A DNA stretch of 64,000 nt from Dehalococcoidia bacterium (GTDB lineage: Bacteria; Chloroflexota; Dehalococcoidia; GIF9; UBA5629), in contig JBEKIW010000004.1 of the NCBI GenBank assembly GCA_050011565.1, forward strand, positions 64,001 through 128,000, written 5' to 3'. Position 1 is the stretch's first letter. Every line of letters begins with the position of its first letter. Shown piece by piece: positions 1 to 64,000 of this stretch. Both the position numbers and the translations under genes were made by a program. The notes beneath the pieces are model-generated. The model made no database searches. It saw only the letters and a program-made list of their open reading frames with translations, and was not told where the DNA came from.

Positions 1-430
1 AGCTTAACCCGGATTTGGAGCAATAGATTCCCATACAATTGGGGCCGATCAGTCTAATCTTGCCTTTAGCAATGTCTTTTACCTCGTTTTCTAACTTTTT
101 CCTTTCTGGAAGCCCGGTCTCGCTAAAGCCTGCCGTGAAAATGTGTGCTGTCTTGACACCTTTTTCTATGCACTCGGCCAATACCTTCGGAACTTGCGTT
201 GCCGGGACAGCAATGACAACATAATCGATGTTATCCTGGATATCGAGGATACTGGGGTAGCATTTTTTGCCAGCAAGTTCACTATATCTTGGGTTCACCA
301 GATACAGCTTGTCCCACATCTTCGAGTTCGTTAAAGATTGTGCGAATCCATTATCCGTAGACGCGCCTATTAAGGCAACCGCTCGTGGGTTGAAGATATA
401 TTCAAATTCGACGGCGTCCTGTGTTTTCAT
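1..430 (-). CDS. Acyl-CoA synthetase (ADP-forming) alpha subunit / CoA-binding protein, 3' end beyond the window
   Basis: Not in the ORF track; translated by hand as MKTQDAVEFEYIFNPRAVALIGAS...YLVNP...IDYVVIAVPA...IFTAGFSETG...RLIGPNCMG. GGAGG SD upstream of the ATG at 430. Confidence 0.85.
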   Translation of the reverse strand, partial: MKTQDAVEFEYIFNPRAVALIGASTDNGFAQSLTNSKMWDKLYLVNPRYSELAGKKCYPSILDIQDNIDYVVIAVPATQVPKVLAECIEKGVKTAHIFTAGFSETGLPERKKLENEVKDIAKGKIRLIGPNCMGIYCSKSGLS

Positions 431-564
431 TATTGCCTCCGATACATTTATATCTCAAATTCACAGAGTTATTAGACAGCAGGCAGGCCCAGCTAGGCAA
501 AAAGCGACACACTATTATAGTCCTGATTTTAAATTCATACAATTTGAGAGCCGGAATGCTAAGC

Positions 565-593
565 TTGACTCATCATCGTAGCATTGATAAAAT
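565..593 (+). promoter_or_regulatory. Sigma70-type promoter upstream of thrS
   Basis: TTGACT-17 bp-TAAAAT with TG extended -10. Confidence 0.6.
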
Positions 594-604
594 GCGACTA
601 TTAA

Positions 605-682
605 GGCCGGTTAGCTTAACGATAGGGGACCTTTCCAGTATTGTTTTGTCACTGCCAATTAGTTTACCAGCATTTTTGGTCC
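605..682 (+). pseudogene. Degenerate tRNA-like sequence (tRNA-Val-like 5' half)
   Basis: GGCCGGTTAGCTTAACGATAGGGGACCT resembles the 5' half of a typical tRNA-Val, followed later by GTCACTG. There is no TTCRA T-loop and no anticodon stem. Confidence 0.3.
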
Positions 683-739
683 GTGATTGACCTCTCGCTG
701 ATAAATGGCGCGAGGTTTTTGTTTGATTTAATATAGAAA

Positions 740-2488
740 TTGGAAATGGCTATGGAAGAGAAAGAAGCGAGATTGGAAAAGATGCGGCATTCGGCGGCTC
801 ACGTGATGGCTGAAGCTGTCAAGGCCCTTTTTACGGGAGTTAAATTTGGCATTGGTCCGGCTATTGAGGATGGTTTTTACTATGATTTTGAGCTTCCCCG
901 ACCTCTTGTGCCAGATGATTTGATAGCAATTGAAGCCAAGATGCGAGAGGTAATTACCGGTAATTTTTCTTTTTCTCGAGAGGAGATAGGCAAAGCGAAA
1001 GCACACAAGTTATTTGCCGAGCAGCCTTACAAGTTGGAACTAATTGATGAGCTTTCGGATAAGAAGGTGACAATATATCGCCAGGGCTCTTTTGTCGACT
1101 TGTGCCGTGGTCCTCATGTAAATTCAACCGGCGAGATTAAAGCTTTTAGGCTTACCAGCATTGCCGGAGCCTACTGGCGAGGTGATGAAAGACGCCCCAT
1201 GTTGCAAAGGATTTACGGGGTTGCCTTCGAAACCGATGCTGAGCTAGAGGGTTACCTCGCCCGGTTGGCTGAGGCGGCCAAGAGAGACCACAGGAAGTTG
1301 GGTAAGGAGCTCGACCTATTTAGCCTTCATGAAGAATTCGGCCCGGGATTGGTCCACTGGCACCCTAAAGGTGCTCTGGTTCGCCAGATTATTGAGGATT
1401 TCTGGAAAGCGGAGCACAGGAAACGAGGTTACGAAATCGTTTACACGCCACATATAGCCAAGCTGAATTTGTGGAAAACCAGCGGGCACTGGGACTTTTA
1501 TCGGGAGAATCTGTATTCGCCGATGGACGTGGAGGGACAGGAGTACATTGTCAAACCGATGAACTGCCTGGGGCATATCATGATATACAAGACCCAGTTG
1601 CGGAGTTATCGCAATCTACCCCTTCGCTATGCTGAACTGGGTACGGTTTATCGTTACGAGCGTTCTGGGGTATTGCACGGGCTGGCGCGGGTGCGTGGTT
1701 TCACCCAGGATGACGCTCATATTTTTTGTCGTCCTGATCAGATTGAAGCCGAAGTATCCGAGGCAGTGCGCCTGGCTAGATTTATGATGAAGACCTTTGG
1801 CTTTAATGAGTATGAGCTTCTCCTATCTACACGCCCCGACCATTATGCCGGCACTATTCAGATTTGGGAAGAGGCTACGGAGGCACTGCGAAAGGTACTG
1901 GAAAGCCTTGGCCTTAAGTATACGATAGACCCCGGCGAAGGCGTCTTTTATGGCCCAAAAATCGATGTCAAGCTCAGGGATGCCTTGGGCCGCTTGTGGC
2001 AGGGGCCAACCATTCAAGTCGATTTTAATTTGCCTCAGCGTTTCGATGTCAATTATATTGGTGAGGATGGCCTGGAACATCAAGTGGTTATGGTACATCG
2101 AACCGTTTTGGGAAGTATGGAACGTTTTATGGCCTGCTTGGTCGAAAATTATGCCGGCGCTTTCCCCGTTTGGCTGTCACCAGTTCAGGTGGCTATCATA
2201 CCTATCGCCGACCGTCATCTCAGCTATGCGAACCAGGTGGCGGATGAACTCAGAGAAAATGGCATCCGTGTCCAGGTTGATGCCCGCTCGGAGAGAATGA
2301 ACTTAAAGATAAGAGAGGCGCAATTGATGAAGATCCCTTATATGTTTGTTGTTGGGGATAAAGAAATGGAGGCTTCTCAAGTCTCTCTTCGATTAAGGAG
2401 TGGAGAAGACTCAGGTTTGCTGCCGGTTTCTAAGTTCTTAGATAGAGTTAGACCAATTATTGAAACTAAAGCGCCAGATAAACTTTGA
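740..2488 (+). CDS. thrS: Threonine--tRNA ligase
   Basis: RHSAAH, DLCRGPH, GAYWRGD, KPMNC and FYGPKID motifs. The start may be the ATG at 746 or 752. Confidence 0.98.
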   Translation: MEMAMEEKEARLEKMRHSAAHVMAEAVKALFTGVKFGIGPAIEDGFYYDFELPRPLVPDDLIAIEAKMREVITGNFSFSREEIGKAKAHKLFAEQPYKLELIDELSDKKVTIYRQGSFVDLCRGPHVNSTGEIKAFRLTSIAGAYWRGDERRPMLQRIYGVAFETDAELEGYLARLAEAAKRDHRKLGKELDLFSLHEEFGPGLVHWHPKGALVRQIIEDFWKAEHRKRGYEIVYTPHIAKLNLWKTSGHWDFYRENLYSPMDVEGQEYIVKPMNCLGHIMIYKTQLRSYRNLPLRYAELGTVYRYERSGVLHGLARVRGFTQDDAHIFCRPDQIEAEVSEAVRLARFMMKTFGFNEYELLLSTRPDHYAGTIQIWEEATEALRKVLESLGLKYTIDPGEGVFYGPKIDVKLRDALGRLWQGPTIQVDFNLPQRFDVNYIGEDGLEHQVVMVHRTVLGSMERFMACLVENYAGAFPVWLSPVQVAIIPIADRHLSYANQVADELRENGIRVQVDARSERMNLKIREAQLMKIPYMFVVGDKEMEASQVSLRLRSGEDSGLLPVSKFLDRVRPIIETKAPDKL

Positions 2489-2555
2489 TTTCATCTCGTG
2501 AATATGGTATATTTTTGCTCGATGGTTCCCTTCGTGTAAGGAGGTGAGGAGAAAC

Positions 2556-3104
2556 ATAGTCAAGGAATTACGCGTTAATCGACAAATTAGGTCTAAGGAG
2601 GTTCGACTTATAGGGGAGACAGGCGCACAGATGGGAGTATTTCCTGTTGAGAAGGCGTTACAGATGGCTAGTGAACGCAGTCTTGACCTGGTAGAGGTGG
2701 CGTCAAATTCAGTTCCTCCTGTATGTCGAATTCTTGACTATGGTAGGTACAGATACGAGCAGACCAAAAAGGAGCGTAAAGCCCGCAAAAGTCAGAGAAA
2801 TATTGTACTCAAGGAGATCAGAATCAGGCCTCGGGTGAAGGAACATGACCTCGATACCAAAATTAAGATAGCGCGGAAATTATTGGAGGATGGCGATAAA
2901 GTAAAGGTATTTGTGGTTTTTCGAGGGCGTGAGTTTACGCATCCTGAACTTGGTTTGAAACTTCTCAGAAAAGTGGCGGATGATTTGAAAGATATAGCGA
3001 TGTTTGATGGCGCTCCGTCTTCAGCGGACCGTTTTATGAGCCTGGTGCTGTCACCGAGTTCAAGTAAACACATTAAGAAACCAGCTATAGAGGAGAAAGT
3101 ATAA
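2556..3104 (+). CDS. infC: Translation initiation factor IF-3 (probable ATA start)
   Basis: RVNRQIR..EVRLI, DLVEVA..PPVCRILDYG, KVKV..FRGRE motifs. The SD AAGGAGGTGA overlaps the track's GTG at 2544, which favours the in-frame ATA at 2556. Confidence 0.95.
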   Translation: MVKELRVNRQIRSKEVRLIGETGAQMGVFPVEKALQMASERSLDLVEVASNSVPPVCRILDYGRYRYEQTKKERKARKSQRNIVLKEIRIRPRVKEHDLDTKIKIARKLLEDGDKVKVFVVFRGREFTHPELGLKLLRKVADDLKDIAMFDGAPSSADRFMSLVLSPSSSKHIKKPAIEEKV

Positions 3105-3308
3105 TTGCCGAAGCTTAAGACACATAAAGGGGCCCAGAGTCGATTGCACATCACCGGCACGGGCAAAATAATGCGAGTTAAAGTTGGTAAAAGCCATTTA
3201 AGGCGTAAGAAACCGGCCAGGACCAAGCGTCTTTATGACGAGATGATTCCGGTTCAACCTGCTGATAAGGTTAGATTGAAGAAACTACTGCCTTACGGCA
3301 TTAAATAG
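3105..3308 (+). CDS. rpmI: 50S ribosomal protein L35
   Basis: MPKLKTHKGA...SHLRRKK; TTG start; sits between infC and rplT. Confidence 0.96.
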   Translation: MPKLKTHKGAQSRLHITGTGKIMRVKVGKSHLRRKKPARTKRLYDEMIPVQPADKVRLKKLLPYGIK

Positions 3309-3323
3309 ATTAGGAGGAATTGA

Positions 3324-3683
3324 TTGCCACGAGTTAAAGGCGGAATAGTCACCCATCGAAGACATAAAAAAGTATTAAAGTTAACAAAAGGGCATAAGGC
3401 TACCAGGCATTCTCTATTTCGACGTGCTCACGAGTCAATGTTGCATGCTTTATCTTATGCCTATAGGCATCGCCGAGAGCGAAAGGGTGATATGAGGCGG
3501 TTGTGGATTGTAAGGATAAATGCTGCTGCCCGTGCTGAAGGGCTTTCTTACAGCCAGTTTATGGACGGGCTGAGAAAGGCCAATGTGGAAATCAACCGTA
3601 AAGCCTTGGCAGACATGGCAGTAAATGACCCGTCCAGCTTCTCCACGTTACTTTCGCTAGCTTCATCCAAAATTAAGAGCTAA
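3324..3683 (+). CDS. rplT: 50S ribosomal protein L20
   Basis: MPRVKGG...[24 protein letters not shown]. Confidence 0.98.
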
Positions 3684-3706
3684 AATCACCCTCACGTAGT
3701 GAGAAT

Positions 3707-4744
3707 ATGCTAAATCAAGTTGAAGAGCTTGCCTCTAAAGCTCTTGATGAGCTAGCTAAAGTCACCAATGTCAATGAGATTGAAGCGTGGCGAATCCGTT
3801 ATTTAGGCAGAAAAAGTAATTTAATACATATTCTGCGTTCGTTGGCAACTGTGCCAATAAATGAAAGGCGTGAAGTCGGAGCCCGAGCCAACGAACTAAA
3901 GAAATCTCTGGAAACCGCTTTTGAAGAGAAGAAGGTTGATTTAGAAAGCGATTCAGCCCTTCTCACCGGGCGTGAGACTTTAGATGTCACCTTACCCGGT
4001 CAGCAAATTCCCCTGGGCCGTCTCCATCCAACAACTCAAATACTTGAGGAGATTTGTGACATTTTTAGCAGCATGGGTTTTCAAGTAGTGGAAGGGCCGG
4101 AGGTAGAATGGGACTATTATAATTTCGAAGCCCTCAACATGCCGGCAGACCATCCGGCACGTGATATGTTTGCTACATTATGGGTGGACTTTGAGACTAA
4201 AACCGGCGACAGACCTATGCTCTTGAGGACTCACACTTCTCCAGTCCAGATAAGAGTAATGGAGAAAACACCTCCACCGATCAGAATAATAGCACCGGGG
4301 CGAGTTTATAGATACGAAGCCACAGATGCCACGCACGAGTGGATGTTTTATCAAGTTGAGGGGTTGGCAGTCGATAGAAACATAACCCTGGCCGACTTAA
4401 AAGGAACATTGTTTGAATTTGCTCGCCGCCTTTTTGGCGAGGACAGGAAATGTCGTTTTCGTTGTGATTACTTTCCTTTCGTAGAACCTGGCGTTGAGGT
4501 GGCTATTGATTGTCTGGTGTGTCATGGTGCTGGATGCAGGCTGTGCGACAATAGCGGCTGGATTGAAATTCTGGGTGCGGGGATGGTGCATCCCGAAGTT
4601 CTTCGACGCCTTGGTATTGACCCTCAGATTTATTCAGGTTTCGCCTTCGGTATGGGGGTGGAGCGTATTCCTATTCTTCGCTACGGCATAGATGACATTC
4701 GCCTTTTTTATGGTAACGACCTCAGGTTTCTGAAGCAGTTTTGA
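3707..4744 (+). CDS. pheS: Phenylalanine--tRNA ligase alpha subunit
   Basis: HPARDM, LRTHTS, FPFVEP and [10 protein letters not shown] motifs. Confidence 0.98.
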
Positions 4745-4769
4745 GTCTATTTATTGCCGAGACCTTAAT

Positions 4770-7175
4770 ATGAAAGTTTCACTTCGCTGGCTAAAAGAAT
4801 ACGTCGACTTTTCACTGCCGGTTGAGGAGTTGTCTGAACGGCTGACCATGGCAGGGTTAGAAGTTGGTGAGACAAAGGTAATTGGTGTAAATTGGGATAA
4901 CATAGTAGTTGGCAAGATAATCGATGTTAATCCACATCCAAATGCCGACCGGCTGAAATTAGTAACCGTAGATTTAGGCAAACAGCATTCCACCGTGGTC
5001 TGCGGCGCACCTAACGTGGCCGTTGGTGACAAGGTGGCTTTTGCCCGGGTTGGAGCTCAACTCATAGATGGTCATAGCGGCGAAATGGTGCAATTAAAGC
5101 CAGCCAAGATTCGGGGCATTGTTTCTGAAGGGATGGTCTGCTCTGAGAAAGAATTGGGGATTTCTGACAGTCATGAAGGTATTATGATTCTTCCCGGAGA
5201 AGCGATTATTGGTACTCCTTTGTCTGAATATATTGGCGATACGATTCTTGACCTTGACATAACGCCAAACCGCCCCGATTGTCTATCCGTGATTGGTATC
5301 GCCAGGGAGATAGCGGCTCTAACGGGAAGCAAGATGAACGTTCCCGAAATTCATTACAATGAGTCGGAAAGAGCGGTAGATTCCTATGCCGCTGTGCAAA
5401 TAGTCGAACCGAACTTGTGTCCCAGGTATTGTGCCAGCTTGATGGCTGATATCAAGGTAACTGAATCGCCGCAGTGGATGCAAGGAAGGCTGTTAGCTTG
5501 CGGTATGCGTCCCATTAATAATATCGTTGATGTTACCAACTATGTGATGCTGGAATACGGTCAGCCGCTTCATGCCTTCGACTTCAACGAGATACGCGGT
5601 AAACAGATTATCATACGCCGAGCTGCAAATGGTGAAGCCATAACTACGTTGGACGGGGTACAGAGGACTCTCAACTCGAATATACTGGTGATTGCCGACA
5701 AAGAGAGAGCCATCGCTATTGCCGGTATAATGGGAGGAGCAGATTCTGAAGTTACAGAGAATACTACAACTGTTCTGATAGAGTCGGCGAATTTCAATCA
5801 GGCTGTTATTCATCGAGGAAGCCTTGGCCTCCGGCTGAGCAGTGAAGCATCGCTACGTTTTGAGAAAGGTCTTAGCCGAGACTTACCGCTAATAGCATTG
5901 AAACGGGCTACACAATTGTTGGCGGAGCTGGCTCAGGGCAAAGTGGCCAAAGGCATTATCGATGTTTATCCTGGCAAACAGCAGAAGGAGCCTATATTTT
6001 TTCCTGTCTCTGATGTTAGACGCCTTCTCGGAGTGGAGTTAAAGGCAGGCGACGCATGCAAGACTTTGGAGCTACTTGGGTTTGGTTGTCGACAAGTGGA
6101 ATATAATTCGCAACTTCAAGTAGTGGTCCCCTGGTGGCGCACGGACGTAAATTGCACTGCCGATTTGGTTGAAGAGATAGCTCGCATTATAGGTTATGAT
6201 AAAATCCCGACTACTATGCTGAGTGCCACGTTGTCAAGGTACGAGCCAGTGCCGATGCTGCATCTCAGACGACAACTGCGTAATATCCTTATCAGTTGTG
6301 GTTTTCAGGAAGTACTTACCTATTCCTTGACCAGTTTAGAGATGTTGGGGATGCTTTCACCAGAGCTTCGTTTAATAGGCCCCAATCCGATGAAGGTGGC
6401 TAATCCGATGTCCAGAGAGCAAGAATATCTTAGGACCAGTCTAAGGGCTGGCCCGCTATCAGTTCTAGCTCGCAATGAAAGATATGAAGAGAACGGCATA
6501 AGACTTTTTGAGATTGGCAAGGTCTTTATGCCCAGGGAAATGGATTTGCCTGAAGAACACGAGATGCTTTGCGCTGTACTTAGTGGTTCCCAGCGCAGCT
6601 TATCCTGGCGCGGCGAAGAAGAGCCGGTTGATTTCTTCGTTGCCAAGGGAGTGGCAGAAACCATTTTATCACGGTTAGGAGTAGGGGTGAGATTTGAGTC
6701 AAGTCAAGACGAAAGCCTATTCCCCGGCAGAATCGCTGATATAGTGGTCGAAACCCATAAATTGGGTACAGTTGGGGAACTGCACCCTAAAGTATCAAAA
6801 GCATTTGGAATTTCCGGGACTGCTTATCTTATTGAAATCGATTTGGATAAATTATCATCCTTTACGGTCACTCTCAAAACATTTCAAGCCATCCCTCGAT
6901 ATCCGAGCACAAGTAGAGATATTGCGCTGCTGGTAGATGAAAAAGTAACATATCAACAGATTTGTTTCATCATCCAGAGCTTTTCTCTAGTAAGCTCGGT
7001 TGTCCTTTTCGACTTCTATTTGGGAAAACAGGTGCCAGCGGGTAAGAAATCGCTGGCTTTCAGAATCGTTTACCAATCATCGACTCATACCTTGACCGAT
7101 GGTGAAGTCGACGAAGTCCAGCAGCAAATTATCGATAAGCTGCAGCGCGAATTAGGGGCCGTTTTGAGGAGTTGA
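4770..7175 (+). CDS. pheT: Phenylalanine--tRNA ligase beta subunit
   Basis: HPNADRL, VCGAPN, TPNRPDCLS and RFEKG motifs; C-terminal FDX-ACB domain. Confidence 0.98.
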   Translation: MKVSLRWLKEYVDFSLPVEELSERLTMAGLEVGETKVIGVNWDNIVVGKIIDVNPHPNADRLKLVTVDLGKQHSTVVCGAPNVAVGDKVAFARVGAQLIDGHSGEMVQLKPAKIRGIVSEGMVCSEKELGISDSHEGIMILPGEAIIGTPLSEYIGDTILDLDITPNRPDCLSVIGIAREIAALTGSKMNVPEIHYNESERAVDSYAAVQIVEPNLCPRYCASLMADIKVTESPQWMQGRLLACGMRPINNIVDVTNYVMLEYGQPLHAFDFNEIRGKQIIIRRAANGEAITTLDGVQRTLNSNILVIADKERAIAIAGIMGGADSEVTENTTTVLIESANFNQAVIHRGSLGLRLSSEASLRFEKGLSRDLPLIALKRATQLLAELAQGKVAKGIIDVYPGKQQKEPIFFPVSDVRRLLGVELKAGDACKTLELLGFGCRQVEYNSQLQVVVPWWRTDVNCTADLVEEIARIIGYDKIPTTMLSATLSRYEPVPMLHLRRQLRNILISCGFQEVLTYSLTSLEMLGMLSPELRLIGPNPMKVANPMSREQEYLRTSLRAGPLSVLARNERYEENGIRLFEIGKVFMPREMDLPEEHEMLCAVLSGSQRSLSWRGEEEPVDFFVAKGVAETILSRLGVGVRFESSQDESLFPGRIADIVVETHKLGTVGELHPKVSKAFGISGTAYLIEIDLDKLSSFTVTLKTFQAIPRYPSTSRDIALLVDEKVTYQQICFIIQSFSLVSSVVLFDFYLGKQVPAGKKSLAFRIVYQSSTHTLTDGEVDEVQQQIIDKLQRELGAVLRS

Positions 7176-7282
7176 TTTATCGGTGACAGAAGTCTTCAAA
7201 AATTTTCTCTAATAAGCGAAAATTTTGATTTGATTTGCGTTATAATTGGATGTGATTATTTACAGGAAAGGGGTAGACAAGC

Positions 7283-9034
7283 GTGAAAACTAAAGTTTTC
7301 GCTCCGGTTTTATGCCTGGCTTTGCTTTTGACTATTTGTTTGGTAAGTCCTGTTCAGGCTGCAGCGGCAATGGCTCCTAATACTGGTGTGGTTGGGGCTA
7401 CGGTGACCGTATCGGGACTGTTAAAAGGTACTTATTCTATTAAATGGGACAGCGTGGGAATCAAGAGTGGCAATCTATCTGGAGATGGTAGCGTCAGCTT
7501 CACAGTGCCTGATACCGCCGGAGGTAATCATATAGTTACAGTAGACAATCCGACTGGTACTCAGGTATTGTCTGATACTTTCTCTGTTCTTCCGTCTCTA
7601 AGTGTCAGTCCAGATTCAGGTGTAGTCGGTGATGAAATCACTGTCAGCGGTAAGGGCTTCTTAGTCAGCGAAAACAACATTGTAGTTTCTTACGATGGCA
7701 CAAGTGTGAAGACAGGAATCGCGGCCGGTAATACGGGCTCGTGGGAAACAACTTTTTCCTTGCCAGCCTCTGCAAAAGGAAGTCGCACGGTCGATGCATC
7801 GGGGCAAACTACCAAGGCAAGTGACGTTCCCGATGTCACCGTGACCATAAATCCCACCATCAGTATGACTCCTGTATCAGGTAATGTTGGCACCTCAGTT
7901 ACCGTTAGCGGTACCGGCTTTGGCAAGAGTGAAGAAAGCATTCAAGTTACCTACGATGGTGCCAGTGCTAAGACCGGGCTCAGTGCCGACACCAAAGGGT
8001 CTTGGAGTGCTGTCTTCAATATTCCTAACTCAACCAAAGGCGGGCATACAATAGACGCCTCGGGTGCTTCCACAAATGCCGGTGATGTTCCGGATCTCAC
8101 TTTTATCGTGTCTTCGGCCGTGACTGTTAAGCCCGCGTCCGGATCTGTAGGTGATGCTATCACCGTCGCCGGCTGCGGTTTCGGCGGGAGTGAAAGCGGC
8201 ATTACAATAACGCTTGACGGTAACATTGTCAAGAGCGATATCGTAGCTAATAGCGAAGGATGCTGGAACTCATCTATGACAGTACCGTCAACTACCGCAG
8301 GCAATCATGTGATAGATGCCTATGGCGCTTCAACCACGGCCTCTGAAGTTGCGGATACTAAGTTGGTTGTTTTGTCCAAGATGACTCTGGAGCCTGCTGA
8401 GGGCCATGTGGGCAGTAATATAGCGATAAACGGTGCTGGTTTCGGAGCAGGTAAAGTGGTGACTCTTAAATATGACAGTACTGCCCTGGTTAACGAATAC
8501 ACCACCGATGATAAAGGCAATTTTCAGGCGAGCCTGGTAGCTCCTAAAAGTCCTGGCGGTAAGCATAACTTAACTGCTACCGATGCCGGCGGCGCCTCAG
8601 CCACAGCAGTTTTCAATATGGAAACAACTCCACCGTCAGTGCCACAAATTGTGTCGCCGAAGGAAGGCAGCAGGGTAGGCCTTTTCGACCGTATTACTGC
8701 TACTTTTGAGTGGGCTGCTGTTTCTGACCCCAGCGGTGTTAGCTACAGCTTGCAGATATCTACTCAATCTGATTTTGCAACTACGCTGCTGAGTAAGGAA
8801 AACCTGGCTGAGCCTAAGTATACTTTGACTGATGAGGAGGCTTTATCGCGAGGAAAATATTATTGGCGAGTTAAAGCTATAGATGGCGCCAGTAATGATA
8901 GCGGCTGGGCTCAGTCCATAGAATTTAAAGCCGGGCTAATGCCTCTATGGGCATTCATACTTATCGTCATCGTTGCCGCCCTTTTCTTGACTCGTTTGTT
9001 TTTCTTTGTGCGTAATATGAGAAAGGAACACTAG
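7283..9034 (+). CDS. Secreted, C-terminally membrane-anchored protein with repeated IPT/TIG-like Ig domains
   Basis: Signal peptide; repeated P.SG.VG..(I/V)TV.G.GF units; FN3-like YYWRVKAID; C-terminal TM helix plus basic tail. Confidence 0.8.
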   Translation: MKTKVFAPVLCLALLLTICLVSPVQAAAAMAPNTGVVGATVTVSGLLKGTYSIKWDSVGIKSGNLSGDGSVSFTVPDTAGGNHIVTVDNPTGTQVLSDTFSVLPSLSVSPDSGVVGDEITVSGKGFLVSENNIVVSYDGTSVKTGIAAGNTGSWETTFSLPASAKGSRTVDASGQTTKASDVPDVTVTINPTISMTPVSGNVGTSVTVSGTGFGKSEESIQVTYDGASAKTGLSADTKGSWSAVFNIPNSTKGGHTIDASGASTNAGDVPDLTFIVSSAVTVKPASGSVGDAITVAGCGFGGSESGITITLDGNIVKSDIVANSEGCWNSSMTVPSTTAGNHVIDAYGASTTASEVADTKLVVLSKMTLEPAEGHVGSNIAINGAGFGAGKVVTLKYDSTALVNEYTTDDKGNFQASLVAPKSPGGKHNLTATDAGGASATAVFNMETTPPSVPQIVSPKEGSRVGLFDRITATFEWAAVSDPSGVSYSLQISTQSDFATTLLSKENLAEPKYTLTDEEALSRGKYYWRVKAIDGASNDSGWAQSIEFKAGLMPLWAFILIVIVAALFLTRLFFFVRNMRKEH

Positions 9035-9127
9035 AGATCGTTTCGCCGGGCAGGTTTATTTTTCTTAAAGTTGGTTAGTTTTGTCGGCAAAGAATAGGTC
9101 TGAGCAGCGTGTAAAAACGAGCGTGCC

Positions 9128-10837
9128 TTAATTCCCGCTAGCTTCACGGATTAACTTATCAATTTTCAAGGCTATCGCTTCCAATGGCACCAGTTCGGCT
9201 TGCTTTTCCTTGCGCCATTTTAGCTCTATACTCTGGCTTTGCAGAGTGCGGGGGCTTATGGTTAGGCGCAGCGGTATTCCCAGAAGGTCTGCATCGTTGA
9301 ATTTGACACCCGGGGAATCGTCTCTGTCATCGTAGAGAACTTCAATGTTTCGATTCGTCAGGTCCTGATAGACCTTCTCAGCAGCTTCAGCAACATCTGG
9401 ATTTTCCAGACGGAGAGGGCAAAGGTAAACTTGATAAGGGGCAATGCTTAAGGGCCAGATAATACCTTTATCATCATGATTCTGCTCTATTGCTGCTGCC
9501 AGCAGCCTGCCAAGCCCGATGCCGTACGTACCCATGATAATTGGGCGCGACACCCCATTTTGATCAAGAAAGGAGGCGCCAAGTTTCTCACTTAGAAAAG
9601 TGCCCAGTTTGAAGACATGGCCGACCTCGATTCCGAGGCTAGAAAAGAGTTTACCACTGCATTTTGGGCAACCATCCTCGGGCCGAGCCGTGGAAATATC
9701 AGCTATTATGCTGACCTCGAAATCGCGGGGATAGTTAACGTTTTTGAGGTGAGTGTCCGGTTTATTGGCACCGGCAACGAAATTGGAGCCCAGGGTTATC
9801 GAATCATCGGCGATAATCTTGATTCCCTTCAAGCCAACCGGCGAAGCCGCACCAGCAACTAACCCGGCTGTACTCACTTCGGCTTCCGTAGCCAGGCGCA
9901 ATTCGGAGGATTTCAGGAGATTTCGGAGTTTCGTCTCGTTGACTTCCATATCACCTCTGATGACCACGAAGACGAGCTCGCCATCAGCAGAATAAAAGAC
10001 GGCTTTAAGCGTCTGATGTGGTGCCACGCCAACAAAATTAGCTACCTCTTCGATGGTTTTTATATTCGGGGTCGATATTTCCTCGACAGGTAAAGCTGTT
10101 TTCATCTCGAATTTGGTTTTTTCGCTCTGAGCTTTTTCCAGGTTCGCGGCGTAGTCGCAGTTTACGCAATGGATGATTCCATCTTCACCGGTCTCGGCAA
10201 TGAGCATAAACTCATGAGACTCCTTGCCGCCTATAGCGCCGCTGTCAGCTTCCACTATCGAGGCCGGTAAACCGCAGCGGGAATAAACGTTCTTGTAGGC
10301 CTGTATCATTTCTTGATATGTTCTATCTAAATCTGCCTCATCCGTATGGAAACTGTAGAGGTCTTTCATAATGAATTCACGGACACGTAACAGCCCGCCT
10401 CGAGGTCGAGGTTCATCGCGAAACTTATTTTGGATTTGGTAGAGCAGAAGTGGTAAGTCGCGATAGCTTTGCACAAAATGTGCAACAAGGTCTGTAATGA
10501 CCTCTTCATGGGTAGGCCCCAAGACTAATGTGTGTTCTCGTCGGTCGGTAATAGTGAACAGTGTTTTGCCGAAAGCAGTATATCTGCCTGATTTCTCCCA
10601 TAGTTCGAAGGGCTGGAGTGAAGGCAACATCAATTCCTGCCCTCCCGCTTTATCCATTTCCTCTCGAATTATTTGCTCAATTTTCTTGAGCACCCTCCAA
10701 CCCAAAGGCAAATAGGAATAAACACCAGCCGCTACCTGTTGAATCATGCCAGCCCGGAGTAACAACTGATGACTGGCGGTATCAGCTTCTGACGGTATTT
10801 CCTTTAGCGTTTTGCCAAACAAATTGGAAAATCTCAT
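9128..10837 (-). CDS. proS: Proline--tRNA ligase
   Basis: LGPTHEE, FRDEPRPRGGLLRVREF and GIEVGHVFKLG motifs; editing insertion present. Confidence 0.98.
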   Translation of the reverse strand: MRFSNLFGKTLKEIPSEADTASHQLLLRAGMIQQVAAGVYSYLPLGWRVLKKIEQIIREEMDKAGGQELMLPSLQPFELWEKSGRYTAFGKTLFTITDRREHTLVLGPTHEEVITDLVAHFVQSYRDLPLLLYQIQNKFRDEPRPRGGLLRVREFIMKDLYSFHTDEADLDRTYQEMIQAYKNVYSRCGLPASIVEADSGAIGGKESHEFMLIAETGEDGIIHCVNCDYAANLEKAQSEKTKFEMKTALPVEEISTPNIKTIEEVANFVGVAPHQTLKAVFYSADGELVFVVIRGDMEVNETKLRNLLKSSELRLATEAEVSTAGLVAGAASPVGLKGIKIIADDSITLGSNFVAGANKPDTHLKNVNYPRDFEVSIIADISTARPEDGCPKCSGKLFSSLGIEVGHVFKLGTFLSEKLGASFLDQNGVSRPIIMGTYGIGLGRLLAAAIEQNHDDKGIIWPLSIAPYQVYLCPLRLENPDVAEAAEKVYQDLTNRNIEVLYDDRDDSPGVKFNDADLLGIPLRLTISPRTLQSQSIELKWRKEKQAELVPLEAIALKIDKLIREASGN

Positions 10838-10895
10838 ATATTTTTATCCCTACCAGCGTTAAAGAAAGTTCGCAAGCTACGTCATTACTAACAAG

Positions 10896-11177
10896 TTATT
10901 CTATACTAAAGGGAGGATATTTGTCAGTTAGAAGCAGATAATAGCTGCTTACCCTCGTATACCAGCGGACATAGCCGGCGACAAAAGTGAAAGCCCATTT
11001 GGGATATTTACCGGTAAAGAGAATAGCCCACCAGGAGATGAAGGCGATAACACCGGAAGCAATGCCTAGAGCCCAAAGAATAATCGCGTGAGGTATAACC
11101 ATGAAGGCTCTAAAGAAGGTGGTTAGCCGTGAAAGCTTCTCCGAATAACTTGTGCCGACGGTTATTGGGTATTCCAC
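10896..11177 (-). CDS. DUF4389-like small membrane protein
   Basis: SRLTTFFR..IPH, ILFTGKYP and LTDKYPPF motifs. Confidence 0.75.
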   Translation of the reverse strand: MEYPITVGTSYSEKLSRLTTFFRAFMVIPHAIILWALGIASGVIAFISWWAILFTGKYPKWAFTFVAGYVRWYTRVSSYYLLLTDKYPPFSIE

Positions 11178-11260
11178 TTTATTCTCCTTTTTGTTTATAT
11201 ATGTTTACAAATGTCTTTATATTCTGTTCGGATGAAGTTTAGCTACAGGAATATATCTGT

Positions 11261-12313
11261 TTAATTTAGTAGGTTTTTAACTTCTGCCATAAGTGCCTTC
11301 AAGAAGTCTTTTTCAGCTACGGTGCTGACAACTTTGCCTTTTCTAAAAATGGCACCTTTGCCTCTGCCGCAGGCAATGCCGACGTCAGCTTCTTTCGCTT
11401 CGCCGGGACCATTGACAACGCAGCCCATAACAGCAACCTTGATGGGCTGGCTTATATCTCTTAAGCTGCTGTCTACGGATTCAGCAAGGCCGATAATATC
11501 GACTTCAGCCCGCCCACATGATGGGCAGCTTATCAAAGTAGGGCCGTGTTGGCGAAGACCAAGAGTTTTCAAAATCTCGTAGGCAGTGTTGACCTCTTCA
11601 CATGGGTGGGCACTAAGAGAGACCCGTATGGTGTCGCCAATACCTTCATCAAGTAGTATACCAATACCAACAGCACTGCGGACAGCACCGGCTCTGGGGA
11701 GTCCCGCCTCAGTTATGCCCAGGTGCAAAGGATAAGATATTTTGGCGGCTATTGCCCTGTAAGCTTCAACAGTAGTAGGCACGTCAAAGGCTTTCAGCGA
11801 TACTTTGATCAAATCAAAGTCTAAACTTTCCAGCAGCTTGATTTGCTCCAGAGCTATATTCACCATGTGCTTAGAGGTAGATATGGATGGCTTCGATGCA
11901 GGCGGTAGGCTTCCTGCATTGATGCCGATACGAATGGGCACTTGCCTTTGCCTGGCTGCCTTTACTACTTCGGTAACTTGTTCCGGCTCTCGTATATTAC
12001 CGGGGTTCAGACGAAGCCCATCGGCACCTGCTCTTAAGGACTCGAGGGCAAGCCGATAGTCGAAATGTATATCAGCAACAATTGGGATGGATGTTTTCTT
12101 CTTGATGTTTGAAATAGCCTGCGCAGCTTCAGAATCCGGTACAGCTACTCTGGCTATCTCACAGCCACAATCGGCGAGTTCATTAATCTGATTTACAGTA
12201 GCTTTTATATCTCTGGTGTCGGTTTTGGCCATTGATTGGACTGCAACAGGAGCATCACCGCCTATGGTTACGTCTCCAATTCTGATAGGTTTTGATTGCC
12301 TGCGTACTATCAA
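11261..12313 (-). CDS. ispG: HMBPP synthase (MEP pathway)
   Basis: VQSM, VADIHF, RLNPGN, CPSCGR and VAVMGCVVNGPGE motifs. Confidence 0.97.
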   Translation of the reverse strand: MIVRRQSKPIRIGDVTIGGDAPVAVQSMAKTDTRDIKATVNQINELADCGCEIARVAVPDSEAAQAISNIKKKTSIPIVADIHFDYRLALESLRAGADGLRLNPGNIREPEQVTEVVKAARQRQVPIRIGINAGSLPPASKPSISTSKHMVNIALEQIKLLESLDFDLIKVSLKAFDVPTTVEAYRAIAAKISYPLHLGITEAGLPRAGAVRSAVGIGILLDEGIGDTIRVSLSAHPCEEVNTAYEILKTLGLRQHGPTLISCPSCGRAEVDIIGLAESVDSSLRDISQPIKVAVMGCVVNGPGEAKEADVGIACGRGKGAIFRKGKVVSTVAEKDFLKALMAEVKNLLN

Positions 12314-13380
12314 GGTAAAATACTCTCTCCCTGAATAATATGTGTAACATCAAAGTAGCTTACCACAATAATCAGAAGCATTAGCACCGCGAAGCCTATA
12401 AGGTGGACAAGGCCCTCTCTTTTTGGGGATATCCTTTTTCCTCGCCGGACCCATTCTAAAGCCACAAAGATTAGTCTGCCCCCATCGAGACCCGGGAAGG
12501 GGAAGATGTTAATTATGGCCAGGTTTATACTGATTAGCGCGGCAAATTCCAGCAGGGGGCTTATGCCGGCTTTAGCAATCTGACCGGTGATTTCGGCAAT
12601 ACCTATCGGTCCGGTTACTTGAGGTGGTGTTCCTCCAATGAACCACCCTACCACTTCATTACGGAATAAAACGAGTATTTCCCAGCAATGAACTATACTT
12701 GAAGGCACCGCTTTCCAAATAGGGTCCGATTGGCGGACTGTTGTACTGTCTACACCGATGATATTGATGCCGGTTGCCCCTTGCCCCTCAGGCGGATTCC
12801 ATCTTGGCTTCAAACTTAGTTCCTTAGGAGGGAGTTCGTCGCTTTGAAGCAAAATATTTACCTGTGAGCCTAGGTAAAGCTGGATAAAATAACCAACATC
12901 GCTACGATTTTTAATTGTGTGACCGTTTATTGCTAGGATTGTATCTCCCGGCTCAATTCCAGCCATCTGAGCTGGTGAACCTGGGGCAACTTCTTGTACC
13001 TGTACTTTCTCGAGAATCATATTGTGCGGGATCATAAAACTGATAGAAAACAGTAATATGGGTAGCAAAATATTCATCAACGAGCCGGCACTGAGAACCA
13101 GAATTCGTACGGGGATGCTCTTGCTGGCGAGGCTTCCCGGCAGTGTTGGGTCTTCTTCTCCGACCATCTTGGTAAAGCCACCCAGAGGTATTGCATTTAT
13201 AGAATACGTTGTCTCCCCTCGCCTGAAGCTGATGATCCTGGGCGGAAAACCTATGCCGAATTCCTCCACCTTTACTCGAGCAAGCTTGGCGGTGATGAAA
13301 TGCCCAAATTCATGGGCGAAGACAAGTAATATTAGTATGCCTATAAAACTGACAATTGTAAGTACTATTGTTTCAATCAT
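12310..13380 (-). CDS. rseP: RIP (M50) intramembrane metalloprotease with PDZ domain
   Basis: HEFGH, NIFPFPGLDGG; conserved position between dxr and ispG. Confidence 0.95.
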   Translation of the reverse strand: MIETIVLTIVSFIGILILLVFAHEFGHFITAKLARVKVEEFGIGFPPRIISFRRGETTYSINAIPLGGFTKMVGEEDPTLPGSLASKSIPVRILVLSAGSLMNILLPILLFSISFMIPHNMILEKVQVQEVAPGSPAQMAGIEPGDTILAINGHTIKNRSDVGYFIQLYLGSQVNILLQSDELPPKELSLKPRWNPPEGQGATGINIIGVDSTTVRQSDPIWKAVPSSIVHCWEILVLFRNEVVGWFIGGTPPQVTGPIGIAEITGQIAKAGISPLLEFAALISINLAIINIFPFPGLDGGRLIFVALEWVRRGKRISPKREGLVHLIGFAVLMLLIIVVSYFDVTHIIQGESILP

Positions 13381-13384
13381 AAAT

Positions 13385-14512
13385 TTACCTTGCTGCTGAC
13401 TTCAGCGCCGTGTCTCTTGCCCACTCATCAGCTATTAAAATTTCTTCCAGAGTAGGGCTATCTATGCTCTGGTGTAAGCTAATGGTCTTGTCTATGATTT
13501 CTGCGATTTGGGGGAAAGCGATGCGCTGTTCAAGAAAAAGTTGGATAGCAATCTCATCGGCGGCACAAAGTACAGCAGGGTAGGTTCCTCCTTTTTTCCC
13601 GGCATCCAATGCTAGTTGTAGGCAGGGAAACATGGCACAGTTTATTGTCTCAAAGGTCAGCGAATTCAATCGTGCGAGGTTCATGCGAGGCAAATTATCG
13701 TTGGCTAGCCGCTCGGGATACGACAAAGCATATTGAATGGCGAAACGCATATCGGGGACACTAAGTTGAGCCTTAAGTGAGCCGTCAATAAATTCTACGA
13801 GAGAATGAATTATGCTCTGTGGATGAATTACTATTTCGATTTTGTTAAGGGGTATAGAAAAAAGCCAGCTAGCTTCGATTGTTTCCAGTCCCTTATTCAT
13901 CAGGGTAGCCGAATCAATAGTAACTTTTTTCCCCATTTTCCATACCGGATGTTCTAGAGCTTCATCAACTGTAACCTTAGATAATCTTAAAGGTGAATGA
14001 TGATAGAAAGGCCCTCCCGAAGCGGTGAGGATAAGCTGAGCTACCCCACCTTTCTCTCCTTGCAGGCATTGGTGTATGGCGCTGTGTTCGCTATCAATAG
14101 GCAGGATTTGTGCCTGCCGGAGTTTAGCCTCCTTCATAATAATTTCGCCTGCCATGACCAGCACTTCTTTATTGGCCAGAGCTATTTTTTTTCCTGACCT
14201 TATGGCTGCTAATGTCGGGGTCAGTCCTATTTTACCTGACGTGGCTACGACTACCATGTTGACTTCTGGATGAGTGGCAACCTCTTCCATCGAAGAGAAT
14301 TTGGTGTTGCCCGGAAGATTGAATCTGTGGGGTGAGTATACTAGTTTAGGCTGAAATTGACTTATTTGATCGCTGAGTAGGCTGGCATTTTTCCCACCGG
14401 CTAAACCTATTATCCTGAATTTGTCAGGGAAATCTCTTACTATGTCCAGGACTTGCTGACCTATAGAACCTGTTGAGCCTATAACGGCTAGTTTTTTAAT
14501 AACTTTACTCAT
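13385..14512 (-). CDS. dxr: DXP reductoisomerase
   Basis: GSTGSIG, LANKE, PIDSEH and LTASGGPF motifs. Confidence 0.98.
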   Translation of the reverse strand: MSKVIKKLAVIGSTGSIGQQVLDIVRDFPDKFRIIGLAGGKNASLLSDQISQFQPKLVYSPHRFNLPGNTKFSSMEEVATHPEVNMVVVATSGKIGLTPTLAAIRSGKKIALANKEVLVMAGEIIMKEAKLRQAQILPIDSEHSAIHQCLQGEKGGVAQLILTASGGPFYHHSPLRLSKVTVDEALEHPVWKMGKKVTIDSATLMNKGLETIEASWLFSIPLNKIEIVIHPQSIIHSLVEFIDGSLKAQLSVPDMRFAIQYALSYPERLANDNLPRMNLARLNSLTFETINCAMFPCLQLALDAGKKGGTYPAVLCAADEIAIQLFLEQRIAFPQIAEIIDKTISLHQSIDSPTLEEILIADEWARDTALKSAAR

Positions 14513-15303
14513 AATTTTGCCAGTTCTACGAAATAGTATACTATAACTCCCGTGAATATGAGACTGTCCACACGATCCAGCACGCCACCGTGTCCCGGTA
14601 CTAGGTTGCCTGCGTCCTTGACGCCTGTGTTACGCTTAAGCAGTGACTCCACTAAATCCCCAAGCTGTGCGAATATGCTGATAATGAAACCCGCAAGGGC
14701 TATCTGCCAGTAGCTGAAGGGCAACGTAAAGATTAAGCCGATAGTGAGAGAAGCCACAATACTGACTAACAGCCCGCCCATAGCTCCTTCCCAGGTTTTT
14801 CCGGAGCTTATTGACGGGGCAAGTGGGTGTTTGCCCCAGGCTCTGCCGACAAAAAAGGCGCTGGTATCATTGGCAAATGTGGTGAACATGGCCAAAAATA
14901 CTAATTCCCTGCCCGATTCCAAGCCTCTGAGTTGGACCCAGTAGCTGAGCATCCAGCCGATATAGAGGATAGCGGCCATCGTCCATACCCAGTTGGTAAA
15001 AGCCTGGTCTCTCGGGCGACGAAATAACAGCCAGATCAGGGATATAATTATTGCTGAGGTAATCAGGAAAGGTAATGTAGCCGGATATGGGCAGTGAGGA
15101 CTGGCGATTATAAGTAGTACCCAGGCGATACCGAAATAGGTGATTGGCTGCACTTTTAACCCGCCTGCCATTCGGTAGAACTCCCAGCTCGCAAGACCAG
15201 CCATGGCGGCTATTAAAAGTGTAAACCACGGTTCACCGAACCATATTATGGCGATCAGGAGTGGTAAGCCGACAAAAGCAGTTAGAATTCTATGCCTGAG
15301 CAT
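14509..15303 (-). CDS. cdsA: Phosphatidate cytidylyltransferase
   Basis: KTWEG, GDLVESLLKR..GVKD and PGHGGVLDRVDS motifs. Confidence 0.96.
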   Translation of the reverse strand: MLRHRILTAFVGLPLLIAIIWFGEPWFTLLIAAMAGLASWEFYRMAGGLKVQPITYFGIAWVLLIIASPHCPYPATLPFLITSAIIISLIWLLFRRPRDQAFTNWVWTMAAILYIGWMLSYWVQLRGLESGRELVFLAMFTTFANDTSAFFVGRAWGKHPLAPSISSGKTWEGAMGGLLVSIVASLTIGLIFTLPFSYWQIALAGFIISIFAQLGDLVESLLKRNTGVKDAGNLVPGHGGVLDRVDSLIFTGVIVYYFVELAKL

Positions 15304-15441
15304 ATTAATTCTTTGGCTCTGCGTGTCTTAAGTAGAGTTGGCCGCAGCGAGGGGCGTCAAATGTTGGTAGGGCTTGATTCATTGCATTTAACGTTTAGAT
15401 TTATTTGCTGAAAAGGTGAGGGCTCGAAAGTTACGGAGTTC

Positions 15442-15999
15442 TTAGACCTCCATTATCTCCTTTTCTTTGGTTTGTCCTATATTGTTTATTTTGTCCACGA
15501 AGTTGTCAGTAAGCTTTTGAAGCTGTTCAGAAGCACGTGCGCATTGGTCTTGTGATATTCCCTTGTCCTTTTCTGACTGCCTCAATTTTTCGATACCTTC
15601 GCGTCTTAAATTACGAAGAGCAATCCTAGAGTCTTCCAACCTTTTGTGAACTGCTTTGGTTAACTCTTTACGGCGTTCTTCGGTGAGCGGCGGAATGGGT
15701 ATGCGCAGAACACGGCTGTCGCTTATTGGATTCAGGCCGAGGTCAGAGGTGAGAATGGCTTTCTCAATGCTTTTGATTGAACTACTGTCCCAGGGCTGTA
15801 TAAGTATCATTTTGGCATCAGGGATTGAGATAGAAGCCATTTGGTTGATTGGAGTGAGGATGCCGTGATAATCAGCTTTTATATGCTCTACTAGAGCCGG
15901 TGAGGCACGTCCCGTTCGGATGGTCGCCAGGTCTCGGGTCAAAGCTTCGACAGCCTTTTGCATTTTGCCGTTGATTTCAGTGAGTATTTGCTCAATCAT
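15442..15999 (-). CDS. frr: Ribosome recycling factor
   Basis: IRTGRASP and PPLTEERRKEL motifs. Confidence 0.98.
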   Translation of the reverse strand: MIEQILTEINGKMQKAVEALTRDLATIRTGRASPALVEHIKADYHGILTPINQMASISIPDAKMILIQPWDSSSIKSIEKAILTSDLGLNPISDSRVLRIPIPPLTEERRKELTKAVHKRLEDSRIALRNLRREGIEKLRQSEKDKGISQDQCARASEQLQKLTDNFVDKINNIGQTKEKEIMEV

Positions 16000-16001
16000 T
16001 T

Positions 16002-17244
<1,243 letters not shown>

Positions 17245-17283
17245 GTTTCTCCTCCTTAATATATGGGTGGTATTATTGCTTTC

Positions 17284-18069
17284 CTATTTATTTTCATCTG
17301 GTGTAAAGATATGTGATTCCAGTAGTTGGCCCGGTTCTGTATCGGTTGGAGTGAGCTCAGCCCTTCCTATTTCGCCGGTCTCTTTAATCATCTTGCCTTC
17401 AAGAACGGCATCAGCTATCTTGCTGCATATAAGTTTTATAGCCTTTATGGCATCATCGTTAGCTGGAATCAGGTAATCGATATCTTCCGGATCACAATTA
17501 GTGTCCACAATAGCCACTACCGGTATGCCGACCTTTTTTGTTTCAGCCAGAGCTATCTTTTCCTTAGTTGGGTCTATGATAAATATGGCGCCAGGAAGGG
17601 TAGTCATTTCCTTAAAGCCGCCAAGAAGCTTATTTAGCCGGGCTATTTCCTTTTCAACCTTCATTTTTTCTTTCTTAGACAGGTAATCTAACTCACCTTT
17701 ATCCCTTTGGTCTTCGAGACGCACCAGATAATCTATTCTCGCCTGGATAGTGCTGAAGTTAGTTAACATTCCGCCCAGCCATCTTTGGTTGACATAATAC
17801 ATACCACACCGTTTGGCTTCATCTTCTACTATTTCCTGAGCTTGCTTTTTAGTACCCACAAAGAGAATGCTTTGCCCATTGCTGACCAAATCTCTAACAT
17901 AATTATAGGCCCTGTCCAGCATGACTACGGTCTGTTCTAAGTCGATAATGTGGATACCGTTGCGCTGTGTAAATATATAGCTTTTCATACGTGGATGCCA
18001 GTGGCCCGTGAGGTGTCCGAAATGAGCCCCGGCTTCCAGTAGTTGTTTAACTGAGATAGACTCCGCCAA
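17284..18069 (-). CDS. rpsB: 30S ribosomal protein S2
   Basis: [19 protein letters not shown] and PANDDA motifs; TTG start after GGAGG. Confidence 0.98.
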
Positions 18070-18149
18070 ATTGTAACCTCCTAATCATATTAAACAGGTG
18101 AAACCAAGTTTTTGCGACTTACATAGGATTTTTGCCAAAGCCGCTCATC

Positions 18150-18178
18150 AGTATAACATAAGGTGATTTCTGAGGCAA
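18150..18178 (-). promoter_or_regulatory. Promoter of the rpsB operon
   Basis: TTGCCT-17 bp-TATACT on the minus strand. Confidence 0.6.
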
Positions 18179-18294
18179 TTGAACACATGGGACGTTCATT
18201 TAAAATTAAGGTGGTCTGATAACCCAAATGAGATGATTCAGTCACCCAGGACAATTTAGTAGATATGTCAAAACCTTTCAACGTTAAGGTAAAG

Positions 18295-18325
18295 ACTTAG
18301 CCCCTCTAGATAAGAGGGGCTAAGT
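18295..18325 (-). terminator. Hairpin terminator downstream of the acyl-CoA dehydrogenase pair
   Basis: ACTTAGCCCCTCT-agata-AGAGGGGCTAAGT, a perfect 13-bp stem followed by CTTT on the minus strand. Confidence 0.75.
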
Positions 18326-18350
18326 GAAGTGCCCTTGCAGCGGGAAGCTC

Positions 18351-19484
18351 TTATTTTAAACCAATTTCCCGGGCTACCAGCTCCCTGTGGTAGTCAGTAC
18401 TACCGAAAGAGGTGTCTGCAGCTTTTGACCTGCGATAATAAAGTGGTATATCGTGGTCATAGCTGGTGGCAATACCGCCGTGTAATCTTATTGCCCATTG
18501 TCCCACATCCTTATAAACCTCGTTGATATATGCCTTTGCCAAGGAGGCTTCTTTGGCACAGGGTTGTCCCTCTGATTCCATCCAGGCTGCCTGATAGACT
18601 AAATAACGGCCGGTTTGCATTGACGTCCACATGTTAGCCATTATGTGCTGAAGTGCCTGGAAGGCTCCGATAGGTCTTTCGTACTGAACCCTTTCTTTTG
18701 AGTACGCGACGGTCATTTCGATGCATGTTTGCATGGCCCCGACGGACTCTGCGCACTTAGCAATAGACCCTTTGCGCAACATCATTTCCACAATAGGCCA
18801 TCCTGCGTCTATCTTGCCCAGCATGTTTTTCTTGGGTACAGCTACGTTCTCAAAGCGCACCTCGCACAGTTTATCTGCGCCTATAGTTGGTATTACTTCG
18901 CAGTGTATTCCAGGGGTCTTGGAGTTCACTAGAAACAGTGTGATTCCTTTCTCTGGAGAATCCCCGTCTTTGGTTCGGGTAACACAGACGATATAATTAG
19001 CAACATGGGCCATTTCAACAAAGAGCTTTGTGCCATTTATTATGAAGTCATCCCCTTTAGGTGTTGCTTTGACGGAAATTCCAGAAGCATCGAAGGTCCC
19101 TTCAGCCTCCAGAAGCGCCATAGTCATAATCAAACCTCCGCTGGCTATTTTGGGTAGGAACTCTTTCTTTTGTTCCTCGGTCCCGGCTTCCAGGATAGGG
19201 AAGGTACTTATTACCGTAGGAATCAGCGGTCCCGGGAGTATATTTCTGCCTACCTCCTCTAACAGGACTGTCAGGTCCTGGAAGGTATAACCAATACCCT
19301 CGTATTGTTCAGGGATAACCAACGCCATCCATCCCAGCTCAGCCATCTTCTTCCAGAGCTCGGGGGAATATCCCTTCTCACTCTTTTCAAGCTCTCTCAC
19401 CAGAGTTTTTGGGCATTCCGTGGTAAGGAAGTCCCGTGATGCTTTCTTCAGAATCTCTTGTGCTTCAGTAAATCTAAGGTCCAT
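18351..19484 (-). CDS. Acyl-CoA dehydrogenase family protein (probably the non-catalytic subunit of a heteromer)
   Basis: INGTKLFV, RVQYERPIGAFQALQH and LHGGI motifs; C-terminal FGS instead of EGT. Confidence 0.9.
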   Translation of the reverse strand: MDLRFTEAQEILKKASRDFLTTECPKTLVRELEKSEKGYSPELWKKMAELGWMALVIPEQYEGIGYTFQDLTVLLEEVGRNILPGPLIPTVISTFPILEAGTEEQKKEFLPKIASGGLIMTMALLEAEGTFDASGISVKATPKGDDFIINGTKLFVEMAHVANYIVCVTRTKDGDSPEKGITLFLVNSKTPGIHCEVIPTIGADKLCEVRFENVAVPKKNMLGKIDAGWPIVEMMLRKGSIAKCAESVGAMQTCIEMTVAYSKERVQYERPIGAFQALQHIMANMWTSMQTGRYLVYQAAWMESEGQPCAKEASLAKAYINEVYKDVGQWAIRLHGGIATSYDHDIPLYYRRSKAADTSFGSTDYHRELVAREIGLK

Positions 19485-19507
19485 GATTCCTCCTATCGAA
19501 ACTTAAT

Positions 19508-20692
19508 TTATTTCATCCGGGGTAAGCCCAAGCCGTACCAGGCGATGATATTCCTTTGTATCTCGTTTGTACCCATGGAGATTATGGTTACGAAACACTC
19601 TTGGAATTTTTTCTCCCAGGCTCCGTGCATTGGGGCCCAGCGGGAGTTTTTGACCTGACCATACGGGCCTGCGATGTCAGTGGCAACGAAAGCGAAGCGC
19701 TCGCCTAGCTCACTATAGAATATCTTTGCTGCTGACGCATCCATCAGTGCCATCTCGTTCCTGTTTTGCAAGTCAGCTATTCGATAGGCGATGGCTTTGG
19801 CTGCTTCCAGTTCGCAGGCTAGCTGTGCCACCCGGTTGCGTACCAACGGGTCTTTCGACAGAAGTTTCCCGTTCCGTTTGGTTGTATTACAAAATTCGAC
19901 CAGCTCTTCTAGTTCGCGGTACATGCCCATGATTTCACCCATTCCAGACCTCTCGAAGCCGGCTAAGAGATTGACTATAGCCCAGCCTTCGTTTTCCTGG
20001 CCCACGATGTTTTTCGCCGGCACATGAACATCATCGAAGTAAACTTCAGCAAACGGGGCATCGCCATCAATATAGGGAATGGGTCGTACTGTTACGCCAG
20101 GGGTTTTCATATCGAGCAAGAGGAAGGTGATATTGTGGTGTTTGCGAGCTGCTGGGTCTGTCTTAAATACTCCAAACCCCCAATCAGCCCGATGAGCACC
20201 GGTATTCCAGGTCTTCTGGCCATTAATAACGTATTCATCACCCTTTTTTATTGCGGTGGCTGACAGAGTGGCCAAATCCGAGCCCGCATTTGGTTCGCTC
20301 CACAATTCGCACCACATAACCTCTCCTCGTGCAATGGGCGGCAGAAATTCTTTCTTTATTGGGTCGCTTGCCGCCTGTAGAAGGGTAGGAGCGAGCATTT
20401 GGATTCCAAAGATATCGACTCCAGGAATCCCGTGATATCCTCTTGCTTCGGCGAAGAGGACTTTGTCCATCATGGTGCCACTACCGCCGTATTCAGCGGG
20501 CCAGGCTAGACCAAGCCATCCCTTTTTAGCGAATTCCTTGGCGCAGTAAAGGTGGAATTGCCAGCATTCATCAACCTCAAACACGGCCTCCAATCCGATA
20601 AAACTTGCCGGCCTTTTTTTCTCGAGCTCCTTACAGAAATCGAAATACTCCTTTCTGTGCGCCTTTTCTTCTTGTGTTAGCTCAAAATCCAT
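19508..20692 (-). CDS. Acyl-CoA dehydrogenase family protein
   Basis: SEPNAGSDL, INGQKTW, GFER and GTNEIQRNIIA motifs. Confidence 0.92.
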   Translation of the reverse strand: MDFELTQEEKAHRKEYFDFCKELEKKRPASFIGLEAVFEVDECWQFHLYCAKEFAKKGWLGLAWPAEYGGSGTMMDKVLFAEARGYHGIPGVDIFGIQMLAPTLLQAASDPIKKEFLPPIARGEVMWCELWSEPNAGSDLATLSATAIKKGDEYVINGQKTWNTGAHRADWGFGVFKTDPAARKHHNITFLLLDMKTPGVTVRPIPYIDGDAPFAEVYFDDVHVPAKNIVGQENEGWAIVNLLAGFERSGMGEIMGMYRELEELVEFCNTTKRNGKLLSKDPLVRNRVAQLACELEAAKAIAYRIADLQNRNEMALMDASAAKIFYSELGERFAFVATDIAGPYGQVKNSRWAPMHGAWEKKFQECFVTIISMGTNEIQRNIIAWYGLGLPRMK

Positions 20693-20965
20693 GTGTGCCT
20701 CCTTTAAATGTTAAACTCCCTATGAAAGTGCCGCTGACAAGAGTTGATGTCGACCATCGACCACTAGTCAATCGCCGCACCTAGGTTTCTAATCCATCTC
20801 AATTTGCTGTATCTAGTCTCAATTCCGAAGATTACCGACAATCTTCGTACGGGCAAATGCACTGATTGAGTCTCGGAAAAACCTTCTAAGCTCAACCCTC
20901 AATTACGCCCGTATATTATAATATAGATTTCGTCGTTTGGAAAGTATCTGATATCTCGTACTTAC

Positions 20966-21796
20966 CTAGGTCGACCGGTGATGGATTTCTTCAATTTTGT
21001 AATGCAGGATACCGGCCGGTGCCTTTACCTCGACGTTTTGCCCTTTTATACATCCGAGCAAGGCTTGACCCATGGGTGAGGCAACTGAGATTTTGCCTTC
21101 CATTGCATTAGCTTCACTGATATCAACAAGTGTATAGCGTACCTGTTCTCCTGAAGCTATATCCCGTAGCACCGCCGTATCACCAAAACTTATTTCTCGG
21201 CTACCGGCTTGTTGCTCGTCCACTAAAGCAACCATTTTCAGAGTTGATTCCAGCTGTTTAATACGCGCCTCTACGTGTCCTTGATGCTCCCTGGCCGCTT
21301 CAAGAGGCGCATTTTCGCGGAAATCCTTATCTGAGGCAGCTTTCTTCAGTTCTTCAGCTATACGCGGGCGACCTTTTTTAAGGCTGTTAAGCTCCGCCTG
21401 TAAATCAGTGTAACCTTGATTAGTCAGCAATACCTTCCGGTAGGAGCGCCGTTTTATAGACGTAGATTTGGGTGGTGTTTTTTTGCTCTTCAGATGGACT
21501 GCAAGGTTCTTTTTGGTCATGCCCTGCTTGTGTATGTAAGTAAGAAAGTTTTTAATTATCCCTAATTTCTCGGCTACTTCAGTCGTTGAAGAGGTGATCT
21601 GCTCAGCATAGTTGGCGACTTCCGGAATGGTTAGCCCGATCAGCGGGCGTTTTTCTCCATACCAACGTACAAATTTGTATACTTCTTGTTGGGCTTTTAG
21701 CCTTTCGTCTGAGGATAATGTTAGAAGAAACTGAGTGGCAGCCTCTCCTAGACTATAATCAGATAGAGCTGAATCAGGTGTGTTTTTTGAGGCCAT
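20966..21796 (-). CDS. greA: Transcription elongation factor GreA with ~115-aa N-terminal extension
   Basis: C-terminal DFRENA..EAARE, RI..LE and ISVASPMGQALLG motifs. Confidence 0.9.
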   Translation of the reverse strand: MASKNTPDSALSDYSLGEAATQFLLTLSSDERLKAQQEVYKFVRWYGEKRPLIGLTIPEVANYAEQITSSTTEVAEKLGIIKNFLTYIHKQGMTKKNLAVHLKSKKTPPKSTSIKRRSYRKVLLTNQGYTDLQAELNSLKKGRPRIAEELKKAASDKDFRENAPLEAAREHQGHVEARIKQLESTLKMVALVDEQQAGSREISFGDTAVLRDIASGEQVRYTLVDISEANAMEGKISVASPMGQALLGCIKGQNVEVKAPAGILHYKIEEIHHRST

Positions 21797-21881
21797 CCCT
21801 TTGCTCTAAGACGGCGTTAATAATAGAACATGGAGACGGGCTGTGTCAAATATAGCGGGAATTCAGGTTTCTGATACCTCG

Positions 21882-22766
21882 CTATGATGATACTGCGTAG
21901 CCTATAAACTTGTAGGCCAGTTTAGCTGCCAGAAAGGCGCAGGAATCGGTGTAGTCCTTGGGGCACAGTTCCACCAGGTCGAAACCAATGACACGTTTAT
22001 GACGAGTTACATAACTTAATAAATTCAGGACTTCGTGCCATTGCATTCCGCCTGGTTCAGGAGTGCCCACTGCCGGCATAACTGAAAGGTCAAAGACGTC
22101 TAAATCGATTGATACGTACACGTTGTCGCTTAATGAGGTTGTTATATTCTCAGGTGGAGCTAAATCTGAGCTTGATGTTGTGATATAGAAGGGATGCATT
22201 TTATTTTGGGTTAAAAACTCCCGCTCCTCCAAACTTAAGCTTCGTACTCCAACTTGCACGATAGGGCAGAGTTCATGAATACGGCGCATTACGCAGGCAT
22301 GGCTATATTTGGTTCCTAAATATTCGTCTCTGAGGTCGGCATGTGCATCTAGCTGCAGCACACAAACATCCTGCATCTTTTCTTTCAGGGCTTGAACCAT
22401 GCCGAGGCTAAGGGAGTGCTCACCGCCAAACATTACAGGGAATTTCCCTTGTTTTACCAGTTCACCCGCAATACGATAAACCCGTTCAATCATCTTTTCC
22501 GGGCTATTTAACAAGGGTTGGACTGCCGGTAAAGTATGAATTCCGACTTTATATATCTCGCGGTTGAGTTCAATATCATAAAGTTCTAAATATTGCGAAG
22601 CGTTGATAATAGCCTGCGGCCCTTCGCGCGTGCCGCTATGCCATTCGGTAGTGCTGTCATAGGGCACTGGTAAAATCACCACTCTGGCAGTTTGCACGTC
22701 GGAGTAAGGGGATGACAATCCGGCGAAGTTTTGCCCGGGGGAGAGCAGGTCCTCTATGTTTTCCAT
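21882..22766 (-). CDS. speB: Agmatinase
   Basis: GGEHS, DAHADLR, SIDLD, GTPEPGG and DLVEL motifs. Confidence 0.92.
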   Translation of the reverse strand: MENIEDLLSPGQNFAGLSSPYSDVQTARVVILPVPYDSTTEWHSGTREGPQAIINASQYLELYDIELNREIYKVGIHTLPAVQPLLNSPEKMIERVYRIAGELVKQGKFPVMFGGEHSLSLGMVQALKEKMQDVCVLQLDAHADLRDEYLGTKYSHACVMRRIHELCPIVQVGVRSLSLEEREFLTQNKMHPFYITTSSSDLAPPENITTSLSDNVYVSIDLDVFDLSVMPAVGTPEPGGMQWHEVLNLLSYVTRHKRVIGFDLVELCPKDYTDSCAFLAAKLAYKFIGYAVSS

Positions 22767-22769
22767 ATC

Positions 22770-23165
22770 TCAAACTGAGCGGAGTTGAGCCGTATCCGCA
22801 ACTTCGGGGAGTTCAGCCATCTTCCAATCGCGGTTTATAAGGCGACTTGACAGTCTAGTTAGTTGAAATTTGTCCTTGAAGTCCTTCACGACCTGCTCGG
22901 CATTAAAATTCTTGCAGGAGAAAACGTCTATATTTATGTAACAACGTTCGACGAAAGTATGAATGCTGACATGGCTTTCGGCGATAAAAACGAATCCGGA
23001 TATTCCCCAGTCTTCAGGCTTCGAGCCGATGTATTTAAAAACGTGCGGAGATGAAATCTTTGTCATGTCAATCCGGGCAGGATATGAGTCCAACAGTTGA
23101 TAGATAAATTGCTCATCCTGCATTAATCTTGGATTATCTCCATAGCCATCAATAGTCAGATGCAT
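22770..23165 (-). CDS. Pyruvoyl-dependent AdoMetDC (SpeD class 1B)-family decarboxylase; substrate uncertain
   Basis: HL.IDGY, GISGFV.IAESHVSIHT and DVFSC motifs. Confidence 0.85.
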   Translation of the reverse strand: MHLTIDGYGDNPRLMQDEQFIYQLLDSYPARIDMTKISSPHVFKYIGSKPEDWGISGFVFIAESHVSIHTFVERCYINIDVFSCKNFNAEQVVKDFKDKFQLTRLSSRLINRDWKMAELPEVADTAQLRSV

Positions 23166-23173
23166 GGTTCCCC

Positions 23174-24397
23174 CTAAAGCAAAATTCTCCTTAGCTCGAA
23201 AAGTGCTGCCGTGACCGCTCTTTGCTTTATTTGTAGGCGGTTACCAGGGTAGTTTTTAGCAAAACTCTGCTTACTCCGCCCGTCATCAAGGCTAACAAAG
23301 ATGGTACCGATTGACTGCCCCTCAATTTCAGCGGGCCCCATTACCCCGGTGAGACCGACACCGATAGATGTCCTGAGCGTTTCTCTAGCCGTTGTTGCCA
23401 TAGCCTCGCATGTTTCCATGCTTACAGTTCCGTATCGAGATATACACTGCGGGTCAAGGCCGAAAGCCGCTCTCGACGCTTCGCTATAAGCAACCAGTCC
23501 TCCCGCAAAATATTTAGAGCTGCCGGGAACATTGGTGATAACATTGGCTAAAGAACCACCAGTATAAGACTCCATAGTGGCAAGGGTTAGCTTTTTGGAC
23601 GACAGTAAATTTCCGACGATGCTCTCCAGTGTTTCAGGGTCTGTTCCCCATATATAATCATTTAAAATCCCCCTGATGTCACTTTCTCGTTGGTTAATAA
23701 GCTTTTGCGCTTTGTCTTCGGTCTGTGCTTTAGCCGTGATGCGCAGGTAAATGCCATCAATTTTAGCATACGTAGCCAATGTCGGATTTGTAGAGGGAAG
23801 AAACGGGCTTGCTCTCTCGTCTACCTCTGCTTCGGTCAGGCCGAAGGTCTTAAGGGTTTTGGAAACAATTACAGCGCCGGATGACCTCTGTTGCAACCTG
23901 GGCACTATTTCTTTCGTCCACATCAATTCCATCTCACGTGGTGGGCCAGGCATGGTAATAATTATTCGATTATCGTTTTCCACCCACCAGCCCGGTGCGG
24001 TGCCCCTGGGGTTCGGGACAATTTCTGCTGAGGGAATTACTGTAGCCTGCTTGATGTTGCTTGGTGGCATTTCTCTCTTGAAATATCTGAATAGCTCTTC
24101 GAATTTCTGGACGAGAGCGTAGTCAACCGTAAGTTTTTCTCCGAGGAACTCAGCTATTGCTTCTCGAGTGATATCATCTTGGGTCGGTCCTAAACCGCCG
24201 GTAGTGATAATGATATCGGATCTTTGCCATCCTTGCTTTAAGGTTTCGATTAGCCTGCCCTGGTTGTCGCCAACCATTGATATAAAGTTAAGGTCAAGGC
24301 CAAGCAAAGGTAGCTGGCTCGCGAGATAAGCGGAATTTGTATCGATGATGTCCCCCAAAAGAAGCTCGGTGCCAATCGAGATTATTTCTGCCTTCAT
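23174..24397 (-). CDS. cinA: CinA-family protein (MoCF-like domain plus PncC-like domain)
   Basis: IGTELLLG, GGLGPTQDD, NPRGTAPG and ES.TGG motifs. Confidence 0.93.
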   Translation of the reverse strand: MKAEIISIGTELLLGDIIDTNSAYLASQLPLLGLDLNFISMVGDNQGRLIETLKQGWQRSDIIITTGGLGPTQDDITREAIAEFLGEKLTVDYALVQKFEELFRYFKREMPPSNIKQATVIPSAEIVPNPRGTAPGWWVENDNRIIITMPGPPREMELMWTKEIVPRLQQRSSGAVIVSKTLKTFGLTEAEVDERASPFLPSTNPTLATYAKIDGIYLRITAKAQTEDKAQKLINQRESDIRGILNDYIWGTDPETLESIVGNLLSSKKLTLATMESYTGGSLANVITNVPGSSKYFAGGLVAYSEASRAAFGLDPQCISRYGTVSMETCEAMATTARETLRTSIGVGLTGVMGPAEIEGQSIGTIFVSLDDGRSKQSFAKNYPGNRLQIKQRAVTAALFELRRILL

Positions 24398-24417
24398 CGT
24401 AAGTCGTGCCCGTTACG

Positions 24418-25713
24418 TCAACATCTAATCGTAGAAATTCCCAAGTATTTCTCTACCAATGCCATGGCGCAGTACTTGCCGCACATACTACAGGCTGGCC
24501 CGCCAGCGCTATATTTACTATGAATTGTTTTAACTTTTTCAGGGTCTAAAGACAGCTCGGCCTGCAATTCCCAATCAAGGTTCTTCCTGGCCATTGACAT
24601 TTTCCTATCCCATTCACTGGCTCGTTTTGTGCCTCTAACGATGTCGGCGGCGTGGGCGGCAATGCGCGAAGCTATTACACCGATTTTTACATCTTCAACA
24701 TCCGGTAGTGAAAGATGTTCTGTGGGAGTGACATAACATAGAAAATCAGCTCCCGAAGCGGCAGCAATGGCACCGCCGATAGCTGCTGTAATGTGGTCAT
24801 AGCCGGCACCGATGTCTGTTACCAGCGGGCCGAGAACATAAAACGGAGCGCCGTGACAGAGGCTCTTCTCTAGCTGAACATTAGCGGCAATTTGATTTAA
24901 CGGTAGGTGTCCTGGTCCCTCAACCATTGTTTGCACCCCGGCTTCTCTACCACGATCTACGAGTTCTCCGAGAGTAATCAGCTCTTCAACTTGAGCCCGG
25001 TCGGTGGCATCAGCTATGCTGCCGGGACGCATGCCATCACCCAGACTTAGAGTTACGTCAAATTTACGGGCTATATCTAACAGACGGTCAAAGTATTCAT
25101 ACAGCGGGTTCTCGCGGTCGTTGTATAATATCCAACCGATAAGAAATGCGCCTCCACGGGAGACAACATCGGTTAATCTTTTCTGATGTTTTAATCGGGC
25201 TATGGCGGCTCGAGTGACGCCGCAATGTACAGTCATAAAGTCGACGCCATCCTTTGCCTGCTGCTCAATAACAGAGAAGATTTGGTCTACAGACATGTTT
25301 ACAATTGCACCATATCTTTCAATGGCTTCAATCCCTGTTTGGTATATCGGCACAGTACCTACAGGTAAAGTACTGGCAGCTATGATAGATTGGCGGATCG
25401 CTGAGATGTCGCCCCCGGTACTCAGATCCATAACCGCATCAGCACCAAAGCGTGTAGCGGTAAGGAGCTTTTCCAGCTCGCTGTCCATGTTGCCATACTC
25501 TGACGAAGTGCCGATGTTGGCATTGACCTTAACCGAAAGCTCTACACCAATGCCACGTGAAACCAGGCTAGTATGATTAATGTTAGACGGGATTACTATT
25601 TTACCTTCAGCCACGTATTGCCCGACAATCTCAGGGCTTACGCTTTCCTGTTGCGCTACGTGTTTCACTTGGGGTGATAGTATACCCCGGTTTGCCAACT
25701 CCAATTGACCCAT
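24418..25713 (-). CDS. thiC: Phosphomethylpyrimidine synthase
   Basis: [27 protein letters not shown] and CSMCGKYC motifs; TPP riboswitch upstream. Confidence 0.95.
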
Positions 25714-25726
25714 GTTATCTCCTAAA

Positions 25727-25771
25727 GAAAAAAACCAAGAGCTTTAGTAACCACTACTAAACCCTTGGTTT
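25727..25771 (-). terminator. Riboswitch expression-platform terminator
   Basis: Minus strand AAACCAAGGGTTTAGTA-gtggt-TACTAAAGCTCTTGGTTT followed by a U tract. Confidence 0.8.
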
Positions 25772-25776
25772 GATTT

Positions 25777-25876
25777 ACCGCTTCCCTACGCTTGTATTAC
25801 CAAGGTCAGGTTCTGACGGTTCTCCGCAATAACGGAGTCTCAGCCTGGTTTATTTTTCTGGGCACCCCTAGCGGTT
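25777..25876 (-). ncRNA. TPP riboswitch
   Basis: Minus strand ACCGCTAGGGGTGCC...GGCTGAGA...GAACCTGA...GGTAATAC..GCGTAGGGAAGCGGT matches the THI-box consensus. Confidence 0.95.
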
Positions 25877-25951
25877 AGCTAAAACCAATATTAAATATAT
25901 CATATAACGACGCTGAGAAACAAGTAAATTTTTAGCGAAACCATTGCTTGA

Positions 25952-27577
25952 CTATCTTCTGGCTTTATATCGCCGCCAGGTTATTGTCGCCAAGCCCACT
26001 ATCCCAGCGATAAACACTAGTGGGATAACCAGAGACAAAATAAGGACTCGACTTGACATGGGTATTACTTCAAATTCGTTAGCATCTGACCACAACCCTT
26101 CATTGCCGATGTCATCCACAGCCATTACTCGCCAGGTATAGCTGCCTATAGTTACGATGTCATCTCTGGATAAACTGTACTCTGAATCTACCAGCCCTTT
26201 CTTTAAGACAGTCGGTGATGAAAAGTCATTACCATTGGCAATCTCCAAGTTGTACGTTGTTTTACCCTGGACTTTAATATCCGACCAATCAAATGTAACA
26301 TCAGGCGCCACAAGTCCTCGTTTGTCAGCGCTTTGAAACGAGATGATTCCCATCAGTTGCTTGGCTGTCCCAAGAAATACATCACCAACTGAATCAAAAA
26401 CCGCTAATTTAGCTCCCTGCGCGGGGGATACTAGCGATGGTGCAGTAGGTGTGACTTTGTCGATTATGAAAATAGTTTCTGCCGAACCGCCTGCTCCTCC
26501 TGTAGCTTTCACTTTGTTTTCTTTGATAGTACTTTGAGGGGCTTCAAAACTGGTACTAAAGCTACCTTTATCGTCGGCAATGGCATTTGTACTGAGGTTA
26601 GTTCCTTCAAAGCTCAAGCTAATAGCTTCATCCTTGTTGAAGCCTGTTCCGTTAACAATGACCTTTGTCCCCTTGTTTCCCGAAGGCGGCTCTAATTGGA
26701 TATTTGGAACCACGTTAAAATCCATATCAGGGATGATTCCTTTAGGTGTGAAATCGCTACCAAAGATGCCAAGCAGGTGAGGTCCTTTAGTGGTGGGTGG
26801 AATATTCAAAGTAGCATTCAAGACTCCATCTGTGCCCGCTATAAGATTGACCAGGAATATTTGATTATCCCATGTAAAGGTGATCCCGTCCTCACTGGTT
26901 CGGAAGCCATATCCTTCTACTGTAATCTCCGTTCCTACCGGACCGGAGTTCGGTTGTATCTTAACAAATGGTGCAACAATGAATTTGTGCTCGCCGATTT
27001 CAGAGGCATCAGTCGAACTGCTGAAAGCACTGATATAGTATTCACCCTTAGTCGGCTCGGGGGCGTCAAAATTGACGCTCCACATACCGAGATGGTTGGC
27101 AGTAGCAGAAAACGGGAGGGCGGTTTTATTCCACGTTACTTTAATATCTTTTTCGAAGCAGACGAAGCCGTTACCAGTAACCGTAAGCGATGTATATGGC
27201 CGGCCAATACGCGGAAATATTTCTATTCCGGGCAATACGGTGAATGTAGCTGATGCGGTGCTGCCGGTCCAATTGCTGTCGTCTGTAATTCTAATGGTGT
27301 AGCTGCCTCGACAGACTGTTGGTACCTGCAAATCGAATGCTAACTCACCAGTGTCAGATATAGGTACCTTGCTCAATATAATTTGTTTATCCCAGTAGAT
27401 GGTAGCCAATCGGCCGGAGAATCCATCACCGCTGATATGCACGGATGTATTGACGGTGCCTGACGTAGGCGCTATCGTAATATTAGAAGCATGAGTGGGT
27501 ACAGGGGAGGCCAGAAATATGAGCGGGAGAACAATAATTATAGCTAAGAACGTAAGTAAAACTTTAGAATGTGCCAA
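25952..27577 (-). CDS. Secreted, membrane-anchored IPT/TIG-repeat protein (paralogue of 7283..9034)
   Basis: Signal peptide; P.SG..GT.(I/V)..G.GF repeats; YTWRVMAVD; C-terminal TM helix plus RR tail. Confidence 0.8.
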   Translation of the reverse strand: MAHSKVLLTFLAIIIVLPLIFLASPVPTHASNITIAPTSGTVNTSVHISGDGFSGRLATIYWDKQIILSKVPISDTGELAFDLQVPTVCRGSYTIRITDDSNWTGSTASATFTVLPGIEIFPRIGRPYTSLTVTGNGFVCFEKDIKVTWNKTALPFSATANHLGMWSVNFDAPEPTKGEYYISAFSSSTDASEIGEHKFIVAPFVKIQPNSGPVGTEITVEGYGFRTSEDGITFTWDNQIFLVNLIAGTDGVLNATLNIPPTTKGPHLLGIFGSDFTPKGIIPDMDFNVVPNIQLEPPSGNKGTKVIVNGTGFNKDEAISLSFEGTNLSTNAIADDKGSFSTSFEAPQSTIKENKVKATGGAGGSAETIFIIDKVTPTAPSLVSPAQGAKLAVFDSVGDVFLGTAKQLMGIISFQSADKRGLVAPDVTFDWSDIKVQGKTTYNLEIANGNDFSSPTVLKKGLVDSEYSLSRDDIVTIGSYTWRVMAVDDIGNEGLWSDANEFEVIPMSSRVLILSLVIPLVFIAGIVGLATITWRRYKARR

Positions 27578-27709
27578 TTTATACCCTTCCTCAATATTTT
27601 GTCGTTAAACAAAGTAGTTTATAGTGGTGGGAAGGAAAAATCAAATCAAAATCCTTGGGGATGTCAAAACTTGTGCTGGGGTTATCGCTACCATTAATAC
27701 GAAGTTGGC

Positions 27710-27739
27710 TTGACAATGCAAACGTCATATTGATAGACT
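27710..27739 (+). promoter_or_regulatory. tRNA-Asp promoter
   Basis: TTGACA-18 bp-TAGACT with TG extension. Confidence 0.6.
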
Positions 27740-27765
27740 TTCGCCGGTTGGGTATTTCTTAGCGT

Positions 27766-27839
27766 GGCCCCGTGGTGTAGCGGACTAACATGCCACCCTG
27801 TCACGGTGGAGATCGTGGGTTCGAATCCCATCGGGGTCG
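27766..27839 (+). tRNA. tRNA-Asp(GTC), CCA not encoded
   Basis: GGCCCCG/CGGGGTC acceptor stem, CCACC-ctGTCac-GGTGG anticodon arm, GGTTCGAATCC T-arm. Confidence 0.97.
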
Positions 27840-27919
27840 CATTCTTTATGTGCAAGTGGAATTTCCGAACCCGGATTCATTCAATCAAGATATTGCCAGT
27901 TACCTGATTTTAAAAGCAA

Positions 27920-29518
27920 TTAGCCCAGCTTACGCAGTTCCGCTCTCAAAACTTTGCCTAAAAGGTTCTTAGGCAATGCGTCAATAAATTCTACACTCTT
28001 AGGCGTTTTAAAGGTGGGCAGGCATTCCTTGCAAAAAGCTATCATCTCTTGTTCGTTAGCTTGCTCCTGCGCTTTGAGCACAACGAAAGCCTTTATTTCT
28101 TCTCCATAGGTCTTATCCGGGACGCCGATAACACCGGCTTCGGCAACCTTGTGATTTCGATAAAGAACCTCTTCTATTTCTCGTGGAGATACATTTTCTC
28201 CCCCACGGATGATAATATCCTTTTTCCGATCAGTGATGTACAGATAACCGTCTTCATCCATATAGCCTATATCACCTGTGTAAAGCCAGCCGTTCCTGAT
28301 AGCCTGTGCTGTATCCTCAGGCAGGTTCCAGTAGCCTTTCATCAAAGTAGGGCCCTTTACTACGATCTCGCCTCGTTGTCCCTGCGGTAGCTCGTGGTCG
28401 TTGTCGTCAAAAACTTTGATAACGTTGCATCTTAACAGGTTCTTGCCGATAGAGCCGTATTTAGGCGGGAGGTCAACCGGTTGTCCGGTGGTAGTGGCTC
28501 CCGATTCGGTTAGCCCCCAACCTTCTTTTATATCCACTCCTGTCTTTTCTTTCCACCTCAAGGCGATTTCCACAGGAAGTGCTGCTCCGCCGGAATTGCA
28601 GGATTGAAGTGAACTTAAATCGTATTTGTCCAGGTCTGGGAAATCCAGCATCTGTATGTACATGGTGGGCACCGCTGCCATATGTGTAATCTTAAATGAT
28701 TGAATCGCTTTCAGGGCTTCCTCGACATTCCACCACCTGAGCACGACAGCTCTTCCACCTACGAAGGAACCCATAATGCTGAAGGCAATGCCATATGAGT
28801 GAGAAAGAGGCAGCACCCCCAGGCTGATCGTGGTCCGACTAACGCCGGTAATACCCAGCGATTCTTCGATTGGTTTAAGTGTCTTGGGGTCTATGGAATA
28901 GATTGTTGAGCGAACAGTCAGTGGCAGGTGGATGAGGACATATTCAAAAAAGCATAGGGCATTGATGTAAAGAGAATAGTGGGTATGCATCACTCCTTTA
29001 GGCTGACCTGTGGTGCCGGCAGTGTAGATTAAAGCTGCAACATCATTGTTATCGGTTTCTTCTGCAATTAGTTCGTCTGAGCTATCGGACATCAGTTTAC
29101 GGTATGAGAGCGTCCCGGGAATGTCATCTTTGTCGGTCAAGATGATATATTTCAACTTGGGAGCCTGTTTCTGTGCCTCTAGAATCCATCCCAGATAATC
29201 CGAGCTGGTAAGTAAAGCTTTGGCTCCGCAATCGCGATATATATAAGAGGCCTGGTCAGGCCGAAGCAGCGGATTTAAAGGTACTACTATGCCACCTATC
29301 TTGTATATGGCAGGGAAAGCTGAAAATACAGGCGGGCTGTTTGGCATCTGCACCGCTACCTGGTCCCCTTTGCCGATTCCAAGCCCCTTTAATGCATTGC
29401 CCAGTTGATTGGCGGTGCGATTTGTTTCAGCGTTGGTATACCATCTGCCTTCGAAGTAGATACTCTCATACTCCCCGAACCTTTTAACATTGTCCTCGAT
29501 GAGACTACCGATATTCAT
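27920..29518 (-). CDS. Long-chain-fatty-acid--CoA ligase (AMP-binding)
   Basis: YTAGTTGQPKG, GWGLTES, TGDIG, DRKKD and GKVLR motifs. Confidence 0.9.
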   Translation of the reverse strand: MNIGSLIEDNVKRFGEYESIYFEGRWYTNAETNRTANQLGNALKGLGIGKGDQVAVQMPNSPPVFSAFPAIYKIGGIVVPLNPLLRPDQASYIYRDCGAKALLTSSDYLGWILEAQKQAPKLKYIILTDKDDIPGTLSYRKLMSDSSDELIAEETDNNDVAALIYTAGTTGQPKGVMHTHYSLYINALCFFEYVLIHLPLTVRSTIYSIDPKTLKPIEESLGITGVSRTTISLGVLPLSHSYGIAFSIMGSFVGGRAVVLRWWNVEEALKAIQSFKITHMAAVPTMYIQMLDFPDLDKYDLSSLQSCNSGGAALPVEIALRWKEKTGVDIKEGWGLTESGATTTGQPVDLPPKYGSIGKNLLRCNVIKVFDDNDHELPQGQRGEIVVKGPTLMKGYWNLPEDTAQAIRNGWLYTGDIGYMDEDGYLYITDRKKDIIIRGGENVSPREIEEVLYRNHKVAEAGVIGVPDKTYGEEIKAFVVLKAQEQANEQEMIAFCKECLPTFKTPKSVEFIDALPKNLLGKVLRAELRKLG

Positions 29519-29586
29519 GATTCCTCTTTCCCCGGCTTTCTAATTTTAGGCGGTAACCGATTTTAACTGCCCTGAAGGTTGATAGG

Positions 29587-29702
29587 ATAGTACACTTGTA
29601 GATTTTCAACGTCAAGTCTTGTGAAATATATAGGAATTTATTCCTATATATACTTGTCTGAAGTTGCAAAGGTTTGACTGGTAACGGGGGCTGTGCTAGT
29701 CT
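29587..29702. promoter_or_regulatory. Divergent promoters with a central palindromic operator
   Basis: Minus strand TTGACG-17-TACTAT (29615-29587); plus strand TTGACT-17-TAGTCT (29674-29702); palindrome ATATATAGGAAT-tt-ATTCCTATATAT at 29626-29651. Confidence 0.7.
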
Positions 29703-29751
29703 ACAGTTACTGTTTTTTCCGTCCAACAATTGTTAATCAGGAGGTTAATTA

Positions 29752-31194
29752 ATGGTAGGCATTAAATCATACGGCGCTTACATCCCAAGGTATCGGATAA
29801 ATCACAATACAATCTTTTCTGCAGTAGGGTTCCTTGGTACTTTTCCGCCACCGGGTGAGAACGCAGTTGCCAACCATGATGAGGATACGCTTAGCATGGC
29901 AGTAGCTGCCGGCGTTGATTGCTTGAATAGCATGAAAAGAGAGGAGATAGAAGGACTCTATCTGGCAACCACCAGCCAGCCCTATATGTTAAGGCAGAAC
30001 TCAGCATTAGTGGCGGCTGCACTGGACCTGCAAAATAATATTAGAACTGCAGATTTCCTTGGCTCTAACAAGGCAGGAACGGGTGCACTTCTTTCTGCCT
30101 TTGACGCCGTCAAAGGCGGTACATTAACCAATGTACTGGTCTGTGCCTCTGATTGCCGTGTAAGTAAACCGGGTAGCTCGCAAGAGCCTCTATATGGTGA
30201 TGCCGCTGCCGCTGTCCTTATGAGCAGTGATGACGTCATTGCTACACTCGAAGGTCACTTTTCTATATCTTATGATTTTCCTGACCGCTGGAAAGCAACC
30301 AGTGATAAATTTGAACATGCCTGGGAAGATAGGTTTATTCGCGACGCGGGCTATACCAAGATTATACCCGAGGCAATTTCCGGCCTGCTGAAAAAGTACA
30401 ACTTAGCTATTACTGACTTCACCAAAATTGCATTTCCTGACCTTTATCCTAGAGAACATGCCGCGATAGTCAAACGATTGGGCGCCGACCCTCGCCAGAT
30501 TCAGACATCGTTGCTGGATAAAGTCGGTGATAGCGGTGCGGCTTCGCCCCTGATGATGCTGGTGGCAGCGCTGGAAGATGCCAAGCCAGGGGATAAGATA
30601 ATGGTTGCCAGCTTCGGAAATGGCAGCGATGCTATGTTTTTCCAGGTAACTGAAAAGATTAAGAAGATAGGTGATAGGCGTGGCATAAAGAAGAATTTGG
30701 AGACGAAAAAGGAGCTTGCCAGTTACGAAAAATACCTCGCCTTTCGTAATCTGACACCTGTGGAGTTGGGGATGCGGGGTGAAATAGGTTTTCGCACTCC
30801 CATGTCTACATTGTTCAGGGAACGAGAAACAGTTTTGGCCCTGTGCGGCTCTAAATGTAAGCGTTGCGGGACGCCGCAATATCCACGCCAAAGAATATGC
30901 GTTAATCCTGACTGTGGTGCTGTAGACCAAATGGAGGGCTATCGTTTTTCTGATAAAAAAGGTGTGCTGTTTACTTATACAGGTGACAATCTGGCAGCCA
31001 GCATTGACCCGCCCGCGATTTATGGGTTCGTAGATTTTGATGGCGGAGGAAGGTTCTGGTTTGACATTACTGATTGCGACCTGGACTCGACTAAAGTGGG
31101 CATGCCTGTGGAGATGACCTTTCGCAGGAGATATGTTGATGAGAGCGGTGGTGTTTATGGCTATTCCTGGAAAGCAATGCCAGTGCGTGCCTAA
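29752..31194 (+). CDS. HMG-CoA-synthase-like domain fused to a DUF35 Zn-ribbon/OB fold
   Basis: GI.SYGAYIP.YR, DEDTLSMAV and GDAAAA motifs; C-terminal CKRCG..YPRQRIC...C, GMPVEMTFR. Confidence 0.85.
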   Translation: MVGIKSYGAYIPRYRINHNTIFSAVGFLGTFPPPGENAVANHDEDTLSMAVAAGVDCLNSMKREEIEGLYLATTSQPYMLRQNSALVAAALDLQNNIRTADFLGSNKAGTGALLSAFDAVKGGTLTNVLVCASDCRVSKPGSSQEPLYGDAAAAVLMSSDDVIATLEGHFSISYDFPDRWKATSDKFEHAWEDRFIRDAGYTKIIPEAISGLLKKYNLAITDFTKIAFPDLYPREHAAIVKRLGADPRQIQTSLLDKVGDSGAASPLMMLVAALEDAKPGDKIMVASFGNGSDAMFFQVTEKIKKIGDRRGIKKNLETKKELASYEKYLAFRNLTPVELGMRGEIGFRTPMSTLFRERETVLALCGSKCKRCGTPQYPRQRICVNPDCGAVDQMEGYRFSDKKGVLFTYTGDNLAASIDPPAIYGFVDFDGGGRFWFDITDCDLDSTKVGMPVEMTFRRRYVDESGGVYGYSWKAMPVRA

Positions 31195-31226
31195 GCGTCA
31201 AAACTGACTTTACGGAGGATACGAAA

Positions 31227-32429
31227 ATGGCAGAAGGTATTAGAGATAAGGTAGCTATCATCGGCATGGGCTGTACAAAATTTGGTGAGTTGTGGGATAA
31301 AGGCGCTGAAGACCTGATGGTGGACGCCTTCCAGGAATGCATTGAGGACGCCGGTATGGAAAAGAAGGATATCCAGGCAGCCTGGTTTGGCGTGCATTTT
31401 GAGGAGCAAAGTGTGGGAAAAGGGGCTACCTCTATGGCACTAGCGCTAAAGCTTCCTTTTATTCCTGTTACCAGGGTTGAAAACTTCTGCGCTACCGGCA
31501 CGGAAGCTCTGAGAGGGGCTTGTTACGGCGTAGCTTCGGGGGCATACGATATCGCTTTAGCCTTAGGTGTGGAAAAGCTAAAGGATACCGGGTATGGCGG
31601 CCTTCCCGGCGGCCAGGGCCTTTTAGGGTCCAGAAATGCGCTTATAATGCCTAAAATAACAGCACCGGGAAGTTTTGCCATGCTGGCGACGAGGTATTTC
31701 GCAGTGTACAGCCTCAGCCCCGAAGAAGGTAAGAAAATGCTGGCCAGGGTATCAGCCAAAAGCCATCATAATGGTTCTTTGAACCCCAAGGCACATCTGC
31801 GACGCGAAATAACTGTGGAGCAGGTTATGAATGCTCCAATAATTGCCTGGCCGCTGGGGCTTTTCGATTGCTGCGGTGTCAGCGATGGTTCGGCAGCAGC
31901 TATCGTAACCACAGCTGAGCTGGCTAAAAAGTTCAGGCCTGACCCCGTATATATCAAATCTCTCCAGATTGCCTTAAGTTCGGGCGAGGAATTGATGTAT
32001 ACCAAATGGGATGGCGCGCATGTCGAGACCGGATTTCGCGCCGGAGTTCAAGCCTATAAAGAGGCCGGAGTTAAAAATCCGCGTAAAGAAATTAGCATGG
32101 CTGAAGTACATGACTGCTTCTCCATAACCGAAGCGGTAACTATGGAGGATTTGCAGTTCAGTCCCCGAGGAAAGGTTAAAGAAGATATCGAGGCTGGACG
32201 TTTCAATCTGGACGGCGAGCAGCCTGTTCAGCCCGACGGCGGATTGAAATGTTTCGGGCATCCTATCGGTGCCTCCGGCCTGCGTATGATGTACGAGATG
32301 TATAAGCAGCTGCAGGGCAAAGCCCAGTTGCCGGAACGACAGTTAAAGAACCCCAAGCTGGGATTAACTCATAATATGGGTGGCTTTCCGGCCATGAATA
32401 TTGTTAGCGTGGCCATTGTTGGGTTATAA
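31227..32429 (+). CDS. Thiolase (SCP2/archaeal-type acetyl-CoA acetyltransferase)
   Basis: VENFCATG, EVHDCF, GHPIGASG and HNMGG motifs. Confidence 0.9.
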   Translation: MAEGIRDKVAIIGMGCTKFGELWDKGAEDLMVDAFQECIEDAGMEKKDIQAAWFGVHFEEQSVGKGATSMALALKLPFIPVTRVENFCATGTEALRGACYGVASGAYDIALALGVEKLKDTGYGGLPGGQGLLGSRNALIMPKITAPGSFAMLATRYFAVYSLSPEEGKKMLARVSAKSHHNGSLNPKAHLRREITVEQVMNAPIIAWPLGLFDCCGVSDGSAAAIVTTAELAKKFRPDPVYIKSLQIALSSGEELMYTKWDGAHVETGFRAGVQAYKEAGVKNPRKEISMAEVHDCFSITEAVTMEDLQFSPRGKVKEDIEAGRFNLDGEQPVQPDGGLKCFGHPIGASGLRMMYEMYKQLQGKAQLPERQLKNPKLGLTHNMGGFPAMNIVSVAIVGL

Positions 32430-32754
32430 GACGGAAGAATGAACTTAAAAGGCAGGCTGTGGCTGATGGTGCGCCGGCGATATTTGACCTATATCAGGAA
32501 AGGGTATATGCTGGGCAGTAATTTACGTCTGATGCTATTGACATGCTGTGGTATAATATTTGCCGTACCTCCGATTGTATTTTGTATTGAATATGCTATA
32601 AACTGGTCACATGAATAAAAAACAAATCTTATTAGTGGAAGGGGGTGGTCGTATCGAGTGAATAAGACCAAGCATGCCGGGGCAAACATCGGTCGATGGT
32701 GTTTGTCAGCAAATTTGTCCTTAAGAGGAAATGTTTTAGGAGGTTAATGGCTAA

Positions 32755-34644
32755 GTGAAAAAAGTTCTGTTCTTATTGTTTACCTGTCTCTTACTTGTAG
32801 CGATTGTACTTCCTGCCTGTAAGCCTGGTCCAGCAGTTACCGGGCCAGTAATAAAGATAGGCGTCATCGGGCCGATGCAATATATACAGGGCGAGCATCA
32901 CTGGTGGGGTGCTGAGATGGCTCGTGATGAAATAAATGCGGCAGGTGGTGTAAAGGTCCTCCCTGACCAGCCCCCGTATATGGTTGAGCTAATCAAAGCA
33001 GACTCCAATGAAATAAACAGCATTACCGATGCCTCCGCGGCCATGGAAAAGTTGATAACGGTAGACAAGGCACAATTTGTGGTCGGGGGCTTCAGGACGG
33101 AAGCTGTCTTCCCCATGCAGGAAGTCGCCATGGACAACAAGATAATTTTCATGAATTGTGGCGCGGCTACACTTGCACTACAAACGCCGGTGTTGACGAA
33201 TTATGACCGCTATAAGTACTACTTCAGAGTCACTCCATTCCAATCCGGCTATCTAGTCCAGAATGTGTTAATGTCAATGTCAATGGCCGAAAAAATAATA
33301 AAAGAGGATACCGGGATACAAAGGCCGTTGAATGCTGCTGTCTTTACTGAAGGGGCGCAGTGGGCTGATGCCATAACGTCAATCATGCAATCGCTGATTC
33401 CTACGAAGCTGGGTATGAAAGTCGTTGGCACATGGAGACCATCGCCTACAGCCACAGATTGTAATGCCGAGATGGCAGCTATACAAGCTGCTAACACCGA
33501 CATTATCGGTGAAGTTATATCCGGCCCGCTTGGTGTACCATATGCCAGGTCATGGGGCGAGCTGAAAGTACCGGCAGCTTCAGTGGGCATTAACGTTGAG
33601 TCCCAGGCTTTCACCTTCTGGGAAGCGACTCAGCATTTCGGCAACTTGGAGACTGGCCTGGTTACATTAGCTGAGAACACAGCGGTTACGCCGAAGACTG
33701 TCCCGTTCTACAATGCCTTTGTAGCGAAGACCGGACAGCCACCCATATATACTGGTGCCGGCACTTACGATGCCGTCTATACCTTGGCAGAAGCCATAAC
33801 CCGGGCAGGGACTCTGGATTCAGATGCCGTGGTTGCTGAGCTGGAAAAGACGGATAGAGTTGGGGCTGGGGCCCGCCTTGTATTTACGGGTATTGATGAT
33901 CCGTCGAAGGATCCTCACGACGTGACCTACGGTCCCGGATTTTCAACGGGTATCGCCGGGCAGTGGCAGGATGGAAAATTGGTAGGTGTCTGGCCGAACC
34001 CTAACTATGTCGGGTATGTTCCGAATGATGCCTGGAAAACGGTGTCATATGAGGGAATGGTTAAGTGGATACCACGCCCCGAGCTAATCGACAAGTTGAA
34101 GGCCGAGGCGGCTACGCAACCGGCGGCACCCCCAGCGGGAGAACAACCTGCAGCACCTCCGGCGGGAGAACAGCCGGCAGCACCTCCAGCAGCAGGATTA
34201 GCGACTTACACCAACACCGAGTATGGTTTCTCCGTTCAATATCCTGGTGACTGGGTAGCGCGACCAGAGCTCATCATTAAGCCTGAATTCCAAAAGGCTG
34301 CATACGGTGTATCTGGCTTTGTTCCAGGGTTTGTTGCTTATGCCTTTGCTAATCCTCCGGAGGAGTCTAAAGATTGGATCGTTACGTCTTTCAAGGCGAC
34401 AGGCAATACAATGCCTAAAGTGACCTCAGACATCAAACAGGAGACTCTGGCGGATGGTACTCAAGCTTACACGTATAAAGCAAGCTATGTATCTGCCACT
34501 GGATATGGGATAGAGTCGTACGTCCTCGATGCAGATAAGGGAACCACCCGGTTTCGTGTGAATGTATTTACTATACCTGATATGGCTCCTATGGATGAGG
34601 CGCTGGCTTCGCAAGTTGCTCACTCTTTGACCTTTACAAAGTAA
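32755..34644 (+). CDS. LivJ/K-family ABC substrate-binding lipoprotein with a C-terminal PsbP-like domain
   Basis: Lipobox LPAC; IKIGVIGP, EINAAGGV and YFRV motifs; Pro/Ala linker then YTNTEYGFSVQYP.DW. Confidence 0.85.
   Translation: MKKVLFLLFTCLLLVAIVLPACKPGPAVTGPVIKIGVIGPMQYIQGEHHWWGAEMARDEINAAGGVKVLPDQPPYMVELIKADSNEINSITDASAAMEKLITVDKAQFVVGGFRTEAVFPMQEVAMDNKIIFMNCGAATLALQTPVLTNYDRYKYYFRVTPFQSGYLVQNVLMSMSMAEKIIKEDTGIQRPLNAAVFTEGAQWADAITSIMQSLIPTKLGMKVVGTWRPSPTATDCNAEMAAIQAANTDIIGEVISGPLGVPYARSWGELKVPAASVGINVESQAFTFWEATQHFGNLETGLVTLAENTAVTPKTVPFYNAFVAKTGQPPIYTGAGTYDAVYTLAEAITRAGTLDSDAVVAELEKTDRVGAGARLVFTGIDDPSKDPHDVTYGPGFSTGIAGQWQDGKLVGVWPNPNYVGYVPNDAWKTVSYEGMVKWIPRPELIDKLKAEAATQPAAPPAGEQPAAPPAGEQPAAPPAAGLATYTNTEYGFSVQYPGDWVARPELIIKPEFQKAAYGVSGFVPGFVAYAFANPPEESKDWIVTSFKATGNTMPKVTSDIKQETLADGTQAYTYKASYVSATGYGIESYVLDADKGTTRFRVNVFTIPDMAPMDEALASQVAHSLTFTK
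34117..34194 (+). repeat. 27-bp coding tandem repeat, (QPAAPPAGE) x ~3
   Basis: CAACCGGCGGCACCCCCAGCGGGAGAA-type units. Confidence 0.8.
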
Positions 34645-34659
34645 CCATTTTAAATATTA

Positions 34660-34691
34660 GCGAGACCCCAGGCCAACGCCTGGGGTCTCGC
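34660..34691 (+). terminator. Strong GC stem-loop after the SBP gene (terminator or mRNA stabiliser)
   Basis: GCGAGACCCCAGGC-caac-GCCTGGGGTCTCGC; no U tract. Confidence 0.6.
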
Positions 34692-34786
34692 CAGAGGCTT
34701 ATCAGACGAATTGCCGGTCGGCAGTTTTTGAGGACGGCAAGCCTAGATTGAGAATGTTATATGGCAAATTAGCAAAAGGAGATGCG

Positions 34787-35431
34787 ATGACGAACAAGAC
34801 ATACAAATTCGTAACAGTGTTAATGGTCATGCTGCTTGTTCTGGGTCTGGCCTTAGTGGCCTGCAAGGCACCGGCTGAAACAGTAACGCCACCGGCTCCA
34901 CCCGAACAACAAGCGACGCCACCGGCTGAACAACAAGCGACGCCACCGGCTGAACAACCAGCTACACCGCCGGCTGCACACCAACTGACATATACAGCTA
35001 AAACATATACTAATAGCCAGTATGGCTTCTCAATCCAGTACCCAAAGGATTGGGTAGAGCGCCCCGAAATCGCCAATGGGAGCCTTATCATTGCCTTCGG
35101 TGTACCCGGGTTCGTTCCTGGCGTAAGTATGAGTGTACGTGATGCAAATGAACCTATGACTGCCGATTGGGTCGTGGCAGCGAATACGGCTGAGGGGAAC
35201 ACGAAGGTTAAAGTTACGTCACCTCCGACAGAGACAACTCTGTTTGACGGCACGCCGGCAGTTCAGTACGTATCGAAGTTTACGTCTGGACAATACGACA
35301 TTGTTTCTTTTGCCACCAGCACAGACAAGAACGGCAAGCGGATTCGTGCCACTGTATGGACTATAGACGCGTTCTCTCCTTACGATGAGGCACTGTTCTC
35401 TGAGATAGCACACACCTTGTCAGTTAAATAA
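34787..35431 (+). CDS. Lipoprotein with Pro/Ala/Gln linker and PsbP-like domain
   Basis: SD AAGGAG before the ATG at 34787; lipobox LVAC; YTNSQYGFSIQYPKDW; paralogous to the SBP C-terminus. Confidence 0.8.
   Translation: MTNKTYKFVTVLMVMLLVLGLALVACKAPAETVTPPAPPEQQATPPAEQQATPPAEQPATPPAAHQLTYTAKTYTNSQYGFSIQYPKDWVERPEIANGSLIIAFGVPGFVPGVSMSVRDANEPMTADWVVAANTAEGNTKVKVTSPPTETTLFDGTPAVQYVSKFTSGQYDIVSFATSTDKNGKRIRATVWTIDAFSPYDEALFSEIAHTLSVK
34868..34976 (+). repeat. 24-bp coding tandem repeat (PPAEQQAT)
   Basis: CCACCGGCTGAACAACAAGCGACG units. Confidence 0.8.
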
Positions 35432-35450
35432 GAAATCGTTTTAGTCCTGT

Positions 35451-35488
35451 ATGGAGGCTGCAGGCCGGTTACAGTCTGTAGTCTCCAT
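35451..35488 (+). terminator. Intergenic stem-loop before livH
   Basis: ATGGAGGCTGCAGGC...GTCTGTAGTCTCCAT with G-U pairs on the plus strand. Confidence 0.5.
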
Positions 35489-35565
35489 GAAGGTTAGCGG
35501 AACAAGTATGCCGTTTGGTACCGTAGAGTTAGGCAAGTAAGATTGAAGGTTAGGTAAGATAAGAT

Positions 35566-36438
35566 ATGGTTGAAGGAATTATAGTTCAGACTCTGGTGAA
35601 AGGAAGTGTATATGCGCTCCTGGCTCTCGGTTTCGCCCTAATCTTTGGGGTAGCCCGGGTGCTACAGCTGTCGCATACCGCGTTTTACATGCTGGCAGCC
35701 TACGGGATATTTGCTTTCGCCAGCTTACTCGGTTGGAGTCCGATTGTGTCCATTATCCTGTCTATAGTCATTACTACCGGGCTGGGGCTTCTGGTGTACA
35801 AGCTACTTATCGACCGTGTACGTGAGCACCACGTAACCGTGATGCTGATAACCCTGGCTGTAGCCATGATGTTTCAGCAGATCATGATTATTGCCTTCTC
35901 AGGTCAATATCGTTCAGCGCCGGCTTTTGTCACAGGATACTGGGAAATACTCGGCGTAAAAGTCGTCTTCCAGAATTTGCTGGTATTTGCTGGTGCGGCG
36001 GTTGTTCTGCTCATCGTATGGGCGCTTTTGTCAAAGACAAGACTGGGTATTGCCATCAGGGCTACCGCTCAGGACACCGAAATTGCCAATCTAATGGGGA
36101 TAAATGTCTCCACTATACTGTTCACGGTTATGGGTATTGCCGCGGCACTGGCCGCGGTTGCCGGCGTGCTGGTGGCTCCAACGTTGGTCCTTGAACCTGG
36201 TATGCTGTGGCCTCCATTCGTCATGGTCATGGCGATAATTACTCTGGGTGGTCTGGGAAGCGTCAAGGGAAGTGTCATCGGAGCTTTTATTCTGGCCCTG
36301 GTTGAAACCCTGGTTGTTTTCTTGCTGCCTACCGGTGCCTTTCTTAAGGGGGCCGCCGCCTTGCTGGTCATGGTGATAGTACTCATTGTAAGGCCTGAGG
36401 GTCTATTTGGCGTAGTTTTCGAAGAGGAGAGATTGTAA
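35566..36438 (+). CDS. Branched-chain amino acid-type ABC permease (LivH family)
   Basis: GSVYALLALGFALIFGV, TRLGIAIRA..D.EIA.LMGI, GGLGS and RPEGLFG motifs. Confidence 0.92.
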   Translation: MVEGIIVQTLVKGSVYALLALGFALIFGVARVLQLSHTAFYMLAAYGIFAFASLLGWSPIVSIILSIVITTGLGLLVYKLLIDRVREHHVTVMLITLAVAMMFQQIMIIAFSGQYRSAPAFVTGYWEILGVKVVFQNLLVFAGAAVVLLIVWALLSKTRLGIAIRATAQDTEIANLMGINVSTILFTVMGIAAALAAVAGVLVAPTLVLEPGMLWPPFVMVMAIITLGGLGSVKGSVIGAFILALVETLVVFLLPTGAFLKGAAALLVMVIVLIVRPEGLFGVVFEEERL

Positions 36439-36439
36439 A

Positions 36440-37489
36440 TTGCTAAGTAGATTATTTAAAGATTTTCAGGGCGATGTAGTGGCCATACCGGGCAGGTTAA
36501 TAGCTTTAATTTTCTTTGTGCTCTTGTTTCTAATTCCTGCATTTACACAGCAGCCTTACATACTGCGTATGCTGATTTTTACGAATATGTTCGTTATCTT
36601 CGCCGTAAGCTGGGATTTTATATCCGGCTATACCGGCCAGTTGAACTTCGGTCATGCCCTCTTCTTCGGGGTGGCCGCCTACACGACAGCTTTGCTGAAC
36701 AGGGGAGGCGACCTGGGCCCGCACTGGCCAATATGGGTAACCATACCGCTGGGTGCCATTGCAGCGGTAATAGCCGGCGTTGTCATGTGTTTGCCGGCAT
36801 TGAGGTTGAGGGGACCCTATCTGGCTCTGGTAACCCTGGCGTTTCCACTTATTCTTCTCGGGGTTATTTTCTCTTTTACCAAGTTTACCGGTGGTGAGTT
36901 AGGAATTTCCGGTATTGACCGCATTTCCGATTCCAGAACAGTAGAGTACTACATCTCAGTGCTCGTCATGATCGTCTCGGTATTCATAATGTGGAAGCTT
37001 ACGGATGCCCAGAGCGGCCTGGTCAGGACAGGGATTATTCTTCATGCTATACGCGAGGATGAAATTGCAGCTCGCGCCAGCGGAATAAATACAATACGAT
37101 ATAAGCTGTTCGCCTTTGCTGTAGGCGGCTTCTTCGCCGGAATAGCAGGCGGCTTTTATGCGCACTTCCTGAGAATTGCCGGTCCTTCCTCCCTGGACCT
37201 TACATTGTCGTTCCAAGCCATAATATGGACTGTTTTCGGAGGTATTGTTAGCATTTACGGGGCGGTGGTGGGGGTTTATATACTTTATCCTCTGATGGAG
37301 TCCCTGCGTTCTATCTCGGAGTACCGGATGTTAATCTTTGCCGTCATAGTGATACTGATTCTTCTTTTCATGCCTGAAGGCATTGCCGTCTGGATACGGG
37401 ACAAGATTGAGAGACAATGTCCACGTTGCAAGCTGACTAATGTGTCATGGCGTCATACCTGTAGAGCTTGCAGCGCTGACCTGTACTAG
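36440..37489 (+). CDS. LivM-family ABC permease with a C-terminal Zn ribbon
   Basis: GYTGQLNFGHALFFG, LRLRGPYLAL and AIREDE.AA motifs; terminal CPRC...N...CRAC. Confidence 0.92.
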   Translation: MLSRLFKDFQGDVVAIPGRLIALIFFVLLFLIPAFTQQPYILRMLIFTNMFVIFAVSWDFISGYTGQLNFGHALFFGVAAYTTALLNRGGDLGPHWPIWVTIPLGAIAAVIAGVVMCLPALRLRGPYLALVTLAFPLILLGVIFSFTKFTGGELGISGIDRISDSRTVEYYISVLVMIVSVFIMWKLTDAQSGLVRTGIILHAIREDEIAARASGINTIRYKLFAFAVGGFFAGIAGGFYAHFLRIAGPSSLDLTLSFQAIIWTVFGGIVSIYGAVVGVYILYPLMESLRSISEYRMLIFAVIVILILLFMPEGIAVWIRDKIERQCPRCKLTNVSWRHTCRACSADLY

Positions 37490-37541
37490 GGGATGCTTGG
37501 ATAAGTAAAAGCTTACAATCTTCTGGGAAAAGCTAGAGATT

Positions 37542-38291
37542 CTAGAGGCCGAGATACGTCTTTCTGATAGTTTCGTCTTTGAGCAACTCTGCAGCTGTTC
37601 CTTGGGCGATGATATGGCCTCTTGACATAACGTAATTTCTTACTGAGAGGCTAAAAGCGAAACTGACATCTTGTTCAGCCAGTAAAATAGTAACACCCAG
37701 TTCGCGGTAAATCTCTTCTACACGTTTAAACAGGTCCTGCTTTAATTTTGGTGCCAGGCCGCTTGAGGGTTCGTCAACCATCATGAACTTAGGGCGACGC
37801 ATCAACGACCTGCCAATAGCCAGCATTTGACGTTCACCGCCGGATAGTGTTCCCGATATTTGATTCTGTCGTTCTTTCAGTCTGGGAAAGAGCTCATAGA
37901 CCTTTTCCATGCTACTATTAATTGCCTTCTGGTCCTTGACAAGATAAGCGCCGGCCAGCAGGTTATCTTTAACCGTCATTTCAACAAATGGCCTGCCTCG
38001 CTCCGGGCAAAGGAGCAGACCTCTTTTGGCTATATCAGATGCCGACAGATTTTCAATCCTCTCACCCTCGAACTCTATAATCCCATCGAAGGTTATATCA
38101 GCCTGTCTGGTTCCTTTTGAGACCTCTTTCTCCCACTTTATTAATCCTGCCATAGCCCTGAGTAAGGTGCTCTTTCCGGCACCGTTGGGGCCGACAAGGC
38201 TCACCAATTCGCCTTTTTCTACATTAAGGCTGGCGTCATCCAGCACCGTGGCCGTGTCGTAACGGACGGTTACGTTTTTAACTTCCAGCAA
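37542..38291 (-). CDS. LivF-family ABC ATPase
   Basis: GPNGAGKS, LSGGERQMLA and DEPSSGLAP motifs. Confidence 0.92.
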   Translation of the reverse strand: MLEVKNVTVRYDTATVLDDASLNVEKGELVSLVGPNGAGKSTLLRAMAGLIKWEKEVSKGTRQADITFDGIIEFEGERIENLSASDIAKRGLLLCPERGRPFVEMTVKDNLLAGAYLVKDQKAINSSMEKVYELFPRLKERQNQISGTLSGGERQMLAIGRSLMRRPKFMMVDEPSSGLAPKLKQDLFKRVEEIYRELGVTILLAEQDVSFAFSLSVRNYVMSRGHIIAQGTAAELLKDETIRKTYLGL

Positions 38292-39051
38292 TGAGCACCT
38301 CCTTACCTGTGTAAGCTTCGATTACTACGGGGTTTTTGGATATTTCTTCAGGTGTGCCTGTAGCGATGATTTCGCCAAAGCAAAGTACAATTACTCTGTC
38401 TACTATCTTCATCAGCTCACTAAGCTTGTGCTCTATGATAAGCATAGCCGGCCCTTCACTATGAAGCCGGCCGAATCTCCCGCCTTTGTGTAACCGTTTC
38501 ATTGATTTGGCCACAAGCTCGGTTTCGGCTGGGTTCAATCCGCCGAAAGGCTCATCGAGGATAAGCAACTCCGGTTCGGTGGCAATAGCTCTGGCTACCT
38601 CCAGCCGCTTTAAATCCCCGTGTGCTAGAATAGAAGCCGGTTCTAGAGCCATGTCGGCGATACCTACGAATTCCAAAGCGTCTCGTGCCTTTACCTCGAC
38701 TCTTTTGACCCATTCGCCTCGCTTGGATATCCTCGGGCAGAGACAACCTACCATAACGTTAGCTATGATAGGCAAATGGCGGAAAGGTTTTACTACCTGG
38801 AAAGTTCCCACCATACCTCTCTGGACAATATCCCACGATCGTTTTCTGGTTATATCTTTGCCGTCAAGTATGACTTTTCCTGAATCCGGCCTCAATATGC
38901 CGAGTAAGCAGCGTATGAGTGTGGTCTTGCCCGAACCGTTTGGCCCAATCAGGCCGACGATTTCATCTCTTTCTATCTTGAAGCTCACATTATTAACAGC
39001 AGATAGACCGCCGAAGGTCTTGGTTAAATTTTCGACTTCTAGAAACGCCAT
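38278..39051 (-). CDS. LivG-family ABC ATPase
   Basis: FGGLSAV, GPNGSGKT, LEVARA, LDEP and EAY.G motifs. Confidence 0.92.
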   Translation of the reverse strand: MAFLEVENLTKTFGGLSAVNNVSFKIERDEIVGLIGPNGSGKTTLIRCLLGILRPDSGKVILDGKDITRKRSWDIVQRGMVGTFQVVKPFRHLPIIANVMVGCLCPRISKRGEWVKRVEVKARDALEFVGIADMALEPASILAHGDLKRLEVARAIATEPELLILDEPFGGLNPAETELVAKSMKRLHKGGRFGRLHSEGPAMLIIEHKLSELMKIVDRVIVLCFGEIIATGTPEEISKNPVVIEAYTGKEVLIAGS

Positions 39052-39058
39052 TTTATAG

Positions 39059-40768
39059 CTACTCCTCTCTCAGCTCACGACGAGATACTTTGCCGACATC
39101 TGTTTTAGGCACCTCGCCTCTGAACTCGACGATTGTGGGACACTTATAATCAGCTAGCCTCTCCTGGCAATATTTCATGATATCCAGCTCTGATAGCTTC
39201 CCTCTGGCTTCTGTCTCGAGGACAACTACTGCTTTTACTTTCTCTCCAACCTCGGGGTCGGGAACTCCGATTACACCCGTCTCCTTGATTTGAGGATGAG
39301 CCGCCAGGACTTCTTCTACCTCCCTGGCATATACAATCTTGCCCTTGTGCTTAATCATATCACGTTTTCTGTCGTAGAAAAAGAAATAGCCGTCTTGATC
39401 CATTCTGCACAAGTCGCCGGTACGAAGCCAGATTTCACCGTCTATATTGACAAATGTTTCACTGGTTGCCTCCGGGTTTTTCCAGTATCCTTTGGCTACT
39501 TGTGGACCCTTTATTATAAGCTCGCCTATCTCGCCAACAGAAAGAAAATTGTTGCTATCGGGGTCGACTATGGCAGCCACGGTATTAGGTAGAGGTACAC
39601 CGAAAGAGCCGACTTTTGTTTTGCCGAATGGGTTGACAATTCCCACAGAAGTTGTTTCAGTCATCCCCCAGCCCTCGTGGATTTTGGAGCCCGTCCTTTT
39701 CTCCCAGCCTTTAGCCGTGTCCTCAAGTAGGATGTCGGCGCCGGAGATAAGAACTTTGACGCGCTTCCAATTGACTCTGTCGGTGCGGTGGTAATCTCGA
39801 AGATATTCATATAAGGCCGCCACGCTGTAGAAAATAGTTGCATGGTAAGTTTCCATGGCGTTGAGTAAGTCGTCAAGGTCGATGGTGGTGAATATCACCA
39901 GGGTGTATCCCTGCGCCAGACCACCCGCCACCAACACCGCCTGGCCATAGATATGATAGAAGGGCAAATAAGCTAAAATGGTTTCCTTGCCTTCTTGCGT
40001 AACATCGCCCCAGAAATTTGCGGCTATATGTTCGGATACGTTAATGTTTTCGTGGGTTATCATAACACCTTTGGGTAGTCCCGTTGTCCCTCCGGTGTAG
40101 GGAAGAGTTACCAGGTCCTCCTTATTGTTGAATTCGATTTTCGGTGGATTGGGTGGATATTTCTTAATCAAGTCTTTGAATAGATAGAATCCCTCTCTAT
40201 GGTAGAGCTCGGCAGGCGGTGCTGCCATCTTCTGGTAGACGGCACGGAGTACGCTGCTGCCCATGAACCTTTTCAGCCACGGTATATAATCGGCGATATT
40301 TACCAGGATGACCTTATCCAGCTTGACTTCTGCCCGTTCGACGTTATCATAGAGATTATCCTGGCAGATAATTATGGTGGCGCCGCTGTCTTCAATTTGA
40401 TGTTTGATTTCGGGGCTGACATAGAAAGGACTGATGGCAGTTAAAATGGCTCCAGCCTTTAAAGCTCCGAAAAAGGCTATGATGAACTGGGGTGAGTTCA
40501 GAAGTAGTAAAGCGACTCTATCCCCCTTTTTAACTCCTAAGTCCTGGAGAGCTGTGGCGAATCTATCGACATGGTCTCTTAGCTCGCGGTAGCTCATCTT
40601 CCTGCCATAGAATATTACGGCAGTTCTATCCTTCCATTTGTCTGTGGCTTCGTTAAAGATGTCAACTGCGGACTTATCCGCCATTTTTATGTCCGCCGGC
40701 ACCTCCGGGAGATAGAACTTCAGCCACGGTCTGGATTCGTATATTGCCTTGTTGGTATCGGCCGCCAT
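39059..40768 (-). CDS. Long-chain-fatty-acid--CoA ligase
   Basis: YTGGTTGLPKG, GWGMTE and TGDL motifs; SD GGAGGAGG before the ATG at 40768. Confidence 0.9.
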   Translation of the reverse strand: MAADTNKAIYESRPWLKFYLPEVPADIKMADKSAVDIFNEATDKWKDRTAVIFYGRKMSYRELRDHVDRFATALQDLGVKKGDRVALLLLNSPQFIIAFFGALKAGAILTAISPFYVSPEIKHQIEDSGATIIICQDNLYDNVERAEVKLDKVILVNIADYIPWLKRFMGSSVLRAVYQKMAAPPAELYHREGFYLFKDLIKKYPPNPPKIEFNNKEDLVTLPYTGGTTGLPKGVMITHENINVSEHIAANFWGDVTQEGKETILAYLPFYHIYGQAVLVAGGLAQGYTLVIFTTIDLDDLLNAMETYHATIFYSVAALYEYLRDYHRTDRVNWKRVKVLISGADILLEDTAKGWEKRTGSKIHEGWGMTETTSVGIVNPFGKTKVGSFGVPLPNTVAAIVDPDSNNFLSVGEIGELIIKGPQVAKGYWKNPEATSETFVNIDGEIWLRTGDLCRMDQDGYFFFYDRKRDMIKHKGKIVYAREVEEVLAAHPQIKETGVIGVPDPEVGEKVKAVVVLETEARGKLSELDIMKYCQERLADYKCPTIVEFRGEVPKTDVGKVSRRELREE

Positions 40769-41052
40769 TATGTCACCTCCTCCTTTATTTGGAGCAAAGT
40801 ATAGCACAGTGTTTGTATTTTGCCAATGTGACTGAGATGTTTGGTGGTTATATTAAAGTACGAACGAAATATACGCAGGATTGAGTTTTGCGAATTTAAC
40901 AGCGTTCGCCCTGGTACTTTCATAACAGCACCAAATTCTAAGCTAGAGCAGATTGTTGCCCATTTCTTTTGTTCGGTTGATAGGCTCTTTGCCGGCATCT
41001 AAGGCAGGCTTGTGAAAGGCTACATCAGTATCGCTTCAATGTCAAGCCGGTT

Positions 41053-42885
41053 TTACAGCTCGTCCTCTCTCAATTCCCGCCTAGATACTTTGCCGACATC
41101 TGTCTTTGGCACTTCACCCCTGAACTCTACGATTCTGGGACATTTATAGTGCGCCATATGTTCCGCGCAATATTTCATGATTTCTTCTTCGGAGACTTTG
41201 CCTCTGGCGTCCGTCTCGAGGACGACGATGGCTTTGACTTTCTCTCCGACGTTTTTGTCGGGAACCCCGATTACACCCGCCTCTTTGACCAGTGGATGCG
41301 CTTTCAGTACCTCCTCCACCTCCCTGGCGAATACCGCCAGGCCCTTATATTTAATCATGTCACGTTTTCTATCGTAGAAAAAGAAATAGCCTTCTTTGTC
41401 CATTCTGGCCAGGTCGCCGGTTCGAAGCCATGTTTCGCCGCCGATTTTGACGAACATTTTCTTCGTCTCTTCCGGATTATGCCAGTATCCTGGGGATATT
41501 TGTGGACCCCTGACGGCAAGCTCGCCTATCTCGCCAACAGGCAGAAATTTGGTGCTTTCAGGACTGAGTATTCCAGCTACTGTGTTACACATGGGGACGC
41601 CGAAAGAACCGACCTTCGGCCTGCCGTATGGACTACCCATTCCAATAGAGCTAGTCTCAGTCATACCCCAGCCCTCATGTATTTTAGTATTTGTCCGTTT
41701 CTCCCAACCTATCGCCGTATCTTCAAGAAGGGCATCGGCGCCGGAGACGAGAACTTTGAGGCGCTTCCAGTTAATTCTGTCCGTACGTTGATAATCTCTG
41801 AGGTACTCATACAAAGACGGGACGCTGAAGAAAATAGTTGCCTTGTAGCTTTCGATGGCATTTAAGATGTCGTCGAGGTCGGGGGTGGTGAATATCACCA
41901 GGGTGTAGCCCTGAGCCAGACCACCCAACATAATCACTGCCTGACCGTAGATATGGTAAAAGGGCAAATATGCCAGTATGGTCTCTTTGCCTTCCTGGAC
42001 AATATTTCCCCAGAACTCTGAGCCTATGTACCTGGCTGCAGTGATATTATAGTGGGTTATCATAGCTCCTTTGGGAAGTCCTGTTGTGCCGCCGGTATAG
42101 GGCAGGGTTACCAGGTCCTCATGAATATTGAACTTGATTTTTGGCGGCTTGGGCGGATATTTCTTAATCAAGTCCTGTAATTGATAAATTCCTTCTCTTT
42201 CATATATCTCAGAAGGTGGTGCTGCCATCTTCTGGTATACAGCCCTGAGTATGCTGCTGCCCAGGAACTTTTTTAGCCCGGGTAAATATTCTGCAATACT
42301 GGTCAGGATAACCTTATCCAGTTTGACTCCTGACCGTTCCACATTTTCATAAAGTATATCCTGGCAGACGATTATCCGGGCGCCGCTGTCTTCAATTTGA
42401 TGTTTGATTTCGGGACTAACATAAACAGGACTGATGGCAGTCAGTATAGCTCCAGCCTTCAGGGCGCCGAAATAGGCTATGATGAATTGAGGTGAGTTCA
42501 GGAGCAGTAAAGCAACCCTATCACCTTTTTTGACTCCCAGGTCCTGCAAGGCTGTGGCGAATCTATCGACGTGGTCTCTTAATTCGCGGTAGCTTATTTT
42601 TCTACCGTAGAATATTACGGCGGTCCTATCCTTCCATTTAGTTGTAGCTTCATCGAAGGTTTCGACTGCGGATTTTTCCGGTATTTTGACATCCGCGGGC
42701 ACCTCTTTGAGGTAAAACTTCAGCCATGGTCTTTTTTCATATATTGCCTTGTTTGGGTCAGCCTTTGGAGCAGCTTTCTTTACTTGAGCTTTCTTTAGTT
42801 GAGCTTTCTTTAGTTGAGCTTTCTTTAGTTGAGCTTTCTTTGGGTGAGCCTTCTTTGGGTGGGACTTCTTTGGGTGAGCCTTCAT
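41053..42885 (-). CDS. Long-chain-fatty-acid--CoA ligase with a Lys-rich repeat N-terminus
   Basis: Same motifs as the adjacent paralogue; SD GGAGGAG before the ATG at 42885. Confidence 0.9.
   Translation of the reverse strand: MKAHPKKSHPKKAHPKKAQLKKAQLKKAQLKKAQVKKAAPKADPNKAIYEKRPWLKFYLKEVPADVKIPEKSAVETFDEATTKWKDRTAVIFYGRKISYRELRDHVDRFATALQDLGVKKGDRVALLLLNSPQFIIAYFGALKAGAILTAISPVYVSPEIKHQIEDSGARIIVCQDILYENVERSGVKLDKVILTSIAEYLPGLKKFLGSSILRAVYQKMAAPPSEIYEREGIYQLQDLIKKYPPKPPKIKFNIHEDLVTLPYTGGTTGLPKGAMITHYNITAARYIGSEFWGNIVQEGKETILAYLPFYHIYGQAVIMLGGLAQGYTLVIFTTPDLDDILNAIESYKATIFFSVPSLYEYLRDYQRTDRINWKRLKVLVSGADALLEDTAIGWEKRTNTKIHEGWGMTETSSIGMGSPYGRPKVGSFGVPMCNTVAGILSPESTKFLPVGEIGELAVRGPQISPGYWHNPEETKKMFVKIGGETWLRTGDLARMDKEGYFFFYDRKRDMIKYKGLAVFAREVEEVLKAHPLVKEAGVIGVPDKNVGEKVKAIVVLETDARGKVSEEEIMKYCAEHMAHYKCPRIVEFRGEVPKTDVGKVSRRELREDEL
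42766..42882 (-). repeat. 15-bp tandem repeat, ~8 units, encoding KKAQL/KKAHP
   Basis: TAGTTGAGCTTTCTT x3 exact plus variants on the plus strand. Confidence 0.9.
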
Positions 42886-43132
42886 TGTGTCGTCTCCTCC
42901 TAATTTGCTAAGCGTCAAGTATAACACATTATACTCGTATTTTGCTACTGTGTATGAAGTGCTGGTTATGCTGTTTTTAAGTCCGGAATATCCGGTTTAT
43001 TGCCACGCAGGCTCTGGAATTGATAAAATACGCTACTATAGATGATTGCGGCTTAAATTAGCAGGTAATACCTGGCGCCGTTCACAATATAATCAGATGG
43101 GTTCGTCAAACATTAACCACAAGGAGGCTCGA

Positions 43133-43630
43133 GTGAGAAACAATAAAAAACATTGGTTTCTGCTTTTGGGACTTATCGTCCTGCTGCTCAGTTCTGTCGT
43201 CGGTTGTGGTCAGCCGGGATTCACGGCATATACCAATGATTTGGGAGGGTATAGTATTAGTTATCCGCTCAGTTGGAAGGGCGAGGTTTCTAAAGACGGG
43301 ACAACATTCCTAATAGCATCTCCGACCCGCGTGGCTTCGGTCATGATATATGTAGCAGATTCCATGTCAGCTCAAACTGCTGCCCAACGTTGGCTTATGT
43401 CATTGGGAACACATTGGTCTGAAATAGCTCAAATAGAAAATAAACCAATGGAAGGCTTCTGGAACTGGTATGTTTCATATGACTATAATGCGGATACTGG
43501 CCCGTTTCACGGAGAGGCTTACTTCAAGAGCACTGCAGACCACCTCTATAGATTGGATACGGCAGCAGATTCGGCTGGATACAAGAATTATCCCTTCTCT
43601 ATGATAATCTCATCATTTAAGCTGAAGTGA
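43133..43630 (+). CDS. PsbP-like lipoprotein
   Basis: SD AAGGAGG, GTG start at 43133, lipobox VVGC, YTNDLGGYSISYPLSW, C-terminal IISSFKL. Confidence 0.7.
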   Translation: MRNNKKHWFLLLGLIVLLLSSVVGCGQPGFTAYTNDLGGYSISYPLSWKGEVSKDGTTFLIASPTRVASVMIYVADSMSAQTAAQRWLMSLGTHWSEIAQIENKPMEGFWNWYVSYDYNADTGPFHGEAYFKSTADHLYRLDTAADSAGYKNYPFSMIISSFKLK

Positions 43631-43753
43631 TTCATTCCGCTATAAATCACTCAGTCTAAATTTAACGGCCGCTATACATCCTCTTTAGATAGGGCTTCAC
43701 CTTATCAAGGTAACCAGCCATTTCTATAGGCTTCCGGTGACCGTCTATAACCC

Positions 43754-43808
43754 AATCTTCACCTAATTTTCACGCAATATTTGTATTTTCTTCGTCGTAT
43801 TTTCACAT
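43754..43808 (+). promoter_or_regulatory. 11-bp-period direct repeats (OmpR/PhoB-type box) upstream of the CBS gene
   Basis: AATCTTCACCT AATTTTCACGC AATATTTGTAT TTTCTTCGTCG TATTTTCACAT. Confidence 0.5.
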
Positions 43809-43872
43809 TTGTCTGTTATGCTATATAGTCAAAGGTCGAAAAGTTAAAGTAGAAAAGAATAAGGAGGCAGCC

Positions 43873-44316
43873 ATGTTGATACGTGACATAATGACAACTA
43901 ACGTAGTCTCGATTCCAAGCACTACTTCGTTAGCTGATGCCAGGAGAATAATGGATGTCCACGGGGTGAAGCATTTGCCGGTAATAGATAAGGAAAAACT
44001 GGTAGGCATGGTCACCCTGAATGCGCTGGACAAAGCAGGACCCTCTGCCATAACCACTTTCAGCAAGCAAGAGCTTAATTACCTGTTAAACAGGTTGACT
44101 GTCAAGGAAGTCATGAGCAGGGACCTGATCACCATTTCTCCAGATGACACCGTTGTGGAAGCAGTGGCTTTAGCCCGACTGAATAAGTCGAGGTTATTGC
44201 TGGCCATGGAGGACGGTCACCTGGTAGGGATAGTTACTACCAGCGATTTCTTCTATAACGTGCTTGACCGAATACTGGGTATAGGCCAGACCGATGCCAT
44301 GGTTTTAGCGCACTAA
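43873..44316 (+). CDS. CBS-pair protein (AcuB-like, no ACT domain)
   Basis: IRDIMT, HLPVID..KLVGMVT, AGPSAIT, TVKEVM and LVGIVT motifs. Confidence 0.85.
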   Translation: MLIRDIMTTNVVSIPSTTSLADARRIMDVHGVKHLPVIDKEKLVGMVTLNALDKAGPSAITTFSKQELNYLLNRLTVKEVMSRDLITISPDDTVVEAVALARLNKSRLLLAMEDGHLVGIVTTSDFFYNVLDRILGIGQTDAMVLAH

Positions 44317-44333
44317 GTCAAAGGGGAGAGCTG

Positions 44334-44384
44334 AAATAGAAGGCGGATATCTGGTTTCGATGTCAGGTATCCGCCGCTATTTTT
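44334..44384 (+). terminator. Rho-independent terminator
   Basis: GGCGGATATCTGG...TCAGGTATCCGCC followed by TTTTT. Confidence 0.7.
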
Positions 44385-44421
44385 GTGCGAGCACGGATAC
44401 CAGCCGCCTTTCCTAAAAGAC

Positions 44422-44455
44422 GAGAAACCAGCGCTGGTCACGACGCTGGTTTCTC
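44422..44455 (-). terminator. Terminator hairpin, probably minus-strand or bidirectional
   Basis: GAGAAACCAGCG-10 nt-CGCTGGTTTCTC; followed by TCTTTT on the minus strand and TGTTT on the plus strand. Confidence 0.65.
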
Positions 44456-44547
44456 TGTTTGGTTAAGGGGGCGATGACTCGCCTAATTAGTACAACGTAA
44501 TAAATCGACGAAAGTTTAGGCCGGCTACGGTTGAGGTTCAGAAAAAT

Positions 44548-44631
44548 TTATAACTGCTTTGGGATAATCATTTGTTCAGACCGCGAGCCACGAGCTCCCG
44601 GGAGAACACCCTTCCAGAACGCTCCTGGCAT
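44548..44631 (-). CDS. Putative 27-aa small protein MPGAFWKGVLPGARGSRSEQMIIPKQL
   Basis: Very strong SD AGGAGGTGA just upstream of the ATG; upstream TATGAT; downstream terminator. Confidence 0.4.
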   Translation of the reverse strand: MPGAFWKGVLPGARGSRSEQMIIPKQL

Positions 44632-44816
44632 GGCTCACCTCCTGTGACGTTAAGGTTCCCCTGAGAAATAAGATATCATACAAGCCCGCCAATAGCCATA
44701 GTGGGTTATATAATTGTCCGTTCGCTACTGCTAATGCCATTGCCCAAAATATACTTTAAAGACTATATATTTGTGTTGATTACGAGTCATAGAGAGTAAT
44801 TAAAGTTTGTTAGTAA

Positions 44817-45659
44817 AAATGGGTTAGTTCATTTGTAGAACTCTATTATTTCTCCTCTCCTAGGTTAATCTTTAGAGAAATTACTGATGAGCCACCCCAT
44901 CGTCTGTTGGCGACTTACGTAACTGAAACATTTGTACACAACCCAAGTGTTCTAAACGCCTGTTTTATAGAAACAGATTATTCTCACCTTTACTTCCTTG
45001 CATTGATAAACTCGTCACTTTTGTCTGAATATTTTTATCGAACAAGTCCAAAGTCGGGCAAGGGACTATTTCCGAAAGTATTAGTCGAAGACATTAGGAG
45101 ATTTCCCATACGCCGCGTCTCCTTTACCACACTTCGTGAACGGCGTGAGGCATTGGTCGGTCAAGGCCGCCAGCTTTACGAGGTAGATCCGTCAAGCGTA
45201 GTCGCGTTCGTGGAAGAGCGTCTTTCCGCTCAACCGGAAGAATCAGATGTGGTGCATGACCTGCTGGCTTTCCTGGCGGAGGAGATGATACGGCTCAACA
45301 AAGAGAAGCAGTCCAGGATTAAAGTGTTTTTATCCTGGCTTGAGAAGGAGATACTGAAAGGCTCCGTTGAAGACCAGAAGAACAAGACAAAGATAAAGGA
45401 CTTCTATAACAATACCTTTGAGGATTTGCTGGATGTGCTTAAGAAAAATAAGATTATCCCGGACCCGTGCCCGTCCAACATACGGGACATTATAGCCAGT
45501 GAATTTTCGGCGGCTGTGAATGCCCTTACTCCACTAAAGACTCGAATCAAAGTAACCGATGACCTCATTGACCAGATAGTCTATAGACTCTACAGCCTTA
45601 CCGATGATGAAATATCCATCGTGGAAGGCAGTATTACCACGACAACTCGAACAAAATGA
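44817..45659 (+). pseudogene. 5'-truncated type IIG-like restriction-modification gene (TaqI_C-like target-recognition/C-terminal part)
   Basis: Frame open from 44817 with no SD or proper start: FSSPRLIFREI..LLATY, FLALINS.L, FPKV, IRRFPI, and the IDQIVYRLYSLTDDEI tail. No MTase motifs. Confidence 0.75.
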
Positions 45660-45665
45660 GTTTGT

Positions 45666-45723
45666 GAGATTGCCACGTCGCTACACTCCTCGCAATGACA
45701 TGGGGAGAGAGTTCGCAATGACA
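45666..45723. repeat. REP-like palindromic element (GAGATTGC...CTCGCAATGAC family) plus a partial second copy
   Basis: GAGATTGCCACGTCGCTACACTCCTCGCAATGACA ... TCGCAATGACA. Confidence 0.65.
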
Positions 45724-45762
45724 GGTTAGGGCTTGGCGGTTATTTACCGGCAGGTTAGTAAA

Positions 45763-46911
45763 TCAGATTTTGGAGAACAACCTTCCCAACAAGGGACTTT
45801 CTATTAGAATGGCTCCATCGGGGCAGGTTTCCTGACAGCAGTAGCAGCGGATACAGCGGTCGTAGTTGTGCCTGGGCGGCTGGGACCTGTCACCTTCATA
45901 CCAATCGACGGCTTTGGGGTGGACGGGACACATCTTAACGCAGATACCGCATAGGTCACACCTGGCTTTATCGATAACGGGCCTCTGGGTTATTCTGTTT
46001 TTGATGAAGGTACTGAACCGGCCGCCGGTACTATGGGCTGGAGGCGTTCGGTTTACCTCAAAGCTGGGGTCGAAAAAGGAATCTATGTCTCCGCCTGTCA
46101 GCTCAATATTCTCAGCGTGGTATGTTCCCAGCTTGGCTGCTTCACCCGGCTGGCTGGTGGGTACGATGGCGGGATTAAGGTTAATAATACGGCAGGCTGT
46201 GGCATCCAGGGCTATGGGGTCGCTGGAGAATAACAGGACATTTAACTGCTTCGGCTTGCCGCTCCTGGGACCGTTACCCTCCATGGCTGTAATCCCATCC
46301 AAAATGTAAAGGCGTGGCTTTATAAGCGTATTCAAATCAACCAGCATGGTGGCGAAATCGTAGGGGTCAGGCAGTTTAACGTGGTACTGGCTCTTGAGCA
46401 GGCCAGGGATGCAGCCGAATTGATTCTTTACGGCTCCGGTAAATAGCGTAAGGCCGTGCGTTTTGAGCCGGGGCAAGCTTACCAGGCCGTCAGCCTCCAG
46501 CACGCCATTGGCAATGACGAATTTCTTGACCAGCAGGGCATTCTTATGGCTGACCGACTTCCCGGAATCGAAATCGGCTAATTTGAGCTCCAGCTCGTCA
46601 CCAACCTGCTTCAAGCCGGCTCGTCTGATATTGGGCTCGCATTTGCCGAAGGCCGGGGAGTCGCCATAAGACACGACGGCGCCGGCTTCTTTGAAGAGGC
46701 CGGCTACGGCTCTGAATACGGCAGTATGCGTGGTCACGCCGTTATTGGGACTGGTGCCAATCAATACATTGGGTTTCAGTACGATTCTGTCACCGGATTT
46801 GACGAAGGCGGAGACGCCACCGAGCAGGTCGAGCCCGGCTCGAACGGCTGTCAACACCTCATTACTATCGTAGGAAACGCATTTAACGAGCGCGACTTTT
46901 GATTTATTCAT
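45763..46911 (-). CDS. DUF362 domain protein with C-terminal 2x[4Fe-4S] ferredoxin
   Basis: VLKPN, LKTH..T.FTGAVKN and MEGNGP motifs; CDLCGICVKMCP and CIRCYCCQETCP. Confidence 0.9.
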   Translation of the reverse strand: MNKSKVALVKCVSYDSNEVLTAVRAGLDLLGGVSAFVKSGDRIVLKPNVLIGTSPNNGVTTHTAVFRAVAGLFKEAGAVVSYGDSPAFGKCEPNIRRAGLKQVGDELELKLADFDSGKSVSHKNALLVKKFVIANGVLEADGLVSLPRLKTHGLTLFTGAVKNQFGCIPGLLKSQYHVKLPDPYDFATMLVDLNTLIKPRLYILDGITAMEGNGPRSGKPKQLNVLLFSSDPIALDATACRIINLNPAIVPTSQPGEAAKLGTYHAENIELTGGDIDSFFDPSFEVNRTPPAHSTGGRFSTFIKNRITQRPVIDKARCDLCGICVKMCPVHPKAVDWYEGDRSQPPRHNYDRCIRCYCCQETCPDGAILIESPLLGRLFSKI

Positions 46912-46954
46912 GGGTGGTTCTTCCTGTCGGGTGAATGTTAAGACGATGGGGGAA

Positions 46955-46989
46955 CAAAAGTCAAAAGTTAAAAGCTAAAAGTCAAAAAT
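46955..46989. repeat. Heptamer tandem repeat x5
   Basis: CAAAAGT CAAAAGT TAAAAGC TAAAAGT CAAAAAT. Confidence 0.75.
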
Positions 46990-47020
46990 TGGGGGATAAT
47001 TTTTACGTCAGCGTGCGGAG

Positions 47021-48271
47021 TCAGGCCTGGCTGTCCTTTTTCAGGATATAGTCCCGGACAATTTTAAGAGATGCTTCAACCAGCTCCGGTTCAATAGATT
47101 CAGGGACATCATCCGGTGTGTGATACACGAGGTCCTCACCGAATTTTCCGATATCAAAGCTAATACCCGCCATATTGATGGCTTCAACGCCGAGCTTGCC
47201 GAATTCAGCGGCATCCGTGCTGCCGGCACCGAAGGGCATAGAGGCGATTCGGGCGGGATAACCCAGCGATTTAGCAGTATCCACACAATCCTGCGCCATG
47301 GCACGGGACAGCCTCACGGTTGAATTCAGGTCTTTGTCCAGAAAAGTGAGGTCTTTGAGCTTGTAAAGCGTGTCGATATTAAAGACATAGGTCTTGGTGT
47401 TCAGCAATTCTTGGCCGTGTTTATTACAGAAGGCACGCGCGCCGCGGAGCCCGGCTTCCTCGGCATCGAAAGAGGCTACTATTAAGCGGGTGTGACGCAG
47501 AGGATTTTTGCCCGCTTTTTTAGCCTGATGGAATAGCCGGGCCGTCTCGCCGGCAACGGCTACGGCAATCATGTCATCGCCGGCAGCGGGAGATACCTCT
47601 CCCGTGGTGAAGAAGGCCAGCGGCAGCTGGAAAATGCCGCCGACCATCAGGGCCACAGGTACCCAGAGTAGGATCCCGTCGGGAACAGGGACTTGAAACA
47701 AGGCCAGCACGATCCAAATCAGCGAGACGAGGAAGCCGAGCAGCAAAAACAGTATGCCGGCGTTGATTAGCCTGGCATAGTATTTCGGGGCATAAGCCAG
47801 TAGCTGAAAGACATAGGCGGCGTCATGATGGGCGCTGACCACGACCTGCTGCTTTACCTCGCCTTCAGGTTCGATAGAGCCGTAGACGTTGTAGCCGGTG
47901 GCTTTGGGGAAATAGGGGTCGAGCAATTCCCAGTAGCGGACAAACTGGGCATAAAACATGAAGATTGCCAGGCCGTAGACGACAAGCGCCGTCAGCGGGA
48001 GCCCGAAATATAATAGAACAGCGCCGGCAAAATAAAGGACGACGAGGGCGGGGATATATTTCAGGAAGCTCTTAGGGTGGACCGTGAAATCTTCCACGTG
48101 CACCGAGCCCGGGTCACAGTGCTTAATGAATTCCTGTTTTATGCGGTCGGCGGCATTTTTACAGGCTTCCGTTCCAGCCAGGCGGTTGGGGTAGTTCTGA
48201 ACGACTTCATCGGTGAAGTTGAAGACTCGACGGACGTGGGTTTTGGTTATGTTCAGGCTGCGGGTTTTCAT
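47021..48271 (-). CDS. Membrane-embedded M28-family Zn peptidase
   Basis: SAHHD, AGDD, DAEEAGL.G, NIDT and YHT motifs; four TM segments. Confidence 0.85.
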   Translation of the reverse strand: MKTRSLNITKTHVRRVFNFTDEVVQNYPNRLAGTEACKNAADRIKQEFIKHCDPGSVHVEDFTVHPKSFLKYIPALVVLYFAGAVLLYFGLPLTALVVYGLAIFMFYAQFVRYWELLDPYFPKATGYNVYGSIEPEGEVKQQVVVSAHHDAAYVFQLLAYAPKYYARLINAGILFLLLGFLVSLIWIVLALFQVPVPDGILLWVPVALMVGGIFQLPLAFFTTGEVSPAAGDDMIAVAVAGETARLFHQAKKAGKNPLRHTRLIVASFDAEEAGLRGARAFCNKHGQELLNTKTYVFNIDTLYKLKDLTFLDKDLNSTVRLSRAMAQDCVDTAKSLGYPARIASMPFGAGSTDAAEFGKLGVEAINMAGISFDIGKFGEDLVYHTPDDVPESIEPELVEASLKIVRDYILKKDSQA

Positions 48272-48321
48272 GGCGTTGTCTGCTGCCTATGTTAAGGCGC
48301 AGGTGGATGGTTGTCAACTGG

Positions 48322-48424
48322 AAATCCCCCTTTATCCCCCTTTTTCAAAGGGGGAAATAGGCTTCTCCCTTTCCTAAAGGGAGATTGAGAGGGATTTTAC
48401 CTTCTTACAAATCCCCCTTTATCC
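48322..48424. repeat. Composite palindromic MITE-like element (copy 1 plus a partial copy)
   Basis: AAATCCCCCT..TCCCCCTTT-AAAGGGGGA..TCTCCCTTT-AAAGGGAGA..AGAGGGATTT. Confidence 0.8.
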
Positions 48425-48576
48425 GCTCGAGCGCATTTCCGTTATTTTTGACACTTTACTGAATAGGTTGTACCATTCTCTGCCCAATGATATGTATTTC
48501 CAACGACCGAGCGAGTCAAGATTCGGATGGCTTTCAGCTATTCGACCTTTCGCGAAGTCTATTTTAAGGAGGACTA

Positions 48577-49353
48577 ATGAAGCGTTATAAATACCTGTTA
48601 TTGTGTCTAACTATTGTCGTGTCTATTGTCTCACTGGGTGGTTGTCTTGTATCATCCTCTACTCAGTCTGAAATCCAACTACCAACCCCAAGCAGTACAC
48701 CGGCGATGCCGCAGATTGGGGCACTGGTTACCTTGCCCAGCTTTGCCGATTTGACGGATACCGTTAAGCGTTCGGTGGTAGCCATTGACACCGAGACCGT
48801 TGTTACCAGAAGATATATTCAGCGCACTATCCCGGGTGCCGGCTCGGGATGGATAATCGATGAAAGCGGCATCATCGTAACCAATAATCATGTAATCGAA
48901 GGTGCACAAACTATTACGGTGGAACTGGAAAACGGTAAGACGTACACTCCAGTAAGCATCAAAACTGACCCCGATTCCGATATAGCGATACTTAAGATTA
49001 ATGCCGGGAAGCTACCGGCTCTCAAAGTTGGTGATGCCTCGAAGCTGAGGGTTGGGGATTGGGTGGTAGCGGTAGGAAACGCGCTGGGAATGGGCATAAG
49101 TGTTAAAGACGGTATCGTCAGTCGTCTCGGCGTGAGCATTCAAATATCTCCAAGTGAAACGTATTCCAATCTAATTGAAACCAATGCCGCAATTAATCCC
49201 GGCAACAGCGGCGGTCCGCTGGTCAACCTGGCGGGAGAGGTAATCGGCATAACCAGCCTGAAACTCGCTATTGGCGGCGTCGAAGGGATGGGATATGCCA
49301 TAAATATAGAAGATGCGCTGCCGGTGATTCAGAGGCTATTCAAATCAATTTAG
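48577..49353 (+). CDS. Trypsin-like (S1C/HtrA) serine protease lipoprotein lacking PDZ
   Basis: Lipobox LGGC; catalytic triad in TNNHV, SDIA and NPGNSGG. Confidence 0.9.
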   Translation: MKRYKYLLLCLTIVVSIVSLGGCLVSSSTQSEIQLPTPSSTPAMPQIGALVTLPSFADLTDTVKRSVVAIDTETVVTRRYIQRTIPGAGSGWIIDESGIIVTNNHVIEGAQTITVELENGKTYTPVSIKTDPDSDIAILKINAGKLPALKVGDASKLRVGDWVVAVGNALGMGISVKDGIVSRLGVSIQISPSETYSNLIETNAAINPGNSGGPLVNLAGEVIGITSLKLAIGGVEGMGYAINIEDALPVIQRLFKSI

Positions 49354-49438
49354 TTTACCCGCTTAAATAGAAGCGATGATTTATGATTCTTGCTAATTGT
49401 GGTAAATTTTAGGCTGAATGAAATCAAAGGAGGGCTAT

Positions 49439-49636
49439 ATGGCGGCAAAAAGTGAATATCAACGGCAGCTAACTATTCTTTTAATATCTTTTCTGGCAGG
49501 CTATTTCGGTCTGGACCGTTTCTACCGGGGAGAAATAGCACTGGGCGTTATTAAGATGATAACATGTGGCGGCCTTGGAGTGTGGTATTTAGTGGATGTA
49601 GCTATTGCTGCCTATCAATTTGGAAAGCTTGACTAA
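49439..49636 (+). CDS. TM2-domain small membrane protein
   Basis: FLAGYFGLDRFYRG...K.ITCGGLGVW..VD; SD GGAGG. Confidence 0.85.
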   Translation: MAAKSEYQRQLTILLISFLAGYFGLDRFYRGEIALGVIKMITCGGLGVWYLVDVAIAAYQFGKLD

Positions 49637-49697
49637 TCCCGAAGCTAACCGTTAAATTAAGGCCTTTTCACCTGAGGGCAGGTGACAGCTAGAGCAA

Positions 49698-49840
49698 AAA
49701 TCCCCCTTAATCCCCCTTTTTCTAAGGGGGAGACGAAGAATAAAAGTTAGAAGTAGGGATTTAAGATCCCCCTTAACCCCCCTTTTCCAAAGGGGGAAAT
49801 AGACCTCTCCCTTTCGTAAAGGGAGATTGAGAGGGATTTT
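49698..49840. repeat. Composite palindromic MITE-like elements (copies 2 and 3)
   Basis: 49765-49840 is nearly identical to 48322-48398; 49698-49762 shares the ends and the first hairpin. Confidence 0.8.
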
Positions 49841-49842
49841 AG

Positions 49843-51132
49843 CTACATTGCCGGGTTCGTGACGTGTCCGAGAAATAAGATCGCCCCTGTTTGAATGTCC
49901 CGAATTAGAAAGATAAAGGGGCGGTCAATGGTCACATCAACAACGTTCAATTGTAACGATGTGGTTGTCATAACAACCGCCGTAGCGGCGGCTGCCTCCG
50001 TGCCGACTTCGTCGACAGAAACAAATGCCTTATGAATCACGTCCGATATGTATAGATCGCGCTTGCCGTCCATGCCTGAAAAATCAGCGTTCTCGGTAAA
50101 AGCCACCGGCATACCCATAGCACTGAGGGCTTTCTTCAGGCTGAAGTCGGAGGAGAATTCGTATTTGGGCATAGTCAACACGACTCGCTTGGAAGCTAAG
50201 CTGGCAATAATTCCGTCGACCTTACCGGCATCCAGAGACCTTTCAAACGTAGTGAACTGGCCGGGCTGAGGCAGCAGAATCACCATGGAAAGCTCGCTTC
50301 CGTCATAGGGCAATTCCACCGCCTGATAATCATCACCTTCTGCATAGGCAAACGATTTTGTCTGTTTCATCATTGGCACGGTGACTTCACTGCCGGAGAG
50401 CAAGTGAAAGGTGCCATCGGCGGTGGCATCTTTCTCGAAGGGGAACTGCCAGGCGGCGTTGAAGTAGATGGCGTTGGTCAGGACCAGGCGGGTCATGGCG
50501 TCGATAGCGCCCGGTGGAATCAGGTCTTTAATCCTGCCTTCCGTCTGGTCGCTTACCCAGTCGTTAATAGTGACGCGCGATGGTTCAGGTGCGTTTATGA
50601 AATCGAGCGTTCTGATGCCGGCGCCGTAGTTCTCAGCCAGGATATCGAGGAACTCCTGGAGAAAGGCGTAGCCCTTTTGTCCCCAGATGGCATTTACGAT
50701 ATTGAGTCTGAAGCCTTTCTCATCCTTGCCTTTGGCGCCCTGGCCACGCTGGCTTAGTTCTATATCCAGGCTATTGAGCGCCGGGTGAAGCAGTTCCTGC
50801 GGCAGAGTATAGTGGAGCGTGTTTGCCATTTGCTGCGCCGTATCGCCGCGGGCGCCGGCATAGGTCATAGCCAGTGCCAGCGAAATGCTGTAGGGTGAAA
50901 AGAAAACGTTTTCATCTCCTTTGATTTGTTGATAGGCGTCAAAGGCAAATGCGTTGTTGCCGTTTACCAGCGCGGCCAGGTCAGCCTGACTGGCGACTGG
51001 AGAAGTTATTCTTTGCTTATCCGATTTTACTGTCTGGCTTACCGGCTGCGCACCAGGCGGCACGATACAGGCTGAACTGCCAATCAACATCATAGCAACT
51101 AAAATAACCGAAACCAGCAAATTGTTTTTCAT
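49843..51132 (-). CDS. Serpin lipoprotein
   Basis: NVFFSPYSI, LTNAIYF, VDEVGTEAAAAT hinge and DRPFIF motifs; lipobox SSAC. Confidence 0.95.
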   Translation of the reverse strand: MKNNLLVSVILVAMMLIGSSACIVPPGAQPVSQTVKSDKQRITSPVASQADLAALVNGNNAFAFDAYQQIKGDENVFFSPYSISLALAMTYAGARGDTAQQMANTLHYTLPQELLHPALNSLDIELSQRGQGAKGKDEKGFRLNIVNAIWGQKGYAFLQEFLDILAENYGAGIRTLDFINAPEPSRVTINDWVSDQTEGRIKDLIPPGAIDAMTRLVLTNAIYFNAAWQFPFEKDATADGTFHLLSGSEVTVPMMKQTKSFAYAEGDDYQAVELPYDGSELSMVILLPQPGQFTTFERSLDAGKVDGIIASLASKRVVLTMPKYEFSSDFSLKKALSAMGMPVAFTENADFSGMDGKRDLYISDVIHKAFVSVDEVGTEAAAATAVVMTTTSLQLNVVDVTIDRPFIFLIRDIQTGAILFLGHVTNPAM

Positions 51133-51220
51133 GTTTTATTCCCTCCTAGTCTACTCTATCACCATGAATAACGAAGCGGCCTGGCAAAGGTTTAGCAAGC
51201 CACAGTGCGCAGGCGGTTTC

Positions 51221-51655
51221 TCAAGGTACACATATGATTTCCGGCTCGTGTTCCGGCTGCGGACGGGCACCTCCTTCAGCGAAGATGTGTACCGCCTGAT
51301 AAACATAGCACGCCCTGGACTTACACATACCATCCTCAAGGCAGATTTCCCTCAGAATTTCATCAGCCCGCTGCCGGTGAACCCTATAATCGAGGACGCC
51401 TTCCCGCATCAACTGATACAGGGCGTCGTGAACGAGAGAGCCACGCATGAAGTCTCTGGTATCGATGGTCGGTCCGCTGGGCCCGTCCCAGGCATAATAC
51501 TTGTTGATAGATAAAATCCCCTGCGGGGACAAGGACAGGAATTTAGCCAGTTTGCGCCTGATAGCCTTGAGAGGTTTGAGGTCGATTTTAATCGTGTAGT
51601 CTTTCATCACCTGGTACTTATAACTCGTCAGGTTCCTATAACAAACCTTTGACAT
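51221..51655 (-). CDS. DUF1353-like protein
   Basis: YAWDG.SGP, SLVHDALYQ and AD..L motifs; SD AGGAGG favours the ATG at 51655. Confidence 0.65.
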   Translation of the reverse strand: MSKVCYRNLTSYKYQVMKDYTIKIDLKPLKAIRRKLAKFLSLSPQGILSINKYYAWDGPSGPTIDTRDFMRGSLVHDALYQLMREGVLDYRVHRQRADEILREICLEDGMCKSRACYVYQAVHIFAEGGARPQPEHEPEIICVP

Positions 51656-51722
51656 GTTCACCACCTCCTATATTCCTTCAGTAACAGTGCCTTGTACGGC
51701 TCGCCTAAGAGGATTCATAAAT

Positions 51723-52670
51723 CTAGGTAACAGACTCCAGCACCTCTTGTATGGCTCTCTCTGTCAATTGCAGGAATGTATCATACGCTCCTAAATCCAA
51801 TTTCCCTTCCGCTATAATTTTACCGATAGGTCTATCCATAATGTTGGCTATAATATACTGACACAATGGGTCCATTAATTTCAGTGCCCAAAGTTCCCTC
51901 TCTGTAGGCGGCTCAATTATCTTCAGTTCCTCGGCTACTTTCAAATCCCATGGAATACTATTTTTCACATCCTCAACGTCTGCCTCATCCTGCCAGGGGA
52001 ATACCTCAGCTAAATACAGCACATGGGTATGAGGGTCGAATCTGAAAACTCCTCTGTCAGTGACCACGGCTGAAGGTCCTCCTCCAACTAAATTCGCCTT
52101 CTTCCTGGCATCGGGACTGCCATCGAGGAAACCTGCCTCGGTCATGTAGTCGAGTTTTTCCACCCATTGCCTTGGGTTAAACTCCGCGGTATACACTATT
52201 CTCCCCGCCGATGATGCTATGTCGGCTCCGCCGCCGCTACCATTCATCTTCATTTGTCGTCCAATTATATAACTAACATTAACATTTCCAAACATATCCA
52301 TTTGGGCAAACCCCAGATAAGACATATCAATAAAGCCCGATTGTTGGTCTATGAACGTCTCAGGAAGGCCCTGATGACACATAGCCATGGCGCCTGCCGA
52401 GTTATCAGCCGGGCTGATCAGGACGGAAACGCTGGCAAATCCCACATATCCTGCCTCGGCCACCAGTACTACATTTGGCGTATGTACCAGCTTGGCTATG
52501 GCACCGGCGAGGTCCGAAATGCCAATGCCAACAAACACAGTCTCTCTATCTTCCACTTCCCTTGACCCGGCGCAGCATACCAGCACCGGCGGCTCATATC
52601 TCTTCTTCATTGCATCGAGCTGCCGCCGTGAATATTTCTCTCGCGTGGTATATAAATGTCCCATTTTCAT
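51723..52670 (-). CDS. Class I CoA-transferase beta subunit (glutaconate CoA-transferase B-like)
   Basis: VFVGIG, AEAG (catalytic Glu), AQMDMFGNVN, GSGGGADIAS and VVTD.GV motifs. Confidence 0.85.
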   Translation of the reverse strand: MKMGHLYTTREKYSRRQLDAMKKRYEPPVLVCCAGSREVEDRETVFVGIGISDLAGAIAKLVHTPNVVLVAEAGYVGFASVSVLISPADNSAGAMAMCHQGLPETFIDQQSGFIDMSYLGFAQMDMFGNVNVSYIIGRQMKMNGSGGGADIASSAGRIVYTAEFNPRQWVEKLDYMTEAGFLDGSPDARKKANLVGGGPSAVVTDRGVFRFDPHTHVLYLAEVFPWQDEADVEDVKNSIPWDLKVAEELKIIEPPTERELWALKLMDPLCQYIIANIMDRPIGKIIAEGKLDLGAYDTFLQLTERAIQEVLESVT

Positions 52671-52698
52671 ACCTCTCTTATATTTTTATTAATATCCC

Positions 52699-53751
52699 TC
52701 ACCCGGGTATATTGTTTAGCTTATGTTCTGCTTTAGCCAGTCTATCCAGTTTTTCCCATCCTATCTTGTCGCAATATCCGAAGTGAGTTTTGGGGCCATA
52801 AACCCATTCATCGATCCACTTCAAAGCTCCTTCGCGACTCTGCCTCTGTAGTAAGAGTGACACGAAGCTTAGACCGTCCATTGTATAGCATCCAAAGCAA
52901 CCTGCAGGATGGCAATTAAAGGGAAGGTGGACAACGGCATCGGTGCAATAGGCTGGTATCACCGTCAGCCCCGGGTTCTCATATATCTTTTCGGTGGGAA
53001 CAATTTCCTCAGCAAGCAGCACTACATGTTTAGCTGCCCTGGCTTTCCAGTAATCCGTTCCTTTAAAGCCCCATATCTGACCATTTCCTCTTCGGTCTGC
53101 CTTCTGAACTGAGATGAAGGCGACATCCGGTTTGTAAGCCGGGATAAGCAGCAGCGGCTTGTTCTCATACGGGTCATTTATGACCTTGATATCTTTATTG
53201 TATTTGGGGATATCGGTGCCAAGTGAGGAGCGGCAGGGCATGAAGGGGACATTGATTGCCCCGGCCATGAGTCTCAGCGAAATTTCAAAATTCGTCCAGT
53301 CTACGATCTTGAGCCAGGGTAAATCAGACTTAACCTTATCTTTCGGCGTGGCTAAAACACCACCCGCCTCAACCGGGCGCGGTACACCCTCCTTTATACC
53401 GCGCTCCAGCGCCGGCGTGCCGGAAATACCACCCACCTGGCGCGTCATGTTATACGCTATATCTATCCTATCGAGCACCCCCAACTCTACCAGCAGGTCT
53501 ATACCCTCAAAATTTCCGCTCTCATCTATAATAGATAAATTTTTCTTTCCTTGACGTGCTATCTCCCTCATAATGGCTTCAGGCTGCCTGCACATGACAA
53601 AACCACCTATACAAAATGAATCTCCATCATGCAGAAACGTTTCCACTGCTTCCTTCTCCGTCATCACCTTACGCAATCTCTTTTTGTAATGTGCGTCTTT
53701 GGCTCTCTCCTCATAATTTATTGTTTCAAGCCCTTTTATTGCCATTTTCAC
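52699..53751 (-). CDS. Class I CoA-transferase alpha subunit (GctA-like)
   Basis: EAV...HDGD..IGGF, REIARQG, R..LGTD, PDVA.I.VQ.AD..GN and AEEIV motifs. Confidence 0.85.
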   Translation of the reverse strand: MKMAIKGLETINYEERAKDAHYKKRLRKVMTEKEAVETFLHDGDSFCIGGFVMCRQPEAIMREIARQGKKNLSIIDESGNFEGIDLLVELGVLDRIDIAYNMTRQVGGISGTPALERGIKEGVPRPVEAGGVLATPKDKVKSDLPWLKIVDWTNFEISLRLMAGAINVPFMPCRSSLGTDIPKYNKDIKVINDPYENKPLLLIPAYKPDVAFISVQKADRRGNGQIWGFKGTDYWKARAAKHVVLLAEEIVPTEKIYENPGLTVIPAYCTDAVVHLPFNCHPAGCFGCYTMDGLSFVSLLLQRQSREGALKWIDEWVYGPKTHFGYCDKIGWEKLDRLAKAEHKLNNIPG

Positions 53752-53947
53752 AATGCCCCCTTTTATAAATTTTCTAGAAACTAGATTATCCAGTAGCTTT
53801 AAGGTTTTTTACTTCGATGGAGAACACCTGGTTTCTGGAATACCATGAGTTAGATAATCCGGTATCGACTTCAGGTGGGTTATACTATATCTCGCCAGCT
53901 TGTGATTACTGAGCTACTCAGGTTGTCACTACTAGGTCTTCTACGAA

Positions 53948-54024
53948 TGGTCGGGGTGGCCGGATTCGAACCGGCGACCACCTGAACCCCATTCAGGTGC
54001 GCTACCAGGCTGCGCTACACCCCG
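53948..54024 (-). tRNA. tRNA-Pro(GGG), CCA encoded
   Basis: Minus strand CGGGGTGTAGCGCAGCCTGGTAGCGCACCTGAATGGGGTTCAGG...GGTTCGAATCC...CACCCCGACCA. Confidence 0.97.
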
Positions 54025-54119
54025 CGTGGCTTTGAATTAGTCAATATGGTATCATAAGTCCCTAATTAGAACAATCCAGGTTTAGCTTCAGTTAGTTTAA
54101 GCAGGAGAGGGTTCGAAAG

Positions 54120-55394
54120 TTGGCTAAGAAACATATTAAAACCGAAGTAAAACCGCTGCCTACCAAGCGGCAGTTGTCCAGGCACCGTCGCCAGCAGCGT
54201 ATCCAGCACATCATTTACATTGCCGGGACCGTATTTTTAGCTTTGCTCATTGCTTTCGTCGCCTATGGATACTGGGACGTTCAGATTAAACCGTTTCATC
54301 AGCCGGCGGCGAAAATTAATGGTACCACCTATGATATGGGCTATTACGTAAAGATGCTTGAGCTTTATAGTAAAGGGCAGGATGCTTCCCAGACCGCGAC
54401 CATGGCAGATAACCTTATCAAAGTCATGCAATATAACGAGGCAGTGGCTAGGTCAGCGCCGGAAGTCGGTATAAGTGTTAGCAATGATGAGATAAATAGC
54501 ACTTTGAAGACTTTGACACTTCCAAATGAGAAGGTGTACAGGGACGCAATTGGTTCTACAACTCTGGCAAACAAATTAGTTCAGAACTATTTTGATAAGG
54601 AAGTGCCGACCAGCACCGAACAGGTGGAGGTCCAGGCATTGTTCGTGGAAAGCGCCGATGTAGCCGACAAGCTAGCAGCCAGGATTGCGGCAGGAGATAA
54701 TTTTACGGCACTGGCGGAGGAATATTCGCTGGAACCGATTACTAAGGATAATGGCGGGAACCTGGGCTGGCTGCCTAAAGGTTTCGCCGATATGTTGCTG
54801 GGGAATTTAGGCAATTCGGCGCTCAAGGACCTTCCATTTACACTTGAGCCGGGACAGCTCAGCCAGCCGACTTTTGATGGGATGGTCAGTAAATCAATCG
54901 GTTACTGGGTGGTGCTAGTGACTGAAAAGGACCCTACAAAGGGTAGCCATGTCAGGGCTATTCTAACAGGAAGCCGGCATGATGCCGAGGCGATAAGAGC
55001 CAAGATAGTTGCCGGGGAGGATTTTGCGAGTCTGGTTAAAACCTATTCGCAGGATTACACTAGCGCTTCCGATAATGGCGATATGGGCTGGACGGGAGAA
55101 GGTACAATCACCAACAGGCTGGTTAGGGGGATGGCAGTGCCTCTCGAAATTGGCGCTGTAAGTCAACCGGCGGCTGATAGCTCTGTTCAAACCCTGGGAG
55201 GTTTTTGGCTGGTCAGAGTGTTGAACAAAGATGAAAACCGGGTGCTGGATGACAGTACCAGGCAAACGCTGAGAACGGGACTCTTTGAAAAATGGATGAC
55301 TGAGAAAATGAAGGATGATTCGGTGGAAACGTTACTAACCGAAGACCAGAAAGCGTGGGCAATAAACCTCGTTGTTAAGAGCAGGGGTCAATAA
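54120..55394 (+). CDS. Membrane-anchored parvulin-type peptidyl-prolyl isomerase (two PPIase domains)
   Basis: N-terminal TM helix; F..LA.EYS....GG.LGW and F..LVK.YS.D..GDMGW. Confidence 0.8.
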   Translation: MAKKHIKTEVKPLPTKRQLSRHRRQQRIQHIIYIAGTVFLALLIAFVAYGYWDVQIKPFHQPAAKINGTTYDMGYYVKMLELYSKGQDASQTATMADNLIKVMQYNEAVARSAPEVGISVSNDEINSTLKTLTLPNEKVYRDAIGSTTLANKLVQNYFDKEVPTSTEQVEVQALFVESADVADKLAARIAAGDNFTALAEEYSLEPITKDNGGNLGWLPKGFADMLLGNLGNSALKDLPFTLEPGQLSQPTFDGMVSKSIGYWVVLVTEKDPTKGSHVRAILTGSRHDAEAIRAKIVAGEDFASLVKTYSQDYTSASDNGDMGWTGEGTITNRLVRGMAVPLEIGAVSQPAADSSVQTLGGFWLVRVLNKDENRVLDDSTRQTLRTGLFEKWMTEKMKDDSVETLLTEDQKAWAINLVVKSRGQ

Positions 55395-55396
55395 CT

Positions 55397-56695
55397 ATGG
55401 CGGCCAGGAAGAGTATTAATATCGGTTTGATGGGGTTGGGTGTAATCGGCGGTGGCATGGTCAAGGTCCTGATGAATAAACCGGACACTTTGGCCAGAGA
55501 AGCCGGCAGCAAGCTGGTTCTTAAAAAGGTGTTGGAGAAGGACCTGGCTAAGCATGGCGCATTAGGCGTCGACCGCGCTATTTTTACCACAAGGGTCGAA
55601 GACCTGGTGGAGAACCCGGAAATAGACGTAATCGTGGAGCTTATGGGCGGCGAACATCCTGCCTTTGAATATATAAGGGACGCTCTAGCCCATGGCAAGC
55701 ATGTGGTTACCGCCAACAAAGAGGTCATGTCCAAGCACTGGGCGGAGCTTTTGACTGCAGCTCGTGACCATAACGCTTGTCTTCGCTATGAGGCAAGCGT
55801 TGGCGGAGGCATACCTCTAATTGCTCCCTTCCAGGAAGACCTGGTGGCTAACGATGTTTCAGCTATCTACGCCATCGTAAACGGCACTACCAACTATATT
55901 TTGACTCGAATGGCCAAGGAAGGGCTGGATTTTGCCGTGGCTTTGAAAAATGCGCAGGAATTAGGCTATGCCGAGGCTAACCCGACAAATGATATAGAAG
56001 GAATAGATGCGGCTTATAAGCTGGCTATATTAACGACCATAGCTTTCGGTACCGAAGTAAAGCCGGACAATGTGTATCACGAGGGAATTTCGCGGCTTCA
56101 GGCCCGTGATTTTCGCTATGCACGTGAACTGGGCTATGCCATAAAGCTGCTGGCTATTGCCAAAGGAAATAAGGATTCCATCGAAGCTCGTGTTCACCCT
56201 GTCTTTATACCGGAGGACTCGCTGCTGGCCAAGGTAGACGGAGTTTATAATGCCATTTTGGTCGAAGGCGACCTGGTCGGACAGGTTATCTTCTATGGTG
56301 AGGGAGCCGGTCCCAGGGCAACTTCGAGTGCCGTTGTTTCGGATATAATCAAGATAGCCCAGGATATTAATAACGGGAAACCCAGTGCACCGAGATTGCC
56401 TTTTGCCAGCGGGCGGACTGTTATGCCCATGGCCGAGATAAAGACTCGATACTATATGAGGATGAGCGTGGCTGACCAGCCGGGAGTTTTAGCACAGATT
56501 TCCAGGATACTGGGCGACCATGCCATCAGTATTTCTTCAGTGATTCAGAAGGAGACCGACGCGTCTACCAGGGTTGCCGAGATTGTGATAATGACTCATC
56601 CGGCGGAAGAGCAGGCAGTTCAGCAGGCGCTTAAAGAGACCAAGCATCTGGGTGTGGTCAAAGAAATCAGCAACTTCGTCAGAGTTGAGGCTTAG
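55397..56695 (+). CDS. hom: Homoserine dehydrogenase (with ACT domain)
   Basis: [29 protein letters not shown] and DQPGVLA motifs. Confidence 0.97.
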
Positions 56696-56703
56696 GTGTA
56701 ACC

Positions 56704-57756
56704 ATGGAACGCGGAGTTTTGTTCAGATACCGTGATTTGCTACCGGTTACTCAAGCCACGCCCATGATAACCCTGGGTGAGGGCAGTACCCCCCTGGTCA
56801 GGTCGCTTTACCTGGAGAAGGAGCTTGGCTGCGGCGGGCTTTATTTTAAGCTCGAGGGGTGTAATCCTACCGGCTCTTTCAAGGACCGGGGCATGGTGGT
56901 GGCTATAGCCAAGGCTGTGGAAGAAGGCAGTCGCAGCGTCATTTGTGCGTCTACCGGAAATACCAGCGCCTCGGCTGCTGCCTACGGAGCCAGATTCGGC
57001 CTCGATGTGGTGGTTATGGTGCCCAAAGGTAAGATAGCCCTGGGTAAGATGGCTCAGGCGATTGCTTACGGGGCCAAGATTATCGCCGTACAGGGCAACT
57101 TCGACCAGGCGCTGCAGATAGTCCGCAGCCTGGCGGAAAAGCATCCGGTTACGCTGGTCAATTCGCTAAACCCGTATAGAATTCAAGGTCAGAAGACGGC
57201 GGCGTTTGAGATTGTGGATGATTTGGGTGATGCTCCCGACTACTTTTTTATCCCCGTTGGTAATGCCGGAAATATTACCGCCTACTGGAAAGGTTTTGTA
57301 GAATACAAAAAGGCGGGCAGGGCTAGCCGGACTCCGAAGATGATGGGCTTTCAGGCTGAAGGTGCCGCGCCCATAGTCAAGGGCAAGGTCATCGACAGGC
57401 CGAAAACCTTAGCGACGGCAATCCGCATCGGTAACCCAGCCAGCTGGAAGGGGGCAGTGGCGGCTCGAGATGAATCCGGCGGCGTAATCGATTCAGTGAC
57501 TGACGATGAGATTCTGGCTGCCTATAAGCTTCTGGCGAGGAAGGAAGGCGTTTTCGGCGAACCGGCCTCAGCGGCGTCGGTGGCCGGGCTTATCAAGATG
57601 GTCAAACAGGGGTTGAATCTTTCCGGTAAAAAAGTGGTCTGTATCATCACCGGCACCGGGCTGAAAGACCCAAACCTGCCGGCAAAGTTCGCCGAGCCTT
57701 TTCCAGAATTGCCCGCTGACATAAAAGCAGTTGAGCGAACCTTAGGGTGGAGTTGA
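56704..57756 (+). CDS. thrC: Threonine synthase
   Basis: [17 protein letters not shown] and PVGNAGN motifs. Confidence 0.96.
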
Positions 57757-57781
57757 CATTAGCCGCCACCGCAAGTATAAA
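57753..57781 (+). promoter_or_regulatory. Internal promoter overlapping the thrC stop
   Basis: TTGACA-17 bp-TATAAA, ending 11 nt before the ATG at 57793. Confidence 0.6.
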
Positions 57782-57792
57782 GAGACCTGCCA

Positions 57793-58371
57793 ATGCCTAG
57801 AGTAAGAACAGCCAGCGTCGGTGAATTCTATCAGCATTATCCCAAAGTAGCGGCTATACTTACGGTAAACGCCGGAGGCAAGAAGAACGCCATGGCCGCC
57901 GCCTGGCACAGCGCCATTTCCTATAAGCCTCCGCTTTATGGAGTGGCTGTATCACCCAAGAGGTATACTTATAAACTTATCGTAGAATCCGGAGAGTTCG
58001 GCATTAACTTCATGCCCTTTGAAGCTGCCGAGCTTATCGCTTCGGTCGGCGGCAGCGGCGGCAGTGAAATGGATAAGTTTCGTAAGTTTAATGTAGCGGA
58101 AGAGAAGCCCTTGAAAACGACGGTGCCAATACTGAGAGAGGCATATGCCGCTTATGAGTGCAAACTTGTGGATAATAAAACCTATGGCGACCATGCCTGG
58201 ATGGTGGGTGAAATTGTGGCGGTGCATTTTACCGACGATTTATTCACTGACAAGGGAACACTTGATGTTAGCAAGCTGAATCCGGCGCTTTATCTGGGAG
58301 CTGAACTTTACATAACTGCTAAGAGAGAATCGGTTCGATTGCTGGACCGGGAGACTTACGGAAGGCGTTAG
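57793..58371 (+). CDS. Flavin reductase-like (flavoredoxin) protein
   Basis: NAM.AAW...S.KPP, SGEF.IN, YECK and GDH..VGEI motifs. Confidence 0.85.
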
Positions 58372-58399
58372 AAAAAAGTTATCTAAGAGGAGGGCAGCA

Positions 58400-58966
58400 G
58401 TGGTTGACATGCCTAAGATCGAAGCCGCGGTACTTTCTATAATTAAGGCCATCGGGGAGGACCCTCAAAGGGAAGGCCTGCGGGATACGCCGCAGCGCAT
58501 TGCTGACATGTATACTGAGCTTTTTTCGGGTTTGAATATGGATGCCAAAGCGGAGTTGACCGTGGGTTTTGAGGTGGGACATCATGAAATGGTGATACTC
58601 AGAGATATTCCTTTTTACTCTATGTGCGAGCATCATTTTTTACCGTTTTATGGAGTGGCTCATGTGGGCTATATTCCCAGTGAAGAGGGGCGGGTTGTCG
58701 GGGTGAGCAAGCTGGCGCGGGTAGTGGATATCTTTGCTAAACGGCTTCAATTGCAGGAGCGGATGACGTCACAGATTGCCGATGCCATTTGCGAAGCTCT
58801 GCAACCGGACGGTGTGGCGGTGGTCATTCAAGCCGAGCATTTATGCATGACCATGCGCGGCATTAAGAAGCCGGGGAGCAACGTTATAACTTCGGCCACC
58901 AGGGGACTTTTCCGCAGCAGAGCGGCCACACGCGCCGAGTTCCTGTCGTTAGTCCAAGGCAGATAA
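58400..58966 (+). CDS. folE: GTP cyclohydrolase I
   Basis: [23 protein letters not shown] and EHLCM.MRG motifs. Confidence 0.97.
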
Positions 58967-58989
58967 TTTATTCATGGCGCAGGGACTCG

Positions 58990-59658
58990 ATGGGTACTGT
59001 ATCGAAAGCTAAAATGGAAGCTAAAAACCTGATACCACCGTTTATCTCAGAGGTCAAGGGATTTCTTGACGAGGACGAGGGCTTAAGGTTGTTTGAACTG
59101 GCCTCCGAAGCTTGTTCGCTTGGCCCCTGTCTCGAGATTGGCAGCTTTTGTGGGAAGTCCACTATATATATTGGGACTGCCTGTAAAATAAAGGGGAGGA
59201 CGTTGTTCTCAATCGACCATCATCGAGGTTCGGAGGAACAACAACCCGGCCAGCCTTACTTCGATTCTGACCTTATGGATAGCGAGTCCGGCCTGATTGA
59301 CAGCCTTCCTTATTTTCGTGCCGTCATAAAAAAGGCCGGATTGGACGATGTTGTGGTGCCCATGGTAACCAAATCCCATGTCGCAGCTAAAGATTGGGAG
59401 ACGCCTTTGGGCTTAGTGTTCATAGACGGTGGCCACAGCTACGAAACAGTTATTACAGACTATGAGTGCTGGTGTCCGCATTTGCTGCTTGGTGGGTTCC
59501 TTGTCTTCCATGACGTCTTTTTAGACCCGGCTGAAGGCGGGCGGGCTCCTTATGAAGTTTACAAGCTGGCGCTGGCCTCAGGTCAGTTTGAAGAACTGCC
59601 GATGACGAAGACATTAGGTGCGCTACGGTATTGCCAGCCCATGATGGTCAAGAAGTAG
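58990..59658 (+). CDS. Class I SAM methyltransferase (Methyltransf_24-type; MeT1-like)
   Basis: KGF...EG..L, EIGS.CGKST, IDHHRGSEE, FIDGGH and HDVF motifs. Confidence 0.8.
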   Translation: MGTVSKAKMEAKNLIPPFISEVKGFLDEDEGLRLFELASEACSLGPCLEIGSFCGKSTIYIGTACKIKGRTLFSIDHHRGSEEQQPGQPYFDSDLMDSESGLIDSLPYFRAVIKKAGLDDVVVPMVTKSHVAAKDWETPLGLVFIDGGHSYETVITDYECWCPHLLLGGFLVFHDVFLDPAEGGRAPYEVYKLALASGQFEELPMTKTLGALRYCQPMMVKK

Positions 59659-60654
59659 ACTTGTCGCCGACATAGGCCGGAGCATATCGGCCGCTAGGAC
59701 TACCGCTGCCGATGTCCAGGTTGGCTTTTCTTCAGGCCAGATCTCCTTGGTTGGCAATGCTATGCCGTAGAAGTAGGCGCCGTCATCATCCCGCAACTGG
59801 TGAATCCAATTATAAACAGTTGCCGAGTCTTTGTATTCGCCGTGTACAGCCAGGGCAATAGACAGCTCACTTGTTTCAGCGGCCGTGACCCATCCCTGTT
59901 CCAGGCTACAGAGACAGCCAAATCCATCGATGACGAATTTATCCCACCAACTGGACAAACGACGCTTGGCATCGTCGCCGTCGACGACACGGCACATCGC
60001 CGGGTAATACCAGTCCATAGCAAATGTAAATCTATTTTCCTGCGGTGTGGTAAGTACACAGGGCAGTTTATTAATTGCTTTTACCAGAGCGGCATTTGCC
60101 ATTTTCCAGTCAGTTCTGTCCTCCTCCAAGATTGAGGCAATAGAAAGAGCGCTCTTAATACTCAAATATGTTGAGCTACAACTACTTATTAATGCCGTGG
60201 GATATATAGTGCCGGCGCTATCTCTAGCCCAGTAGATTTCGCCATTAGGTCCTCTCATATCTAGTACGAAGTCGATAGCAGCCCGTACAGCCGGCCACAC
60301 CTTCTTGAGAGAAGCAACATCACCGGTGCTCAGGTAATGGTGCCATACCCCTACGGCAATATATGAAATGCTATGTGAAACCTTGTAGGTTTCAAGCGGT
60401 TCACCATCTTTGTACGACGCATACCAGCTCCCATCCTCAAGTTGAATTTCGGATAGCCACTCATAGGCTCGCCGTGCTTCGCCATGAAAATTCCCCACAT
60501 CTAACGCCATCGCGTTTTCAACATGTGTCCACGTGTCTGTAATCCCCCCCTGGAACCAGGGGATTGAGCCATCTGCCTGTTGTACGTCCACTATGGAGCC
60601 AACCGTAGGGTTCAGATATTCTCGTGAGAGATAATTATCAAGCTTCAACGTCAT
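59623..60654 (-). CDS. (alpha/alpha)-toroid protein, usually annotated prenyltransferase-like; MmpH-like glycoside hydrolase candidate
   Basis: Q..DGSIPW, D.W.HVE.AMAL, Q..DGSW, YIAVGVWHH, MDWYYP, WVT.AE..E and WTSAAV motifs. Confidence 0.7.
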   Translation of the reverse strand: MTLKLDNYLSREYLNPTVGSIVDVQQADGSIPWFQGGITDTWTHVENAMALDVGNFHGEARRAYEWLSEIQLEDGSWYASYKDGEPLETYKVSHSISYIAVGVWHHYLSTGDVASLKKVWPAVRAAIDFVLDMRGPNGEIYWARDSAGTIYPTALISSCSSTYLSIKSALSIASILEEDRTDWKMANAALVKAINKLPCVLTTPQENRFTFAMDWYYPAMCRVVDGDDAKRRLSSWWDKFVIDGFGCLCSLEQGWVTAAETSELSIALAVHGEYKDSATVYNWIHQLRDDDGAYFYGIALPTKEIWPEEKPTWTSAAVVLAADMLRPMSATSLLLDHHGLAIP

Positions 60655-60680
60655 TTGGATTGCTCCTTAGGTATTATATC

Positions 60681-61931
60681 TTATTGTGCCTTAAAACTCC
60701 TTTGGCGCTCAATAGCTTCTCCATAGACCTCAGCGGTATGTACAGCGGTGTTTTTCCAGTTAAACATCCCCATTACACGTCTATGTCCCATTTCAGCGAG
60801 GTGTGTGCGCTTATCCGGGTTATCCAGCAGGCCTGAAATTGCCTGGACCAGCGCACCGGTATCAGCCGGAGGTACGAGTATGCCGGCATCTCCAACAATC
60901 TCGGGTAGAGCGCCGGCAGTTGTCGAAATTACGGGTGTTCTACAGCACATGGCCTCAGCCGCCGGCAAGCCAAACCCTTCGTAGACAGACGGCACCACCA
61001 CCATTGTAGCCGTGGAGTAGTGCCGTACCAGTTCATCGGTGGCTATCTGACCTAGATGCGTAACGCAATCAGCTATACCTAAGCTATCGATTAGGCCCTG
61101 CGTGTAGCCGTTTTTCATTGGCTTCCCGACTATAGTGAGCTCTATTTTTCGTTCTAGCTTTAATGCGGCCACAGCTTCCAGCAGGTATTTCAGCCCTTTC
61201 AAAGGTGTATCTCCGCTGTTGATTACAAGCAGGCGATTTATCGAGCGTTTAGTGTCCGTAGCTTGATTGAATACGGAGCTATCAACCCCGTCATAGATTA
61301 CCCGGAGACTATCCTCCGGCAATTGGAAAATGTCGATTATCTGGCGATAAGAATTTTGAGAGCCGGTTATGAAGTGCGAAAGTTTCTTAGCCACTTTAAT
61401 TTGCATATTAGCAAACGCGTACCATCTCCTGATACCCATTTTTTGCCATAAGGACTTAGCTGCTTTGATAGCCAGGTCCCGGTCGATGGCAATAGGGTGA
61501 TGAATGGTGGTTACTACAGGAATACCTAGTTCCTGTATTTTGGGTATGCTGTAAGACAAACTCTGATTGTCGTGAATGACGTCATATTTCTTATACCGGT
61601 TGCCGTTTCGTAAATAACTATAGGCACGCATGCCGAAGGTAAGTGGCTCGGTAAAAAATCCACAGCATTCACCCAGCCATTCAACGAAGTTAGGCGAGGA
61701 GGTTAGTCTTTTAGGATTTATTAGAAAACGTTGCTTTTCCGGTAATGAATACAGGTCGAGGCTGGGCAGTTTGATTAGCTTTATGCCATCATCAAGTTCC
61801 GGGTAGGGTGGGCCGGCAATTACCTCTATATCATGACCGAGTTCTCTAAGAAAACGACTTAGATAGCGGACGTAGATGCCTTGTCCGCCTGAATAGCGAT
61901 AACATCTATAACTGAGCAAGCAGATGTGCAT
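60681..61931 (-). CDS. GT4-family glycosyltransferase (ManT-like, copy 2)
   Basis: LLSYR...SGGQGIY, GPPYP, HDNQSL, TIHHP and EGFGLPAAEAM motifs. Confidence 0.9.
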   Translation of the reverse strand: MHICLLSYRCYRYSGGQGIYVRYLSRFLRELGHDIEVIAGPPYPELDDGIKLIKLPSLDLYSLPEKQRFLINPKRLTSSPNFVEWLGECCGFFTEPLTFGMRAYSYLRNGNRYKKYDVIHDNQSLSYSIPKIQELGIPVVTTIHHPIAIDRDLAIKAAKSLWQKMGIRRWYAFANMQIKVAKKLSHFITGSQNSYRQIIDIFQLPEDSLRVIYDGVDSSVFNQATDTKRSINRLLVINSGDTPLKGLKYLLEAVAALKLERKIELTIVGKPMKNGYTQGLIDSLGIADCVTHLGQIATDELVRHYSTATMVVVPSVYEGFGLPAAEAMCCRTPVISTTAGALPEIVGDAGILVPPADTGALVQAISGLLDNPDKRTHLAEMGHRRVMGMFNWKNTAVHTAEVYGEAIERQRSFKAQ

Positions 61932-61989
61932 TTGACAATTCGCCTGAATGTAAGGTTATCAAAGCAAAGAAGCACAAAAATCCGAGGAC

Positions 61990-62018
61990 ATTTTACCTGT
62001 GTTGGCTAGATATATCAA
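61990..62018 (-). promoter_or_regulatory. Promoter of GT4 copy 2
   Basis: TTGATA-17 bp-TAAAAT. Confidence 0.65.
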
Positions 62019-62122
62019 TAGGCTGTAAGGGTCAGGTACGTTGGTCACTCTTTGGCCTTCTTCCCGGCCAGCGACGCGACTTTCAATATGTACCCTTTTT
62101 TACTGCCTCTCGCGAAAAGAAA

Positions 62123-63373
62123 CTAGGCATTCCTATTCATGTATTTTTGGAAGTCGATTGCCTCGATATAGACATCCGCCGTGTGTTTGGCTGTATTCCG
62201 CCAGTTGAACCTCTGTACTATCCTGCGTCGCCCTATCTGGCTGAGGTGTTTACGTTTGTCCGGGTTGACTATAAGCGTCGAAATGGCATTGACAAGAGCT
62301 TTCGCGTCGGCTGGTGGCACCAGTATACCGGCGTCCCCCACAACCTCAGGCAGGGCGCCGGCAGTTGTCGAGACTGTCGGAGCGCCGCAAGCCATGGCCT
62401 CAGCAGCCGGTAAACCGAAACCTTCATACACCGACGGTACGATTACCAGCCCGGCCAGTCGGTACTGGTTCACAAGCTCAGGAGTGTCAATCTCATCGAT
62501 GAACTTTACATAATCTCTAATGCCAAGCGTATTGATAAGTCTCTGCGTAGTGCGGTTATCTGTTCCTTTTGCCACTACTATTAGCTCAAGGTCGTGTTTC
62601 TGACGCAGTACAGCCAGCGCTTCCAGCATAAATCTTAGACCTTTGACGGGTGTATCTCTGCTGATAACAACCAGGAGCCTGTTATCGAGGCGGGAAACCT
62701 TTGTAGACGGGCTGAAAATATCGGTGTCAATCCCATTGTATACGACCCGTAGCTTGTCTTCAGATATTCTGAACGTGTCAGCGATATGCTGGCGGGCAGT
62801 CTGTGAAACCGTAATGATGTGAGAAAGCCTGCGAGCTACTTTCATCTGCATGTTGATGAAGGAGAACCATCTCCTGAGGCCTAACTTATCTTTAAGTGAA
62901 GTTGCTGACTGAACGGCTAAGTCACGGTCAATGGTCACCGGGTGATGGATGGTTTCGACAACAGGCAATCCGAGTTCCTGAATTTTAAGGATGCCGTATG
63001 ACATAGTCTGATTATCATGGATGATGTCGTATTTATTGTTTCCACCCTGACGCATAAGGTCGTAGGCTCGCATACCGAAGGCCAGAGGTTCCGAGAAGTA
63101 ACCACTCATGGTGCCCGCCCATTCGACCAGGCTGGCATATGTATTTAATTTTCTGGGATCAATGAACAGGCGTCGCACGGATGACATTGAGTAAAGGTCA
63201 AGGCTCGGCAACTTAATAAGTCGCACTTCGTCGTCCAATTCGGGATAGGGTGGTCCAGAAACCACGTCAACCTGGTGACCGAGGTCGCGCAGTGACCGGC
63301 TTAAGTAGCGAAGATAAATGCCCTGGCCTCCTGAATAGCGATAACTTCGGTAGCTAAGCAAGCAGATACGCAT
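62123..63373 (-). CDS. GT4-family glycosyltransferase (ManT-like, copy 1)
   Basis: Same motifs and same 416-aa length as the adjacent paralogue. Confidence 0.9.
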   Translation of the reverse strand: MRICLLSYRSYRYSGGQGIYLRYLSRSLRDLGHQVDVVSGPPYPELDDEVRLIKLPSLDLYSMSSVRRLFIDPRKLNTYASLVEWAGTMSGYFSEPLAFGMRAYDLMRQGGNNKYDIIHDNQTMSYGILKIQELGLPVVETIHHPVTIDRDLAVQSATSLKDKLGLRRWFSFINMQMKVARRLSHIITVSQTARQHIADTFRISEDKLRVVYNGIDTDIFSPSTKVSRLDNRLLVVISRDTPVKGLRFMLEALAVLRQKHDLELIVVAKGTDNRTTQRLINTLGIRDYVKFIDEIDTPELVNQYRLAGLVIVPSVYEGFGLPAAEAMACGAPTVSTTAGALPEVVGDAGILVPPADAKALVNAISTLIVNPDKRKHLSQIGRRRIVQRFNWRNTAKHTADVYIEAIDFQKYMNRNA

Positions 63374-63430
63374 TTACACTAACCGCCTCAATATTAAACA
63401 GAGTCGATGAAAAACAGAAAAACTGATGAC

Positions 63431-63459
63431 ATTTTACCCGTGCCTGCCACGCTTATCAA
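63431..63459 (-). promoter_or_regulatory. Promoter of GT4 copy 1
   Basis: TTGATA-17 bp-TAAAAT, followed by the same GTC as copy 2. Confidence 0.65.
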
Positions 63460-63476
63460 AATGTATTCGCGGATAG

Positions 63477-64000
63477 TCACAGAATATGTGTCAGGAGGAC
63501 TCTGAGGCCAATGGCAATAAGAATGACGCCCCCTATAGCCTCGGCGTATTTACCTAACCAGGTACTTACTTTTCTCCCCAGTGTAAAGCCGGCTATGGTG
63601 ACGCCGAAGGCCACCACTCCAATGATTGAGCAAGCGATAGCGATGTTTACCTCAAGAAAGGCAAATGTCAGTCCGACTGCAAGGGCATCTATGCTCGTGG
63701 CAACTGCCAGAGTCACCAGAATAAGGCCTTTGCTAATGTCGACTCTCTTTTGACTGTCCGAGTGATGAAACGATTCCCATATCATTCTGCCTCCGACTAG
63801 CGCCAGCAAAATGAAGGCCACCCAGTGGTCGTAGCCTGAGATAAAATTTACGACAGTCCGTCCTGCCAACCATCCCAAAGCCGGCATAATGGCCTGGAAA
63901 GCTCCGAAGGTAGCTGCAGTACGCAGTATTGGGGCGAAAGAAAAGGTTTTTATGTAGATACTGCCGCTAAGGGCTACAGCAAAACAATCGGCAGACAACG
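63477..64000 (-). CDS. mntP: Manganese efflux pump, 5' end beyond the window
   Basis: LSADCFAV, FQAIMP..GW, DHWVAF.LL..VG.RMI and ATSIDALAVG motifs. Confidence 0.9.
   Translation of the reverse strand, partial: LSADCFAVALSGSIYIKTFSFAPILRTAATFGAFQAIMPALGWLAGRTVVNFISGYDHWVAFILLALVGGRMIWESFHHSDSQKRVDISKGLILVTLAVATSIDALAVGLTFAFLEVNIAIACSIIGVVAFGVTIAGFTLGRKVSTWLGKYAEAIGGVILIAIGLRVLLTHIL

Follow-up and report, generated by a model that had tools for sequence, protein, structure and literature searches.

Does the four-gene locus at positions 58990-63373 of a 64-kb window (the whole stretch of DNA examined) from an uncultured Dehalococcoidia bacterium encode the synthesis of a methylmannose polysaccharide (MMP)? 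MMP binds long-chain acyl-CoA and is, to our knowledge, known only from Actinobacteria. It is composed of 11-14 alpha-(1->4)-linked 3-O-methylmannoses with a 1-O-methyl aglycon, and in nontuberculous mycobacteria the genes are clustered as meT1-mmpH-pmeT3-manT (PMC9883506, which cites a 2019 PNAS paper). A preliminary description had proposed an MMP-like pathway here; its four open reading frames, the motifs quoted from them and the convergent overlap of two of the genes were all confirmed by the ORF translations (Table 1). Judged by sequence, the four genes are clear relatives of those encoding the mycobacterial enzymes for the synthesis, capping and recycling of MMP, and because of this relationship it is probable that an MMP-type sugar polymer is made, in modified form, by these very distant environmental bacteria.

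Table 1. Features of the four-gene locus, with positions counted from the first nucleotide of the window
Feature	Position	Strand	Basis
MeT1-like SAM-dependent 1-O-methyltransferase (predicted), 222 aa	58990..59658	+	Pfam, PDB match, invariant motifs
MmpH-like (alpha/alpha)6 endo-alpha-(1->4)-mannosidase (predicted), 343 aa	59623..60654	-	PDB match, AF2 model, Foldseek
ManT paralog B, GT4, 416 aa	60681..61931	-	PDB match, kept residues, tree
ManT paralog A, GT4, 416 aa	62123..63373	-	PDB match, kept residues, tree
meT1/mmpH convergent 3' overlap, 36 bp	59623..59658		ORF coordinates
Promoter-like site TTGATA-N17-TAAAAT before ManT-B	61990..62018	-	10/12 consensus matches
Promoter-like site TTGATA-N17-TAAAAT before ManT-A	63431..63459	-	10/12 consensus matches

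The best PDB match of every one of the four proteins is the corresponding MMP enzyme of Mycobacterium hassiacum (6G7D, MeT1; 7QSJ, MmpH; 7QSG, ManT; PMC9883506), as the MMP-type identity first suggested for them would have it. The MeT1-like protein contains a Methyltransf_24 domain (86.3 bits, Pfam cut-off 26.3) and matches 6G7D over residues 20-205 (E 2.8e-52), the runner-up reaching only E 0.73. Both SIDHHRGSEE and FIDGGH are found in its translation, and the DHH, EE, DGGH and HD motifs (D76, H77, H78, E82, E83, D146, H149, H174 and D175) are invariant in 54/54 rows of the family. MeT1 is almost unchanged in this lineage: of 56 positions that are conserved outside it, just two differ in every Chloroflexota row, both conservatively.

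Both GT4 proteins carry Glycos_transf_1 and Glyco_transf_4 domains (Pfam) and match 7QSG with E 9.8e-97 and 327.6 bits (ManT-A) or E 1.9e-98 and 333 bits (ManT-B), the next GT4 lying at about 1e-26 (95 bits in the ManT-B search). MshA/PimA-type GT4s were considered and rejected, with NCBIfam equivalog scores for MshA of 107.9 and 112.9 bits versus a cut-off of 462.5, and with MshA and PimA in the PDB at 52-77 bits versus 328-333 for ManT. Equivalents of Gly15, His142, Lys240, Glu313, Gly314, Phe315 and Glu321 are present in both paralogs, the mannosyl-contact residues Glu313, Gly314 and Phe315 thus being kept; Gly15, His142, Lys240, Glu313 and Glu321 are invariant across 71/71 ManT rows. The equivalent of Asp293, which with Leu291 is the proposed guanine contact, is Thr in 11/12 Chloroflexota rows and in 17 of 23 gammaproteobacterial rows; it is Asp in all 12 Streptomyces rows. 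Since this contact is replaced in most Chloroflexota rows, GDP-mannose can only be presumed to be the donor.

The motifs TDTWTHVENAMAL, MDWYYP and WVTAAE are found in the 343-aa translation, whose top PDB match is 7QSJ (E 2.8e-76). An AF2 model of this protein (pLDDT 90.8) retrieved 7QSJ first in Foldseek (TM 0.91, 39% identity; next, TM 0.74). Best matches and a fold unrelated to the MMP enzymes would have told against the proposal, and the reverse was observed. The (alpha/alpha)6 barrel is held in common with inverting glycosidases of GH15/GH125 (clan GH-L) and with squalene-hopene cyclase-like toroids, although these are only 10-16% identical in sequence and the Foldseek glycosidases below 7QSJ reach TM 0.65-0.74. 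A terpene cyclase fold gave TM of about 0.55-0.65 versus 0.91 for MmpH; SQHop_cyclase_C scored 16.3 bits versus a Pfam cut-off of 26.1, and TIGR01507 scored 17.2 versus 431 (NCBIfam). Neither a prenyltransferase nor a cyclase function finds support, and the NCBI name given to Chloroflexi homologs, 'phenyltransferase domain-containing protein', fits the earlier remark that MmpH is often mis-annotated as a prenyltransferase. Equivalents of MmpH Asp47, Glu262 and Glu265 are kept as D40, E260 and E263; Glu262 is retained in 81/81 MmpH rows, and position 47 is D in 78 of the 81, E in two and N in one. The acid/base pair Asp47 and Glu262, and Lys240, Glu313 and Glu321 of ManT, all of them kept in the window, have been tested by mutagenesis (PMC9883506).

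In 5/5 Chloroflexota species-representative loci fetched, these four genes are ordered and oriented as in the window, bearing out the arrangement for which a neighbourhood survey had been proposed, and all four families occur together in 47/75 loci from other phyla; the grouping is therefore not due to chance. Where it could be computed (four of seven comparisons), dN/dS was 0.05-0.09. None of the four proteins has a signal peptide, membrane segment or hydrophobic segment (maximum KD(19) <= 1.45). The locus thus resembles the mycobacterial cluster in its clustered MeT1, MmpH and ManT orthologs, in the MmpH fold and in proteins predicted to be cytoplasmic and soluble, and differs from it in its host, which belongs to Dehalococcoidia and not to Actinobacteria.

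We consider it likely that the locus encodes a cytoplasmic, self-recycling MMP-type pathway for a 1-O-methyl-capped alpha-(1->4)-mannan. ManT-A and ManT-B would lengthen alpha-(1->4)-mannooligosaccharides from nucleotide-mannose, presumably GDP-mannose, for which no synthesis genes were seen within the 64-kb window; the MeT1-like enzyme would add a methyl group to the reducing-end 1-OH; and the MmpH-like endo-mannosidase would cut mature chains into primers to be extended again, as in the self-recycling that mycobacteria have been shown to use. For this locus we infer which sugar is donated and how it is linked, as well as the 1-O-methyl cap and the recycling. The product is probably a variant of MMP and not identical to it, because the Chloroflexota lineage has duplicated ManT and remodelled an MmpH subsite; together with the lack of a gene for pMeT3 (the putative 3-O-methyltransferase) in the cluster and a convergent meT1/mmpH overlap, these are the four differences from the actinobacterial cluster. 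That decoration of MMP-type products can vary follows from S. griseus, which makes an acetylated MMP (PMC9883506).

The preliminary description was right that two GT4 genes are present, although the second encodes a second ManT paralog and not a different enzyme. The paralogs are 60% identical and derive from one lineage-specific duplication. In the ManT tree they fall into an A clade (SH-aLRT 99) and a B clade (SH-aLRT 96), with a Desulfobacterota clade as the sister of the Chloroflexota clade (SH-aLRT 96). Mycobacteria have one ManT, with pMeT3 in the cluster, whereas the window has manT-A, manT-B and mmpH in that order on one strand, no pMeT3 in the cluster, and meT1 convergent with and overlapping mmpH; Asp293 of the mycobacterial ManT is replaced as well. 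Streptomyces shares the protein families, with manT-pmeT3-mmpH adjacent in 12 of the 13 loci fetched (in the 13th, L076, the contig ends upstream of pMeT3), but it has a single ManT, and its meT1 lies 2.5-10 kb away, unlike the overlapping meT1 of the window. By ORF coordinates meT1 and mmpH overlap by 4-48 bp in 5/5 Chloroflexota loci; when the ends of the tblastn matches are used instead, four loci show an overlap and L004 has a gap of 21 bp. The promoter-like site before ManT-B is at the same position in 6/6 Chloroflexota sequences, and the motif ahead of ManT-A recurs in L002 and L005.

Asp50, Asn101 and Phe102, in the adjacent subsite of MmpH, have been described as highly conserved in Actinobacteria and are all kept in Streptomyces, whereas their equivalents in the window are T43, H94 and S95. 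Position 50 is Thr in 6/6 Chloroflexota rows versus Asp in 71 of 75 others, and position 101 is His in 6/6 versus Asn in 74/75; among 109 close metagenome relatives, Thr stands at position 50 in 103 of the 106 with a residue there and His at 101 in 108/108. A D50A variant of M. hassiacum MmpH has drastically reduced activity, and the Thr at this position in the window therefore counts against an MMP-type reading.

No pMeT3 homolog was found in the 64-kb window (tblastn gave no match below E 0.1; no Methyltransf_11-type domain among 55 window ORFs scanned), an absence overlooked when MeT3 was first named as a member of the mycobacterial cluster. These results bear on an alternative that we regard as unlikely, in which pMeT3 is truly lost, the second ManT fills the vacated slot in the operon and the pocket of MmpH has been adapted to an unmethylated chain of greater polarity, the product being an alpha-(1->4)-mannan that lacks 3-O-methylation or carries another modification; such a mannan would bind acyl chains poorly and might serve instead as a polymer for storage or stress. 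It would account for a pMeT3 missing also within 7-10 kb either side of the cluster in four of the five Chloroflexota relatives, when the gene lies directly upstream of mmpH in 63/75 loci of other phyla; for the three putative sugar-subsite residues of MmpH being altered jointly in the Chloroflexota clade only, the aromatic Phe102 becoming Ser, Val or Ala; and it agrees with the extension of unmethylated tri- and tetramannosides by M. hassiacum ManT, albeit about 40-fold less efficiently (PMC9883506). Against it, the fifth relative, L001, with cluster proteins that share 72-79% identity with those of the window, keeps pMeT3 in its cluster together with both ManT paralogs and the same Thr and His substitutions in MmpH, which argues that the remodelling is independent of pMeT3 loss. 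Further, at least 120 protein clusters share 65-100% identity with the L001 pMeT3, and 4/5 of the taxon-named pMeT3-like clusters are labelled Chloroflexi, Chloroflexota or Dehalococcoidia; the predicted family is thus common among Chloroflexota-labelled proteins, and a pMeT3 gene may lie elsewhere in this genome.

That the genes serve another mannose product (a glycolipid, a glycan on proteins or the S-layer, or a small mannoside solute), with homology to the MMP enzymes reflecting shared chemistry only, is very unlikely. Many envelope glycans are made with GT4 and Methyltransf_24 enzymes, NCBIfam matches are only sub-threshold (such as MshA at 108-113 bits versus 462.5) and the donor-base contact Asp293 of ManT is not conserved; but the three enzyme families are nearest to MMP enzymes by 50-70 orders of magnitude in E-value (PDB), their linkage persists in at least four phyla, the domain scan found no flippase or polyprenyl-phosphate transferase with the cluster, its proteins are free of signal peptides and membrane segments, and retention of an endo-hydrolase in a biosynthetic cluster fits the MMP recycling scheme. 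Breakdown and re-use of MMP-like glycans released by other bacteria is most improbable: MmpH is a hydrolase, and 12 Desulfobacterota loci have an MmpH-like gene without ManT, pMeT3 or MeT1, but here mmpH lies 27 bp downstream of the ManT-B gene and shares its strand, neither a transporter nor a secretion signal was found linked to the cluster, and two glycosyltransferases and a capping methyltransferase would have no catabolic role.

The MMP-type pathway had also been linked to acyl-CoA genes in the window. These genes are real (three AMP-binding ligases, two acyl-CoA dehydrogenases and two CoA-transferase subunits), but the argument is weak: they lie 5-40 kb from the cluster, beyond housekeeping genes, and the cluster flanks are not alike among the five Chloroflexota relatives, so that a tie to these genes is not borne out by conserved synteny.

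Cluster relatives are present in Desulfobacterota and Gammaproteobacteria as well as Streptomyces. As in the window, the ManT, MmpH and MeT1 families are linked, here also with pMeT3, and these clusters differ in having a single ManT with pMeT3 in the slot; manT-pmeT3-mmpH was found in 23 Gamma/Pseudomonadota and 18 Desulfobacterota loci. Tentatively, and with more doubt than confidence, we suggest that the use of polymethylated alpha-(1->4)-mannans may be widespread among bacteria, extending to Dehalococcoidia, syntrophic Desulfobacterota and marine Gammaproteobacteria, with the machinery re-engineered in Dehalococcoidia such that ManT-A and ManT-B split the work and MmpH is re-fitted to a chemically different chain. 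If so, these polymers would be no actinobacterial speciality; one separately promoted ManT would prime on short acceptors or de novo while the other elongates, and the dependence on pre-existing polymer seen for mycobacterial ManT would be removed. No description of the Desulfobacterota and Gammaproteobacteria clusters was found in the literature that could be searched; their hosts include Syntrophales, Smithella and Desulfomonilia, and Halieaceae, Cellvibrionaceae and Pseudomaricurvus hydrocarbonicus. Some of the Desulfobacterota clusters also carry a hexapeptide acyltransferase and a B12-radical-SAM enzyme.

The preliminary description had proposed a methylmannose polysaccharide (MMP)-like biosynthesis cluster at this locus, and translation of the window returned the four ORFs where it had placed them, with all of the motifs that it quoted. 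The suggested kinship to the mycobacterial enzymes also held, the top PDB sequence for every protein being its MMP counterpart from Mycobacterium hassiacum. The methyltransferase is closest to MeT1 (6G7D, E 2.8e-52; runner-up E 0.73), the toroid protein to MmpH (7QSJ, E 2.8e-76) and the two GT4 proteins to ManT (7QSG, E 9.8e-97 and 1.9e-98, 328 and 333 bits; next GT4 95 bits), 7QSJ and 7QSG being the published MmpH and ManT entries (PMC9883506). The meT1 and mmpH genes are convergent and overlap by 36 bp (59623-59658).

Positions of the cluster genes and of the promoter-like sites
Feature	Position	Strand	Basis
MeT1-like methyltransferase, 222 aa	58990-59658	+	Pfam Methyltransf_24, 86.3 bits
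MmpH-like toroid protein, 343 aa	59623-60654	-	match to 7QSJ
ManT-B, 416 aa	60681-61931	-	Pfam Glycos_transf_1 and Glyco_transf_4
ManT-A, 416 aa	62123-63373	-	Pfam Glycos_transf_1 and Glyco_transf_4
TTGATA-N17-TAAAAT before manT-B	62018-61990	-	motif scan
TTGATA-N17-TAAAAT before manT-A	63459-63431	-	motif scan

In MMP, 11-14 3-O-methylmannose units are joined by alpha-(1->4) linkages into a chain that bears a 1-O-methyl aglycon; the polymer is made by the four-gene cluster meT1-mmpH-pmeT3-manT (PMC9883506). MmpH converts mature MMP to primers and MeT1 caps free reducing ends; ManT needs acceptors with at least three mannoses, does not use mono- or dimannosides and prefers methylated acceptors about 40-fold; the enzyme role of pMeT3 is so far putative (PMC9883506). 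Mutagenesis has identified Glu262, Asp47 and Asp50 of MmpH and Lys240, Glu313 and Glu321 of ManT (PMC9883506; M. hassiacum numbering is used throughout). By comparison with the mycobacterial cluster, the Chloroflexota form has two ManT genes and an altered MmpH subsite (Asp50, Asn101 and Phe102), and the cluster in the window is without pMeT3.

At the level of sequence, orthology and the retention of catalytic residues are shown for the cluster proteins. None of the four scored above a curated NCBIfam cut-off, no hydrophobic segment or signal-like N-terminus was found in any of them, and an Rfam scan of 58300-64000 returned no match at E up to 0.1. In seven dN/dS comparisons dS exceeded 1.5 in four and was undefined in the other three; since synonymous sites are thus saturated, purifying selection on the cluster genes can be put forward qualitatively only.

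The AlphaFold2 model of the toroid protein (pLDDT 90.8, pTM 0.91) superimposes on 7QSJ with a TM score of 0.91 at 39% identity, followed by (alpha/alpha)6 glycosidases (TM 0.74 or lower) and terpene cyclases (about 0.55-0.65). A prenyltransferase or cyclase identity was rejected on these cyclase scores and on sub-threshold Pfam and NCBIfam matches, that to Pfam SQHop_cyclase_C scoring 16.3 bits where the cut-off is 26.1.

Of the 82 MmpH positions with conservation of 90% or more outside Chloroflexota, nine differ in every one of the six Chloroflexota rows of the alignment. By the same comparison MeT1 has 2 such changes in 56 positions and ManT has 5 in 100, including one start-codon artefact. 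Two of the nine in MmpH are Asp50 and Asn101, which have been assigned to a putative adjacent sugar subsite (PMC9883506). Asp50 is replaced by Thr in 6/6 Chloroflexota rows (other rows: Asp 71/75, Asn 4/75) and Asn101 by His in 6/6 (other rows: Asn 74/75); Phe102 becomes Ser, Val or Ala. Across 109 close metagenome relatives, Thr occupies the Asp50 position in 103 and His the Asn101 position in 108. Judged by these substitutions, the predicted subsite is remodelled in the Chloroflexota form. Trp49, Met215, Tyr219, Glu262 and Glu265 are invariant (81/81 rows), and the Asp47 position carries Asp in 78 of the 81 rows, Glu in two and Asn in one. Provided that the Chloroflexota enzyme is active, this would favour Asp47 rather than Asp50 as the catalytic acid of MmpH, because Asp50 is replaced by Thr while position 47 stays Asp or Glu; the Chloroflexota form offers a natural experiment on the two candidates.

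ManT-A and ManT-B share 60% identity. In a ManT tree of 71 rows the A copies (6 rows, SH-aLRT 99) and B copies (6 rows, SH-aLRT 96) form sister clades that are together monophyletic (SH-aLRT 100), which indicates, as far as the tree can be read, a single ManT duplication at the base of the Chloroflexota group. Gly15, His142, Lys240, Glu313, Gly314, Phe315 and Glu321 are kept in both copies (71/71 rows). The position of Asp293, a proposed guanine contact, holds Thr in 11/12 Chloroflexota rows as well as in 17/23 gammaproteobacterial rows, and because of this Thr GDP-mannose is only the presumed donor of the Chloroflexota ManTs. A division of labour between priming and elongation, a heteromer and gene dosage are each possible reasons for the two ManTs. 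Paralog specialisation is not readable from the sequences: fixed differences between the A and B clades number only six, all conservative, and the N- and C-domain identities are alike. Since mycobacterial ManT rejects mono- and dimannosides, the Chloroflexota form also amounts to a natural experiment on chain priming.

Each manT gene is preceded by the promoter-like site listed in the table. A slightly degenerate form of this motif occurs nine times in six Chloroflexota sequences, every time directly upstream of a ManT paralog, and once in 2.54 Mb of the 75 other loci. A generic promoter scan found nine sites against 7.8 +/- 3.1 in shuffled sequence and thus no enrichment; of its sites, only the two conserved across genomes were counted as promoter-like. 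We infer that both function as promoters and, as one stands before each manT, that manT-A alone and manT-B with mmpH (27-bp gap) are likely to form separate transcription units.

MMP, like its glucose counterpart MGLP, is regarded as a hallmark of mycobacteria and their close relatives. A full-text search of freely accessible literature, judged by titles and abstract openings, returned no description of MMP or MMP genes outside Actinobacteria. The published cluster survey was limited to mycobacteria and related actinobacteria, and one text file of its supplement contains no occurrence of Chloroflexi, Dehalococcoid-, proteobacteri-, Streptomyces or Desulf-, although the PDFs (Table S1, Figs S1, S7 and S10) may name other taxa (PMC9883506).

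We found 1441 MmpH-like relatives at E <= 1e-10 in a 90%-clustered protein set; the closest 109 (55-99% identity) belong to Chloroflexi, Chloroflexota or Dehalococcoidia wherever a taxon is named, and NCBI names several close relatives 'phenyltransferase domain-containing protein'. When 1.84 billion 50%-cluster representatives were scanned exhaustively, 181 matched at E <= 1e-30, rising to 745 at E <= 1e-10, with the whole Chloroflexota group falling under one representative (78% identity; next 43%). Scanning GTDB species representatives yielded at least 599 confirmed stretches, of which the best 80 loci were kept. By their coarse taxon labels these comprise 5 Chloroflexota (4 Dehalococcoidia/Dehalococcoidales, 1 Chloroflexia), 31 Desulfobacterota or 'delta proteobacteria', 25 Gammaproteobacteria or unspecified Pseudomonadota, 1 Alphaproteobacteria, 5 Actinomycetota MAGs and 13 Streptomyces.

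The neighbourhood survey that the preliminary description had proposed bore out the gene arrangement, as the same layout, with manT-A, manT-B and mmpH sharing a strand and meT1 converging on them, recurs in 5/5 Chloroflexota loci of the best 80. The closest species representative to the window among these, a Dehalococcoidales MAG (L005), extends the synteny to MntP on the upstream side and to FolE, flavin reductase and ThrC on the downstream side (75-90% protein identity). This places the window in a Dehalococcoidia bacterium. In 63 of the 75 non-Chloroflexota loci a gene of about 240 aa of the Methyltransf_11/31 (pMeT3-family) type lies directly upstream of mmpH, with ManT upstream of it in 59; the other four loci end at a contig edge. 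MeT1 is present in 49 of the 75, and all four families together in 47. On this gene content, the MMP-type gene set is spread over at least four phyla, including uncultured anaerobe-rich lineages. In trees made by a quick method without bootstraps, Chloroflexota ManTs lie beside Desulfobacterota (SH-aLRT 96) and Chloroflexota MmpHs with Actinomycetota (SH-aLRT 85); the trees are incongruent at depth and we therefore make no claim on the lineage of origin. Because the set spans at least four phyla, a cultured strain included, the purpose of MMP becomes testable outside mycobacteria. The identification also corrects annotations in Chloroflexota MAGs, where these proteins now go by 'phenyltransferase domain-containing protein' or by 'hypothetical protein'.

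In this cultured strain, Pseudomaricurvus hydrocarbonicus JCM 30134, the genes manT, pmeT3, mmpH and meT1 stand next to one another (L070:7958-11793), and the strain is a practical test organism for MMP in non-actinobacteria. Other loci carry additional genes. Between mmpH and meT1, two Desulfobacterota loci (L007:11022-13394 and L018:10920-13296) encode a B12-binding radical SAM enzyme (about 525 aa), joined in L018 by a hexapeptide-repeat acyltransferase, which suggests that Desulfobacterota glycan variants may be acylated or C-methylated. One gammaproteobacterial MAG has a cytochrome P450 and an AMP-binding ligase in the same place (L045:3691-6562). In two Chloroflexota loci a 248-aa histidine-phosphatase-superfamily gene directly upstream of manT-A (L003:6513-7259, L004:6520-7266) may be either a housekeeping phosphoglycerate mutase or a cluster member. 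Twelve Desulfobacterota loci (L026, L029, L030, L032, L037, L038, L043, L047, L048, L059, L064 and L066) encode MmpH alone, without ManT, pMeT3 or MeT1, and in all twelve the Asp47, Asp50 and Glu262 equivalents are intact; in three of them the available sequence upstream is shorter than 600 bp. In L029 the MmpH-like gene is followed by a hexapeptide transferase gene and preceded by thiolase and acyl-CoA dehydrogenase genes.

With regard to pMeT3, tblastn of eight of the proteins encoded directly upstream of mmpH, and of others, against the 64-kb window gave nothing below E 0.1, and none of 55 scanned window ORFs has a Methyltransf_11-type domain; matches at 60451-60648 were dismissed as artefacts, three query ORFs having run into the MmpH frame. 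Upstream of manT-A the window extends for another 627 bp; on that side the syntenic L005 has MntP, UPF0047, PyrK-like and CarB genes. No pMeT3 was found within 7-10 kb either side of the cluster in four of the Chloroflexota loci (L002-L005). In the fifth (L001), pMeT3 lies directly upstream of manT-A and aligns over its full length, C-terminal extension included, with its counterparts from other phyla (38-44% identity). The L001 protein shares 65-100% identity with at least 120 protein clusters; among the five of these with a named taxon, four are Chloroflexi/Chloroflexota/Dehalococcoidia and one is KSB1. Given pMeT3-family proteins under Chloroflexota labels, a copy elsewhere in the window's genome, unlinked to the cluster, is plausible. 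Two proteins (P0259, 590 aa; P0286, 606 aa) fuse an N-terminal pMeT3-like Methyltransf_11 domain to a C-terminal MmpH domain, a Rosetta-stone hint that the two may act on the same substrate; these fusions are possibly gene-calling artefacts.

By analogy with the mycobacterial enzymes we infer donor, linkage, cap and recycling: all of the cluster proteins would work together in the cytoplasm, ManT-A and ManT-B lengthening alpha-(1->4)-mannooligosaccharides, the MeT1-like enzyme placing a methyl on the reducing-end 1-OH and the MmpH-like hydrolase renewing primers. An unmethylated or otherwise decorated mannan is an alternative product. We favour a product that would still be methylated, because MeT1 is near-unchanged and because in L001 pMeT3 occurs alongside both ManTs and an MmpH that carries the same substitutions.

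The preliminary description had further connected an acyl-CoA-binding glycan with the acyl-CoA genes of the window. Such genes are present (three AMP-binding ligases, two acyl-CoA dehydrogenases, thiolase-like genes and two CoA-transferase subunits), but the neighbourhood lends the link no support, as housekeeping genes (PPIase, hom, thrC, flavin reductase and folE) intervene and the cluster flanks differ among Chloroflexota relatives (CarB/PyrK, NadE/His_Phos_1 or RsmD/CoaD). Any acyl-CoA link would thus derive solely from the proposal made for mycobacterial MMP.

Elsewhere in the window, an M28 peptidase (47021-48271), a trypsin-like peptidase (48577-49353) and a serpin (49843-51132) are grouped at 47021-51132; serpins are uncommon in bacteria. 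Two proteins of about 540-580 aa (7283-9034 and 25952-27577) have an IPT/TIG domain as their sole Pfam match. A 250-aa ORF at 44907-45659, with weak matches to the Ydc2 resolvase catalytic and TaqI C-terminal specificity domains, sits where GC content moves from 0.433 to 0.537 (42 to 48 kb).
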